DNA of 63,616 nt, counting the filler, from Basidiobolus ranarum (lineage: Eukaryota), in the NCBI GenBank assembly GCA_040143965.1. It is 8 parts of 8 records of this genome, joined end to end, with 100 filler letters (N's around TTAATTAATTAA, not from the genome) between each part and the next. Parts side by side here need not be neighbours in the genome. Positions count along the whole stretch, not along the records: positions 31,953 to 39,821 come from JASJQH010007929.1; 7 more parts are not named here. The stretch is one strand, 5' to 3'. Both the position numbers and the translations under genes were made by a program. Of the stretch, positions 1-63,616 are shown in pieces. Each line of letters starts with the position of its first letter. Position 1 is the first letter of the stretch. A model generated the notes under the pieces. That model saw nothing but the letters and a program-made list of their open reading frames with translations, had not been told where the DNA came from and did no database searches.

Positions 1-152
1 TTTAAACCCCGATCACTGTTTCTGAATTCAATTACTAGATTTACGTTACCAATAGCAAGTACTTCGAACAGCACGAGGTTAACTATATTGCCAACGATTG
101 ACAGCTATCTTGTCACTAGGATTGCGTGTATATCAGGATCATGAGTAGATAG

Positions 153-159
153 CACGTGA
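153..159. promoter_or_regulatory. CACGTGA (Cbf1/bHLH E-box-like) site upstream of the sulfate permease
   Basis: Exact TCACGTG on the minus strand, ~550 bp upstream of the ATG. This is the known sulfur-regulon motif in yeasts, but it is short enough to occur by chance. Confidence 0.3.
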
Positions 160-708
160 TCAGGCCATTCCACTCGCCACTTTCACAAATCAATAGCTCA
201 CTGTTGATATCGATTAATTCATTTCTGGTAGATTGATACAATAGAATTACCTCATGGAAGGTAAACATAAAAGCCTATTGATGAAAGATGAAACAAAAAG
301 AACAATCCGAAAGCGATCAAACTTATAATTGGTTAGTGGAATATGTCGAATTTGCAATAATCATAGGATCCAGACTTCGATAATATTTGCCAGGTGATAA
401 TGGCTTTTTTGTTTAAAGCTTTTGTGGGCTTTTTGCAGAGTCTTACTAAATTCAGAAAATCGGAGTTTTCAAACTGAATATTGTCAGTGAGGGACGGATC
501 GAGCACGTTCAAATCTTATATAAAAGCAACCTGTAGATGAGTTGCATTAATTCAAACTTGCTGCACCTGTCAAGCTCCTTTAAAACTTGCTCTTGTATCT
601 CCTATTGACTCTCTTTAGAGTGATTTCATTATCCTGTTAAGACTACTGGGCGACTGGTATCTTTACACTCCTCTTATTCAGCACAGTTTATTTCTCGTTA
701 GTAGATAC

Positions 709-2736
709 ATGTTTGCCCACCAGCTGAAAAGTCAGCTTCAAAAGGTTGATCCAAAACATGCAGCAAAACGTATTTTCCCTATCATTTCTTGGCTGCCAAG
801 ATACAACCGAAAATGGCTTCTCGGTGACATTATCGCCGGACTCACTATTGGTATTATGGTAGTCCCTCAGGCATTAGCCTATGCCTCTCTAGCCTCCCTC
901 CCTGTACAGTACGGTTTGTATTCCTCCTTTCTAGGCGTGATGATCTATTGTATTTTCGGTACCTCAAAGGATATTACCATTGGACCTTCCGCTATCGCTT
1001 CGTTGTATGTCGGTGTAACACTTAAGAGCTTGGCGGAGAAGGGACATGATCCAATCACTGCGGCTATCAGCATGGCTTTTCTGTCTGGTTGCTTTTGTCT
1101 TATTTTAGGGGTATTTCGCCTGGGTATTATCATGGATTTGATCTCTTCACCAGTGACTTTAGGCTTCACTTCGGGTGCGGCCATCACTATTCTAGTGAGT
1201 CAGGTACCTTCACTTCTCGGAATCAAAGGTGTTGTTGTTCAGGGGCCGATTTATACTGTTCTTCAATCGATCTTCTTGGCTCTCGACAAAACAAGATACG
1301 AAGACGCTATTGTTGGATTCGTGTCTATCGGATTTTTGATAGGGCTGAAGTATATTTCAGACAAGTATGGTCACGTTCATCCGATCGTCAAGGGTCTGGG
1401 TGTTGGTCGTAATGCCGTCTGCGTGATTGTCTTCACACTTATTGCCTACATTATGCATGTATCTTTTGGCCAGGACCGCATCAATCTTGTTGGTACTATT
1501 CCTACCGGTCTTCCCAAGCCAGCTATTCCCAATCTTAGCCCTAACATCGTTAGTGACCTCCTCTCATCATCTATTGTTGGTGGGTTTGTTATCATTTTGG
1601 AGCACTTTGCTGCCGCTAGAACCTATGGTCGCCAGAACCAATACAAAGTTGATAGTAGTCAAGAATTGATTAGTTTGGGTATATGCAACATATGTAATTC
1701 CTTTTTTTCATCCTACATTGTTCCGGGTGCGCTATCTAGAACTGCAGTCAATTCACAATCCGGGGTCAAGACACCATTGAGTGGTATTGTTACTGGGATC
1801 ATCGTGATTCTTTCATTGAATTTCCTTCCTCCATTGATTTATTTCGTTCCTAAGGCCAGTCTTGCTGCCATTATTATGACAAGCATCTATTCACTTATCG
1901 CTGGATACAAGACATACTGGAACCTATGGAAAATTCAAGCTACGGATATGATTGCTGCACTACTAGCATTCTTGGTGACTCTATTTACCGATATTCAAAC
2001 AGGTATTGAAGTGGCAGTGGCATTCTCACTCATCATCAGTCTCCATCGTATTGCACGTCCCAATTGGCAAATGATTGGTCCAGTGGAGAATATGGATGGA
2101 GTTTATGCTGATCGAGCTAACATGGAGTATCGAACTGCACCTCCACCAAACGGTATCATTATCTTTCGTCTTTCAGAATCGATCAGCTTTTTGAATGCAG
2201 AATACTTCAAAGGAAAAGTACTTAATGCCGTGTACATCACCACCGACTCCCCAGTCGAGTTACCTTCCTCGTGGGCCGATCGAGTTTGGTCAGACGATCG
2301 AGAATCCAGAATCACAAGGATGCGAAACAACTTTGAAACCATTCTACCCATAGCGACTAGTAGTGATAACAGCAAAGTAATCGAAGGAAGCGGTGTATCG
2401 GAAAAGATTCAGATTGACAAATTCAACTATCCCCATCTCAGATCAGTTATATTGGAATGTAGTGGTGTCAATCATATAGATTCTACCGGAATTCAAGCTT
2501 TAATCGACCTTAAGACCCTGTTGATCGAGTACTCTGGTAATCCAATGTTTGAATTGCATTTCGTCGGACTCCAACCCAAAGTGTTATCTCGCCTTGACCA
2601 CTCGGGTTTAACGCGTTTACCTACAGATCCACCTGGAAAGAGTCATCGTTATGTGCATCTTACCATTCAACAGGCGGTGATAAGTGCTGATAAAATACCT
2701 GAACACCATGAATCACCTCATATCAATATTGTTTGA
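709..2736 (+). CDS. SulP/SLC26-family sulfate (anion) permease with C-terminal STAS domain
   Basis: 675-aa intronless ORF. Carries the SulP signature GDIIAGLTIGIMVVPQALAYASLA...YGLYS, the SLSRTAVNSQSGVKTP motif, many TM helices, and STAS motifs IIIFRLSESISFLNAEY and VILECSGVNHIDSTGIQAL. TATA-like TATATAAAAG at ~518. Confidence 0.95.
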   Translation: MFAHQLKSQLQKVDPKHAAKRIFPIISWLPRYNRKWLLGDIIAGLTIGIMVVPQALAYASLASLPVQYGLYSSFLGVMIYCIFGTSKDITIGPSAIASLYVGVTLKSLAEKGHDPITAAISMAFLSGCFCLILGVFRLGIIMDLISSPVTLGFTSGAAITILVSQVPSLLGIKGVVVQGPIYTVLQSIFLALDKTRYEDAIVGFVSIGFLIGLKYISDKYGHVHPIVKGLGVGRNAVCVIVFTLIAYIMHVSFGQDRINLVGTIPTGLPKPAIPNLSPNIVSDLLSSSIVGGFVIILEHFAAARTYGRQNQYKVDSSQELISLGICNICNSFFSSYIVPGALSRTAVNSQSGVKTPLSGIVTGIIVILSLNFLPPLIYFVPKASLAAIIMTSIYSLIAGYKTYWNLWKIQATDMIAALLAFLVTLFTDIQTGIEVAVAFSLIISLHRIARPNWQMIGPVENMDGVYADRANMEYRTAPPPNGIIIFRLSESISFLNAEYFKGKVLNAVYITTDSPVELPSSWADRVWSDDRESRITRMRNNFETILPIATSSDNSKVIEGSGVSEKIQIDKFNYPHLRSVILECSGVNHIDSTGIQALIDLKTLLIEYSGNPMFELHFVGLQPKVLSRLDHSGLTRLPTDPPGKSHRYVHLTIQQAVISADKIPEHHESPHINIV

Positions 2737-3474
2737 TTTTCCTCATTCTTAGTTCGAATCATCCACGAGGTCTCAACACTCTCCCCTATTCGTAATACCC
2801 TTTCACCTCCCCCTTAGAATGGCCCGCGTAAATTCAGATTAGATTGTACAGCTTTTTTCTTTTTTCGCGAGTAAGCATTGTAATTATATGAATATGGAAA
2901 TTTCTCTAGAAATGCATAAAGAGATAGAATAAGCATCCAATGAACAATGATCGGTAAAACTGTATAATTATTATGGTATGATTTGATGCAACTAATCGGA
3001 TATCTAACAAACATCCAAGTTACATGATTGAAGCTCATCCAATTGGTCAAGTGTTTGAAATAAGAATCCCTTCGATATAATCCCAAAATCCAATATCTCA
3101 GATTAGGTTCTATCCATTTCCATATAGAACCAATTGATTTCTATAATCATCTACATCGTTATGTTCCTTCAACCAATTACATATTTGTAGCTGGTAACTA
3201 AGTTCTATTTTGGAAATGATCTTGAAGGCCATCGTGTATTGGGCATGTTACACGTGATTAGCGCGGATTTGAATTAAACAAATTCCTAATTTGGGATAGG
3301 TATAGGTAGTTTATAGAATATTCGTCACTCGATGTAGAAACATCAAGAAAATCCATAGAGAAGTGACAGTTGTGTAAAAGAAATAGAAAGATTGTCCGGA
3401 ATAAAACAGAGAATATACAGAAAGATTGTCCATAATTTGTATAAATGTTGGGTGTAAAGAAATCTAGCACAAAG

Positions 3475-4998
3475 TTACCATGTCATCATATCCTCTGATT
3501 CACCAAACATACTATTGCCACCCGATTTGAGTTCTATCTGTCTAAGGCCATTCCGATTAGCTTCATTCAGATATTCTGGTAAGTGTTCACTTATGAACTT
3601 CAGGATGTGCTCATTTAGCTGTTCAAATTCCAGTAAAAAGCCATCATGGCCGTCAGGTGAGTCCACTACAATCATTTGTGAATTCGGCATATGTTCGGCA
3701 AGGGTGAATTGTTCATCAATAGTGAAGAGTCCATCAGATTCAATACCTACAAGTTCTAAAATTAATACTATATTGATATTAAATATATTATTGGAATGAA
3801 CCTATACCGATTACAAGGGCCGGCTGCGTTATGCCTTGGAGAGTTGTAATATAGTCACCTTTACTTCTGGAAATATCGTGTGTGTCCATCATCTTTGTGA
3901 TAGAGATATAGCAATTTGCATCAAACCGTTGGATAAATTTGTTCCCTTGATAACGCAGATAATTCTGAGCTGAAAATAATTGTGGGGAACTACCAAGAAC
4001 TTTACTACTCCTATCTTCAGGTATGTGTTGGGTTTCGTTTTTATTAACAAAGCTGCTTACGCCATTCCCCCGCGTGGCCATGGTTTTGCGACCGAATCTA
4101 GTTTCAAACGAGCCTTTTGAACGATAGGTCAAAAGAGCGGACATTCTGGCTGCAGCCAATCCATGATTGGGAGTCTTATCCTGCGTATAATATCCATCGC
4201 CTAAATTAGAATATTTGAGTTAGAATCAAGATATAGTCAAGAGCTGAACTGCTTTTAACTTACAAAAATTAGGATCACTGTAAATGGATTGACGCTGAGC
4301 CTCACCCCAACTAATGCCCCAAGCCGAGTGTTTTCCACAAGTTGCAATAGGAACTATAAATCTTACATAATCTTCACCGAACATGGCCCATTCCATGACC
4401 TGCATTCCTCCGAGGGAGCCCCCAATGCATATAGCTACTTGGTTAATACCAAGTTGGGTAAGAAGTTCTCTGTGAAGGTTGACGGTATCTCGAATGGAAA
4501 CATTAGGGAAATCCGGGCCCCAAAGCTTTCCGCTCTTGGGATTCATGGTAACGGGGGAAGCAGTTCCGTAGGGTGAGCCCAAAACATTCATACAAATAAT
4601 GAAGAATGCATCGGTATCAAAAGCTAAACCCGGACCAAGTAAAGGACCCCACCTAAGAGTAATCAAATTAGTTTAGAGAAGAATTGAGGATTAACTGATT
4701 CTCAAACCAATCAGCTACATCTGCAGAGCCAGTTAAAGCATGGCAGATAACCATGACATTATCTTTATCTTCGTTTAAATTGCCCCAGGTTTTGTAACCA
4801 ACAGGAACATCGTTTAAAGTAACCCCCCTTTCTAAAGTAAATGAAGAGATAAGTGCGATTTTTTGAGAGTTGACAAGCTGCGTGTAGTGATTCTCGGGCT
4901 GCTCTTCGAGGTGTCCTAACAGCAGAAATGTTCATTAAAAACAATTCAAGGTTTGTGCGTATGATTATAGAACAGTATTTACTCAATATAGAACTCAT
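3475..4998 (-). CDS. MET2: Homoserine O-acetyltransferase (multi-exon)
   Basis: Spliced translation MSSILRHLEEQPENHY...YKTWGNLNEDKDNVMVICHALTGSADVADW/WGPLLGPG...NVLGSPYGTASP...IGGSLGGMQVMEW...FDANCYI...SPDGHDGFLLE. Catalytic Ser and His motifs are present, and GT-AG introns separate the ORF pieces. Confidence 0.95.
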
Positions 4999-5361
4999 TC
5001 TTCCAATATAAGAAATAAAGGGGCGATGTTAGCACAACGAAGTGGCTAATAGTGTTTATATATAGGCTAGCCGTGACTCGTAATTAGTCACATGGAGGAG
5101 CATTTATCATATGAGGAACAAACAATTAAATGGCGCAATCATGACAAATAATTTATTCCATATGATCATGAGTTCGGAAGCAGGATACTATGAGTAAGAT
5201 ACCGCTCTTCAATCGCAATTATAACTCAGAACGTACAAATTATGGGTTTAAAGTAATGGTGGATTATCACAACCTTTTAATAGAAAAGTATGTATGCGGT
5301 GTAGTGTATAGTTAGCCCATGTCCGGATTTCCATTTATTCATTGCAGGCGGCACTTCATAT

Positions 5362-6926
5362 CTATTTGAAGGGATCATCCTTGGGCTTTCCGCGATGAAA
5401 CACGGAGTCCTCTAATGCCTTGGAGACTCTCAGAGAGCAATTCAGCGTAGGGTTCATTGATTTTATTCCAGGCTCATTCATGAAGCTTAACCCAGCAATA
5501 GCCATATAGGCATGGAGTAGGTCTAGTAGATTAAAAATTCTCAGCAAACGCTTCCGTAATAGCCTTATGAAATCTTACCTGGATAGACGTCAGGCCATTT
5601 GGAGAATCCACCTATTCCTCCTTGGGTAGCCATAAGAAACTCACGATGTTGTGCAAAGTCAACTAATTCGTAGTGACCCAATATCTTCAACAGAAATTCA
5701 ATATTTTGATTGGGTTTTCACTCAGTAACATGGACAATACCTTGATGGTTGCGCCTATCCAGAAGGAGTAGCATGAGTCTGGTGGCTTGTTCATTCTACC
5801 TTGGAATCCACTTTTCTGTCTATTCAAACACCATTCGAGCAACTTTTCTTGATTAATAACGCTTGAATCCAGCTTTCCTACCAAATCAAGTGCTGCTACT
5901 GCACAGTAAGTAGAACCACCTGCAAAATCCAACTTAGTACGTTTGCAGATACAAGAAACTACTGATTCGCTTACCATGTGATTCTTGAGAAGGTCCTTGT
6001 CCGAGTCCATAATCATATGCCTAAACACTCCATTTAGTTGCTATGCAAAGCAAATGGCTGTATTCAGAAATTATTACCTGACTAGATTTAATAAAGTGTA
6101 CAGCTTTAGGAATATCCACTCCGGACCAGTCATTCAATATGTAAGAGACAACGAATGCACAGTATAGAAAGCGCATGTCTGATTCACGGCTTTCGTAACA
6201 AGGGCAGAAACTGGAATTTTCTTAATAATGTGTGATAACAATGAATTACTGCTCAAAGATAATTACCTCCCATTTTCACGTTGGAGATAGGGTAGTGCTC
6301 CGATTATAGCCTTTCTATTAACTCTACTCAAGTCATCACCCAAGGTAAGAAGAAGTACAAGTGCTGTATAGGTCATGGCTAGGTTAGCACGATCGTACTT
6401 TGTAGCTTCGGTAGATGTCTAGTAAAGTCCAGGTTGAGTATGATAAATGTTAGGAATGTCAACGAAGAATATTTACCGCTTCAGGAGAATAAGGGCAACC
6501 AGTGAAAGATGAACCACGAAACCCACAGATTGGCTTATTAATATCTACATAAATAACATTTACCATTGCTGTTTGGACAATGTTAAGTTGTTAGAGAGGT
6601 AATTTACCTGGAGAATTGACATTTGGATGAATCTGCTGTGCATAAATCCATTCAATGTATTCCTTTTTTGTTTCTTCTGAAAGTACATCTAATTTATCTA
6701 ATATGTCAAGACCGCTGATACAAAAGTATCCTAGAGTCATACTAAATGGGTACAGACGATTCAATATGATTTCACAGAATACAATGACTTTCTAGGTTTG
6801 TTACCGATTAGTATCTGCGGATGAGTATTGATAAGGCAAATAATCCAAGGAACGCTTGAAGAACTTCACATGCTTAGCATGTGCGAATTCTTTTGGCTGG
6901 TCGACGTTATCATTGTCAGAAGCCAT
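5362..6926 (-). CDS. CDC43: Geranylgeranyltransferase type I beta subunit (CDC43/PGGT1B-like), multi-exon
   Basis: Exons encode HVKFFKRSLDYLPYQYSSADTNR, ANLAMTYTALVLLLTLGDDLSRV, ESDMRFLY, HGGSTYCAVAAL, GFQGRMNKPPDSCYSFWIGA and DLLHAYMAIAGLS, which are prenyltransferase repeats of the GGTase-I type. ATG at 6926. Confidence 0.9.
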
Positions 6927-7099
6927 GATGATTATGAAATCGATGCTCTTTTGCAATGATACTCAACTAATAAGTTCTTACCGAACTCTTGAGAAATTCA
7001 ACAAAATCACCTGATATCAACAAATTCATCAGAGGGCTATCCATATAATAGGCTTAAGAATTGATTTGCTCAATAGCCTAGTAAGCCACAAGCTTACTT

Positions 7100-7908
7100 A
7101 TGCGGTTTCCAAATCCTAGAGAAGTCCGAAGTCTTTTGTATCAGAAAGACATTTCGGCAAAGCGTTCGAGCAAAGATCAAGAGTTGTTAGAAGTCTGCGT
7201 CAGAATACTTAGTAAACTTGATGGTCCGATATCAAATACGAGTCTTGGTTATAAGTTACGCGAGAATCCAGAGTGGAAGAAACTAGTACCTTCTTCAGGA
7301 CTTACAAAATTCTTAAGGAATGAAGATAGAAAAAAGTATTTTTCTGTGACGGATGAGTTGAAAGATGGAGGTTGGGTCACATGGGTTCAATACACAGGCT
7401 GTCCGTTACCTAAAGGCATCGAACAAACATGTAAACTTCCTTACTTTCCATTGAAAAGTATTTTGGTTAACAACATGATTTTGCTGATAGTTCAAGAATT
7501 GGCTTTGGTTGATTCTGAGGCACCTTTAACAGTTTCAGAAAATAAACTAGTGGAGGAAATGCAAGAACTAGTGAAGGTTAGTGTTTAGCTTTAGAAATGA
7601 TCAGCTTATTCATACATATCCATTGATTATCTAATAGAGGCTTGAATGTTCCTCTGAAGAGAAAGAAAAATGGGAAGCCCTCCGAGTACTTGTTGAAAGG
7701 CTTACTCGAAAGAAACGGCCAAAATACAAGATTGATGCTTACTTGTTTGGGTAATTATATTAGAGGAGATGGTTCAGATAAGTGTTGTTAATCATATCAT
7801 CAGGTCAACGGCCAACTCCTTGGGCGCTACAGGCTGTGACATAGATATATGCTTGAGAATACTAGATAAAGAAAAGCCTATTGACCACAAGAAGATAGGT
7901 CCAACAAT
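7100..7908 (+). CDS. 5' part of a Cid1/Trf4-like non-canonical poly(A)/poly(U) nucleotidyltransferase with an N-terminal winged-helix-like domain; truncated by the contig end
   Basis: Predicted exons ~7100-7430, 7491-7577, 7638-7750 and 7804-7908. Splicing gives ...KIDAYLFG/STANSLGATGCDIDICL, the Pol-beta NTase GS...DxD motif. Confidence 0.75.
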
Positions 7909-8008
7909 NNNNNNNNNNNNNNNNNNNNNNNNNNNNNNNNNNNNNNNNNNNNTTAATTAATTAANNNNNNNNNNNNNNNNNNNNNNNNNNNNNNNNNNNN
8001 NNNNNNNN
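7909..8008. other. Artificial contig-joining spacer (N44-TTAATTAATTAA-N44). Identical spacers at 15900-15999, 23878-23977, 31853-31952, 39822-39921, 47759-47858 and 55691-55790
   Basis: Identical 100-bp N blocks with a six-frame stop linker. The segments between them shrink monotonically (7908, 7891, 7878, 7875, 7869, 7837, 7832, 7826 bp). Confidence 0.98.
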
Positions 8009-8061
8009 ATTATGTAGAAAATGATAGCTAAATGTCACAAGGAGACAGCGCACTTTCATTT

Positions 8062-8532
8062 CTAGTTCTTGATGCTTCTCTTCTTTTGATAATCCTTAAT
8101 TGCCGAACGAATAGCGTCTGCAGCTAGCATAGAACAGTGCAATTTCACAGGTGGTAAGCATAGTTCTTTAGCAATTTCAGTGTTCCGAATTTTACTAGCA
8201 TCGTCTAAACTAAGGCCACGAATACGTTCGGTAACATAACTGGAGGAGGCAATAGCAGAGCCACAGCCAAAGGTCTTGAATTTAACATCGACAATTTTAC
8301 CACTATCTTCGTCTACTCTAATTTGCAACTTCATGACATCGCCACAGGCTGGTGCACCAACTAATCCAGTACCAACAGCGGGATCGTTCTTTGGTAAAGA
8401 GCCGACATTGCGCGGGCGTTCGTAGTGATCAATGACCTTTTCATGGTACGAACGTACACTTCCTAGTACACTAGGGACGGTGGCAGCTCTTCGGCTAGCA
8501 TGGGAAATGGGTTTGAGTAGTATGCGAAGCAT
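8062..8532 (-). CDS. ISU1: Mitochondrial Fe-S cluster scaffold IscU/Isu1
   Basis: Arg/Ser-rich presequence followed by YHEKVIDHYERPRNVGS, GAPACGDVMKLQI, FKTFGCGSAIASSS and LPPVKLHCS. Confidence 0.98.
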   Translation of the reverse strand: MLRILLKPISHASRRAATVPSVLGSVRSYHEKVIDHYERPRNVGSLPKNDPAVGTGLVGAPACGDVMKLQIRVDEDSGKIVDVKFKTFGCGSAIASSSYVTERIRGLSLDDASKIRNTEIAKELCLPPVKLHCSMLAADAIRSAIKDYQKKRSIKN

Positions 8533-9553
8533 TATGTTTAGTGAAAAAGGTAAAGGTTAAGAGTATCATAGTGCAGTTATTTGTACTAAATGCATGAACC
8601 ATTTGGAAGGATTTTGGTTTTCCCGTGGAACCGCAGACCCGTGATCTCTACTGTACTACGATGTTTTCATTGGTTTGTTGCACTCGTCTAAGATTTCCAT
8701 ATAGGTCTTGGATTTTATATCTTCATCTCTAAGCATGATTGTTATCAGATGTAGATACCCAGTATTTTTATTGTTACCCACCACCTTAATTGGATTAATA
8801 CCAATATATCGAACATCCACCACATTGCATGGGATCTAGTGCTTGGATCAAGCCATCAAAAAAGAATCAATTTTGGAACTCAATGATTGGACAGAAATGG
8901 ATTGTTTCGCCCTATACTTGCTTGATGATTCAAGATCAACTTTCTTAAGATGTTGATTGCCATTGATATAATATGAGAGCAATCGGTTTGGTCAACTAAA
9001 TAGAAGCCGTTTGAGTCCGTGTTATCGATCAGAGCTCCGATGGTGCACCCCTAAGAATAGTTCATACTGAGCAATGCTCATGACTTGAGCAGAGGTATCG
9101 TTGGATACTTGGGGTTGGGTTAATAAAGGTATAAGGCACCATATGTAGAACTCGCTCCTCAAGTTGGTCTTAAATCCTTTGGAACAGTATCAAGTAGCAG
9201 TACGTATACGTCAACTGAAGGCTCCCCCATTTGGATACCTTTATAAGATCCGGTCTATGTATTGGTGTATTATATGCTTAAGATACAGCACATGGACTAC
9301 AATTGGAGCTGATTTGTTGCTGCTATTTTTGAAAACTTAGTTCAAATTACTGATTGCAAGTACAGTCAACTATCACATGTTCATAACTAGGCCACAATCC
9401 AACCGAGCGGGTAATGGTTAAGTAACGAGAGAAATAAGCATCTATTCAAAGGAACATTGAGAGTTTTATATGTCCATTTGTGCATATATCTCATGACTTG
9501 AATTCAAGCAAAGAAATATATTTAATCACATTGAGATTGAATCAGTATGTAAA

Positions 9554-9883
9554 TGTTGAAATTAACATAGCCTAAACATCTATATAGTCATATATAGCTT
9601 AGTATTTAGTTATTCCATATTTCACGAAGATATCACGTACTATCTGAAATCGGAATTTACTTGGAAGTTTGAAGATATATAGATCCTGAGAACTTGTCCT
9701 AGAGGCCCCACACTTTGCACAAATGCTCCTGGGACTTTTCTTAACACATTCTACATGTTTGCCTGTTTACCTCTCGACAAAACTATAAATGTCAACTTTC
9801 TACACAATAAATCACGAGGTGAAAACCATCAATTCTTTCTAGTTCTCCTAGCCACTTCCAACTACTCCCAAAATACTTCAACA
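9554..9883 (+). mobile_element. Solo LTR, family A (~325 bp, TGTTGAA...TTCAACA)
   Basis: TG...CA termini with a 7-bp inverted repeat, internal TATAAAT and AATAAA. Similar along its length to the copy at 26406-26727. Confidence 0.85.
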
Positions 9884-10044
9884 GAAGAAAGCCTTATTAA
9901 ATCAGGAAACTCCAATCTAAAATGGCATTCAGTACTTGGAATACTATTGTATCTTTTAGGGGTATCTCTGGTGTCTAGAGAATCAATTGCTGATCAACTC
10001 CATTGATAACAAACCAATCCTACTGGCTAGCACGTGGTTAATAC

Positions 10045-10640
10045 AGTTGACAATGACATAGCCTAAGCATCTATATAGACATATAGTTAGCTACCTAAAC
10101 TTCACTATGTTATTAATCATTATCTTCATGAGGAGTTTACGCTCAATATTGAGACCTATTAAAGTATTTTGGGAGCCTGTTGGAAGTGGTTTGGAGAATT
10201 AGAGAAATTGGAGGTTTCACTTATTGATTTATTGAGTAGAAAGTTGACATTTATATTTGTCCAGATGTAAAGAAACTAATGTGTTTAATGTGTTAAGAAA
10301 GCTCCCAGGAGCACGTGTGCAAAGTTTGAGGCTTCTAGCACAAGTTTGAAAAATCAGTATTTCTTCAAACTTCCTAGTAAATTCCGAATAATAGGAGATA
10401 TCTTAGTTCAATATAAGATAACTAAATACTAAGCTATATATGACTATATAGTTGTTCAGGCGATGCTAATTTCAACAAGACCAACTCGGAAGTTTGAAGA
10501 TTATATGATTTTCAAACTTTGTACTCTACACGTTGGCTTATCTACTTCTTGACAAAGGTATAAATATCAACTTACACTCAATAAATCATTAAGTAAAAAC
10601 CACCAATTCTTCTAGTTCTCCAAATCATTTCCAACAAATA
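10045..10640 (+). mobile_element. Older degenerate family-A-related LTR interrupted by the 10157-10477 insertion
   Basis: 10045-10156 resembles the LTR 5' part (GACATAGCCTAAGCATCTATATAG). 10483-10640 resembles the 3' part (CTCAATAAATCATTAAGTAAAAACCACCAATTC). Confidence 0.7.
10157..10477 (-). mobile_element. Solo LTR family A with 5-bp target-site duplication AGACC
   Basis: Reverse-complement copy of family A, with AGACC at 10152-10156 and again at 10478-10482. Confidence 0.88.
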
Positions 10641-13326
10641 CTATCGTTATGTATGGGTATCAGCTTTATTCTATATTGCTTTATTTTGTGCTTGAATCAG
10701 TTGCAACAAGCTTGTAATTCTTTTCGTTACATCCTAATGAGATTAACTCTTCCGACTTTTATACATTACTGTCTTTATATTATATTTCTTGGGAACTCGT
10801 TTTCTCTATGTTAACAAATCATTCGATCAAGCATATAACATGCCAGAAGTTGGCATATTTAAATACTTTTCGACAATCATTGACAAGTATCTCAAAGTGG
10901 AAAACAGAGTAATTAGGGATAGTATTGTGCCTTCAGAAGTAAAGATTATTGATACCGAAATGAGAACCCTAGGGAGAACAAATACACCAAAAATGTACAC
11001 ACTGTACGTAAGTGATTCTAAAATTGAAGATCTCTCAACTCTGAACTTAGTAGATAGGAGTTTATTATTACATAATAAATCTTAAAGATTGTTGGAGTCT
11101 TTGAGGATTCAAATAAGCCGTTATTACAAGTCACCAACCATTCAAGCTACCATAGTACATCAGAGTTTATTAACACTCGTATCTATGTAAATGATCTTTT
11201 CAACTCTTGTTTGGTTATCACGGTGGCGTACATTTCTCGAGAACGCCTAGAGCTATAGGTCCTTTCAACATTCAGAAAACGCAACTGTCATCACAATATC
11301 CAGTAGACTAATTACAAGGTCAGCAGATCCATCTCACTTACTAATCCCCGCTCAGTGGCTTCATAAAATTCAATCACCCAAGAGACGGATACGAAGTTTA
11401 CGCTTTTGTGATGACAGGCGTCTAGTATAGTCACCAAATGATAAATTTTTGTTCCAAAGCATGTGCTATGTAGGCGCGCTAATGATGAAAACTATCTCCA
11501 GTAGATGTATACTCCGAAAGGCTTAAGGTTCATGGCTAGTTCAGATATAAAGCTGACTAGCTAATGAATCTTAAGATGTAATTGTTTGGGAATAGCAAAT
11601 GACTGCATCTTTAATGTTGAAGTTGAGGTTTTGTATGTGGTCGCAGTGAAAAGCTTTTTGGGACCAGCAAAATTCTACTATCGCTTCATTATAGTAACCC
11701 CCTCTACGGGCTGACCCGGAAAGACACCCCATCCACTGCGACCAGACCTCAAGCCGAAGCCTTCTTAGCATTACAGACTTAACGGCCACAGAAGTATTGG
11801 CCAAATTCAATCCGATAGTCGTGAATTTGATGCTATTTTGCATCAATCTTGGAATCATGGCGCTATGATGTAATAATTAGATTGGTTTCAGATTTATAAA
11901 GTAGCTGAAGAATGAGGCCTATTTAGGACAATTCATGCTAATGCAAGTTTTCAATACATTTCTATTTACTGGCATAGAGAAATCTAAGAATTAGTAAGAG
12001 ATTCTATATATTCCAAAGATACTTGACTCAATTTCATACCTGTATTCTTAAACTTTTGGGAGCAGCAAGAATTATTTCGCATTCGGTTCAACCAAATATG
12101 TATGTTTTTTATTTCAGTTTTCTAGAGTCAAACTCTCGTTAAGGCAAGAAAGTACTTAAGAAAGGGATGACAATGGTTCTACGTTTAAGTGCAGCAATAG
12201 GGCTCCATTGACCATACATCATGTCTCTATCAATGAAATTCCAAAAGTTGAGTTGCACATTGTTTCATAAACAGAAATGGATTATATGCTTTACAATCGT
12301 TGGATTTTCATAGCTATATAGATAGAAGACTTACTGGAGTGAGCACGGCAATACAGAGATAAGAATCTGGATTAAGCTTTATGCGAGTAGGATTATTGAA
12401 TTTAAGCTTAATTTTGCAGTACTCCCTGATTTTCATACCAATTCGTTCGGAAATATGCAAGAAGACGTTACACGATGGGAGCCTACATCTCAAAAAGGGA
12501 TGCAAAGGAAAATCTCTAGGCTCTTTGACGAATGACTTCAATAGATATTGTATGTTCTCCGTTTTTAAACTATTTTCCGAAACTCCGTGGTTTCTTTCAG
12601 CGGCAGAAAAATTACTTAACAAGGACCTTCCATCTAGGCTTCGATTAGCTCCACAAATAACTATCAGGTAATTCCTTATTCTTGCTCTCCAACCATACGA
12701 TTGATTTAATTATTACCTATGACTTTTCCATCTCTTGTGTTTATCATTGAGGATCTTCCATAAACACCTGTAATGTTCTCCTTGCGGCATATCATAATTT
12801 AATTCAGGCACATTATCTTTAAGACTCCAAAGTATTGTTTCACAGGTATCTACGATTCTTCGGCTGATAGAAATTAATGATAATTCGGTGCCACCTCAAT
12901 CAGTGTTTTCGCCAAATTGGTTCAACAGAGAATATTCCGTTGAGATATAGAGTGTTTAGTGGCATAGAGGGCGAATTGCTATTATATGGGAAACTCTCTC
13001 CTGGGATGTTGAACTTCGTACAAGCGATACGACAGGAAGCATTTGACTCCGCTAATTAACTGCCTATGTGATCATTTTAGTTGTTCTAATTGATAATGAA
13101 GTTCCATTTTCTAATGGAACATTGGAGATATTTAATGTATTACAACGGATTGGGTACTGTGTCGTTGTCTGTACATGAATGAATTGGTGTAGGTTTGTCA
13201 AGATGAATATGTAATAAACTAGTAGTGTATAGCACAACCAATCCCGTCTTACGTGATTTACGTGATGAAAAACTGTATATATAGCGGATCGACCACTTAC
13301 TTTCGAACATCAGTTATTCTACTACG

Positions 13327-14004
13327 ATGTTTACCTCTAAATTTCTCTTGATGGCCTTCCTGGTGATCGCCACAGGCCAATTTGTACTTGCTCATATGGA
13401 GATGAAGTATCCTTACCCTAGGCATTCGCAATTTAGCCCGTACTACAGGAAAAATAAGCCGGATTGGGATCTTACTTCTCCTCTTGGTTTGAAGAGACGC
13501 TATGGAGGTACTCGTACCTATCCATGCCATGGCTGGCCCAAGGGCCCCAACCAGTACGTAGCAACGGCTGGTCGCTCTATCCCTGTTGAAATTACTGGGC
13601 CTAACACTCACAAAGGTGGTCACTGTCAATTTGCCTTATCTTATGATAATGGCAAAAATTTTGTCGTGTTGAAAGATGTCTTCCATAAATGTCTTACCTC
13701 CAGTGGGAAGAAGTTCAGCATCAAGATTCCCTCCAATGCTCCACCCACTAAGCATGCCGTTTTTGCTTGGACTTGGATTAATGCCCAAGGCTATCGTGAA
13801 TACTATATGGGCTGCTCTGATATTGAAATCAAAGGTGGTAAAAAGGGCGGTACCGTGAAAGGCAAAGAGCTTCTTGTTGTCAATATCAAAGGTAAGAAGA
13901 CCGTGGGTGAATTCTATTACAAATGGAATGATGACGGTATGAGCCTGTTCAAGAAGCGTAAAACTCTTACAGTTAATGCTAATGGTTCCGTAAAGAAAAG
14001 CTAA
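13327..14004 (+). CDS. Secreted AA11-like lytic polysaccharide monooxygenase (chitin-active family), Lys-rich, no CBM
   Basis: Signal peptide ends VLA|H, giving an N-terminal His. Second His in THKGGHCQFALSYD. WTWINAQGYREYYMGCSDI carries the axial Tyr motif typical of AA11. Confidence 0.85.
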   Translation: MFTSKFLLMAFLVIATGQFVLAHMEMKYPYPRHSQFSPYYRKNKPDWDLTSPLGLKRRYGGTRTYPCHGWPKGPNQYVATAGRSIPVEITGPNTHKGGHCQFALSYDNGKNFVVLKDVFHKCLTSSGKKFSIKIPSNAPPTKHAVFAWTWINAQGYREYYMGCSDIEIKGGKKGGTVKGKELLVVNIKGKKTVGEFYYKWNDDGMSLFKKRKTLTVNANGSVKKS

Positions 14005-14693
14005 ATTCTAACGAGATATTCTTTACCGTCTATTGGCAATTAGTCAGATTATTATATTTCCCATTGAAATAAATACTCCTTGATTCTTATCCACTCGTGA
14101 GAGTTTTATTCCTTCAATAGTATCTGTATATACACAGATTTCACTCCTGGTCAAATTCGCGTAAGTGCTATTTAATCGGCATTCTACACCTTGCTTCATC
14201 TTCAACGTTTAGTTTGTGAGTTCTTCAGGTTTTTTTACCATTGAAGTGTGAATGAAGATTATCGTTGTCATGGGGTTAATCAGCTATATAATATAATATG
14301 AAATCCTATATATCATATAGTATATCTCATGAACCATTAATACTTGCAAGTGCCATTCCCCTGCTACAACTAGCTTATCGACATTGCACGTGACATATGA
14401 TATACAAAGTGAAGATTAATATGCAATTGGAGTATTTGTATACCCCACTCAACATCAATTGATCAGATTCATTATTCTTCATACTTATTCTTTTCTTCAT
14501 ACCTACCACCTCTATAATTTCTAGTCAACAATAAGTGTGTTGGATAGAAAATTGATCAACCGAAGGCACCATATGTTTTATTAGACTCGTACCACCAGTA
14601 GCCTATATTACAGATACTGGGTAATTTGCAAACAAGAATTGGAGTGCTATTGAAAGATCAAATTGTCTTTCTCCATTGAAGCAGAGAATAGTA

Positions 14694-15023
14694 TGTTGAA
14701 ATTAGCATCGCCTAAACACCTATATTGTCATATATAGCTTAGTATTTAGTTATTCCATATTTCACTCAGATATCACGTACTATCTGAAATCGGAATCTAC
14801 TTAGAAGCTCGAAGATATATAGATTTTGAGAACTTGTGCTAAAAGTCCCAAACCTGGCACACAAGTTTCTGGGACCTTTCTTAATATATTCTGCACATTA
14901 TTTATTTACCTCTTGACAAAAATTATAAAAGGCAACTTTCTACTCAATAGATCAATGAGTGAAAATCATCAATTTTACTAGTTTTCCAAGCCACTTCCAA
15001 CAAACTCCCAAAATACTTTAATA
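14694..15023 (+). mobile_element. Solo LTR family A
   Basis: Starts TGTTGAAATTAGCATCGCCTAAAC. Ends ...AAATACTTTAATA, a mutated TTCAACA. Colinear with the other copies. Confidence 0.85.
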
Positions 15024-18000
15024 TTTACCACATTTATTTTTCATTCACATGATATAACACTTTAAAATGCAAGTTAGGAAAGCTGCTTACTGAGTTGTCT
15101 TTATATCTGCAAAGAATGTAACAATTAGCATAATTACCCTAAATTGATTATGCAGATTTTGATGATTTCCATAACTGACAATGATCATCTTAGACTGTAA
15201 ATGGAGATATAGGCAACAATGTAGAATTTTTTTGCAAAGAAAATATTGGCCTCAATATTGATTCAGATAATGCAGATATTGTCATACAAAAAATGCTTGC
15301 AAAAAGTGACTTTGTTATAGATTATAGTGTAAATATCCAAGGCTACCGATCTTAGAAATGTAGCGCGTAAGATAGTAGTAGCTCTTTGAGTATAATGTGC
15401 TATATCCAAAGGATCACTGGCAAGATAAGAGCCGAGGGTGTATTGAGAAAATAGGAATGTGCAGCAAAGATCTCCGTGGAACCAATATCTCCTTCCTACG
15501 TCATGGCAGAGATATACACCATTTGGTATTGGCATAATAGCTCCAATCTGAGATGCTATCATAAATTACTCCATGAATAAGTTCTAAAACGTAATGGCAT
15601 TTCGATATACTAACTAACAGATCGTTTAAAAAGTACATGAGGATCTTCACTATTGCATGACGTAATGGTTTAGGCAATAGATAGTGGGATGAGGGACGTT
15701 GACAGGGCCCTTTACTTAAATCAATGTTGATACCTAGTGTATTTAGTCCAAATAGCGTTTTATAAACTCCTCAATTCAAAAGTCCTACCTAATACTCTAC
15801 CTCTTGTGCGTAATTACTACAAGGATTGTTCCTATATCCGGACAAATATCGCACTTTCTTGATGGTAGGCTCCACAGAGACTTCTCTCAGTCATTCCCCN
15901 NNNNNNNNNNNNNNNNNNNNNNNNNNNNNNNNNNNNNNNNNNNTTAATTAATTAANNNNNNNNNNNNNNNNNNNNNNNNNNNNNNNNNNNNNNNNNNNNG
16001 AATTTGTTGGTAAATTAAATCTTAATTGAGTGTTGAAGTTGCCAGTGCAAAGGGTTAGATGTGAATAGATATTGGTGTGATGACATGACAAGAGAGAATC
16101 CGTTCGATATCTGTATACTAGAACGGATTCCTTAACTTGATCTCTTGTACCAGTTCAGAGGGTCGTTGATTAGCTGGTGCACCATCCGGCAGACCAACCG
16201 GCACCTTATTTCTGGACAGAATATATATTTGACTATGAGTTACACGCATTTACAACAAATATGGTGCTATGATTTCAGAACCTAACTAATAAAGCTACCA
16301 TCCACCCTTTTGGGTACTTCCGGTGGTACACTAACCAGTTCGAATTGAATCCATGAGGGTATTTACTCTCCATCCCTAGGTATTGGTGGAGAAACCAGTT
16401 TGATATCTCTAAATGACTCAGGTACCAAGTTGAATCCTAGGTCTAGAAGATTCTCTCGAGCAATTGCTTTGTGACCGTGACTTCTCTGCAGTTTCGGTTT
16501 GTAGTGAGCGAAGAAGCATCAGAGAAGGCATGGTTTACACTTTGGTGACATGGGAGTGAATTCGCAGGAGGGGGTTTACTCCACATCTTTACTGCGCACT
16601 TTATCTGTCTATTAGGTTAGTCAATTCCTTTATTGTTTCTTGAAATGGATTCAACAATACGGAAACAAATGCTTAAAGGTGTGTTTCACTCTTTCACTCT
16701 TTCACTCCATGGCTCGGCTCGTAGTAAGATCCGAAGAGAAAAATTCAAAGACTGGCAAATGTCGGTGCGCATAAACTGTCGTGAGAACAAGGTGTATCGG
16801 TTAGTTGATTGGACATGCACTCTTTTAAAGATCTCTTATGGGGCTAACGTGGGGCTGCTATTAGCTTCGCAATGCATAGCACCCAAAAAGTACTTCGAGT
16901 GGTTTTCATCGGAAATAGCAAGAAGTCCGGATCAGTCAGAACGAGGGCAACTTACACTTTAGAATCATTGAATTATATTCAGGAAAAATAGGCGGAATGA
17001 CCCATTTTTTCCGAAACTCTCCGTGAAGTCCAAATAAATATTGATAAAATTGCGCAGTATCTTTGAACAACATGCACTAACCAACATTTCTTTCCTTTCC
17101 AATCGAATTGGTATGTGCTACCCGCTTTCATTTTCCTATGAACACATAGAAGACCTTTGACTCGCGGCCATCAACTCTGATCAACAATCCTCAAAGCCAA
17201 TGGCCGAGGTTGATTACTAGATCCTCCGGCGTTATGACACCCCTTCACAAATCAGCAGCATTGTTGATGAGATCGTGATCCTGACCAATAGCTCCGGTTT
17301 TTACGATGATCTCCGCATGGAATTTTGATCAAGTAAGGATTTGGGTAAACCGCATTGATCTACGATCTGGGGAAATATATGGTTGATTTAATGCCCCGCT
17401 CTATATAATATGTATATGCAGACCAATCATTGCGCGATGTCTCGAAAAAAGAAAAATGGAAGTTTAAGTAATTGAGGCAGCATTGTAAATCCAGTGTAGT
17501 AGAACCTGAAGAGTCGGCAGGACAGACTTACATATATATATATGTTGAGTGCTATCCAACACCACTTGCCGACACTCATCTGGAAGAGATGGAAATCATC
17601 GATAACTGAGATGCTATTTAACTATATCCATATATTTCCCCAATATATCGAAAATATCTTCCCATTTTTATCTCGTGTAAATGAGGGGATATCAAAAAGC
17701 CACTGAATTCTCCAATTATATGCTTATACTAGCAAGCCAATGAAAATATCCAATTGCCGGATCGAATAGGGTCGTTTAAATTCTTGGCCACCTGTATTTC
17801 GCATTTCCCAATTGGGATTCCTGTCTATTCTTGATGAAACCTACTTATCCTAACAAAGAGTGACAGCATAAATAGTGGAGGCCTGGCACAACGGTCTGTT
17901 CGGATATCTTCTATTTCTTGCCTTTTTGACTGACGTTTCAGCTTCGTTACTTTATATAATTGGACTTGTAAAGTGCAACAGGATTGCACATCAATCAATT

Positions 18001-18040
18001 TTCGAATATTTCTTCTATTGCATGCGATTTATTTTTGTCA

Positions 18041-20487
18041 ATGCCCGAGCTTGCGTTTGAAAGTTTTCCCCAACTTTTCGAGGCTGGTCAACTTCCAAAC
18101 GTCAACAGTTTAAAGGCCAACTCTGAAGAAGACCAGGATATACTTTTTGCTGCCATCTTGAGGGCAATAGTCTTATTGGGTAACAATCCTTGCTCCTCCC
18201 AAGAAATAGCCAATTGTATAGTGAGATACAAACTAGCAGTGTTTGGGTAAGCATTCTTCTTGAACTTACGCTTAACGTAGCCTTCTTGTGTTGTTTGATT
18301 TTTCTTCATTAAATATCCCAATGGTCCGTTCTAATCCTGATATGTCTCTATAGTGGATCAAGTCCGTATGTCGCCGTTTCTAACCGTATAGCTCAATATT
18401 TCAAGTGCGCGTCTGAACTTCAATCCCCCGCACTCATGCTTCTAGCCAGAGTAGAGGATCAAACAAGCCCAGCCAACATCAGGTATTATTTGCCGTGTTG
18501 CAATGATCCTCAGCCCTTTGCGGACGTGTATGACTCTTTCGATGACGCCACAAAGAAGAGAAGACCATCGCCAGTAGTGGATCAACCCATGAAGAAGGTC
18601 AAATCCGACGCGTTTAATGAGGTTGATCTGTTGTCACCTTTACCATTTGATGATAGTTGGGTTGCTGGAATGAGTGGCTTCGATTTTGATACCATCATTC
18701 CCGTCGAATACGAAAGGTCAAGCTCCGGTTCCTCCTTTGAAGATTCTACTAACGATAGTGATTCAATTGACGAGCGTTCGGATGTAGATTCCAAGTCTGA
18801 TTTGGAATCGTTTGATAGCGAGAGTGAAGTTGAGCAAGGCGACTTTTGTGAAGACATGATGAATGGTAATATGTATTTTGATTTATTGACCAATACCATT
18901 GGTGCTACCGATTCCGACAATGTATTTTCTCCATTATCGGATCAAGAATTTCATTCCGATTCTTCCCACACCAGTACTGAGAGTGGTACTAGTTCCGCTT
19001 CACCATTGTTGACCCCCGAGCCATCATCTAGGAGAGGTTCCGAAATCATGGATACCATCACCTCCATTCACCCATCAATTTTTGGTGACGATTATGGCCA
19101 TCATTGGGAGAATTCGAGCTTTCAGAATGTTCAGGAAGTTAAATGCGACTCCATTGATGTGATGAATTTTGAAAGCTTACAGTTACCTGAATTGGATGAA
19201 CTTCTTGGCATAAATGAAATTCATCTCGATCAAGTGAATTCCACTGCACCTATCACTCCAGTTTCAATCAAATCTGCTGAACTTTACTCAGAGAATGTGT
19301 CGATTGACCAAGCTCAGAAAGATCCTGTTGATCCTTCAAATACTACTGGATGGTCACCGCTAAAGCCTCAAACGAATGTTATCGAAGCTAAAAGTGATGT
19401 GTATGCAAACCCTATTGATGAAGTCTCATCATTTCTGTATCTTGACGAGGACTTGGAGAAGGAAGTGCCGAATCCTACGCATGGAGTGAAGCCAGCATCA
19501 TACGATGGCCAAGGTTCAATGGCCTTGAAGGACTCTCAGAAAAATCCTGGTCCCGTCCTTCCCTGCACCAAAGTAAAGCCAAGAGCTCCAAAACAGAAGA
19601 GCAGAAGCTTCACTACCGCCGAGTCTAATCCTAACATGCTTATTTCCCCCATTTCCTCCATCTCTCCTCAAATCCATATCACCATGGTGGAGTCCCTGCC
19701 ATTCTACATTACCACTGTAGGCCCAGCCGAAGGTTTTGCAAACACATATCAATTACTTCGCCGCTACGATTCGGGCTATGTCAACGCCTCCACATTACTT
19801 GCCATTGGTGGTGTAGAAAGCGAGAAAGAACAAGCTGTAGTATTGAGCCTGGAGATCAGAAGGATTCGCATTCGTCGCCAGGAAAGTTCACTCTTCGGCA
19901 CTTGGATTCCTTTGCAAAGAGCCCGTCAATTGGCTGCCACTTGCTCTCTTCAGCATAAACTTGGCCCTTTTCTTGATTATGATCTTCCCAGCTACTTTCC
20001 TTCCCAATTACCTCCTCACCTTGCCGCCTTTAATCCAGCTCAAGTTTCTTCCAGACTCCAACAGTTTATGAAGACCAGGGCTGCCAGCTTGAAGCCTCGT
20101 GATAGCTACGTAGCTAACATTGGAATAGCTCCTCGCTGTCTACATCCGACGAGCAAAAGCTTCTTCTCAGGTGTCGGTCATCAGTTAAATCAAATATTAG
20201 GACTGCAATCAAAACAATTGAAGAGCTACTCTGCTCTGGAAGATTCCAACAACTCACGTCGTCCTTCTAAAGCCAAGTCAAGCTCACAAGATCTCGATGA
20301 ATCCACCTCTATCGACGATATTAATCTTGAAGCAGATTATCTATTCGGAGAAAGCTCTGAAGTTGATAACGAGGAGTTTGAAACTGATCTCACCGACTTT
20401 CTTGATTTTGAGAACGTTGACCACTTCACCCAAGAAGATGTAGATATCAATATTAATGGGGGAGGTGCCCAAGTCAACTTCTTGTAA
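18041..20487 (+). CDS. Putative transcription regulator: N-terminal GDS1/HARE-HTH-like winged helix, long acidic region, C-terminal APSES/KilA-N domain
   Basis: Exon 1 18041-18246, intron 18247-18353 (GTAAGC...CTAAT...TAG), exon 2 18354-20487 in frame. N-terminus DILFAAILRAIVLLGNNPCSSQEIANCIVRYKLAVFGGSSPYVAVSNRIAQYF. KilA-N-like LLRRYDSGYVNASTLL...FGTWIPLQRARQLA. Confidence 0.8.
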
Positions 20488-21346
20488 ACATCCCTAATAC
20501 TCATTCCCACCCCCACTCCCATTCGCATTGATAATTGTTTATATAGCCTTTAATTTTAAAAAAAAGCCCCTCCTCTCACTTCCTAGTCACCTCGCATACA
20601 TTTCATGTTGACATAGGTTTGTTCCGCCCCTTCATTTGGTCATTGTTTTCGGTTAGGTCTCTTGATATATTGTTGTTGTTGTTATTGCTATTGTTGGTAC
20701 TATTTTGTCTGCTTGTGGTTGCAATTCGTTATTCTTTTCATTTTTGTGGCATTCTTTGGTTCGAGTTGTTTTTATATGTGTACATAGAGACCCCATCTTA
20801 CAAAGAGCATTTCCTCCGTTGCATCTTGATTGATTCCCTCCCACCCTCCTTTCATCGAATCAATTAAAACTATTCAAACATTATGAAGGTTGATTGAATT
20901 GTCGTCTAAATTCGATTGGTTTTTTGACTAAACTCATTTCCTTAGCTCTTGGTTTAATCAGGTTGTTAATCAAACATCGGTTACAATTGGGAAAATATTA
21001 TAGCACGTATAGGAATTCTACCTCGTTATGTCCACACCTAAAGATACACACAAGTGACGTAATTGGTGGATAAATTTCAAGGTGTTTATCATACCTTCCC
21101 CCAAACTCAGTCGATTATTATTCGCTACTATACATTACGCATAGGTGTGATATTTGTTCCTTCAACATCCGTTATTCAGGTAAACTATTCGTATTCTTAC
21201 GGTGGACACTTTTTTCGTTAGAGATATTTTACTCTGGGTACTTTACACTTTGTGTATTCAAAGAAACTCCCCTCTTACTCACGTGAAATACTGATCTCAA
21301 CTACCTTTTTATTTGCTTTACTTGGTTTTAGAAATAATATAATACT

Positions 21347-22473
21347 ATGGCGGAATTTAGTCAAGATCCTACTGCCGATTTTCTCGCTCGGGAGCGCGAA
21401 CTTTTGGGAGATGATGCAGGTTTTCTTACCGGTGATAGTGGTGATATGAAGTTTGATGATAGTAGCATGGATAAGTTCCCACCTTTGGATAACTTCTCTG
21501 CACCTGAAGATGTACCACTTCCTCAGTCTCAATCTCAGAGTAATTATACTTTGGATAAGTTCCCAGCTTTGGAAGGGTTCTCCAAGTCACAAGGTTCCAA
21601 TAACGGTAGCTCTGGTTTAGACAAGTTCCCCTCTTTTGACAGCTTCCCAGAACCAGAGAACATAGCACTACCTCAATCTCAATCTCAAACTCAACATAGT
21701 CAAGACCCTGACTTTGCTGCCTTCTCAAACGAGTTCCCTGCTTTAGATACTTCAGGACCAGTAAGTATATTTGACTCACTTGTTGTTCCCATTATAAGAT
21801 GCATCTATAATTTATCATCCGCTCATCTATCTATCTTTATAGGACTTTTTCACTAGCCCAAAGAATTCTAGTCCCGGTTATTCTTCTATGAAATCTCCAC
21901 AATCTACTTACAAGTCTCCAAACAATAGTAAAAGTACCTACAAACAACCTGAACCCGACTCTGAATTTATAAAGTACGTGGTAACTCTCCGAATAATTAC
22001 CTTCACTTCGAACCATGTTATTAATATTCGAATAATTCAATAGAGAATGGCGTGAGAAACAACATGCTGTTGTCTCCGAACGAGATGAAGCAGCAGAGGT
22101 GAAACATCTTGAAACTAAAGAAGAAGCACGTAAGGCTATCGATGATTTCTATGAGGATTATAATTCCAAGAAAGAACGTAACTTTGAACGTAATAGGTAA
22201 GACAAGATTTTAACCTTTCGAAATACACCACTCCCTTTAGAAAAAATATACTAAACTTTTATTTATTTATTTAGAGAAAATGGTGGTCTGGATGGACATG
22301 TTCAGGAATCAGGTTCCCCTTGGGAATTGGTCTGGCGTGAAATCGATGTCGCTAATTCTGGAAATCGTAATGTTAAATCTACTAGAGATACTTCTAGAAT
22401 GAAAGAACTTTTATTGGATTTGAGAAAAGATACACATGCACCTGGATCCTATATATCTAAAGAAGAAAATTAA
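21347..22473 (+). CDS. CLC1: Clathrin light chain (4 coding exons)
   Basis: DPTADFLARERELLGDDA, EPDSEFIKEWREKQ, ARKAIDDFYEDYN and C-terminal PWELV...DTSRMKELLLDLRKDTHAPG. Exons ~21347-21760, 21843-21973, 22044-22196 and 22274-22473. Probable 5'UTR intron at ~21180-21331. Confidence 0.92.
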
Positions 22474-23362
22474 ATCCTACTCGACATCTTCGAATTAGTA
22501 AAGCGTTGTTGAAATTGCTTCTCGTAGCATATTTCACTTCACCTCTCCCCCCCACTCCATTTTTATTCTTTTATCACACTTTTCATCTTAGTCTTCCATC
22601 CGTGTCCCTTTTAAAATATTAACTAAAGAAATGAATTTGGCTATGTTATTCTTGTATTTTCAAAGGATTGTATTCATTGCTATTAATATCAACATGTTCA
22701 AATCTATATCCTTTTGATTAGAACTAGAAATTTGGATATCTTTCTATTATTTTGATGGAAATGTAGATCACAATCTTAGGTAAAACCAGAGTATTCTTTA
22801 AATATGGATCTTAAAGACTCCCACTAACATGTCATTGAAAGCTATAGAATAGTCACCTATGTCTTCAATATAATTGTCGGTCTCTATTTTTTAATTTCCT
22901 ACCTTCGCTTCATGTCATTCTTTTCTCACTAATCTAGTTCATTCAATGGTGGATTAGTATAATGATTATATTTATTATAACAACTCTTAGGTCTAGTTCT
23001 CTTATCACATGTAACATACATTCAGCAAGAAACTCACATTAGTCTTTGTTTCATAAGCTGGTTTCATGGTGCATTTGAAGGTTTAGTGTCTCCCAGATAA
23101 TCCAGTATTTTTAAATGAACTAAACCATAAGTAGTAAATACATCCCCTTAAAAATCTGCAAAAACGAATGAAACAAAGTGGGAACTCAATTGGTACAGTT
23201 ACTGCTACTACTACTGCCACTGATACATATCATGTTTCAAGTCGATCTTTCCTTTTCTTATTTAAGTGAGTTCTATGCTGTTACTTGATGACTCACCAAA
23301 GTTCCTTCTCTTTTCCTCTTCCTTCTTATCCTACCTTACCTTACCTCCTGTAAGTCATCCAA

Positions 23363-23877
23363 ATGAAGTCCTCCGCTCTTAGATTGTTGGTTCTCACTGT
23401 ATCACTAACTATCTCATATGTGCATTCTCACGGATACGGAAAAGGAGGTGGTGGGTCTAGAGGTGGTCACGGGATGAGTAAGGGTGGATATGGAGGAGGG
23501 CATGGCAGCAAAGGAAGTCACGCGATGAGTAAAGGTGGATATGGAGGAGGCCGTGGTAGCAAGGGAGGTCACAGCAGTAAAGGAGGAGGGTATGGTGGTG
23601 CACAAAGTCATGGAGGAAAAGTAGGTCACGGTGCTAAACGAGGAGGATATGGTGGTATAAAAGGCCATGGTAGTAAAGGGATAAGCCACGGTGGAAAAGG
23701 AGGTCATCATAGTAAAGGAGGGCACGGTGGTAAACCAGGAAAGTATAGTGGTATAAAAGTCCATGGTGGAAAAGGAAGTCACGGGGCTATAGGAGGAGGG
23801 TATGGTGGTATAAAAGTCCATGGTGGAAAAGGAAGTCACGGGGCTATAGGAGGAGGGGATGGTGGTATAAAAGTCCA
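23363..23877 (+). CDS. Secreted Gly/His/Lys-rich repetitive protein (3' end lost in gap)
   Basis: Signal peptide MKSSALRLLVLTVSLTISYVHS, then GGYGG/HGGKG repeats, with near-exact 60-bp tandem units at ~23745-23877. Confidence 0.8.
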
Positions 23878-24590
23878 NNNNNNNNNNNNNNNNNNNNNNN
23901 NNNNNNNNNNNNNNNNNNNNNTTAATTAATTAANNNNNNNNNNNNNNNNNNNNNNNNNNNNNNNNNNNNNNNNNNNNCTTTAAGTAATCCAGAATTCAAA
24001 TTCCATGCCTTTAAGGGAGGTTGTCTGCAGCATGGCACCCCATGGCTACGTAGTGATTGAATGACGTGTATTCCGTAATAAATATCCCGTGAGAAATCAT
24101 CGACATCTTAGCAACTATCAAACTTATGCAATGTGTCAGTGGGTTGTCAGCCAAAGGGATCATCATCTACAGAATGATTAGAAACGATGTGTCACTGATC
24201 ATTGATGACCTGAACGATGATCCTCGCTCATCCACTGCTAGCTGTTTGTTATCTAAGCCAAGTAAAAACCCCCCATGTCTATCTGCATTCGTTGAGCAAT
24301 CAATCCATTTATCAAACTATTGCAAATTATAGTGGCTTGGGTTGATAGCAAAAAAGCCAGTTGGATCTTGGTTGGATCCTTTGGTCAGGTAATGCGAAAT
24401 CTATCTAAATAAGACTTGGATCTGAACACTTTGTTTCGTAGGTATTTAGGGAGCAATAGGAACTTTGCAAATCCTTGAAATATAAAAGCCCCATTCGTCG
24501 CCTAACGCTTTTCAAACTCGTATCTACTTAATACACTCCTGACCTCACCGTCATTGTCTTGGCTAATTTCTTGTTCAATAGGTTCTAAAG

Positions 24591-24917
24591 ATGATTCTTC
24601 CCGATAGGTCAGAGTTAAGTCTCGAGGATATATTCGAAGGAAATGTGAGAATACAATCGTTCAACGAAGAATCAGTATCATTGTTTATTTCTGGTTGTCC
24701 TGCTATGCATCTCTTTGAATTGATTATCTACTCAATTAAGCAAGAAGATGAGGAGGAAGTTCTTGCTGCTTTGAAAAGAGTGCTATACGAAGATGACTGG
24801 GATACAGACTTGCACAAGGTGATTGTTGTAGGCGGAAGCAAGCTACAGCTGTACAAGCTTTACTCCGACAATGGAGTTGACTCTCTCAAATTAATTCGAC
24901 ATCATGTTTCCCTTTAA
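24591..24917 (+). CDS. Small hypothetical protein or gene remnant
   Basis: 108-aa ATG ORF with protein-like composition and TATAAAA at ~24481. No recognised family. Confidence 0.3.
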   Translation: MILPDRSELSLEDIFEGNVRIQSFNEESVSLFISGCPAMHLFELIIYSIKQEDEEEVLAALKRVLYEDDWDTDLHKVIVVGGSKLQLYKLYSDNGVDSLKLIRHHVSL

Positions 24918-25663
24918 GACTTGTTATTGAGATCTGGAATGTGCTTTGGGGGTACAAACAGGTCAATTCACCACAAAGATCTATGATGAGCTTGTTTTAT
25001 TTTTAGCCAGGGGGTGTGGTATGTATGGTGTTGCATAATCTAAACTATCCACCGCAATTTTGCACTCTCTGCATCAATTGTATGTAATATATTCCAGGTT
25101 ATTGAATGAGTTTCTATTTAACAGATTTTAGTCCCCCTAATGACTCCAAGAATAATCCTCTATGATAAACTCACTAAACCATGGAAGCGTTTCATCAGCA
25201 GCAACATGGACCTTTTCGCTTTACTTGTAATGCATTTGTTTGGGTTCTATTCATGTAATAGTACAAATAAACCGGTATACTTCGTGAATTCTAAATCCAG
25301 CCCATAATGTTCATACCATATTCATGAACAGGCACACCACTTGCCCTACCCTCCCATCATTTGAGGCGTGAATATTTATGGTTGAAAAGCAGTAGTGGGG
25401 GTAACTGCTCGTTAGCAAACGACATGTTAATAGTAGGCATATTTGCATAATACTTCCTAAAGTATACATCAGCACAGCCTATTTCTCAGGATTATCTATT
25501 AAACAATCTCTCTTATCTACTTGGAGGAACAGTATTTTGACCTTTATCACACAACAAATTAGCACGTGGTGGAACAAGGGTGGCTCTTTTACTTATAGAA
25601 AATTTTGAACACTCATCAATTGGGGTCAAATCAAGACCTTTTGCAGAATCGGTGGTTTAAACA

Positions 25664-25951
25664 TATTAAAGTGTTTTGGGAGTTTATTGGAGGTGGTTTT
25701 TCGAACTAGAAGAATTGGTGTTTTTCACTTATTGAGTAGAAAGTTGATATTTATAGTTTTGTCAAGAGGTAAACAGAAAAACGTGTAGCATGTGTTAAGG
25801 AAGGCTTCTAGCACAAGTTTGAAAAATCTAAATATCTGAGAACTTCTAAGTTGGTAAAAATATTTTAAGTATATTCCTCTTGAGGTGATATCTTGGTTCA
25901 ATACGGAATAACTAAGTACTACGCTATATATGACTATAGAGGTGTTTAGGC
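25664..25951 (-). mobile_element. Family A LTR, truncated where the next copy abuts it
   Basis: Reverse-complement similarity to family A. Lacks its terminal ~15 bp at the 25951/25952 junction. Confidence 0.8.
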
Positions 25952-26274
25952 TGTTAAAGTATTTGGGAGCCTGTTGGTAGTGGTTTGGAGAAATAGAGAA
26001 GTTGGTGGTTTTCACTTATTGATTTATTGAGTTGAAAGTTGACATTTAGACTTTTGTCAAGATGTCAGCAAACTAAAATGCAGAATGTGTTAAGAAAAGT
26101 CCCAGGAGCATGTATGCAAAGTTTGGGGCTTCTAGCACAAGTTTTAAAAATCTATATATATCTCCAAATTTCTACGTACATTCCTCTTGAAGTGATATCT
26201 TAGTTCAATATGGAATAACTAAATACTAAACTATATATGACTATACAGGTCTTTAGGCAATGCTAATTTCAACA
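25952..26274 (-). mobile_element. Solo LTR family A
   Basis: TGTTAAAG...TTCAACA boundaries, full-length similarity to family A. Confidence 0.85.
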
Positions 26275-26405
26275 GAATATGCTTCTTGCCTATCACTAAG
26301 ATGCTATTTTGTAAAAAATGGCTCAGAATTCTTTGAATAATTAGTATTTCAACACACCATATTTATTGAGATGGTTTTGACAGTCACCCCTCTAACACTG
26401 GGAAC

Positions 26406-26727
26406 TGTTGAATTTAACATAGCCTAAACATCTATATAGTCATATATAGCTTAGTATTTAGTTATTCCATGTTGAACGAAGATATCACTTCAAGAGGAAT
26501 CTACTTAAGAGTTCTCAGATATATAGATTTTTAGAGCTTGTCCTAGAGGCCCCAAACTTTGCACACATGCTCCTGGAGCCTTTCTTAGCACATTCTACAC
26601 GACTGTTTGTTTATATCTTGACAAAAATATAAATGCTAACTGAATACTCAATACATTCATAAGTGAAAACCACCAATTCTGCTTGTTTGAAAGACCACTT
26701 CCAACAAGCTCCCCGAATACTTCAACA
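26406..26727 (+). mobile_element. Solo LTR family A with perfect 5-bp TSD GGAAC
   Basis: GGAAC-TGTTGAA...TTCAACA-GGAAC; 322 bp. Confidence 0.92.
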
Positions 26728-27960
26728 GGAACAGTCCCAATATGCCTGGGCATACTTTGATAGGGATCTCAATGCATTCAGACTCCACTTGCTCCCACAA
26801 TTTGGCTATACTAGCTTGTTCAATGTTGCACTGGGCAAGTTACTGCTTGAGGTGATGCTAGAGATGCTTGATAGGATTGCATTGGGATATGTGGTGTTTA
26901 CAGAGGTTTCTTCTATCTTTGAAATTGGTGTTGGTCGGGACCTGAGTAGTCTCAAAAATTCAATGAGATCATGTCGAAGTTGTTGACATATACTGGCATA
27001 CTGTATTGCATTTACTTCTTTTTCATGAAACGCTCAGTTTACACCATTCTTTGGTTGATCTATCGGTGTGACTAATCGATAATTATCTAATACTTTTCCA
27101 ATACACTCTAAGAACTTCTGGGATAATCAGCTGATGTCGAATCCCTAGACAATGTACTTCAATCATCTAACAATAATTTCACCACTCCTATTCTGCCTTT
27201 AGAACCAATCCAACGACTATATCTGCTATGTAAGGTGGCTTCAAAATGTTTCTCCAAAAGCTTACTATCACTGTACTTCCTCTTGAATCCTACTAATCTT
27301 GGCTATTTGCTGAATGAAGTAGGGACTAACGTGGAGATTCTAGTGGGCTTCAAAATAAACTTTCATTCTTATTACCAATCTATTCGATTCTAAAGGAATT
27401 CAAAGTATTCCCTTGATTTGGCTTGGTCGAGAAAATAGGATAAGAAATAATAATCCACTGATCGGTGAATCATGTATATATACTTGGTAGCTCCCGACTA
27501 ATCTAGCACTGTTTGTAGCATTTGGGAAACACCTGTGTATCCAATGAATCGGAGTCCAAACTTAAGTCAAGGAAATAAACCAAGCTGTTCCGACAACTTG
27601 TTTCATTAGAGTCGCTTTCAATTAGATCAAGTTACTATTTAGGTTTAATAACCTTATTGCAAGAATAAAATAGGACTGCCAACAATCTGATCTTTGATTT
27701 AATGTGAATGTATTTTCTGAGAGTATTCAAAACCTATTTTGGTAAAAGTCATCCATATATGAAGATATATATTGCCCGAAATATATTAAAACAATTGGTC
27801 ATCATCAATTATATGCAGGGCTAAATTATCTTAATTCTCAAGATAGATGCATAATTTAAGTCAGAATTTCTGGATCTAGAAATTGGATAATTAAGTAAAT
27901 ATACCTCTATATTACTACTAGCAAATACCCATACAACTAACCTTATAAATACACGAATGA

Positions 27961-28067
27961 GGAACAATCTAGATTGAAGTAGAAGTCACTGGAAATTGCT
28001 AGGAGTTACTAGGAATAGCTAGAATTCATTGGAAATACCAAATCGGTCCAATTATCTTCTATAAATA
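27961..28067 (+). promoter_or_regulatory. Extended heat-shock-element (nGAAn) array plus TATA box
   Basis: nGAAn-like pentamers recur every 10 bp (27961 GGAAC, 27981 AGAAG, 27991 GGAAA, 28021 AGAAT, 28031 GGAAA, with weaker units between). TATAAATA at ~28060. A further AGAATTTCTGGA lies at ~27864. Confidence 0.65.
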
Positions 28068-28145
28068 CCGAGTTCTTCTGTCAATATATCAATTATCAGT
28101 TTATTATTTATACACTAAACATTCAATCAAGCAATCAATCAAACA

Positions 28146-29141
28146 ATGACTACTTTCTTGCCATTTCATACTTTTGGCTCTCCATATATGTCCTTTCCTC
28201 GTTATCCAATCCAACGGCGGCAGTCATTATACAATGACCCCAGGGTATATTACCGTCGAGCTCAGCCAGAACAATACTACGTTCCTGAACGGAGAGTAGC
28301 TCACCCTACCTCTTATCCACTACAATATCTTACATCATCGCCTGATACATATTATACTCAACCAGCCAGATATAGTCCAAGTGAAAGGGATTACGACCAG
28401 TTACCAGATTTGGAGCAAGATGACTTTGTACATCCCTTCGCACCTAGAAGAATGAACTCGAAGTACCTACAACCCCAAAACCTGCCAGTAAATTCTAATA
28501 GAGCATGTCATGCTAAGAAACCTCTTAGTGACGATGCTCTCAAGTTGAAGATGGGTGAAGAAGAAGTTCATAGGCCTCAGGCATCAAATATCTCACAGAT
28601 GTCTAGTCGTATGGAGCAAGAGAAAAAACAACGTGCTTCATTAGCCGAAAATAGGAAATTGCTACTTCAGAAGCGAAATGAGGCAGCCAGAACTATTCAG
28701 CATCATTGGCGTCTCCATCATCAAAAGCAGCTAAATGCGGCATCCAGGAAAATTAGCAATTTTATCTCATCAAGAATTAAAATACGTGAAGCACGAGAGA
28801 TTCTAAACTGTCTGCGAAAGTTACGGGCTTACGAGGCAGAAGTTGATACCATTCATGAACGTCAGTCTGGAAGAGTCTTCAAGCATTCACTTGTATTTGC
28901 CACTTCTTCGGAGGATCCAGCCAAGGTGTTGCCGGTAAAAGAAAATCAAAATTACCTCGGTTATGAAGATGCTCTGCTCAAGATGCTCATTCGCATTGAT
29001 GAGGTCGATAGTATGGGATCAGATATTGTGCGAAGCACTAGAAAGATGCTAGTGAAGAAAACGCAGTCTCTCTTGGACCAGCTCGACGACTACAAAAGTG
29101 AACAATACGAGAAATTTCTACACAGTCACTATAGCCAGTGA
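28146..29141 (+). CDS. IQ-motif + BAG-domain Hsp70 co-chaperone
   Basis: IQ motif AARTIQHHWRLH. C-terminal BAG helices YLGYEDALLKMLIRIDEVDSMGSDIVRSTRKMLVKKTQSLLDQLD. Pro/Tyr-rich N-terminus. Confidence 0.85.
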   Translation: MTTFLPFHTFGSPYMSFPRYPIQRRQSLYNDPRVYYRRAQPEQYYVPERRVAHPTSYPLQYLTSSPDTYYTQPARYSPSERDYDQLPDLEQDDFVHPFAPRRMNSKYLQPQNLPVNSNRACHAKKPLSDDALKLKMGEEEVHRPQASNISQMSSRMEQEKKQRASLAENRKLLLQKRNEAARTIQHHWRLHHQKQLNAASRKISNFISSRIKIREAREILNCLRKLRAYEAEVDTIHERQSGRVFKHSLVFATSSEDPAKVLPVKENQNYLGYEDALLKMLIRIDEVDSMGSDIVRSTRKMLVKKTQSLLDQLDDYKSEQYEKFLHSHYSQ

Positions 29142-30484
29142 GGTGATTCCACTTGGCAGTATTATACTAAATCAAAGTACACTTGTTAATGCATATTGTT
29201 AATGAATATTTGTATATAGAATCATCAATAAACACATTTTCTACTATATTCTTTTGCATTCCAATTTATTTGATATCCAGATATTGTGCGTACAACCAAC
29301 TAAAGCAAAACATTTCTTAATATATGTTATGGTACCATTACACCTGCCTGGGAATGTCACCAGCGGTACAAGTTACATAACGATACGTGGAAAATTCCCC
29401 TAGCAAATCGATTGGGATAAGGCGGGATTGTCATAAAAGCTTCTCCTCAACTAAGAGTTCATTCATTGATGATGCAGCGAGCAAACATGTGAGAACCCAT
29501 GTTCTCTATCTGCCCATCAGTTGCTGTACAACCTGCATCTATGCAGCTTGGTAGTAGGATTAATATATATCAATAGCTCTATGATAAGCACTATTGTAGT
29601 TTTCTACAAATTGTTCATTACTTTATCTCGTTAGGGAAAATCCTTGATCTTACGCTATCTCTATTCCAGATGTGGAATATGGATTACGATTATGGGTTAG
29701 CCAACCAATCTGCCTCAAAACATTCCCATAAAACAGACAAGCTATCATCATTGATCTGATTGTAGGAAAATCCAAAGAAATATCTTAGCGTGTGACTTTG
29801 CAGACAAATGCTTCATACGTGGCAGATGATATTTCTTCATATAGTTTTGCATAAATTAATGAATTCGCGTAGTATTCGGGAAATAGGGAAGGGATTTGAG
29901 GAACCTTGAATAAGCTTGAAAATTCATGTCGAAAATCCACATTAGGTCTGCACTGGATACTTTTATTCACCCATCATGTGATTTTCGTATTTAAACATTG
30001 AAAGCAAAGAAGGAATTAAAATATGCTAAGTTCGAAGCATAAGCGTCATAACAATATAATATATACATGTAAATTAGAATATATACTGAGCTTGAACTTG
30101 TTGAGCGAAAAAATTTCAGAGCTTATCAAAATCTCAATAGCCGTATTTAATTGAACACGAGTACTGTGATGATATTTCGGAAAGAGGGAGTAAAGTTTGT
30201 AGGCTTGGCAGCGAGACGAGGAATGATTGTTTCCAAAATGGAGGGTAAACATTTGCATATAAGAGAATAAATGGGTGTGGTGGAGAGTGTAACTGAGTGA
30301 GAAGATATAGAATGAGCTACATCAATTAGATCAACGCTGCAAAAAAGTGGTGATGTTTACTATTACATATTAGAGATGATATTTAGCTCAAGAATTGCAG
30401 ATACACCTATTGGTTTATTTTGTTTCAAGTATTGTAGCATTTCAGATCAATTCTAGTCGATTGAAAGGTTGATTTCATTTAAAG

Positions 30485-30979
30485 TTAGTGACTTAAATAC
30501 CCAGCTAACACTATGGCTACACCACTCAATACTGTTAGTGGTTTGAAAAGTGAATCTCCTCCATTTGGATGGTTACTATTACTTGGGGCTGGAGCTGGAT
30601 TGTTGGCTACTGGAGTAGTTGCTATTGGTTGTTGGGGTGTACTTCCAGAGTTATTTCCATCACCGCCTGGTTGGGTTGGTGCCGGACTTGGTTGAGAATT
30701 TTCCGGATTAGGTTGGTTCTGCGATGTTTGGCCATCATGATTTGGGTTACTAGTATCACTGCTGCCGCCACCATTTCCATTTCCATCACTGTTAGTGTTG
30801 CCATTCCCTCCATTGCCACTACAATATGCCGATCCAGTACCACAGAAGCCCCAAGTAGAACAGCAAGATCCGGTAGGACATTCGACTCCGTTCCCACATG
30901 TACCATCCAAACTGACAGAAGCTTGGTAAACTGGAGCCATACAGGCGATCAAAGCAACAGTTACAAGAGTAGATTTCAT
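30485..30979 (-). CDS. Secreted, probably GPI-anchored hevein-like (CBM18) chitin-binding protein
   Basis: Likely start is MKSTLVTVALIA (signal peptide). Hevein motif CGNGVECPTGSCCSTWGFCGTGSAYC, a G/N/P/S/T-rich stalk and a hydrophobic C-terminus. Confidence 0.88.
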   Translation of the reverse strand: MKSTLVTVALIACMAPVYQASVSLDGTCGNGVECPTGSCCSTWGFCGTGSAYCSGNGGNGNTNSDGNGNGGGSSDTSNPNHDGQTSQNQPNPENSQPSPAPTQPGGDGNNSGSTPQQPIATTPVANNPAPAPSNSNHPNGGDSLFKPLTVLSGVAIVLAGYLSH

Positions 30980-31952
30980 GGTTATATTAATGATTTGGTT
31001 TAGTGATCGGATTGTGTGATATCGTTTGATATTCAAGGTTAATGAGCTTTCTTTAAACCTTGCGCTCTCGTATTTATACACGTAAAGAGGTGCTCCCATG
31101 TTCATGCAAATTGAATACCACTCTAAATGTTACATCATTCCGTCACAGAATCTTGGAATTTAAGTCATCCATTCGTAGGAATGGTGAATTTTGCATCATC
31201 ATGGAAAGATCTATCCAAATTGCTCGGTCAACATTGCTACTAAAACAGATGATAACTCACTCGATATCACCCAGCAAACCTTAGCCACTGGGAAGTTAGT
31301 TACCAGTGCCACACCTAGTTCATGATGTATGTAACTATGCAACATCACAAGCGCTATATTGATATCTAAATTCGAAACTCACTACTCCTACCATAACAAG
31401 ATTAAATGGTCCTAATCGCATAAATCTCCTTAACTATGTAGATTAAGTTACTTTATGCCTCTTTACTCAGCTTCTTCCTATTCTTATTGTAGTTGATTGT
31501 ATACATCCAATTTTTCTGCTGCTTGCTCTATCACCATTTGGTAGCATTTCTTGTCAGCTTTAGGGTACCATGGGAGTGCAAGCCTATTTGTGTATGTGTC
31601 TCTCTCAAATCTAACACTATTCTTCCCATCAGTTAGAAAATTAATGTTATTTGCTAGTATAGATGATGCTGTGCACCAGCATACAAAGTTGTTTAACTTA
31701 CACCATCTCTATACAACTTGAATGAGTATCTGTTTACTTTATTGGACTTGTTCCTTTGTGCCAGGATTTATTGGACCTTGGATCAATATATTAGAGTAAA
31801 TGTGATTGAAATTGATCATGCCAGAGGGTGATGGATAGTGCCAAATTGTGCCNNNNNNNNNNNNNNNNNNNNNNNNNNNNNNNNNNNNNNNNNNNNTTAA
31901 TTAATTAANNNNNNNNNNNNNNNNNNNNNNNNNNNNNNNNNNNNNNNNNNNN

Positions 31953-32159
31953 CAAGTTTATGAAGAAATGCGGGATACTTGCCAAGCAATGAAGCGCAAT
32001 ACAAATCCTCCAGGCTTTTGTCGCGATAGTGGAGATTGCCAAGCAGGGTATGAATGCCGTAGGCACCAATGCTGGAAGTCGATTACCAATATAAATTCTC
32101 CTGCGTTTTGCCGAGATAGTGGTGATTGTGAATCAGGCTATATGATTAGTACCAATTGA
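31953..32159 (+). CDS. 3' end of a short paralog or truncated duplicate of the Cys-repeat nuclease gene (5' part lost at contig start)
   Basis: 31953-32144 is colinear and highly similar to 34460-34651 (192 bp). It then diverges and stops at YMISTN*. Confidence 0.7.
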   Translation, partial: QVYEEMRDTCQAMKRNTNPPGFCRDSGDCQAGYECRRHQCWKSITNINSPAFCRDSGDCESGYMISTN

Positions 32160-33796
32160 TATATGTCAACTCTCGTGTTTCGTAATGTCTACGGATCAGT
32201 ACAAGACTCATGTTGATATTTGTAACAAAAATGATTAAAGTATCATGAAAGGAATTCCGGTTCAATTGATTTATTGGCAACACATATTGTATTTGGATTG
32301 TATGCCCAACAAGTGAATTAGATTTAACTTGGATATTGTGTATATAATTATACAGCGAAAACCATTTGTTTCATTAGCAGTGGACATGCTGGGCGCTTGA
32401 TTGGGAACTCTTAAATCCCAAAAGATTGAATCCATAGAAGAATAAGTACTTAAATTGATTTTGTGATTAAAGAATACATGTCAATTTATATTCAAGAGGG
32501 CATCTAAATTTTACAATACTCAGGCTATCAATCAATCTAACATTTTTTGTTTATATGATTTGCTTGTACTCGATCAGGCTGAATGTTTAATCCTATATTT
32601 TTGCATTCAAGAGTTACGGCATGCAAGATATACTATCTAGTAAAAAAGTGCATGCGTTATCTCCCTTTTCGATTTAATGACAACTCTATTTGGAATTTAA
32701 ATGATATATTTGGATTTGGTAATCATCTGTGTACTATTACCAAATTCAGAGCACATACACTGCAAGCAAGGCATTTTCTAAGTGGAAATTGCAGTACATT
32801 GAGTTTCTCCAATAATTTTTTCCTGGAATTTTCCAACTAATGAATTGTACTACAAAATCCATGCTAGAGGTCTGAGTCAGGCAGAAATATTTCGGTGTTG
32901 GCTAAGTTAGTATATGTAGTTAATTACAGGAAAATCTGGCTAGGATAGAAAAGGCGATCTGGAATCGTGTTGTCATCTTGCCATTTAATACTGCCTTCGT
33001 AGAGTCACCTAAGTATCCTAATGCGAGAAAGTGTGACTTAACTCTACTTAACAGGTTAAATATTTATGCACGATCATTTTTGGTCGAAGAGGCTGGTATG
33101 TATCGGCAGGAAGAATTATACAATAGTTCAACTATAAAATCCAAAACCTTAAATTTTTCAACTAATGTATTGTACTACAAACTGCCGAGTAGTTGCTGCC
33201 AAATATTGAATCACAAATTACAAGCACATAACTATGGTGGAGCCCACCTTAATATCATGACTCTCGTGCCTATCTAGTTGAAATCCTATGGTTTGAGGAT
33301 TTTGTAGGAATTTTGAGAACTACAGTAATTATATATCACATACAGCTGATCGCTGATTGTTCAGAATTAAAGTTTAATTATCTTCAGAGAAACACTAAAG
33401 CAAACGTTCATAGATCTTTTGCAACTGACCAGCTTGTTAAGAAACGTGAATACTCCAAGTTTACTTTGCCAACGGATAAAATAATGACACTCAACCCGAT
33501 TATACCAATGAGCTGCAATATTCGGTTTTCTATATCTTACTTGTATAACCTGTACCAAGTTTTTGCAATAAAATTAGTAGCATCATTAAGACTTGCAAAC
33601 TTCCACTGTTACAGCAATTATAGCATCGCATAGTATTGCAGATTGGAATGGCAAAATGGAAGATGGTCATATAATGAAAAATATCACTGAGGATGTTCTT
33701 ATCACATAAATACCTTAAATATCTTTGCAAACAAAGACCCAAAGTCATATTGGAACAGCTGTTGAGTCGGCACCAAATAACAAATCAATTCTTCAA

Positions 33797-36700
33797 ATGC
33801 TTCGTTGGAACATTGTACTCCGAACATTGCTCTTGCCAGTATGTTTCTTGCTCTATGCTGAGGGGCTAATATCGACTCGTCCATGTAACTATAAAACCTA
33901 TCCCTTGGGATTAAGCTTGAGCAGCCAGGATTCCCCACCTACGGTGCAGACACCAGCTAAGCGTGACTCCTATAGGTGGCCCATACACATCAGACGGTGT
34001 GAGTTTGGAGGTCTTATGCCACTGATGGCTACTGAATTTACATGTGAAACTGTACGTAAAATTTCAAATACTAAATGTGGCTCTAAACCGTAATCTCTCA
34101 GCTCTTCTTTGATCTTTTCAAGCAATTAACCATTTATAATATCCAACTAATAACTTGCTGTCTCCAACCATATAGCCTCTTCATATTACTGGTTGCAGTA
34201 GTATTTCACCCAAGTGCACCTGTGCTGACGTTCCAAAAGCTTGGGAGATTGAGGCTTGTTATGGAATCCTTGAGTCACCAGTATCTAAAGAGTGTATGGA
34301 CGGCATTTGGCGGAAATTTAATTGTCCATTACCAATGCTGGATCCTTATGGCCACGGGTTAGTATTTATCATATCCAAGTATCATACAAAACGTGCCCAT
34401 TACTAAACGAATTGCTTGAAAATTGGATTTATCAAAGGTGGTTTTATGTCGATGTCAATCAAGTTTATGAAGAAATGCGCGATGCTTGCCAAGCCATGAA
34501 GCGTAATACAAATCCTCCAGGATTTTGTCGCGATAGTGGAGATTGCCAAGCAGGGTATGAATGCCGTAGGCACCAATGCTGGAAGTCGATTACCAATATA
34601 AATCCTTCTGGGTTTTGCCGAGATAGTGGTGATTGTGGACCGGGCTATATGTGCCGCATGCACACTTGCTGGAAGGAAATCACTAACCCATCACCATATA
34701 ACGCATGTAATGACGAGAATGACTGTCCAGGAGACCAGACTTGCATTAACGGCCGATGTGGCAACGAAGAACAACAGAGTCAGTGCAAAGATGAGAATGA
34801 CTGTCCTGGAGACCTAGTTTGTAATCATGGTACTTGCAGCGATGAGAATAATGCTGAACAGTGCAAGAGTGAAAATGATTGTCCTGGAGACCAAGTCTGT
34901 AATCATGGTACTTGCAGCGATGAGAATAATACTGAACAGTGCAAGAGTGAAAATGATTGTCCTGGAGACCAAGTCTGTAGTGATGGTACTTGCAGCAGTG
35001 AGAATAATATTGATCAGTGCAAGAGCGAGAACGACTGCTCTGGAGACCAAATCTGTAACCATGGGGTTTGCATTGATGAGGATAGTGCTAATCGGTGCAA
35101 GAGCGAGAACGACTGTCCTGGGTATCAAGTCTGTAACCAAGGTATTTGCAGTGATGAGAAGAATACTAATCAGTGTGAAAGTGAAAATGACTGTCCCGGA
35201 GACCAAGTCTGTAATCACGGCACTTGCAGCGATGAGAATAGTGCTGATCAGTGCAAAAACGAGAACGACTGTCCTGGGTATCAAGTCTGTAACCACGGTA
35301 TTTGCAGTGATGAGAAAAATACTAATCAGTGCAGGAGTGAAAATGACTGTCCCGGAGACCAGGTCTGTAACCATGGTACTTGCAGCGAGGATAATACTGT
35401 TAATCAGTGCAAGAGCGAGAACGACTGTCCTGAGGATCAAATTTGTAACCATGGCATTTGCAGTGATGCAAAGAATACTGATCAGTGCAAAAGTGAAAAC
35501 GACTGTCCCGGAGATCAAGTCTGTAACGAAGATATTTGCAGTGATGAGCAGAAGTCTGAACAATGCAGGAGCGAGAACGATTGCCCTGGAGAGCATGTCT
35601 GTGATAATGGTACTTGCAGTAGCAATAAGAACACCGGCCAATGCAAGACTGAGAATGACTGTCCTGACGACCAAGTTTGTAATAACGGTGCTTGTAGTGG
35701 AGAGAGCAATGCTAGCCAGTGCAAGAGAAAGAAAGACTGTCCTGACGACCAAGTCTGTAATAATGGCACTTGCAGTGACGATAAGAATACTGGCCAATGT
35801 AAGAGTGAAGAAGACTGTCCTGACGACCAAGCCTGTAATATCGGTACTTGCAGTGGAGACAAGAATGCTGACCAATGTAAGAGTGAGAACGACTGTCCTG
35901 AAGATCAAGTTTGTAATAACGGTACCTGCAGTAGTGATAAAAAGCATGCTCAATGCCAAACGGATGCTGATTGTCCGCAAGATACCGTCTGTAATGATGG
36001 AACTTGTAGGGAAATGGTGAATGAGAAGCAGTGCACTCAAGAAGATGACTGCCGAAATGGTCAAACATGCCGCAATGGCACCTGTAGTGATATCGAATTG
36101 AAGAAATGTAGGAATAACGGCGAATGTGGCTCTAAGCAAGTATGTATTAATGGATCGTGTACTAACCAACTCATTGATGAGCCTCAGTGTACTTCAAATC
36201 GAGACTGTGGTAGAAATGAAAAGTGCAAAAAAGGAAAATGTAAAAGTGATGGCGGTGGTTTTTTCCCATTACCATTACCACTACCATTGATTCCGGGATT
36301 CCCTCCTGCATTTTCACCAATAACTTGTCTGCCAGGCTACTGTCTATCCCCTTGGTGCCCACAATGTAACAACAATGAAAAAAAATATGATCCTCCATCA
36401 AAGAAGGAATACAAACCCTCATTTCAATGCAAAAAGGACCAGGACTGTCTCGGAGATAAAATCTGTCTCCAAAATATCTGCAAAGACCCTGGTGTCGATG
36501 GATGTAAATCTGATGATGAGTGCTTTGGTAATATGGCCTGCAGAAATAGGATTTGTACTGGATGCCTTGTAGATACAGATTGCCCAGGGTCCTTACTATG
36601 TCGATCAAAACAATGCGTCAGTTGTGATCAACTGGAAGGCCATTTATTCAAGCGCAGTTTCCCCATAAATTTTATCCAGAAGCGAGCTCAAAGTTGTCCT

Positions 36701-38057
36701 AACAATTGTGCTAACCATGACACCAAAGAATGGGGTTTATATTCAAAGTACGCCAACAAAGATGATATCATCAAGATAGGCGACCGTAGTACCTTCAAGT
36801 TGAACGATGTTTGGAAGGACTTGAAAGAGCAGGTGGAAGATAAGTGTGGCTCTATTTTACCCGATGGGAGTCTTCCGGATTTACGAAAAATGCCAGGCAG
36901 TAAGACCGTTTCAAGGGCGGTTCTGTGTAAAACAGAAAACACCGGACCTAAAAAGCCACTCTATGTGAATATTTACAATACGGATACAATGATGGCCGAG
37001 ATGAGCATTTATCGACTGGATCCTGCAAACCTAAAAAGTAATGGGAAGGATAAGCGACAAAAATTTTATCAGGAACGAGGCTTGAACCGGAATCTGCAGC
37101 CAAACCGTCAATCGAATATAGCCACTGTGAATGGACAAGTGGTACAATATGATCGGGGTCATCTTTTTCCAAATTCTGCAGTGAATATCCCTTCACAACG
37201 GGCAGCAACCTTCAGCTATATGAATCAGGTTAGTTGAATGAGGGATCATTTGGGTATCATAAATCATACATTAACTTCATCCTTAGGTACCCATGCATAA
37301 AGCTACCAACCAACATGGGTCATGGAGGAGCTCGGAACGATTACTTAGCTATTATACAAAATCCGTAGGACGTCAAGTTTGGGTTGTATCCGGCACATGG
37401 GTAAGTCCCACCGCGAAAGCCTCCGGACTGAACGTTGGAGTGCCCACACACATGTATCAAGTCGCTTGTGACATCATCGCTGGGTCATCAATTGGATTTT
37501 GGGCCTACAATGACCCAGATGATAAGGCACATGGATTAGGATTCAGAGCTCATTCAGTCAAGTTTATTGAGCAGCGAATTGGTTTCAAAATCTTTCCAGA
37601 TGATTGTAGTGGGGGTAAATACCAAGTAGATCAATGGTTCGAAGAAGCCGAAAAAGTAACATCATCTAATTGTCTCTCTTTTCGTGATTACTACGAAGTA
37701 AATGGAATGGCACAGCTGAAGCAGGTGCGAGGTTGCCAAAAGATTACTATGGATGATGACGAATGTCTCGAAATACCAAAGTCCCCAGCAGGTATACAAG
37801 GGCGCTTGGATCAGAAGATAAAAGAACGCCGCGAGAAAGATCCTGATTTCGAACCTAGCTCTTGTGAGGAGTCTGATGATGATTATGATAAAACTGAGGA
37901 TGAAATATTGGATGATGACATTGAAGTAATTGAGGATGGCCGGAAACAATCAGACTGCATGGTAGAATTAGATCGCAGAGCTCACTTAGACAGAGGTTGC
38001 AAGCCAAAGCGGTTTAGTGCAGATGACAGTTGTAGCGATTATGAGGTAGATTACTAG
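33797..38057 (+). CDS. Large secreted Cys-repeat protein with a C-terminal DNA/RNA non-specific (His-Me finger, Endonuclease_NS) nuclease; ~1332 aa
   Basis: Exons 33797-34051, 34176-34357, 34438-37228 and 37287-38057 have GT-AG ends with consistent phases and total 3999 nt. Signal peptide MLRWNIVLRTLLLPVCFLLYAEG, ~25 C-x5-C-x5-C-x4-C modules, and nuclease motifs YDRGHLFP...ATFSYMNQVPMHKATNQHGSWRSSE...VWVVSGT...VGVPTHMYQV. Confidence 0.88.
34700..36245 (+). repeat. Coding tandem repeat, ~78-bp unit (CKSENDCPGDQVCNHGTCSDExxxxQ), ~20 copies
   Basis: Directly visible in the DNA and in the 971-aa ORF translation. Confidence 0.95.
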
Positions 38058-39921
38058 TATTAATATCCATCCTTTTGATATCAGCGTATAGTGTTCATTA
38101 ATTATATTTGCACCTTAATAATTTTAATAAAGCCATGCATCCACATTTTCTATCTTTGCCTGGCATTAAGTGCTCCTACTATACTATGTCTTTACTGCAA
38201 AAAGCTCGTACAGCAGCTGCTGAAGTGACATCTTATCCTTTCATATAGTGATGTTTTGGTGTAATCGCATGCACCACAAATATGTTTTAAGTAATGGAGA
38301 ATTAGCTGCCTCTAATGTGTGCTAACTTGGGCCAGTCCTACACTTGGAGGGATCCCAACAAAAATTGCTGTTTTAGTTGATATTGAAAAATTTTTGGAGT
38401 GTTTTGATGCCAGTAGAAAACAATCAATTCAATCCCAATTGGACAAATGTTAATTTTTCTCATTTTGAAATACTATAGTACACCAACATACAAAGTTACT
38501 TAACATATGCCATTTGTATGCAACTTGCATTAGTATCTGTTTGTTTGTTACCATTGCTAGCAAGTTACCTGACCTTCACCATGACTCTATCATGTGACCT
38601 ATCCCATGGCTACTAATCTCTTCCATTTCCCTTCTATTGAAGCATATGCCCTATTGCATGATCATTATCAAATTATTATTATCTGCCAAGTCATCTGCCA
38701 ACACACAAGTCAATAGGAGTCATAAGTATCATGGCCAATGATTTTCACTACCAAGAATTCAGCTGATGCATTATTTACTTATCTTTTTATCAATGTATCC
38801 AATCACATTTCTTGTTTACAAGAATTAGTCCTCTATTTTCTTCGTGCTGAATAATGCACTCTGCTATGAAAAAGTAGAAATATAGTTAACTGAACCTTTT
38901 GATTTAGTGTGTGTCTCAACAAATATGGGATCTCAACACTTGTCAGTGTGCTCTAACAAATTCAATCTTCCCCTCTTATTTCTATCCAAGCCTAGTATCC
39001 ACTAGCATCTACAGAACACCAAGCCTAGCTGCTTAGCAAACCTAATCTCTACTGCAAGATAGCAAATCACTGCTATTCACAAGACTCATATTGGTTAGAT
39101 CTGCTTGATTAGTATCTCATGAGTAAACAGTTCTAAGACCCTGCACTTAACTATTTTCTTGATTCAGCAAAGTTCAAGACTTTTTATCTACTTACTCTTC
39201 GACACAACAAATACCATAACTAACTGATCAACCAAGGCTAACATCTGTAGAGTATTCATCCAGAACATATCTTTTATAACTTGAATAAAAACTCTCTGCT
39301 AGTAATTTTAACTGATGTTAAAGTAGAGAGCACTTTAAATAAAGCTATCAAAGCAAAACCCATTGATGAACCTGCCATACATGAACTGCTCTGATTCACC
39401 AAAGTCAATCCCTAACAATAATAAAATCAATTTGATCCGGATTGGATCCACCCTTCAAAATCTCAAAACCATCAGAGAACCATCACAGTATTGATGGCTT
39501 GCATTCTGCAAGGGATTTTGATGGTGTGATGGTGATTTCTTGATGGTATTTTGAAAGTATTCATATATGTAAAAGTATTGATCCTCATACTTGGCATGCA
39601 TTATTAATTTCCGGCACCTTCTGCAAAAATATAATTTTGAATGGCAAATTCCTGGGTTTACTGCTGTAGGAATTCAAATTAATATGCATGCCTTTATTTA
39701 GATATTTTAGGCTTTGTATTCCAGCCATAATGAGAATCAAAAAATACAAGAATCTTGTTGTGTTTAGTCTATACATATGCACATATTTGACTGATTAGAC
39801 ATAACTTAACAACATCAATATNNNNNNNNNNNNNNNNNNNNNNNNNNNNNNNNNNNNNNNNNNNNTTAATTAATTAANNNNNNNNNNNNNNNNNNNNNNN
39901 NNNNNNNNNNNNNNNNNNNNN

Positions 39922-40033
39922 ATCTTGACAAAACTATAAATGTCAACTTTCTACTCAATAAATCAATAAGTGAAAACCACCAATTCCTCTAATTCTCCAA
40001 ACCACTTCCAACAGGCTCCCAAATACTTCAACA
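39922..40033 (+). mobile_element. 3' part of a family A LTR at contig start
   Basis: ACTATAAATGTCAACTTTCTACTCAATAAATC...AAATACTTCAACA. Confidence 0.85.
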
Positions 40034-42076
40034 ACATCTTGGAAGTACCAATGTAAGCTATTAATTCCTGGGACTCAGAATGCTTCTTGCTCTTAATAAA
40101 TGTTAATAGAGACTTTTACTTGATTGGTGCAGCATATTGCAAGTTTACATAGAACTTAATCCAGTAATATCATGGCCAAGCTAGGTTAGAATATAGCACT
40201 ATATCAGATTGCAAGAATTTCTTAGTGTATCTTGGGGTTTAGTTGATATCCAGTAGTTGCTGAATTTTGTGTCAAGAAGAGATGTAATATTATGATTGGG
40301 ACTCCAGGCTTATATGGAAGAAACTTTTCAAGGCACTTGAAAGACTAATGTTTGTAATGTTGTACTGGGCTCCCCAATAATGCTACTCTTAAGTGAATTC
40401 AAAGACCCTAGATATCATCAATAAATAAATAGTATTGAGGTATTATTCAATAGCGTCTCAAACGTCTAAGACAATTTTAATCGCTTACAGTTTAGTATGT
40501 GTTTTGTACTTATACGAAATTGATTTCGATAGTTTCTGTTGGAACACTTGCATTGGAACCAAATGCAAATACACGTATATTTATCGCATACGGGCTATTA
40601 ATAAATTTCGAGTCAAATGTCTTGTATCATTATCTAAATGATACGCTACTTTGAAATTGCATATCTACACTAACAAATCACTAAACAAACCGTTTAATTA
40701 TGTATGTTGAATAAAGAAACCTGAATGCTATAAAAATGTTGATTTTATTTTGCTGTGTATTCACCTGTAAGAACAGAATTGAACAAGTAGGTACTTCGAA
40801 TGCCATTTAACTTTTCAAAGTAGTGCCAAGCTTATTCATTGATATCCCCTAAGGCAGAGACAATGGTGCTGTTTGGCTATTGTATAAATAAGTTTGTGGA
40901 ATAGACCACGTGAGACATTTATTGCAGAATAACAGATAGAGTTTTGTTTCATAGTCAAAGCAACCAAATACATTTTGTTATTTATCCGATCTCGTAGTGT
41001 AAGTATGGTTTCTTTGGTTCCTAATTTGACTCACACCAGCCGTATAGAGATGATTCGGGATATGAGTAATAATTGGAACTTTGGAAAACTGAGATTCAAT
41101 ATGTTACAGAGTGGAGCTCAGGGCTTCTGTAGTTCAGTGAATTGACAAGTAAATTGGAGGCCGTCCAGGAGACTAGGTGGTATTGCTACTCTCAACCTCT
41201 CTCTCTGCGTCTCAGGAGAACACAAAAGCAATGAAGGAGCAGTGGAACAGCCAGCGACAGAGATAGGGCTTATTAGGTCTGGCAATTAAGAGCAGGTTGC
41301 TGTTCATCTGTTTCGATCAAGCTAGCAAACATAAGCTACTCTGCGTAAATTTAAATTGAAATATTCATCATGGCCTCTCTCTTGATTCTATTGGCTTTAT
41401 CGCGCTTGTATACTAGCACTTCTGTAACGGGCACTACCATCACTTGCCGGTTGCATTCATTCCATGCTGAATTGTGAGTATTACAAAGAGATGGCTCTGA
41501 TGCAGGATGATACAATAGGCTATACCAAAGCACATTACTAATCTAAATGGGAACTAGTGCATCTTTTCGGTTGCAATCAAAATAATATTAGTGGTACATC
41601 GACTATGGTGATTGTCGGGGGATTGAAAATGCTAGATTAATCTTGAATTTCCCGGCATAACCTTAAATCTACCACCTAGCTACTATTCGTAAAGGTACTA
41701 CCAGACCGCTTTTCTAAAGCAGAGGGGAGGAGTTTTACTTTGATCGATTCTGTTACTATTGAGTTACTATGTATATGAGGTAGAGCAGTAAACAGCCACA
41801 CTGTAAATCGAGTCAACTTCTGATACACCTACTATGCGTGGAAATGGATACAACTGACACTCCTCCTACCCGCACCTACATTTCCTTAAACTAAGAGTTT
41901 CAGACTAATTACCTTCCCTTCTCCAACAAGGATGGCACATGTACCCTGAAATAGTATAAGTACTGATTACCACAGCATTGTCCTCAATAATCACAAATAG
42001 CCAAGCAACTTCCTAACCCTTGGCTTTGACCACCTACTCACAAATCTAGCAACAGACAATCCCCTCATTGATTATT

Positions 42077-42997
42077 ATGGGAATCGATACTTTTTTGACC
42101 GTGGAATCGCCAACTGGACCATCAGCAGGGTTCACTGAGATCACTGAGTCATTTGTTCCGCTTACACCGGTTCAAAAGTGTATCAATTCATTTGCTGGCA
42201 ACCTTCGTTATAAATATCGAGAATATATGGCGGAATTCTTTAGCACCTTCATACTCCTCGTGCTTGGTCTAGGGGTGGTTCATGTAGTGATGCTGAGTCC
42301 AAATAAGCAAAACTTTTTCAGTGTAAATTGGGGATGGGGATTAGCATTGACAATGGCTATTTACACGAATGTAGGCATCTCAGGAGCGCATCTGAATCCT
42401 GCAGTTACCATTGCTTTAGCCATTTCTCGGGGATTTCCTTGGGCTAAGGTACCGGGATATATTTTTGCACAGACTCTCGGTGCATTTTGCGCATCTGCCT
42501 TGATTTTTGGGCTGTATTATCAACCTCTCAATACTTTTGATGGAGGGATCCGCCAAGTAGTTGGGTATAAAGCCTCTGCTAACTTTTACGCAGCTTACCC
42601 TGAGCCCTTTATCAGTCAAGGAAACGCGTTCTTCAACGAGTTCGTCCTTACGGCAATTCTAATGATAGTGATTCTTTCTATCACTGATCATCGTAATGCT
42701 TCCTATGCTGCACTTGGACCGATAGTTATTGGGCTTATGCTCGTTTGTATCGGCATCACTCTTGGTGGATTAAACGGATATTCACTTAACCCTGCCCGTG
42801 ATTTTGGGCCTCGTCTCTTCACTTTAGTTGCTGGATGGGGAGTTGAAACGTTCAGTGCTTTTGACTACTATTTCTGGATTCCGATGGTAGCACCTATTGT
42901 AGGAGCGGTATTCGGTGCCATTCTTTACGACTTTTTTTATCTTTTTGAGACAACGCACACTTTATCTGAATCTGTCCGCAAATACAACTCATCGTGA
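42077..42997 (+). CDS. Aquaglyceroporin (GlpF/AQP3-type MIP channel)
   Basis: Two NPA boxes (SGAHLNPAVT and GYSLNPARDFGPR; the Asp after NPAR marks glyceroporins) and 6 TM helices. Intronless; ATG at 42077. Confidence 0.95.
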   Translation: MGIDTFLTVESPTGPSAGFTEITESFVPLTPVQKCINSFAGNLRYKYREYMAEFFSTFILLVLGLGVVHVVMLSPNKQNFFSVNWGWGLALTMAIYTNVGISGAHLNPAVTIALAISRGFPWAKVPGYIFAQTLGAFCASALIFGLYYQPLNTFDGGIRQVVGYKASANFYAAYPEPFISQGNAFFNEFVLTAILMIVILSITDHRNASYAALGPIVIGLMLVCIGITLGGLNGYSLNPARDFGPRLFTLVAGWGVETFSAFDYYFWIPMVAPIVGAVFGAILYDFFYLFETTHTLSESVRKYNSS

Positions 42998-45900
42998 AAA
43001 AGCAACAGCAGCCTTCACTTGCTACTCTTCACTTTTATAGCGCCAATGGGCAAAAACTCATGAAATCTAAGTTTACTGCCCTTTTCCTGTATTTTGGGAT
43101 ATCATGTAGCCGACAATCACAAGATTAGGCCCCTTCTAATCATCACCAAAAACATTCTCACTGAAACTTGCATACTACTGTACATAAAATTTGTCTATAT
43201 GGATTGACAGAGTTCATTAAACATTTTCTTGCTTTTTCATTTTCATCAGTGGTTTCCAAGCACTTAGCATCTTAAAATAATAACTTCTTGGTAGTATATG
43301 CAATAGTGGTAGAACAGATGAAACAACCGCAAGTGGTATCTCTGCTGAATATTCTATTGAAGATAACATGTGGTGCTAGAAGTGAAATCCTTTATTTTAC
43401 CTGTGACTCCTAGCAATGATACTTTTTAGAGCCGTATAGCAAACATCTTACAAGCTTAGTACTCAGGTAGATTGTAGACCTTTCAGTGGTGGGGCTTTTC
43501 AGTGCTATTACTGTCTGTATATTAAAGAGGAGTATCCAGTAATGAGAACCCTCATAACAAGCGACTATTGGATAATTTATGTTTATCCAAGTGTCATACA
43601 AGTGCGATGGTAAAAGAGAGCTTTACTTTCATTTGGAGAGAATATCCTTTTATCATTTGTTACAAGTATGCTTGTGTTCGCATAATTAAATAGAATTAAC
43701 CGCAACAAAAATCTGGAGAACTCGCATAGTATAGGTCTAGAGATTCACTGAATTTATAACAGAGATGGAGTACATATCTCATAAGCTTGTAGCTCCACGT
43801 AACCAATTTAAGACCGAGATATACTCTCAGCATAAGTGGTTGGAATTTGAAAAATACCCACTCTGTAGAATGTCATCAGGAACTAGATATGGCCAATTTT
43901 ATCCAACTCCTATTGGTAAAGCTCTACTCGTTTAGCAATGGATAGCTAGGTGACAGAGCAGCATCCGAAACGACATGCATTAAATTCATGGATTAATGCC
44001 GAAACTTGAGGATTCAACTACGTACTTAGTAAGCGATTGATTTTTTTACGTTTACGGTCTCAAGGCCATAGTGAACTTTAAAGCTTTTACAGGACACAAA
44101 AAGAAGAGCCTAGTATTGTGACAATTCGTTTAATGCATGTTTACAACTCACATTATTCTAAGCATATATCAGTGGGCAGCACATCTGATATATGCGAGAA
44201 TTAAAGCAGTACAACCACTACTGATATTTGAGTTGCTATTACCAGGGTTTAAGAACTTCATTTCTAATGTTAAACATCTGGCAAGTGTAAGTATATGTAA
44301 AGGCTCTTATGCCAACAATTCTGATTCTAGGTGTACGACTCTAAAGTTCATCATTGGGAACTACAGCGCTCGTTAAACTCAATATATAGCCAAGTTACCT
44401 TGCTTTATCAAGTCAAGGGTTAAAAGATTAAAAACCGTGGTTTAGTAGTTGTACTCTACATTCAACTGCAACAGATGCTCACTGTATAAAATTATGGGAT
44501 TGTTTCGATATGGCTTAGCAAAAGTGCCCAAACTATCTGGTGCAGTTGGAAGGAACAATACAATCATGCGGCATATGGTTCGTCGTTGTGCTCCTTAGGA
44601 TTGAATTACAGCAATCATCTTTACTTCAATGCAGAGTTATGATGAATGCGATAAGCGTCTTTAGCACTGGCGTAGAGTTTAAGGAGACGTCCATTAATGT
44701 TTGACTGTGTTTCAGCTACTGAAACGTCCATTCTTCAGTTAGACTTTTTTCTATATGCAGTAGAACTTGGCAGACACTCATTTCACTCAGTCACCAATAG
44801 TTTAGACGATCTTCAAATGTTCATGTCAATCGTTGTATAGATTTAAAACAGTACCAACGTAACGCATAAACAGGTTCGAAAGTGGAATTGTATGGATAGA
44901 ATAGTAATATAATACCATTCATACAAGTATGAGCGTTCGAAATTCGGTGATCCTTGCCAGTTTTTGTAAACATTGGACTGGGTAAAGCAGGTGAGAAGGT
45001 CCCTGTCGTATCTAATATTGGGACCAGTGAGAAGATAAGCCTGTCTCGCCCAATGAATGTTCATAAGGAACAACCCTTTTCACTGCAGCCATATGCACTA
45101 CAATAATATCACTACAATTTACAATTGGCAAACATTTAACAGTGTAAGCTCCCATTAACAACGCAAATCTCACGAATTCTCCTCACGTGAGCTATGCATA
45201 GGAAGTAGATCATAATGCGCTATACTTAATGCTTGCTTTCGGAGAGTTAGAAAACAATCACTGGTGATCTACTGGTACGGATTTCACTACTGTTTTAGAA
45301 ACCTGTTTGTGTTCATACCGAGGCCTCCGTTCCCGAGGAGTCGCAAGAGTTAAGATTTTAAATCGCCACGGGATATGCAGGCAGCCCTAGGTTTCGTTGG
45401 TGCTTTTCTAATGCTAATTGGTGTTAGAGTAGCAGACATCACGCTAGTTAGTGCTCCTCCTTGCCTTGGTAACGCCTAATCTCGTTGCTATTGTATAAGC
45501 ATATTGATATCATCATCTCGACTCTATTCTTAGCCCGTAAGATCGGTTTAATCTATTCGAAGATTGATCTCAAACTGCAATAGAGACAGATCTAACCCAG
45601 GGATGCCAAGCGGGTTTGGCTTTGATTGGAGGCTTCCAAAGACCTTACCTGCATCTAGTTACCTCATATTGCTAGCTCCTGCTCATTTATTGAGCGTTGT
45701 TGCATCTTTAAGACCCAAGTCAACATCCCTCATTCTTGCCAATGAACTGGCTTAGCTCTACCTCCAAACAAATAATTGTCTTTCCCTTGGGTCTTGAATG
45801 ATTCTAAAAACCGGTTTTGCAATAATCCAATTCCCGTTATGTAATACGAGGCATTTCACCATGCTGCTGAGACTGCCGTTCATTGGCCAATGGGCTGACC

Positions 45901-46157
45901 CAATGGTGAGGAGAGAAATCAGTGGCTTCAACGTTACTTGCTAAAAATCGCATCCCTACTTCGGTCTTGGTGCATCAGTGGTCCTGATCATCATATAGCA
46001 GATATATAAAGAATACCCAGTCTCTTGAAGGAGAGTTAGGCATGCTCTACCTACTCTAACAGATCTATTTTAACTATTTATCATTGTTTGACTGCCATTC
46101 ACACCTGACTGCTTTTTCCTACTCCACAACCACCTTTACAAGACTTGCTTGTTCATC

Positions 46158-47176
46158 ATGAAGTTCCTAGAATTCCCTTCACTTGATATACTCAATAAAC
46201 ACCTAGCTTTTGATACGGTCGACGGTCAGATAGTGGGCAGAGTAGAAGCATATTCTTGTACGCACCATGACTGTTTTCAAATCCAAACTGCTTTATACCC
46301 TCTATTAACACGTCTTTTCGGTAGGTAAGAGCGCCGGCTCGGACAAGAAATTGTATATACAATTGGAGTCGCGATACCAAGAAGATCTCTCATCATATAG
46401 TCTATCTCCTGACGAGAATCTCCATCTCATAATATCTCCTTTCGGCCCCTTGAACCAGCCATCCTCACGGAAAGCCCTGTTTTATCTGATATCAACACTG
46501 AACGCCTCCTTTCCCGACTATGATTTTAGGTATCGTAGCTGTATTAAGCTGCACTTTATAATGAGTTCTCCATTCTCTAATCCCTCTCTCCAACAGTAAC
46601 TTACGATCGGAGCAATTCTGTAAACTTGCATCTCCTCTATATGTGATCAACTACATCAACACCACGCTACTGAACATGGGCCGTATCAACATTGTTCATC
46701 AGCTACGATTTTGGGATGCAGTGGATGAGGCCATTGTGGTTGCCGACTGTGATGTTTACAGCTACGATCCAGATGTGGACTCTGATCCGTATGCTGAGGA
46801 AGGCTCTATGTAAGCTTGAACTATTTACTAGGATCTAAGATTTGGAACTAACATGAGTATCATGGAACAGTTGGTCCTTTAACTACTTTTTGTTCAACCG
46901 TAAATTGAAGCGTATCTTATTCATCAGCTTTAGTGGACAACGGTACATATTGGGTACATTTGGTTGGAATCTTTAAATACTAATCCACCGTTTGACTTTC
47001 CAGGTCGCAAATTAACTCTACGACGGACAGTGAGTCCGAATTGAGTGAGCTGGAAAACGATAACAGGTGACGAACATATGGTAGCGCTAACAACGCTAAA
47101 GTAATTGACTGATTCTTGATATTCTAGATCACCGTACGCATACGACGATATGGTAATGATGCACATGGATGATTGA
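46158..47176 (+). CDS. MAF1: RNA polymerase III repressor Maf1 (multi-exon)
   Basis: MKFLEFPSL...GRVEAYSCKSAGSDKKL, SPFGPLNQPSSRKALFYLISTLNASFPDYDF, CDVYSYDPD...DPY...WSFNYFLFNRKLKRILF. Confidence 0.95.
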
Positions 47177-48277
47177 ACATCCAGTGAATATTCCTATGAG
47201 CTTCAACTATTGAACACCACATCTTCCAGTCCCAGCCTAACTTGAGCACCTATGCTTTTTTAACTCGGATGAAGCTATGTACTATGCTAACCGAAGAATA
47301 TTGAACCTCGATCACATCAGATGTTGTTTATCATTACATCAATCGTGAATAAGACCAACCGAGTCGTTATTTCCCATCTAATAATTGAACCTTGAAACCT
47401 CCACTTGTCAGCTCCAGTTTGTTATGCGTTCCTTGCGAGATGGGATCACCCTCCCGATGATTAAAGGATTTTTGGAGATTAATAAAAGTATGGCACATAA
47501 AACCAGACTGCGTAGTTTTGGATACAATGGCACCCCTGAATTTGTTGTGACTAAATAGGCCCCTTTCATAGCCAAGAGGGATGAAATTTAGACATGGTAA
47601 TGAGACAACAATAACATGGATGTGCTTCACACAAACAATCCATCATGATGGAGGAAAGCCCCCCTCTCTATATAGCAAGTTATTACTCTCGCTGTGAGCA
47701 GTAGGTCCGTCGAGACTGTCGTACAACCAGAAGTGGATTTCAGTTCGAATTACCGGCANNNNNNNNNNNNNNNNNNNNNNNNNNNNNNNNNNNNNNNNNN
47801 NNTTAATTAATTAANNNNNNNNNNNNNNNNNNNNNNNNNNNNNNNNNNNNNNNNNNNNACATTCAGTAATTTGTAAGTTACAAACTAGGGGATGAACTTA
47901 CTTTGTCAGTTACCCAAAATTGTAATTTGACAATAATAAATTGGTTAACTTGGTATGGGCTGGCACAATATTTCCAATAAAATCATTGTGTCCAATTGTG
48001 GTGGGATAGTGCCATATTGCTCCTTATAGTGTCCAATCAAGTGTTATATGACCCAGCCATGGTAATTGAGAGATTGCACCAGATGGTGTACTAGCAGGTT
48101 GGATCAAGCAGCACAATCTGACCGGGTCCAATGGAACAAGTCATATATATATACATCCCGGACATTATAAAATGGTTTAACATAGAGAATAGCAGGCCTG
48201 TATTAAGGACAATGAATCCCTATTTGAAATTAATCAAATTTCATTCAATTTGGCTATATATGAATTAATATGCAAAC

Positions 48278-49273
48278 ATGGAGTTCCCATATCAGTCCTT
48301 GGTGGGTAGTTTAAGGTATAAGCTGGCTGGAGCATGTCCAGACATTGCTCTGGTGATAGGAACTGTCAACCAGTATCTCCAAAGTCCAGGATCTGAGCAT
48401 AAACCCTCTGTAAAACAAATATTCAGGTATGTGAGAGGAACAGAAGTTCTAGTGCTGGAATACTCTGGCACCCCTGATACACAAGATTTGGAAGACTACA
48501 GTGATGAAGACTGTTCAAGAAACCTTGATGATAGAAGATCAATAATTGGTATGCTATTTTTGTGATAATGGACCTAACTTGCAATAGTAGGAGGCACCCA
48601 ACCATAGCACTTTCCACTACAAAAACAGTGTATATGGTTGCTAATGCTACTACACAGGAAGCTATCTTGTCAAGAAATTATTAAAAGACTTTGGATATAT
48701 GCAAAATTGTGCTATTAGTGTATTTGAAAATAATTAAAGTTGTATTTCTTTGGCTAAAAACCCTTCATTTCATGCTAGAAAAAAACATAGAGATATAAGA
48801 GATCATTTTGTTAGGGAGGCAATTGAGATTAATATAGTTAAACTTGTCTGTTGCCCTATTGAAGAAATGATTGCTGACATCAAACCCAAGCATAATTTGA
48901 ATCATTAAGATATCAGACAGGTTTAAGAGAAATATAAAATAATTAGTACAGTGGGAATGTTGAAAGTGGGTAAATAGCAAAATTTTATTAATTAGTTAGT
49001 ATTCTGTTTCTTTAGCCCTAGATTCTGCAATTCAATACCATGTGTTTATTGCTCTAATTTGTAGTAATATCAATTTGATCAATTTTCCCAATTTTCACTA
49101 CTTTCTCAAATCTTTTCCTAATCATCTCAAATTTTCACCAATGCTTACCAGGCATGTGTGTTATTATCTAAGCACATCCAATAGCTTTATTTCATAGTAA
49201 GCCATAACTAGGACCTTTTCAATTCAATAAATCTTTGTTGACTAATTAAAAAATCCAAATTCGGTCCAAAACA
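48278..49273 (+). mobile_element. 3' remnant of a Ty1/copia retrotransposon (RT end, RNase H, PPT, LTR family B from 48958)
   Basis: PYQSLVGSL..., YSDED..NLDDRRSI, then a decayed RNase H. Purine tract AGTGGGAA is followed by TGTTGAAAG. Similar to ~53945-54930. Confidence 0.85.
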
Positions 49274-49289
49274 TGTTAAATCCCCTACA

Positions 49290-51100
49290 TACTTGTACTG
49301 ATATTATGGGGGTTATTTTTGCTAGATTGGCATACCTGTTGAACAGAATTTCTCTGATATTGTGGAGGGTTTCCATATATCAAGTTTATCTATATAATCA
49401 TGAGTCTACAAGAGAGTCTTGTTGCTGAATAGAAGGTGCATGGCCTCCTACAGAAAAAGCTCAAATTTACCCATAAATCAGTGTGTCACAAAGATAGGTA
49501 TGTCACTAAATGGAAGAGGCATGGTCCCCAACACAAAACTTCAGGCCATGCAAGGACTTTTGAGATATGATGGCTGATTGTTGCTTAAGTCATGCTGCTT
49601 TTATAGGTTTGCTATTTGTAGTAACAGCCAAAAATGTGTTGCATTCATTTAAGCTTCCTACTGGTATGATGATATTATTTCTGTTGTCAAAATACATGTA
49701 TGAGTGGCTGCAGAAAGCTGTTAATATCACTGGGGGATTCTGGACCAGATATCGGTGAGAGTGCAATAATACTTGCACTTTGTAGTATTCTGTTAGTGGA
49801 AGGTTCAAATTGAGCCACTTTACTGGCCAACAGGCTTTGGCCATACTATATTTATTCAGAATTAAACCATCAGGTGGCAAAGCACAAGCATGAGCAAAGC
49901 ATTCTTCAAAAGAGCTCTACCACAGCATTCCTTGCTGGCTTGAGCATATGGCGAATACTGTACTAAACCCTTCTTCAATCATATCTGCAGTAATATACAC
50001 CTATTGATAAGTTCTGATGAAATCTGCAGAATGATGAAATTGGTACTGCATTAATATTTGCATGTTGGACTTTTTCAACTGGTGTGCTATGTTCTGGGAT
50101 TGCGTCAAGCTTTTTCTCTGGTACCTTTACATATGTATCAGGCTCTAGCAGCTTTTTTTCTGTAGCAGTGTGGAGAACTGAGGCAGTAGGTAAGCTTTGT
50201 GAGAGTTCCCTAGCTCCTTCCTTTTTCCCTTGACTTATCTCTATCAACCTCCTTATGCATACTGTCAAAACTGGCTTTGCATCAGCAGCTATATTGTCTT
50301 ATATAGCTTAGAGTTGGTTACATTACATTTTACCAACTTTTCACTCACAATCCCAATTAGGAGTTTGTTTAAGTATGTTTACCAACTTAGACGTTTGCAC
50401 ATATATTGCTTTCCTAACTTTTGCTAGAAGTCACTGCTTTTCCTATAAGATTTCTACTTATATGCACCACAGGCAATTAGGTTGTTGTTTAGGCATGACT
50501 ATTGCACATCTACTCTGCTCTGCTAGCCTGTTACAGAGATGTTTATAAGTATAGTGTGGGCTTGACTGCCAGCTGGCATGAAATTTGATGGAAGGAGCAG
50601 CATGTTACTGGAGCTTAAGGGTGCCTTACTGGAGATCTTATATTGTTGTTGACTGATTGTATACCTCTTTCCTAATTTCTTCTATATGCTGCCTTATCCA
50701 AGTTATTGCTGTACATATGTTGTTCATTACCTGCATAGCAACTGTATTTCTTCTGCAAGCAATGTTAAAAAACCATTAGTAAGTTCTACAATGGAATCCC
50801 ATCACATTTTAGTAGTAACTGACTTGGTTGGGAAGTAATGATTGCTTCTTGATGAGATGAGCAACAAGAGATTGGATAGTGCAATAAACATTGTTTAAAA
50901 GTTCACAAACTAAATCTTCTACTTTTGCTAATTTTTTCTCTTCCAGTTTACTGGCTTTTGCTTGGAAGCCAACTTGGGCTTATATTGCAGCTATTTTTTC
51001 CACAGCATTCAGTAGATACATTTTGTGTGACTTAATAGTTTTGAAACAACTTGATAAGCCAAAAATTCAATCTCCTTATGCCTGAATTCTGACACCATCA
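49290..51100 (-). mobile_element. Degenerate CACTA/EnSpm (Tnp2-like) transposase remnant
   Basis: Minus-strand fragments ALPPDGL, ACWPVKWLNLNLP and PISGPESPSDINSFLQPL (~49702-49755) match the Tnp2 consensus DGF / S.WPV...NLP / GP..P.DI..FL.PL. Many stops; boundaries approximate. Confidence 0.65.
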
Positions 51101-51229
51101 AAGAATCAGCTAATCCCTTTGATTTCATATGGTTAAGTTATGTGGATATCAGGTAAATAGCAACTCAGTATTTAGTAGTTATTTTACTTATGTTCAGCTT
51201 AAAGCCCAACTAAACAAAGACAGTATACT

Positions 51230-54200
51230 TGGGAGATTATTATGCTCAAGAGGTAGTTTGTCAGGGTATAGTTGTGCTCAATTCTGACTGAAAATCAGCT
51301 GCACCATCTCCACAATTTGATGATGTACTCTATGTATCAAATATAGCCAATGATCTACTCCCTAGAAGACAAGCAACAGCTCAAGGACTAAATATTTTGC
51401 TAAGTAAGGCTGGATGCACTATCATAGATCAGAATAATACCAAATCACCTACTTGAATAAAAACTCCAAACTTACACAAGCTAGGATTCAATATATTCCA
51501 TTCTGACCATGCAAATTTAGACAAAGCCAATGAAATAGGCTGTCAAATTACGGCATAGAAGATTAGGCCACATTGGAGAAACAAAACTGACCTCAAAGAT
51601 CCAAAATCAGCTTGTTTCAGGCTAAGATATTGAAAGTTTCACCAAATTAGATCTCTTTGAAGGTTGCATATATGGAAAATATCTGCAGAAATCAAACCCA
51701 CTCAGAATTTTGCCATGATTTATTCTGATTGTGCTAATAGGACCATAGTAGAGATGGCAAGAGCAATGTTACATAAGCAAAAGTTAGATTACCAATATTG
51801 GCCTGAATCTATCTACACTGCTTCCATATCAAAAACAGGATTGCTATGAGGTTTGACTCCTTTTGAAGCCCTATATGGAGCAAAGCCAGGTGTGTATCAT
51901 CACAGGATCCTTGGTTGCACAGTATATTCCCCAATTTCAGCTCACATACCCTCTAAATTGGAGCCCATATGCAGAAAATGCATATTTCTTGGTCCTGTTG
52001 TGGATCCAAGGCCAACAGTCTGCTTGATAATTAAAACAAGAACTTATTGCAGTACAGTTATATTTTTTTGAGGAAAAACAAATTTTTGACCTAAAGTCAC
52101 AGTAATTGACCAAGAAAGCACATTCAGCACTATGCAGGAAGTGTCTGAAAAAATTCCAGCTGTATTGGAGCCCAATTCAACTGAAATTAAAGCCACAATT
52201 ATACTGGAGGCTTGTTCAGCACTAACAAGATCATTGCAATGGAGGAACAAGCCAGTGAACTGGTGGAAAAGCTATAATGATGATGTCTATGCTTCTGCAG
52301 CATTCTGTGATGAGCCACAGACTCTTGATCAAGCTTTGGAGTGTCACAAATTAAAGTTACATGAACAAGCAACTTTGAGAGGTTTTTGTAACTACTGGAC
52401 ACTAGAACGTGGATTTTAAGTCCTCTACTATCAGAGAGAAAACTAATAAGTGGCATATGGGTCAATAAAGTCAAAAACTAAGCTGATGTAACCACTGAAA
52501 GATACAAAGCAAGATTAGTTGCAAAAGGTTTTTACCAGACTCCAGGAGTTGAGTTTGAAGAAACCTTTGCTTCAATAGTTGAATTAAGCTCCATTAGATC
52601 AATCCTGGCACTCTCAGCTGTCCACAATCTTGAATTAAATCAAAGAGATGTGAAAGTAGCATTTTCAAATGGAAATTTAGAAGAAGAGATCTATCTGGAG
52701 CAACCAGATGGATTAGTTGACCCAAAACACCCTGAAATGGTCTGTAAACTGCATAAATTGCTATATGGACTTAATCAAGCACCCAGGGCATAGTACAACA
52801 AGATAGATTAATATATAGAATCACTGGAATTCCAAGAATGCTTAGCACATCATAGTATTTACATGAAAACAGCAAGAAATAGGATCTTCATCTTTGCACT
52901 ACATATGGATGATCTGATCATGGCCACAAATGACCTGGGAGTACTATATATGATGAAACATAGCTTTCAAGCCAATTTCGGATGACCAATATGGGAGGAT
53001 CAAGTTACTTATTTTGGGAAAATATGGGCTGTGTGGAGGAACTTTAGAAAAGTGGAGTTGTGAATAGCTTTGTGAGAGAATTATTTATTGTCCAGAAATA
53101 AAGCATTTATACAATTTGGTGGAAATACAGAAAACTAACACTGGGATTGTGTTCAGACCATCTGTGGGAGTAAAATGAGCTAGCTTTGGGGCAATTTTGA
53201 TGAGTTTAAAATTTCCAATACGGAATTGCTACTTCTCACATTATTCACATATATATAATATATGTTCCAATATTCAGCTAAGTGATATTTGACTAAGTAA
53301 TGTTAACTAACTTAAATGTGATATATGATATAGTTAGATGTATAAAGATAGAGATAACAAATATGATAAAAATAATAAACTTCAACAATATAATTGAAAT
53401 CAAAATCAAGAGAGATAAACTCAATCAGAAAATCATGCTAAATCAGTCTAGATACATCCTAGGCATCCTAAAATGCTTTGACATGAAGAGTAGCAAACTT
53501 GTACCAGCAGCAATGGATCTCAATGTGAAATTAGTCATAATTTGATAGAGTTTAGACCTAAGGTGTCAAATCACAGCCTGGAGTTCCCTTAGCAATCCAC
53601 TCCTGATGCAACAAATTCTGAAGGATACAGTGATGCAGACTGGGGAAGAAGCTTTGATGATAGAAGATAAACAACTGGGTACACTTTCTCTATGGTAATT
53701 GAGCCATAACTTGGAATATTAAGAAGCAATCAACTATAGCACTTTCCACTGGAGAAGCAGAGTATATGGCTGCCTTTGCTATTACAAAAGAAGGTATATA
53801 GTTAAGGAAGTTATTTATAGACTTAGGTTATGTGCAAACACAAGTTATTACTGTACTTGAAGATAATCAGAGTTGTATTTTGTTAGCTAACAACCCTACA
53901 TTTCATGCTAGAACAAAATATATAGATTTTTGGCATCATTTTGTTAGTTTAATGTATACAATGGCTGGAACATGTCCAGACAATGCTCTGGCAATGGGTA
54001 CTGTCAACCAATATCTCAAAAATCCAGGATCTAAGCCTAAAACCCCAGTAAAAAGAATATTCAGGTATGTGAGAGGAACTGTAGTTTTAGTGCTGGAATA
54101 CTCTGGTACTCCTGATGTACAACATTTGTAAGGCTGTAGTGATATAGACTGATGAACAAACCTTGATGATAGCAGAACAACAATTGGCCTGCTATTTTGG

Positions 54201-54930
54201 TGATAAAGGAGCTATAACTTGCATTAGTAGGAGGCAACCAACCATAGCACTTTGCACTACAGAATCAGAGTATATGGCTGCTACTGCTATTACACAGATG
54301 CTCTCTTGTTAGGAAAGTGATTAAATGACTTAAGATATATGCAAAATGTGCTATTACTGAATTTAAAGAAAATCACAGTTATATTTCTTTAGCTAAGAAC
54401 TTGACATTTCATGCTAGAACAAAATATATAGATATTTGGCATCATCTTATTAGGGAAGCAATAGAGAATGATATAATTGAGCTTTTCTATTGCCCTACTG
54501 AAGAAATGATGGCTGATATGTTAACTAAATCTTTAGCTAAAGCACTATTTGAGTTATTAAGATTCAAGTTGGGTTTAAAAGAAATTTGAAATAATATGTT
54601 GAGTGGAAATGCTGAAACTGGGTAAATAGTAACCCACTATTTAGTAGTTAGTTTATTAATATTCAGATTGTTTAGCACTCAATTATGCCATTCAAAAATG
54701 TGTGTTTATTGCTCTGCTTCATAAAACATCAATTAGATCACTCTTACCTATTTTCACCATTTGCTCAAATCTTGTCAAAATCACCTCAAATTTTCACCCA
54801 TGCTTAACAAGCATGTTTGATATAATGTTAAACAACCATTAGTCCTATTTCATTATAAGCTCTAAATAGAACATATCTAATTTGATAAAACCTAAGTGTC
54901 TAATTGACAAATCCAAATCTGGTTGAAGCC
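51230..54930 (+). mobile_element. Decayed Ty1/copia element: pre-integrase, integrase, RT, RNase H, PPT and 3' LTR (family B from 54610)
   Basis: HRRLGHIG, ANRTIVEMARAML, TPFEALYG.KP, YKARLVAKGF.Q.PG..FEETFA, EDNQSCI..ANNPTFHARTKYID, YCPTEEMMADMLTKSL, in copia order (INT-RT-RH). Many stops and frameshifts. Confidence 0.92.
53010..53387 (-). mobile_element. ~380-bp insertion (probable solo LTR of a third family) splitting the copia RT
   Basis: RT similarity stops near 53010 and resumes at IEIKIKRD (~53393). The insert ends in TTCAACA. No clear TSD. Confidence 0.5.
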
Positions 54931-55790
54931 GGTGCCAGGCCCTCGACACACTTGTGTCAGGGCAAGCAATGCAAAACCCATGAGCACAGAGATATGAGCT
55001 CAGTATTGGGTGGTCACTGCTGTCTGAACCTTACATACTCTACCAAACTACATCCAGAACATATCGTGCAAATTATTGTGAACTATTGCTCATGTAGCAA
55101 AGTTTAATTGAATTAGACTGCTATATACAATTTCTGCTACATATCAGTTTTTGGATTAAATTGGTATTGAACAAACTTTTTGAGCAGTGAGCTTGCTGAG
55201 GAGAGCTATATGGAACAGCTCAATGGATATGTGCATCTAGAAAATTCTATAAAAGTTGCAGATTGTGGAAAATACTCTCCAGCTTAAAACAATCTCTCAG
55301 AGCTTGAAAAGCAGGATGTATGCTTCTTTGGGAGCACTTATGTTCCAAAGAGTAATGTTAATCATAGTATTAACTTCTGGCCAGATATGCCAAATCCAGT
55401 TTGATCAGGTTTATATGTAGATCCCTTAATTATAGATACTAATGGACTTGTTTTCTATGATAGTGGCAGATTTTGCTGCATATGTCATATTAGATAGAGT
55501 TTCTAAAAATCAAGCAGCAGATTTTGGCAATATTTAGCACCCTCTGGCATGATCAGTGTCATGATTCCAATCTTGGCATACTCATCCACTGCAAATAGGA
55601 CTCTTCTATTATTAGATTGTGACATCATATCTGCTGTGCCATCCCTTCTTGGCATTCTTGTGTGAGTTCATCCAGGTTACCTTATGTGGANNNNNNNNNN
55701 NNNNNNNNNNNNNNNNNNNNNNNNNNNNNNNNNNTTAATTAATTAANNNNNNNNNNNNNNNNNNNNNNNNNNNNNNNNNNNNNNNNNNNN

Positions 55791-56072
55791 ATAACGAGCA
55801 CGAGGGTAGTTTTGTTGGCCATGTCTACCAGTCAGACCTCTTTCATACTCATTCTCCTGTTCATCTTCCTCATATTGGCGACCATAACGAGCACGAGGGT
55901 AGTTTTGTTGGCCACGTCTACCGGCCAAACCTCTCTCATATTCATTCTCTTGCTCATCTTCATATTGGCGGCCATAACGAGTGCGAGGGTAGTTTTGTTG
56001 GCCACGTCTTTCAGAGATAGTACCATTACTTTCTTTGCCACTTGAAGATAAAGGCTGTTTGTTGTAAGACAT
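55791..56072 (-). CDS. Hydrophilic tandem-repeat protein (30-31-aa unit RGQQNYPRARYGRQYEEDEQENEYERGLAG), 3' end lost in gap
   Basis: ATG at 56072, TATAAAAA on the minus strand ~65 bp upstream, and ~2.5 visible copies of a 90/93-bp unit. Confidence 0.65.
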
Positions 56073-57164
56073 ATTAGAGTGGAGATACTTCTGTGTTAGT
56101 AGTCAGATACGATTATCTGCTGCTCTACTGAGGGCTTTTTATAATAAAAATGTAGTTTTCTTATGGCTTCTCTCATATCTGAGCCAAGCCACCATATGTA
56201 ATTCGCAATACCCTCTTATTGTTTGCGAATGATAATTTTGAATTTCAGGACCAATTTTAGATTAAAACCTGTATATAACACTCTCCAAGTGCGCGTCTTT
56301 TTCAAATATTAAGATCAATATTCATCATTTGGTTGACTCAGCCACAATTTGATCTCGGTTATTAATAGGATAGCAATTTCAGCAGTTTGGTATTATTATC
56401 ATGTATCTCACCTGATTACTATATGGCTAGTATTAAACAGCACTCTTAAGTGATTTCAATGCTATATAAGTTTCTTTACCAAATGAGTGAGTGTTGTTTT
56501 GGCGAAATTGATATAGATTGAAATCGGTTGAATCCCCAGTTAAAAAATCGCATCTCGATAGGTAAATTTCTTCGCTCAAGATGTTTGATCTGTCATCCTG
56601 CTAAACAGTAAAGATTTGAAGTATAAAGAAAGGGTATCTTTTGTTTTTTCCATCCCCAAAAAACCATGTGTATAGTCTTTAGGATATTTAACGATCTTAT
56701 GACCTTAGGGTTAGGGTTAGTGTTAGTGATTTGAGGTCAACACATTGAAATTTTACTAGTTTAAGACAGTAGGGTTATAAGAGAAGCTTTCGCTTTAGTT
56801 GACGTTGACGAAGTGGTTTTCTATAAACCCTTAGACAAGAATTAAAGGATATGGATAGTAGTGAGCTAATGCTCATAGAATGTATAGAAAACGATTTGTC
56901 AAAAAAGAACATAACCTCTATTGCAATTTGACTTGTGCAACTTTCGAACCTTATCTACTATATATAAAAAGGTTAAAAAATTTGGGATTCTCAATACAAA
57001 CTGGACTTTAAAATTGTTTAGAAAACAATTGATAGTACGTAGCTTCTAGTGAGTGTGTGTTCCATTCAATGACGGAACATTGCATTTAATGACAGTATAG
57101 CACTTTAATGGCTTTTCAACTAGGAATATCAGCAGGATGAGAGGAATCAAGCACGAGATCATTA

Positions 57165-57735
57165 CTACATAAAATGACTTCGTACTCGTGTACCAAGTCC
57201 ACATTTTTCGTATACCATATCAATAGCCACCACATCAATGGCCACCACATCAATGGCCACCATAGAATTTAAAAAGTCTTCTTCATTAACGCCGCTATTC
57301 TCATCATATTCCAGAAGGGGTCGCTTGTATCTTTGAGAATTCCTCTTCAAGACCCTCTTTACTTAGTGCGCACTTTATATACGATGTCTTACCATTACCA
57401 AAATCGCGGTCAACCTCGAGTTCATTATCAACTTTTTCATGACTATCTGGTAAAGGTATGTTTTTAGCATTTGTATAAGCAATAGGCTCTGCAGCAAGAA
57501 AATATCGTGCGGCGGACAATACGCAGCCCAGGTCCTTCAAAGCTCCACCAGCTATCATAGACTTTGGGAATACCCCATTCCTTTGCGTATATAGTTGATC
57601 TGTTTATATCACGAGCAGCAATAACTACTGAAGACATTGACCTTGCTGGGTGGATTATGGCATTGGGAACAATGTGTGACGCGCTTAGAAGGCCAACACA
57701 AAGAGCATCCGAAATTATTTGGAATTTAAATAGTG
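57165..57735 (-). pseudogene. Internally deleted Gfo/Idh/MocA-family oxidoreductase pseudogene
   Basis: Three frames give VGLLSASHIVPNAIIHPAR...AARDINRSTIYAKEWGIPKVYDS (N-terminus), AGGALKDLGC..SAARY..AEP...VD (C-domain) and IDMVYEKCGL (C-terminus). The central region is absent. Confidence 0.7.
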
Positions 57736-59341
57736 CATAGAATGTTGCGTGCTTACATATTTCAGAACATTCACAAAGAAGCTAAAATCATCTCCAAAGC
57801 TTTGAACAAGTAAAAATCCAATAATACCTTATTGAAGGCTAGAATCACTTGAGGCTCATGCTCTAGCTTCCAGACATTCGAGGGCTGGTCCGCAAATGCA
57901 GGAATGCCCAAAATCAGAGTTCCAGCCTCCATGGCTTCATGAATGGATCCTAGACCGCTTAGGCTTGACCGCTTACGGCTTGACTGTTGTTAAGCTACCA
58001 AAGCTAACGAAAGGTATAACACCTGAATACTTTGATTCTCCGCTCACAGCTTGGGCCTCTCGTGTATTCTTTCTCCAGTGGTAAGATAAATTTCTCATAC
58101 AATCGCTCCCAGAATGATGCGTTTTCTAGTGTAACTTTAGGGGGGCTTCGAGGATACGGCAAATAGGGGAGATTATCCAAGTCGCGCACATCAAGCGAGG
58201 GCTGTACAATTTTGCATGGTACTCCAAATTTACAATCTACAGGAATGAAATCAACTGACAATCAGTCAATTTCAATAGAGGATGTGAAGTGCAGTCGACG
58301 CCTGAAAATGACCACGATACAGCCAACACCAAGTGAACCACTTGAGAAACAGTCGTAACTCCACCTGAGTAAGATCAGGAGGGAATAACTTGAAATTGAG
58401 CCAGTAACTCCGCCTGATTAAGCTCATTATGAACTGACAATTCTAGAATTCGACTCATCCCCTACTGCAGTCTCACAATTATCTCTATCACCTTCTTCCG
58501 CACTAGAAGGTTTTAACATTCAAGGCCTGGCTTGCGCAGACAAAAAAAGAATCTTACAACTGGAATGCATAAGATCAAAGCCACACCAAGTAATGTACGA
58601 ACATTCTCAGAGGTAACTAATATAGCAACATTTGAGAGCACTGTACCTACTGACAATCTGGGAGATAAGGATCAATCTGTACTTTCACTTAGGCTAACCC
58701 TTTCGCCCCACACTATTAGTCTCCACATTCCAGCTAATGAACGACAGCTAATAAACGAATACTTTCCATATATCGGAAAAGCATTCCTTTAGGCTTGGTG
58801 AAATTAAAATAGAATTGAAGGATATGTTTATGCAACAATAGCATTATCTCAATATCCAATTCCCAACCGTGTATTCACTGGGAAGAAACATTCTCCTCCT
58901 GAAAATCTTGTAAGTACATAATGTTTAACAACTACTTCCAATCCATTAAATGTGTAACACCAATAGAAAATGAACAATAAAGCTCTTTTGCGTCATGCAG
59001 ATTCATATTGTTCATTGAGCAGGATGGACTGTCATATGCTGATCGCTCGATATCACAATCTTTATTCGTTAGTGATGCACTCATCGGAGCAAGGGGTGAA
59101 CGTTACTGTGAAGACACCCTATTTGCTGGCTGCTTATAAATACTAATTTTCGACTTCGAAGAGTGTAGGTGAGGCATAAAAGGGACCTCTATCTTGTTTC
59201 TATTCTCATCACTGTCTTTGTCTTTCGCTTCCCATTTTATTTGCTCCATCAACGATCGAAAAGTTTTCCCGTTGCAACTTCCTGCATTTCTTCACTCTTA
59301 TATTTTCCGCGAAACCAAGTTCTAATCGATCTCTTACAAGA

Positions 59342-61248
59342 ATGACCGAGGCAATTGCAGCCAAGGCCAACTCTCCTGAGGTGGAGCTGGCATACGTGCA
59401 GTCCGTAGAAGCATCAGCAGTCCCCTGGTACAAGAGGCTGAGCCAGACAAAAGGCCTACTCCTATTCCTGATCAGTTTGGCGCAGATGTTGGATATCATA
59501 AACGTCGCTTCCGTCACTATAGCCCTTCCCTCTATCCTTCGTGATGTTCACTACGAACCGTATCAATTACAATGGTAACTCATTCTACAGTGGATTTATC
59601 AATATGCTCCTTCCATAAACCCACATATTTCTGTCTCCACATAGGGTTGTAAGCAGTTATGCGCTAACATATTCAGCCGTCCTTTTGGTCGGTGGTCGCA
59701 TGGTAAGTCCTCGCAAATAACTAAAGAGTATTTGCGTTCATCGAAGAGCAAGTCTGATAATTCCAACATATAATTGACCATTTTCATTCACTGTCGTATA
59801 GGGAGACCTATTTGGTCATCGTCGGGTATTCCTGACGGGCACAGCTTGGTTCTCAGCATGGTCCTTGGTATGTGGGCTAGCGCGGAACCCTATTTTCATG
59901 TCTGTAGCTCGAGGTTTGCAAGGTGCTGGAGCTGGTCTTACAATGTAAGTAGTTCGGCCATTTTGCCAGTACAGAAACGAGATATTCGACATACAAAAGG
60001 AATAGAAATAATGCTAACCACTTTTACTTTTTCATCAGTCCTTCTGCACTTGCCCTGCTAACCACCACTTATCCTCCTGGTCCTGAGCGCACATTTGCTC
60101 TCTCTATATTTGGTGGTGCATGCTGCATTGGCCAGACCGTTGGAGTCCTCCTGGGAGGCATCTTTGATGCGACAATCGGATGGTACTGGATATTCTTCGT
60201 CACCGCTATAATCTCGACGACTCTCTGCATCGCCGGTTACTTTGTGATCTCCAAAGGAAACAGCAGCCCGTCGTTGGCGGACCGCCGTGTTGACTACGTC
60301 GGTGTTTCTCTCTTCATGCTCGGCATCATCGCCGTTATTTATTACCTATCCGAGTCTACAAATTCAGGTTGGGGTTCTGCCAAAGTGCTTCCTCCTTTCC
60401 TGATAGGGCTTGTGCTCTTAATCGGGTTTATTTTTTGGGAAAGACGTATCGAGTACCCGGTCATGCCTTTCCGCATTTGGCGATCCCGTCGCTTCTTTTC
60501 CAGTGTCATCATCATGCTCTGCATCTCGGCCACTTATAATACCATGCTCTTCTTCACGTCCTTGACCTTCCAGAATGTGCTCCGCTACTCACCTCTGATC
60601 ACCGCATGCTGTTACATCGTTCACGGTGTAGGCTTGGTCATTGGACTCTATACCTTGACCAGACTGTTCGTGTTCATAAGGACAAAGTTCATCACGTTGA
60701 TCGGATGGTGCTTTATCATCACCTCATCCATTATCTTTGCGCTGATCGTTCCTGGTGCCACTTACTGGCACTACGCCTTCCCTGCTCTGATCGTCAACTG
60801 TATCGGGCTCGCACTCACGTGGATGTGCTGTCAAGTTAACGCTGTTGCTGACGCGAATGACGAGGACCAGGGTGTCGTAGGTGCGGTCTTTAATGTTGCC
60901 ATACAGATTGGAGGGCCTATTGGGTTATCCATAGCCACAATTATATCTCAGATATATGAGGGTCACAGTGGTGGGCCCGAGGCGCTGATGAGCGGATACA
61001 AAGCAGCGTTCTACACTTTTGGCGTATTTGGTGGTGTTGGCCTCTTGTTGACAGTGATTTTGGCCTCAAACAGCGACCCGATCGAACTCTCCGGCCTGGC
61101 CCCAGAGCAGATGAATGCGGACGTTGAGAAGGGTGTTTCCGATAGCAACCACGTCTCGATCCTGAAAGGTGACAAGGCTGTGGTTGTCGAGCAGAAAGTT
61201 GTGAAGGGAGAGGAAGAAATTGAAGAGGCAGAGTCGGGCAGTCGTTGA
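59342..61248 (+). CDS. MFS drug:H+ antiporter, DHA2 (14-TM, ATR1-like)
   Basis: Exons 59342-59574, 59645-59702, 59802-59944 and 60039-61248. LAQMLDIINVASVTIALPSI, WVVSSYAL, GGRMGDLFGHRR, RGLQGAGAG and DYVGV motifs. Confidence 0.92.
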
Positions 61249-61930
61249 CATTCTTTAATTAATATTGTGAGAACTCTGTGTCAGTTCATTGTAAAAGTAA
61301 CTTGATGTACAAAATTTGAACAACACGCATATATTCACTTTATTGATAAGCCGGCAGATCGGTAAGTTGTCAACTATTTGCTCATATACCCTAGTCTACT
61401 TGAGGTCGGGCGAGGTTCATCTTGTATTTACTATTTTAAGCAATATATTAAAGCCATACTTCTTAAGGCTGTAATTACATATTTCAATCGGTGAGAGATC
61501 ATCGCCTATATTTATATATCTTGTGTTTCAATGCCAATATCAATTATACCGAAGAGGTTTATAATATGAATCGAATATGAATCGCAATAGAAGCACGATT
61601 TATTTCATATACTAATCTGATAATTTTGCAAACCAAAGATACAGGAATTTGTGACAATATTCAGTAATTAGGGATACATACATTTCATATTCACTCAACT
61701 TTCTTTCAAATATCGCAGTTGAAATAACCTGAGTAAACCTGGGTATCTTATAAATCATATAGGCTGAACAAGAATGTTGGAGGATATGAAAGGTAAAACT
61801 CCATGAAAATCTTTATTTGAATTTTCTCTTTACGTTCCAGTTCTATCGGATTATGTAGCTTAGATTTATATAACTTATAATGAATCATGTACGCCAAGTT
61901 ATGGATATTAAAGTATGTATCACGCCAAGA

Positions 61931-63390
61931 TTAACATTCACCAGAAACTTCTTCCAGTGGCTTTCCCTTGGTTTCTGGAACCCAGAAAGTAGATAGGAAT
62001 CCTAGGAACATAATGGCTGCAAAGATACCAAGTGTTTGAGGGAGGAAGGCATGATCTCCATCCTTACCCCCAATTTCTACCAATTGGTTAAATCCAAATG
62101 TGACTATAAGAGCCCCAAGTTTATCTGAAGCAGCCGAGATACCATGGGCTGTAGAACGGAAACGCGTAGGGAAAACTTCCGAAGGAAGTACGAATGTGGT
62201 GGTATTAGGGCCAAAGTGAACAAGGCAATAAACAATGCAACCGCTGTATCCCGAATTTTGTAGAAACCAGCTGAGAGTACAATGAAGATGATTGTAAGGA
62301 AAGCAAAGCCCATCAACTGAATCTTGATGCGACCCATGCGTTCAATGAGGAATACAGTAAACCAGTAGCCTGGAACAGTGCCCATCAAAGATATGATTAA
62401 ATTTCCTGTGGCCTCGGTCCACATTGCGTCGTATGGTGAGAGTCCTTTGGAAGAATATCCAATAGCTTGCAATATATATGATTGATTGAGGGAAAGTCCA
62501 TAGAAAGCAATGTCAAGGAAAAACCAAGAGAGTGAAGTACCAAGTAAGACTTTAAGATTCTTCCATTGGCCAAAATACTGACTGAAAGTCAATTGGGATC
62601 CTCTACTGGCCTTTCCAACAGTATGCTGTGCCTCCATACTACCCTTCTCGCTCTCTCCTGATATTCCTTTCAAGTCCTCAGCTGCTTTCTCGGCGTCTCC
62701 ATTTACTTCTAAAGTATATCGTGGAGATTCAGGCATGGTCAAACGGAAGTACACGGTGAAAATGGCGGGGACACATCCAAATGCAAGCATCAGTCCCCAT
62801 ACATAATCAAAGTTATTTTGATCGGCACGAATAGCCCCTTGGAATATCGCTAACATTATAACGGTAAATAATCCTCCTACCAATATACCGGTTCCCTGTG
62901 AGGCGAAAACAGCAGCAATCATCATGCCTCGTCGCTTTGTGGAGGAAAATTCGGATGTAATGACTGCCGATACTGGATAGTCACCACCAATTCCAATACC
63001 AAGAATAAACCTCCAAAAGCCTAAAACTGCAATAACATTTACGCCTTTAACCCAAGAGCCAGCAATTGCGCAACAAATAGTAGCAAAAATGATGATAATC
63101 AACTCCGAGCCATACATTTTCTTTCTTCCTAGGCGGTCACCCAAGTAACCAAAGAGTAATTGCCCGATGAGAGTTCCAAAAGCTGTAGCACCTTTGAGTG
63201 GACCTTCATATTGCTTGGGGATCTTGTTATTGTTATTACTATAGTACACATATCCCATCATTGGTACAGCCAAGTTAATGATAAATATATCGTAGGCGTC
63301 GGTGAAAAAGCCAATTCCGGCAACAATAATGGCACGGAGATGCCAGCCCGTAAGTTTAGGCTCTTCGAGAGAATGGAGTTCACCTGGCAT
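61931..63390 (-). pseudogene. PHO84: Pho84-type phosphate:H+ symporter, frameshifted near 62210
   Basis: GFFTDAYDIF, GIGGDYPVSA and WFFLDIAFYG lie in the long ORF. The conserved FGPNTTTFVLPSEVFPTRFRSTAHGISAA...PETKGKPLEE continues in another frame to TAA at 61931. Confidence 0.85.
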
Positions 63391-63494
63391 CCTTTAGGTT
63401 TCTCTAACAAGTTGTATTCAACACCGATGGTAGCTATGCTCTCTTTTAAACCCTAGAAGTCTGATGTAGGAGTTATGAAATAGAACTAATTAAG

Positions 63495-63616
63495 ACATAG
63501 TAACCTTTTGCAACTAGAAGTATTGGTGTCTTTTACTTATTGATTAATGGAGTGGAAAGTTGACATTTACAGTTTTGTCAAAGGGTAAACAAAAAAACCA
63601 TGTGGAATATGTTCAT
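63495..63616 (-). mobile_element. Degenerate family A LTR fragment ~100 bp upstream of the PHO84-like gene
   Basis: TTACTTATTGATT...GAAAGTTGACATTTACAGTTTTGTCAA matches the reverse complement of the family A core. Confidence 0.7.

Follow-up and report, generated by a model that had tools for sequence, protein, structure and literature searches.

A predicted secreted nuclease of the Serratia/EndoG type joined to an array of DUF7107 cysteine modules in Basidiobolus ranarum

Mitochondrial Nuc1/EndoG is a compact protein of about 300 residues with a mitochondrial presequence, whereas the nuclease described here belongs to a protein of 1332 residues that has a signal-peptide-like N-terminus and 129 cysteines. 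It differs from the Serratia, NucA, EndoG and EXOG enzymes in its place at the C-terminus of a long cysteine-rich protein of secreted type and in the acidic tail, some 137 residues long, behind it. The roles of the conserved residues, a catalytic histidine in the RGH motif, metal-binding asparagine and a conserved glutamate, are those described for Serratia nuclease and EndoG. Vertebrate guts are a habitat of Basidiobolus, which at times causes infections in humans, and an extracellular nuclease in this fungus therefore deserves attention with regard to nutrient scavenging and the handling of extracellular DNA. Secreted nucleases are known from fungi; SiNucA of Serendipita indica, for instance, has a functional signal peptide and acts extracellularly (10.1101/2022.03.11.483938). 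The likeness to SiNucA drawn here concerns secretion; its paper describes a small secreted protein, and PF01223, 'non-specific' and 'Serratia' do not occur as terms in the text (10.1101/2022.03.11.483938). The purification of an extracellular nuclease from Basidiobolus haptosporus is cited in the reference list of PMC2390534. A literature search for 'nuclease Bh1' found nothing and, among the matches listed for Basidiobolus and nuclease, no title concerns the present protein. An earlier note on this DNA had characterized the fungal members of the family as compact and mitochondrial. That description holds for Nuc1 but is incomplete, since it leaves out the closest named relatives of the present nuclease, chytrid proteins with signal-like N-termini, two of them with long N-terminal extensions, and animal proteins of the ENDOD1 type.

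The window, a stretch of 63,616 nucleotides assembled from parts of the B. ranarum genome, includes a contig of 7869 bp that ends at position 39821. Enumeration of GT/AG pairs left a single gene model with consensus-like splice signals (GTACGT..TAG, GTTAGT..AAG and GTTAGT..TAG). The model has four exons on the plus strand (33797-34051, 34176-34357, 34438-37228 and 37287-38057), separated by introns at 34052-34175, 34358-34437 and 37229-37286. The spliced coding sequence of 3999 nt encodes 1332 residues and is letter for letter the NCBI entry 'hypothetical protein K7432_012303 [Basidiobolus ranarum]' (P0001), in agreement with the single spliced gene that had been proposed. Introns 1 and 2, which join the signal peptide to the remainder, were placed by splice signals and open frames only. 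Exon 3 runs uninterrupted for 2.79 kb and encodes both the cysteine array and the nuclease's N-terminal half; the fusion of the two is therefore independent of every intron call. The product of this one gene is predicted to be a large secreted protein of approximately 145 kDa. It comes from a singleton gene of a single, fragmented assembly, and all of the readings below depend on the analysis of that one sequence.

The cysteine-rich region was parsed with a regular expression. Exactly 25 modules of the form C-x5-C-x5-C-x4-C were identified, 22 before and 3 after a proline-rich hinge, in line with the earlier note, which gave about 22 and 3. The first 22 modules (aa 176-747; 34526..36241, plus strand) are joined by linkers of mostly 8 residues and carry a net charge of about -63, and modules 23-25 occupy aa 810-872 (36428..36616, plus strand). 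The hinge between them (aa 748-809; 36242..36427, plus strand) includes the sequence FFPLPLPLPLIPGFPP, with the CLPGYCLSPWCPQC cluster, and has four cysteines outside the modules at aa 776, 781, 786 and 789. At the nucleotide level the modules form a repeat with a period of 78 nt, 14.8 copies and 77% matches (Tandem Repeats Finder). Comparison of 136 module pairs gave pS of 0.71, pN of 0.21 and dN/dS of about 0.11, a strong purifying selection which indicates that the modules have been maintained as coding sequence. Seven N-x-S/T sites are present in the module region.

The cysteine modules are members of an already existing Pfam family, DUF7107 (PF23416), which was matched in 14 stretches (E 1.5e-69, 230.5 bits against a cut-off of 24.6 bits); one profile of 48 positions spans two modules. 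Matches to Dickkopf_N, EB and Squash were rejected as below the curated cut-off at full length or as generic cysteine-pattern similarity, and there was no PDB sequence match to the modules at E up to 0.01. The AF2 model of the modules was of low confidence (pLDDT 59, pTM 0.21), its input being shifted module blocks that MAFFT had placed mainly on self-identity. In it each module tends towards a single small hairpin and the linkers are weak, a picture that does not count as evidence. The array may be an acidic, perhaps extended, bead-chain spacer held by disulfides.

Elsewhere, in fungi and bacteria, the same module forms long arrays in extracellular-type proteins, as it does in K7432_012303; in those other proteins the arrays join GLEYA, Stig1, FG-GAP/VCBS, Big_1/Big_2 (Ig-like), TSP_3 and trypsin domains. 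The module search found 16 other proteins, each with at most 32% identity and none with a listed toxin-type domain. None of the 16 carries PF01223, and DUF7107 was not found in any of the 14 nuclease relatives scanned. The combination of DUF7107 with PF01223 was seen in no other protein searched, the parts themselves being known. A search of literature full text found no paper containing 'DUF7107'. The earlier note had likewise not recognised the architecture as described.

By profile match and modelled fold, the C-terminal domain (aa 896-1195; 36686..37643, plus strand, interrupted by intron 3) is a beta-beta-alpha-metal nuclease of the Serratia/EndoG type with intact catalytic residues, as had been claimed for it. 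On the spliced protein PF01223 matched aa 984-1179 at profile positions 20-217 of 223, with 87.3 bits against a cut-off of 23. Exon 3 by itself covers profile positions 20-107 and exon 4 positions 110-217, showing that intron 3, as previously proposed, interrupts the nuclease; its two halves are collinear, and the break falls between N1075-Q1076 and V1077-P1078. The AF2 model of the domain (pLDDT 80.3, pTM 0.81) was matched by Foldseek to Serratia nuclease, EndoG and EXOG with E of about 1e-11, and to 1qae with 5.6e-12. VIA-align gave Z of about 20-23 overall against EndoG, CPS-6, NucA, EXOG and Serratia nuclease, including 22.9 for EndoG 3ism_A (rmsd 2.7 over 218 residues) and 20.5-20.9 for Serratia nuclease. 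Identity to the solved PF01223 structures is only 17-22%, with rmsd of about 2.7-3.8 over 204-235 aligned residues, and the model differs from them in an extra helical N-terminal extension (model residues ~14-57).

The catalytic histidine, His1054, is encoded at 37160-37162, and further conserved residues are N1075, N1084, W1089 and E1093. All of these, together with G1053, fall in invariant columns of a 50-row alignment (A1), and the RGH, the N..W and the E also align with EXOG. Every invariant column of A1 is retained in the B. ranarum protein, including the RGH histidine, both asparagines and the glutamate, which inert nuclease homologues usually lack. This retention argues against the alternative that the domain does not cut and is instead an autotaxin-like binding or structural module, the whole protein serving as an adhesin or a part of the matrix with extracellular DNA or some other polyanion as its ligand. 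In favour of that alternative, the NUC-like domain of autotaxin, which is catalytically inert, has the same fold and aligned to the model with Z of about 20, and DUF7107 arrays accompany domains of adhesin type, GLEYA, FG-GAP and Big among them. The B. ranarum domain is also very divergent, with M1079 where the 'PQ' motif has a near-invariant Q, and ENDOD1 is termed an 'atypical nuclease' (10.1101/2020.10.14.339309). With the invariant residues complete, the non-cutting alternative is considered unlikely, and enzymatic activity is the expected property of the domain.

The homologue search with the nuclease returned 149 hits, of which 30 had labels. The domain is long-branched and no more than 30% identical to any representative; the best non-self match was KAK2863309.1 of Channa striata (E 3.6e-15, 30% identity), which bears the UniRef name 'Endonuclease domain-containing 1 protein'. 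In the phylogeny that was built, the domain fell in a mostly eukaryotic, ENDOD1-containing clade of 22 rows (SH-aLRT 94). KAK2863309.1 is in the same clade but differs in its sub-branch and in its architecture, with three nuclease stretches in P0002, and lacks a cysteine-module array. The B. ranarum nuclease lies apart from the ENDOD1 sequences on a long-branched sub-branch with chytrid proteins, a grouping that both trees recovered with SH-aLRT of 82, or 86 once a Colponema protein was added. Because the branches are long, the chytrid grouping is tentative. In both trees the rows source-labelled endonuclease G/NUC1 were in the opposite clade, except P0016, which was in the same large clade. 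A bacterial origin of the nuclease was rejected as the best reading, since the closest neighbours that bear labels come from eukaryotes and a spliceosomal-type intron lies within the domain; support in the trees is moderate.

The chytrid neighbours are Geranomyces variabilis KAI8584961.1 and KAJ3169069.1, Rhizophlyctis rosea KAJ3032899.1 and Dinochytrium kinnereticum KAJ3194285.1. The chytrid and Colponema proteins share with K7432_012303 a motif after the nuclease, ..HS[VL][KR]FIE[QE].. followed by ..FP/YP..C, and signal-like N-termini, such as it has, are also present in P0009 and P0026, both from chytrids, and in P0041 from Colponema. Ahead of the nuclease, P0009 and P0026 have approximately 390 and 570 residues, respectively, with no Pfam match. 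Unlike the B. ranarum protein, these relatives have no DUF7107 modules. The acidic tail that follows the nuclease in B. ranarum (aa 1196-1332; 37644..38057 with the stop codon, plus strand) has a net charge of -18 and 7 cysteines. It gave no PDB sequence match and no usable protein atlas match, and it has no terminal hydrophobic stretch, so that no GPI-type signal is evident.

At the other end of the protein, aa 1-23 (MLRWNIVLRTLLLPVCFLLYAEG; 33797..33865, plus strand) consist of two arginines followed by a hydrophobic core and A-E-G. By rule of thumb this segment looks like a signal peptide, as had been noted: the 19-residue Kyte-Doolittle window peaks there at 1.82, and all later windows of the protein are at or below 1.19. 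Secretion is further suggested by the seven N-x-S/T sites, the regular spacing of the 129 cysteines and the signal-like N-termini of the chytrid and Colponema relatives. The N-domain that follows (aa 24-170, 10 Cys; 33866..34510, plus strand, spanning exons 1-3 and introns 1 and 2) is an orphan and contains a KR at aa 55-56. No Pfam family matched it above cut-off, a homologue search over 264 aa found K7432_012303 itself as the only match, and there was no usable protein atlas match. A sub-threshold match of exon 2 to Pvc16_N (E 0.022, 14.9 bits against a cut-off of 27) and a PDB sequence match to a cytokine receptor (E ~0.05, 35 residues) were taken as noise.

Between module 25 and the nuclease is a linker (36617..36685, plus strand) with two dibasic sites, K884-R885 (36650-36655; LFKR/SF) and K894-R895 (36680-36685; IQKR/AQ). 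The first 23 residues past R895 have pLDDT below 50 in the nuclease model. In Kex2-processed fungal repeat proteins each repeat unit ends in KR. Here, in contrast, a dibasic site is not found at every repeat boundary: no inter-module linker has a KR, and the sole KR of the array is at aa 575, inside module 16, which like the KR at aa 1018 is within a folded part. Paired KR sites are restricted to the module-nuclease linker. The protein has 7 KR where 3.7 are expected (P = 0.07), and the occurrence of a KR pair 10 or fewer residues apart had P = 0.087; neither the enrichment nor the clustering is significant. The proposal of kexin-type release sites was borne out as to the presence of both sites in the linker, while their statistics are weak, and release of the nuclease by kexin is plausible.

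With the consistency of the gene model, the domain identities and fold, the retained catalytic residues and the purifying selection on the modules established, the protein is probably a secreted nuclease that is carried on an acidic bead-chain spacer and degrades extracellular DNA and RNA. The signal peptide would direct K7432_012303 into the ER, where about 128 cysteines would pair as disulfides, and the 25 DUF7107-type knots with their short linkers would form a strongly acidic spacer behind the orphan N-domain. The C-terminal part is a basic, divergent but catalytically complete PF01223 nuclease followed by the acidic tail. It most likely would degrade extracellular DNA and RNA, whether still attached to the spacer or freed by kexin-type cleavage at either KR of the 24-residue linker, the freed product being about 50 kDa in size. 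The simplest role would be to turn over or scavenge nucleic acid where the fungus lives, in gut, dung and soil; second in likelihood would be the breakdown of extracellular DNA belonging to biofilms or traps. Provided that the protein is made and is active, it would be the first PF01223 nuclease on a DUF7107 array found in this search, and DUF7107, a widespread and uncharacterised family, would gain a concrete setting as the spacer of an enzyme that is secreted. The protein further points towards a lineage, so far little studied, of secreted nucleases related to ENDOD1 in chytrids and Basidiobolus, both early-diverging fungi, and separate from mitochondrial Nuc1.

The order of the parts, a secretion signal, long repeats, protease-type sites and a C-terminal nuclease, recalls the bacterial polymorphic nuclease toxins, and the earlier note had framed the protein in that way. 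As an antagonism toxin, the protein would bind its target through the N-domain, present the nuclease on the stalk and free it by proteolysis at the KR sites to kill microbes or host cells. PF01223 does occur elsewhere behind surface-type domains (Mfa-like fimbrillin in P0036 and P0145, GH10 with Ig-like in P0138), and the orphan N-domain leaves room for a targeting role. However, that domain is common to no other protein found, and no protein sharing it or closely similar modules fused to a different C-terminal domain was recovered. The best non-self array (28% identity) looks bacterial and has no toxin domain, DUF7107 and PF01223 were found apart in all of the proteins scanned from either side, and Pfam recognised no translocation domain, a freed nuclease having no evident route into a target cell. 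Downstream of the gene, the 1.76 kb to the end of the contig (38058-39821) have as their sole ORFs a pair of 69 and 72 aa on the minus strand, and no plausible immunity gene. The polymorphic-toxin reading is unsupported because neither swapped-tip paralogues, in the homologue searches made, nor an immunity gene, on this contig, were found, and an antagonism toxin is considered improbable. A more elaborate version would make the protein the eukaryotic equivalent of bacterial nuclease toxins borne on stalks, in which the N-domain docks on an organism or a DNA-rich matrix, the acidic chain and tail mask the basic nuclease as DNA mimics, and kexin cleavage in the linker arms and releases it, to serve in interference competition or to cut the extracellular traps of a host, inside vertebrate guts or in infected tissue; this would be a long shot.

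It is very improbable that the 1332-aa protein results from an error of gene modelling or assembly, whether because its signal-peptide exons belong to another transcript or because the locus, in a fragmented region rich in repeats, is a pseudogene in decay: the contig is short and opens with a truncated partial gene copy, and the homologue searches made found no orthologue, but the 3999-nt frame is open over four exons with consensus-like splice signals, the modules are under purifying selection, the catalytic residues are intact, the module-nuclease join is inside one exon, and a protein with 129 cysteines would be implausible without a signal peptide. The partial copy (31953..32144, plus strand) is at the extreme start of the contig and corresponds to the start of exon 3 (equivalent to aa 154-215). 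It is approximately 94% identical in nucleotide sequence across about 192 nt, after which the similarity ends and a stop codon follows.

The gene model was derived by enumerating the GT/AG combinations that keep the reading frame open and inspecting the junctions. The gene, on the plus strand at 33797-38057, consists of four exons (33797-34051, 34176-34357, 34438-37228 and 37287-38057) with the intron donors GTACGT, GTTAGT and GTTAGT. The coding sequence of 3999 nt specifies a protein of 1332 residues, 129 of which are cysteine, and the predicted product is identical to P0001, the NCBI entry "hypothetical protein K7432_012303 [Basidiobolus ranarum]". Introns 1 and 2 are predicted from splice signals and open frames only. 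Intron 3 is strongly supported because it interrupts the match to the DNA/RNA non-specific endonuclease family (Pfam PF01223): exon 3 closes with profile positions 20-107, exon 4 opens with positions 110-217, and in the spliced protein the match becomes continuous (aa 984-1179, 87.3 bits). The fusion of the four-cysteine modules to the nuclease is independent of any intron call, since a single exon runs without a break through the modules and on into the nuclease, of which it includes the first half. The anatomy proposed in the earlier note, comprising the gene model, 25 modules, a hinge, KR sites and a nuclease split by the third intron, was borne out in every detail.

A HMMER search with the nuclease region (aa 896-1230) against 1.84 billion representative proteins returned 214 matches at E ≤ 0.001 and only 6, the query protein included, at 1e-10. 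The best non-self match had an E value of 3.6e-15 and 30% identity. The scarcity of strong matches and the low best identity indicate that the nuclease is a remote member of its family. PF01223 was present in all 14 relatives scanned and DUF7107 (PF23416), the Pfam family of the modules, in none of them. When the query was aligned with 49 matches, G1053, H1054, N1075, N1084, W1089 and E1093 fell in invariant columns, and the near-invariant Gln of the "PQ" motif was replaced by Met in the query. We take the conserved residues to have the roles assigned in work on Serratia nuclease and EndoG, the His being the general base and the Asn and Glu metal binding. The AlphaFold model built from this 50-row alignment had a mean pLDDT of 80.3 and a pTM of 0.81, and Foldseek matched it to Serratia nuclease, EndoG, EXOG, NucA and CPS-6 at E ~1e-11. 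VIA-align superimposed EndoG (3ism_A) with a Z score of 22.9 and an rmsd of 2.7 over 218 residues, and other nucleases with Z scores of 20-23. However, the inert nuclease-like domain of autotaxin also fits the model (Z ~20). By sequence alone the only PDB match was EXOG (E 0.008), with the RGH, N..W and E residues paired. Other PF01223 fusions were observed among the matches (P0036, P0145, P0138 and P0012), namely Mfa-like fimbrillin with nuclease, GH10 and Ig-like domains with nuclease, and nuclease with Spherulin4.

The parse of the remaining protein gave exactly 25 C-x5-C-x5-C-x4-C modules, the first 22 spanning aa 176-747 and the last 3 spanning aa 810-872, with the Pro-rich hinge between the two blocks. 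The period in the DNA is 78 nt (14.8 copies, 77% matches). Pfam assigns the modules to DUF7107 (230 bits in 14 stretches), one 48-position profile corresponding to two modules; a full-text literature search for DUF7107 found no paper. A homologue search with aa 230-760, limited to targets of 732-2331 aa, gave 16 other proteins at 25-32% identity. PF23416 was found in 15 of the 16 and PF01223 was listed in none; their partner domains are Stig1, GLEYA, FG-GAP/VCBS, Dickkopf_N, Big_1/Big_2, TSP_3 and trypsin. Those sources that are named comprise two ascomycetes and a Myxococcota MAG. Of the matches whose sequences were read, the best two (P0152 and P0155) start with lipoprotein-like segments and seem to be bacterial. 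Comparison of 17 regular modules (136 pairs) gave a pS of 0.71, near synonymous saturation, and a pN of 0.21, so that the dN/dS of ~0.11 is a rough value. Judged from its sequence, the array has a long history and has been preserved by selection rather than arising by recent slippage. At 34682-36241 (plus strand), module blocks lying four modules (104 aa) apart show 67-69% identity in a shifted-block alignment, which suggests a possible higher-order repeat unit of four modules within the array. Modelling eight modules with AF2 gave a poor structure (pLDDT 59, pTM 0.21), so we infer from the cysteine spacing and the short linkers that the modules may be arranged as a chain of beads.

Both parts belong to known families, and the combination of DUF7107 with PF01223 is unique in the searches made. 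The library searched merges relatives above 50% identity and other Basidiobolus genomes lay outside the search, so sister species may have orthologues; a preprint reports 19 new Basidiobolus genomes. The orphan N-domain (aa 24-170) and the tail (aa 1196-1332) had no relatives in any search made. The net charge is approximately -63 for the modules, +10 for the nuclease and -18 for the tail. On the Kyte-Doolittle scale no window past the signal peptide exceeds a mean of 1.19 and the C-terminus is not hydrophobic; hydropathy revealed neither a membrane span nor a GPI-type signal. The best reading of the putative product is the one proposed in the earlier note, a nuclease that acts outside the cell and is carried on a Cys-rich stalk, and this reading is reasonably probable. 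Purification of an extracellular nuclease from B. haptosporus has been reported (Desai and Shankar 2000).

The possible release of the nuclease by proteolysis would involve the KR sites at aa 884-885 and 894-895 of the linker, a stretch that is disordered in the structure model. Both sites have an aliphatic P4 residue (L, I), and kexin prefers an aliphatic P4. The protein contains 7 KR dipeptides versus 3.7 ± 1.8 in shuffled sequences (P = 0.07), 8.7% of the shuffles had a pair of KR within 10 residues, and KR is also found within a module (aa 575) and within the nuclease (aa 1018). Cleavage at KR is plausible. The array is not a repeat protein diced by Kex2, since none of the linkers between modules contains KR.

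The origin of the nuclease was examined in two trees, one made with FastTree from 89 rows, matches ranked below 90 being left out, and one made with IQ-TREE from 36 chosen rows; source names were obtained for 30 of the nuclease matches. In both trees the nearest rows come from chytrids: two Geranomyces proteins, one of Rhizophlyctis and one of Dinochytrium (SH-aLRT 82); a protein from Colponema is added at 86. The chytrid group is nested in a 22-row clade (SH-aLRT 94) together with a dinoflagellate cluster, an ENDOD1 from a fish, and single proteins from a bird, a sea anemone and a protist. The opposite clade takes in most of the rows that carry an "endonuclease G" or "NUC1" label, P0016 being an exception. 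The branches are long and the support values are SH-aLRT, not bootstrap, so the placement is tentative. Within that limit, a eukaryotic and probably vertical origin would fit better than recent transfer from bacteria.

Fungal members of the family had been described in the earlier note as compact and mitochondrial. This account is incomplete: the four relatives whose sequences were examined, P0003, P0009, P0026 and P0041, are of secreted or unclear type and not compact mitochondrial enzymes. Signal-like hydrophobic N-terminal segments are present in the chytrid proteins P0009 and P0026 and the Colponema protein P0041. P0009 and P0026 carry ~390 and ~570 residues, respectively, without a Pfam family before the nuclease, and P0041 has hundreds of such residues behind it. 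These three proteins appear to represent a group of large nucleases of secreted type, hitherto unstudied, from early-diverging fungi and protists.

The possibility was considered that the protein belongs to a polymorphic-toxin family, as its layout had first suggested. None of the defining features that could be examined was found: searches with the modules and the N-domain gave no relatives combining the same front end with another tip, and there is no candidate immunity gene downstream of the gene. Membership is therefore less likely. Antagonistic use of the secreted nuclease is improbable.

The window consists of eight contigs of ~7.9 kb each, connected via N44-TTAATTAATTAA-N44 linkers at 7909-8008, 15900-15999, 23878-23977, 31853-31952, 39822-39921, 47759-47858 and 55691-55790. 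Because the linkers join separate contigs, genes flanking a linker are not true neighbours, and the only real genomic context of the gene is its own contig of 7869 bp (31953-39821). The start of this contig (31953-32144, plus strand) duplicates the beginning of exon 3, equivalent to aa 154-215, at ~94% identity; the similarity ends abruptly past "GYM" and a stop codon follows. Candidate explanations for the duplicate are a truncated paralogue, a pseudogene fragment and an assembly leftover, and it points to a possible second genomic copy. A stop-to-stop frame of 214 codons on the preceding contig (30485-31129, minus strand) would encode, from an internal Met, a signal-like segment, the Cys motif CGNGVECPTGSCCSTWGFCGTGSAYC, which we take to be hevein-like, a Gly/Asn/Ser/Pro-rich region and a hydrophobic C-terminus. 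Its product resembles a chitin-binding wall protein with a GPI anchor.
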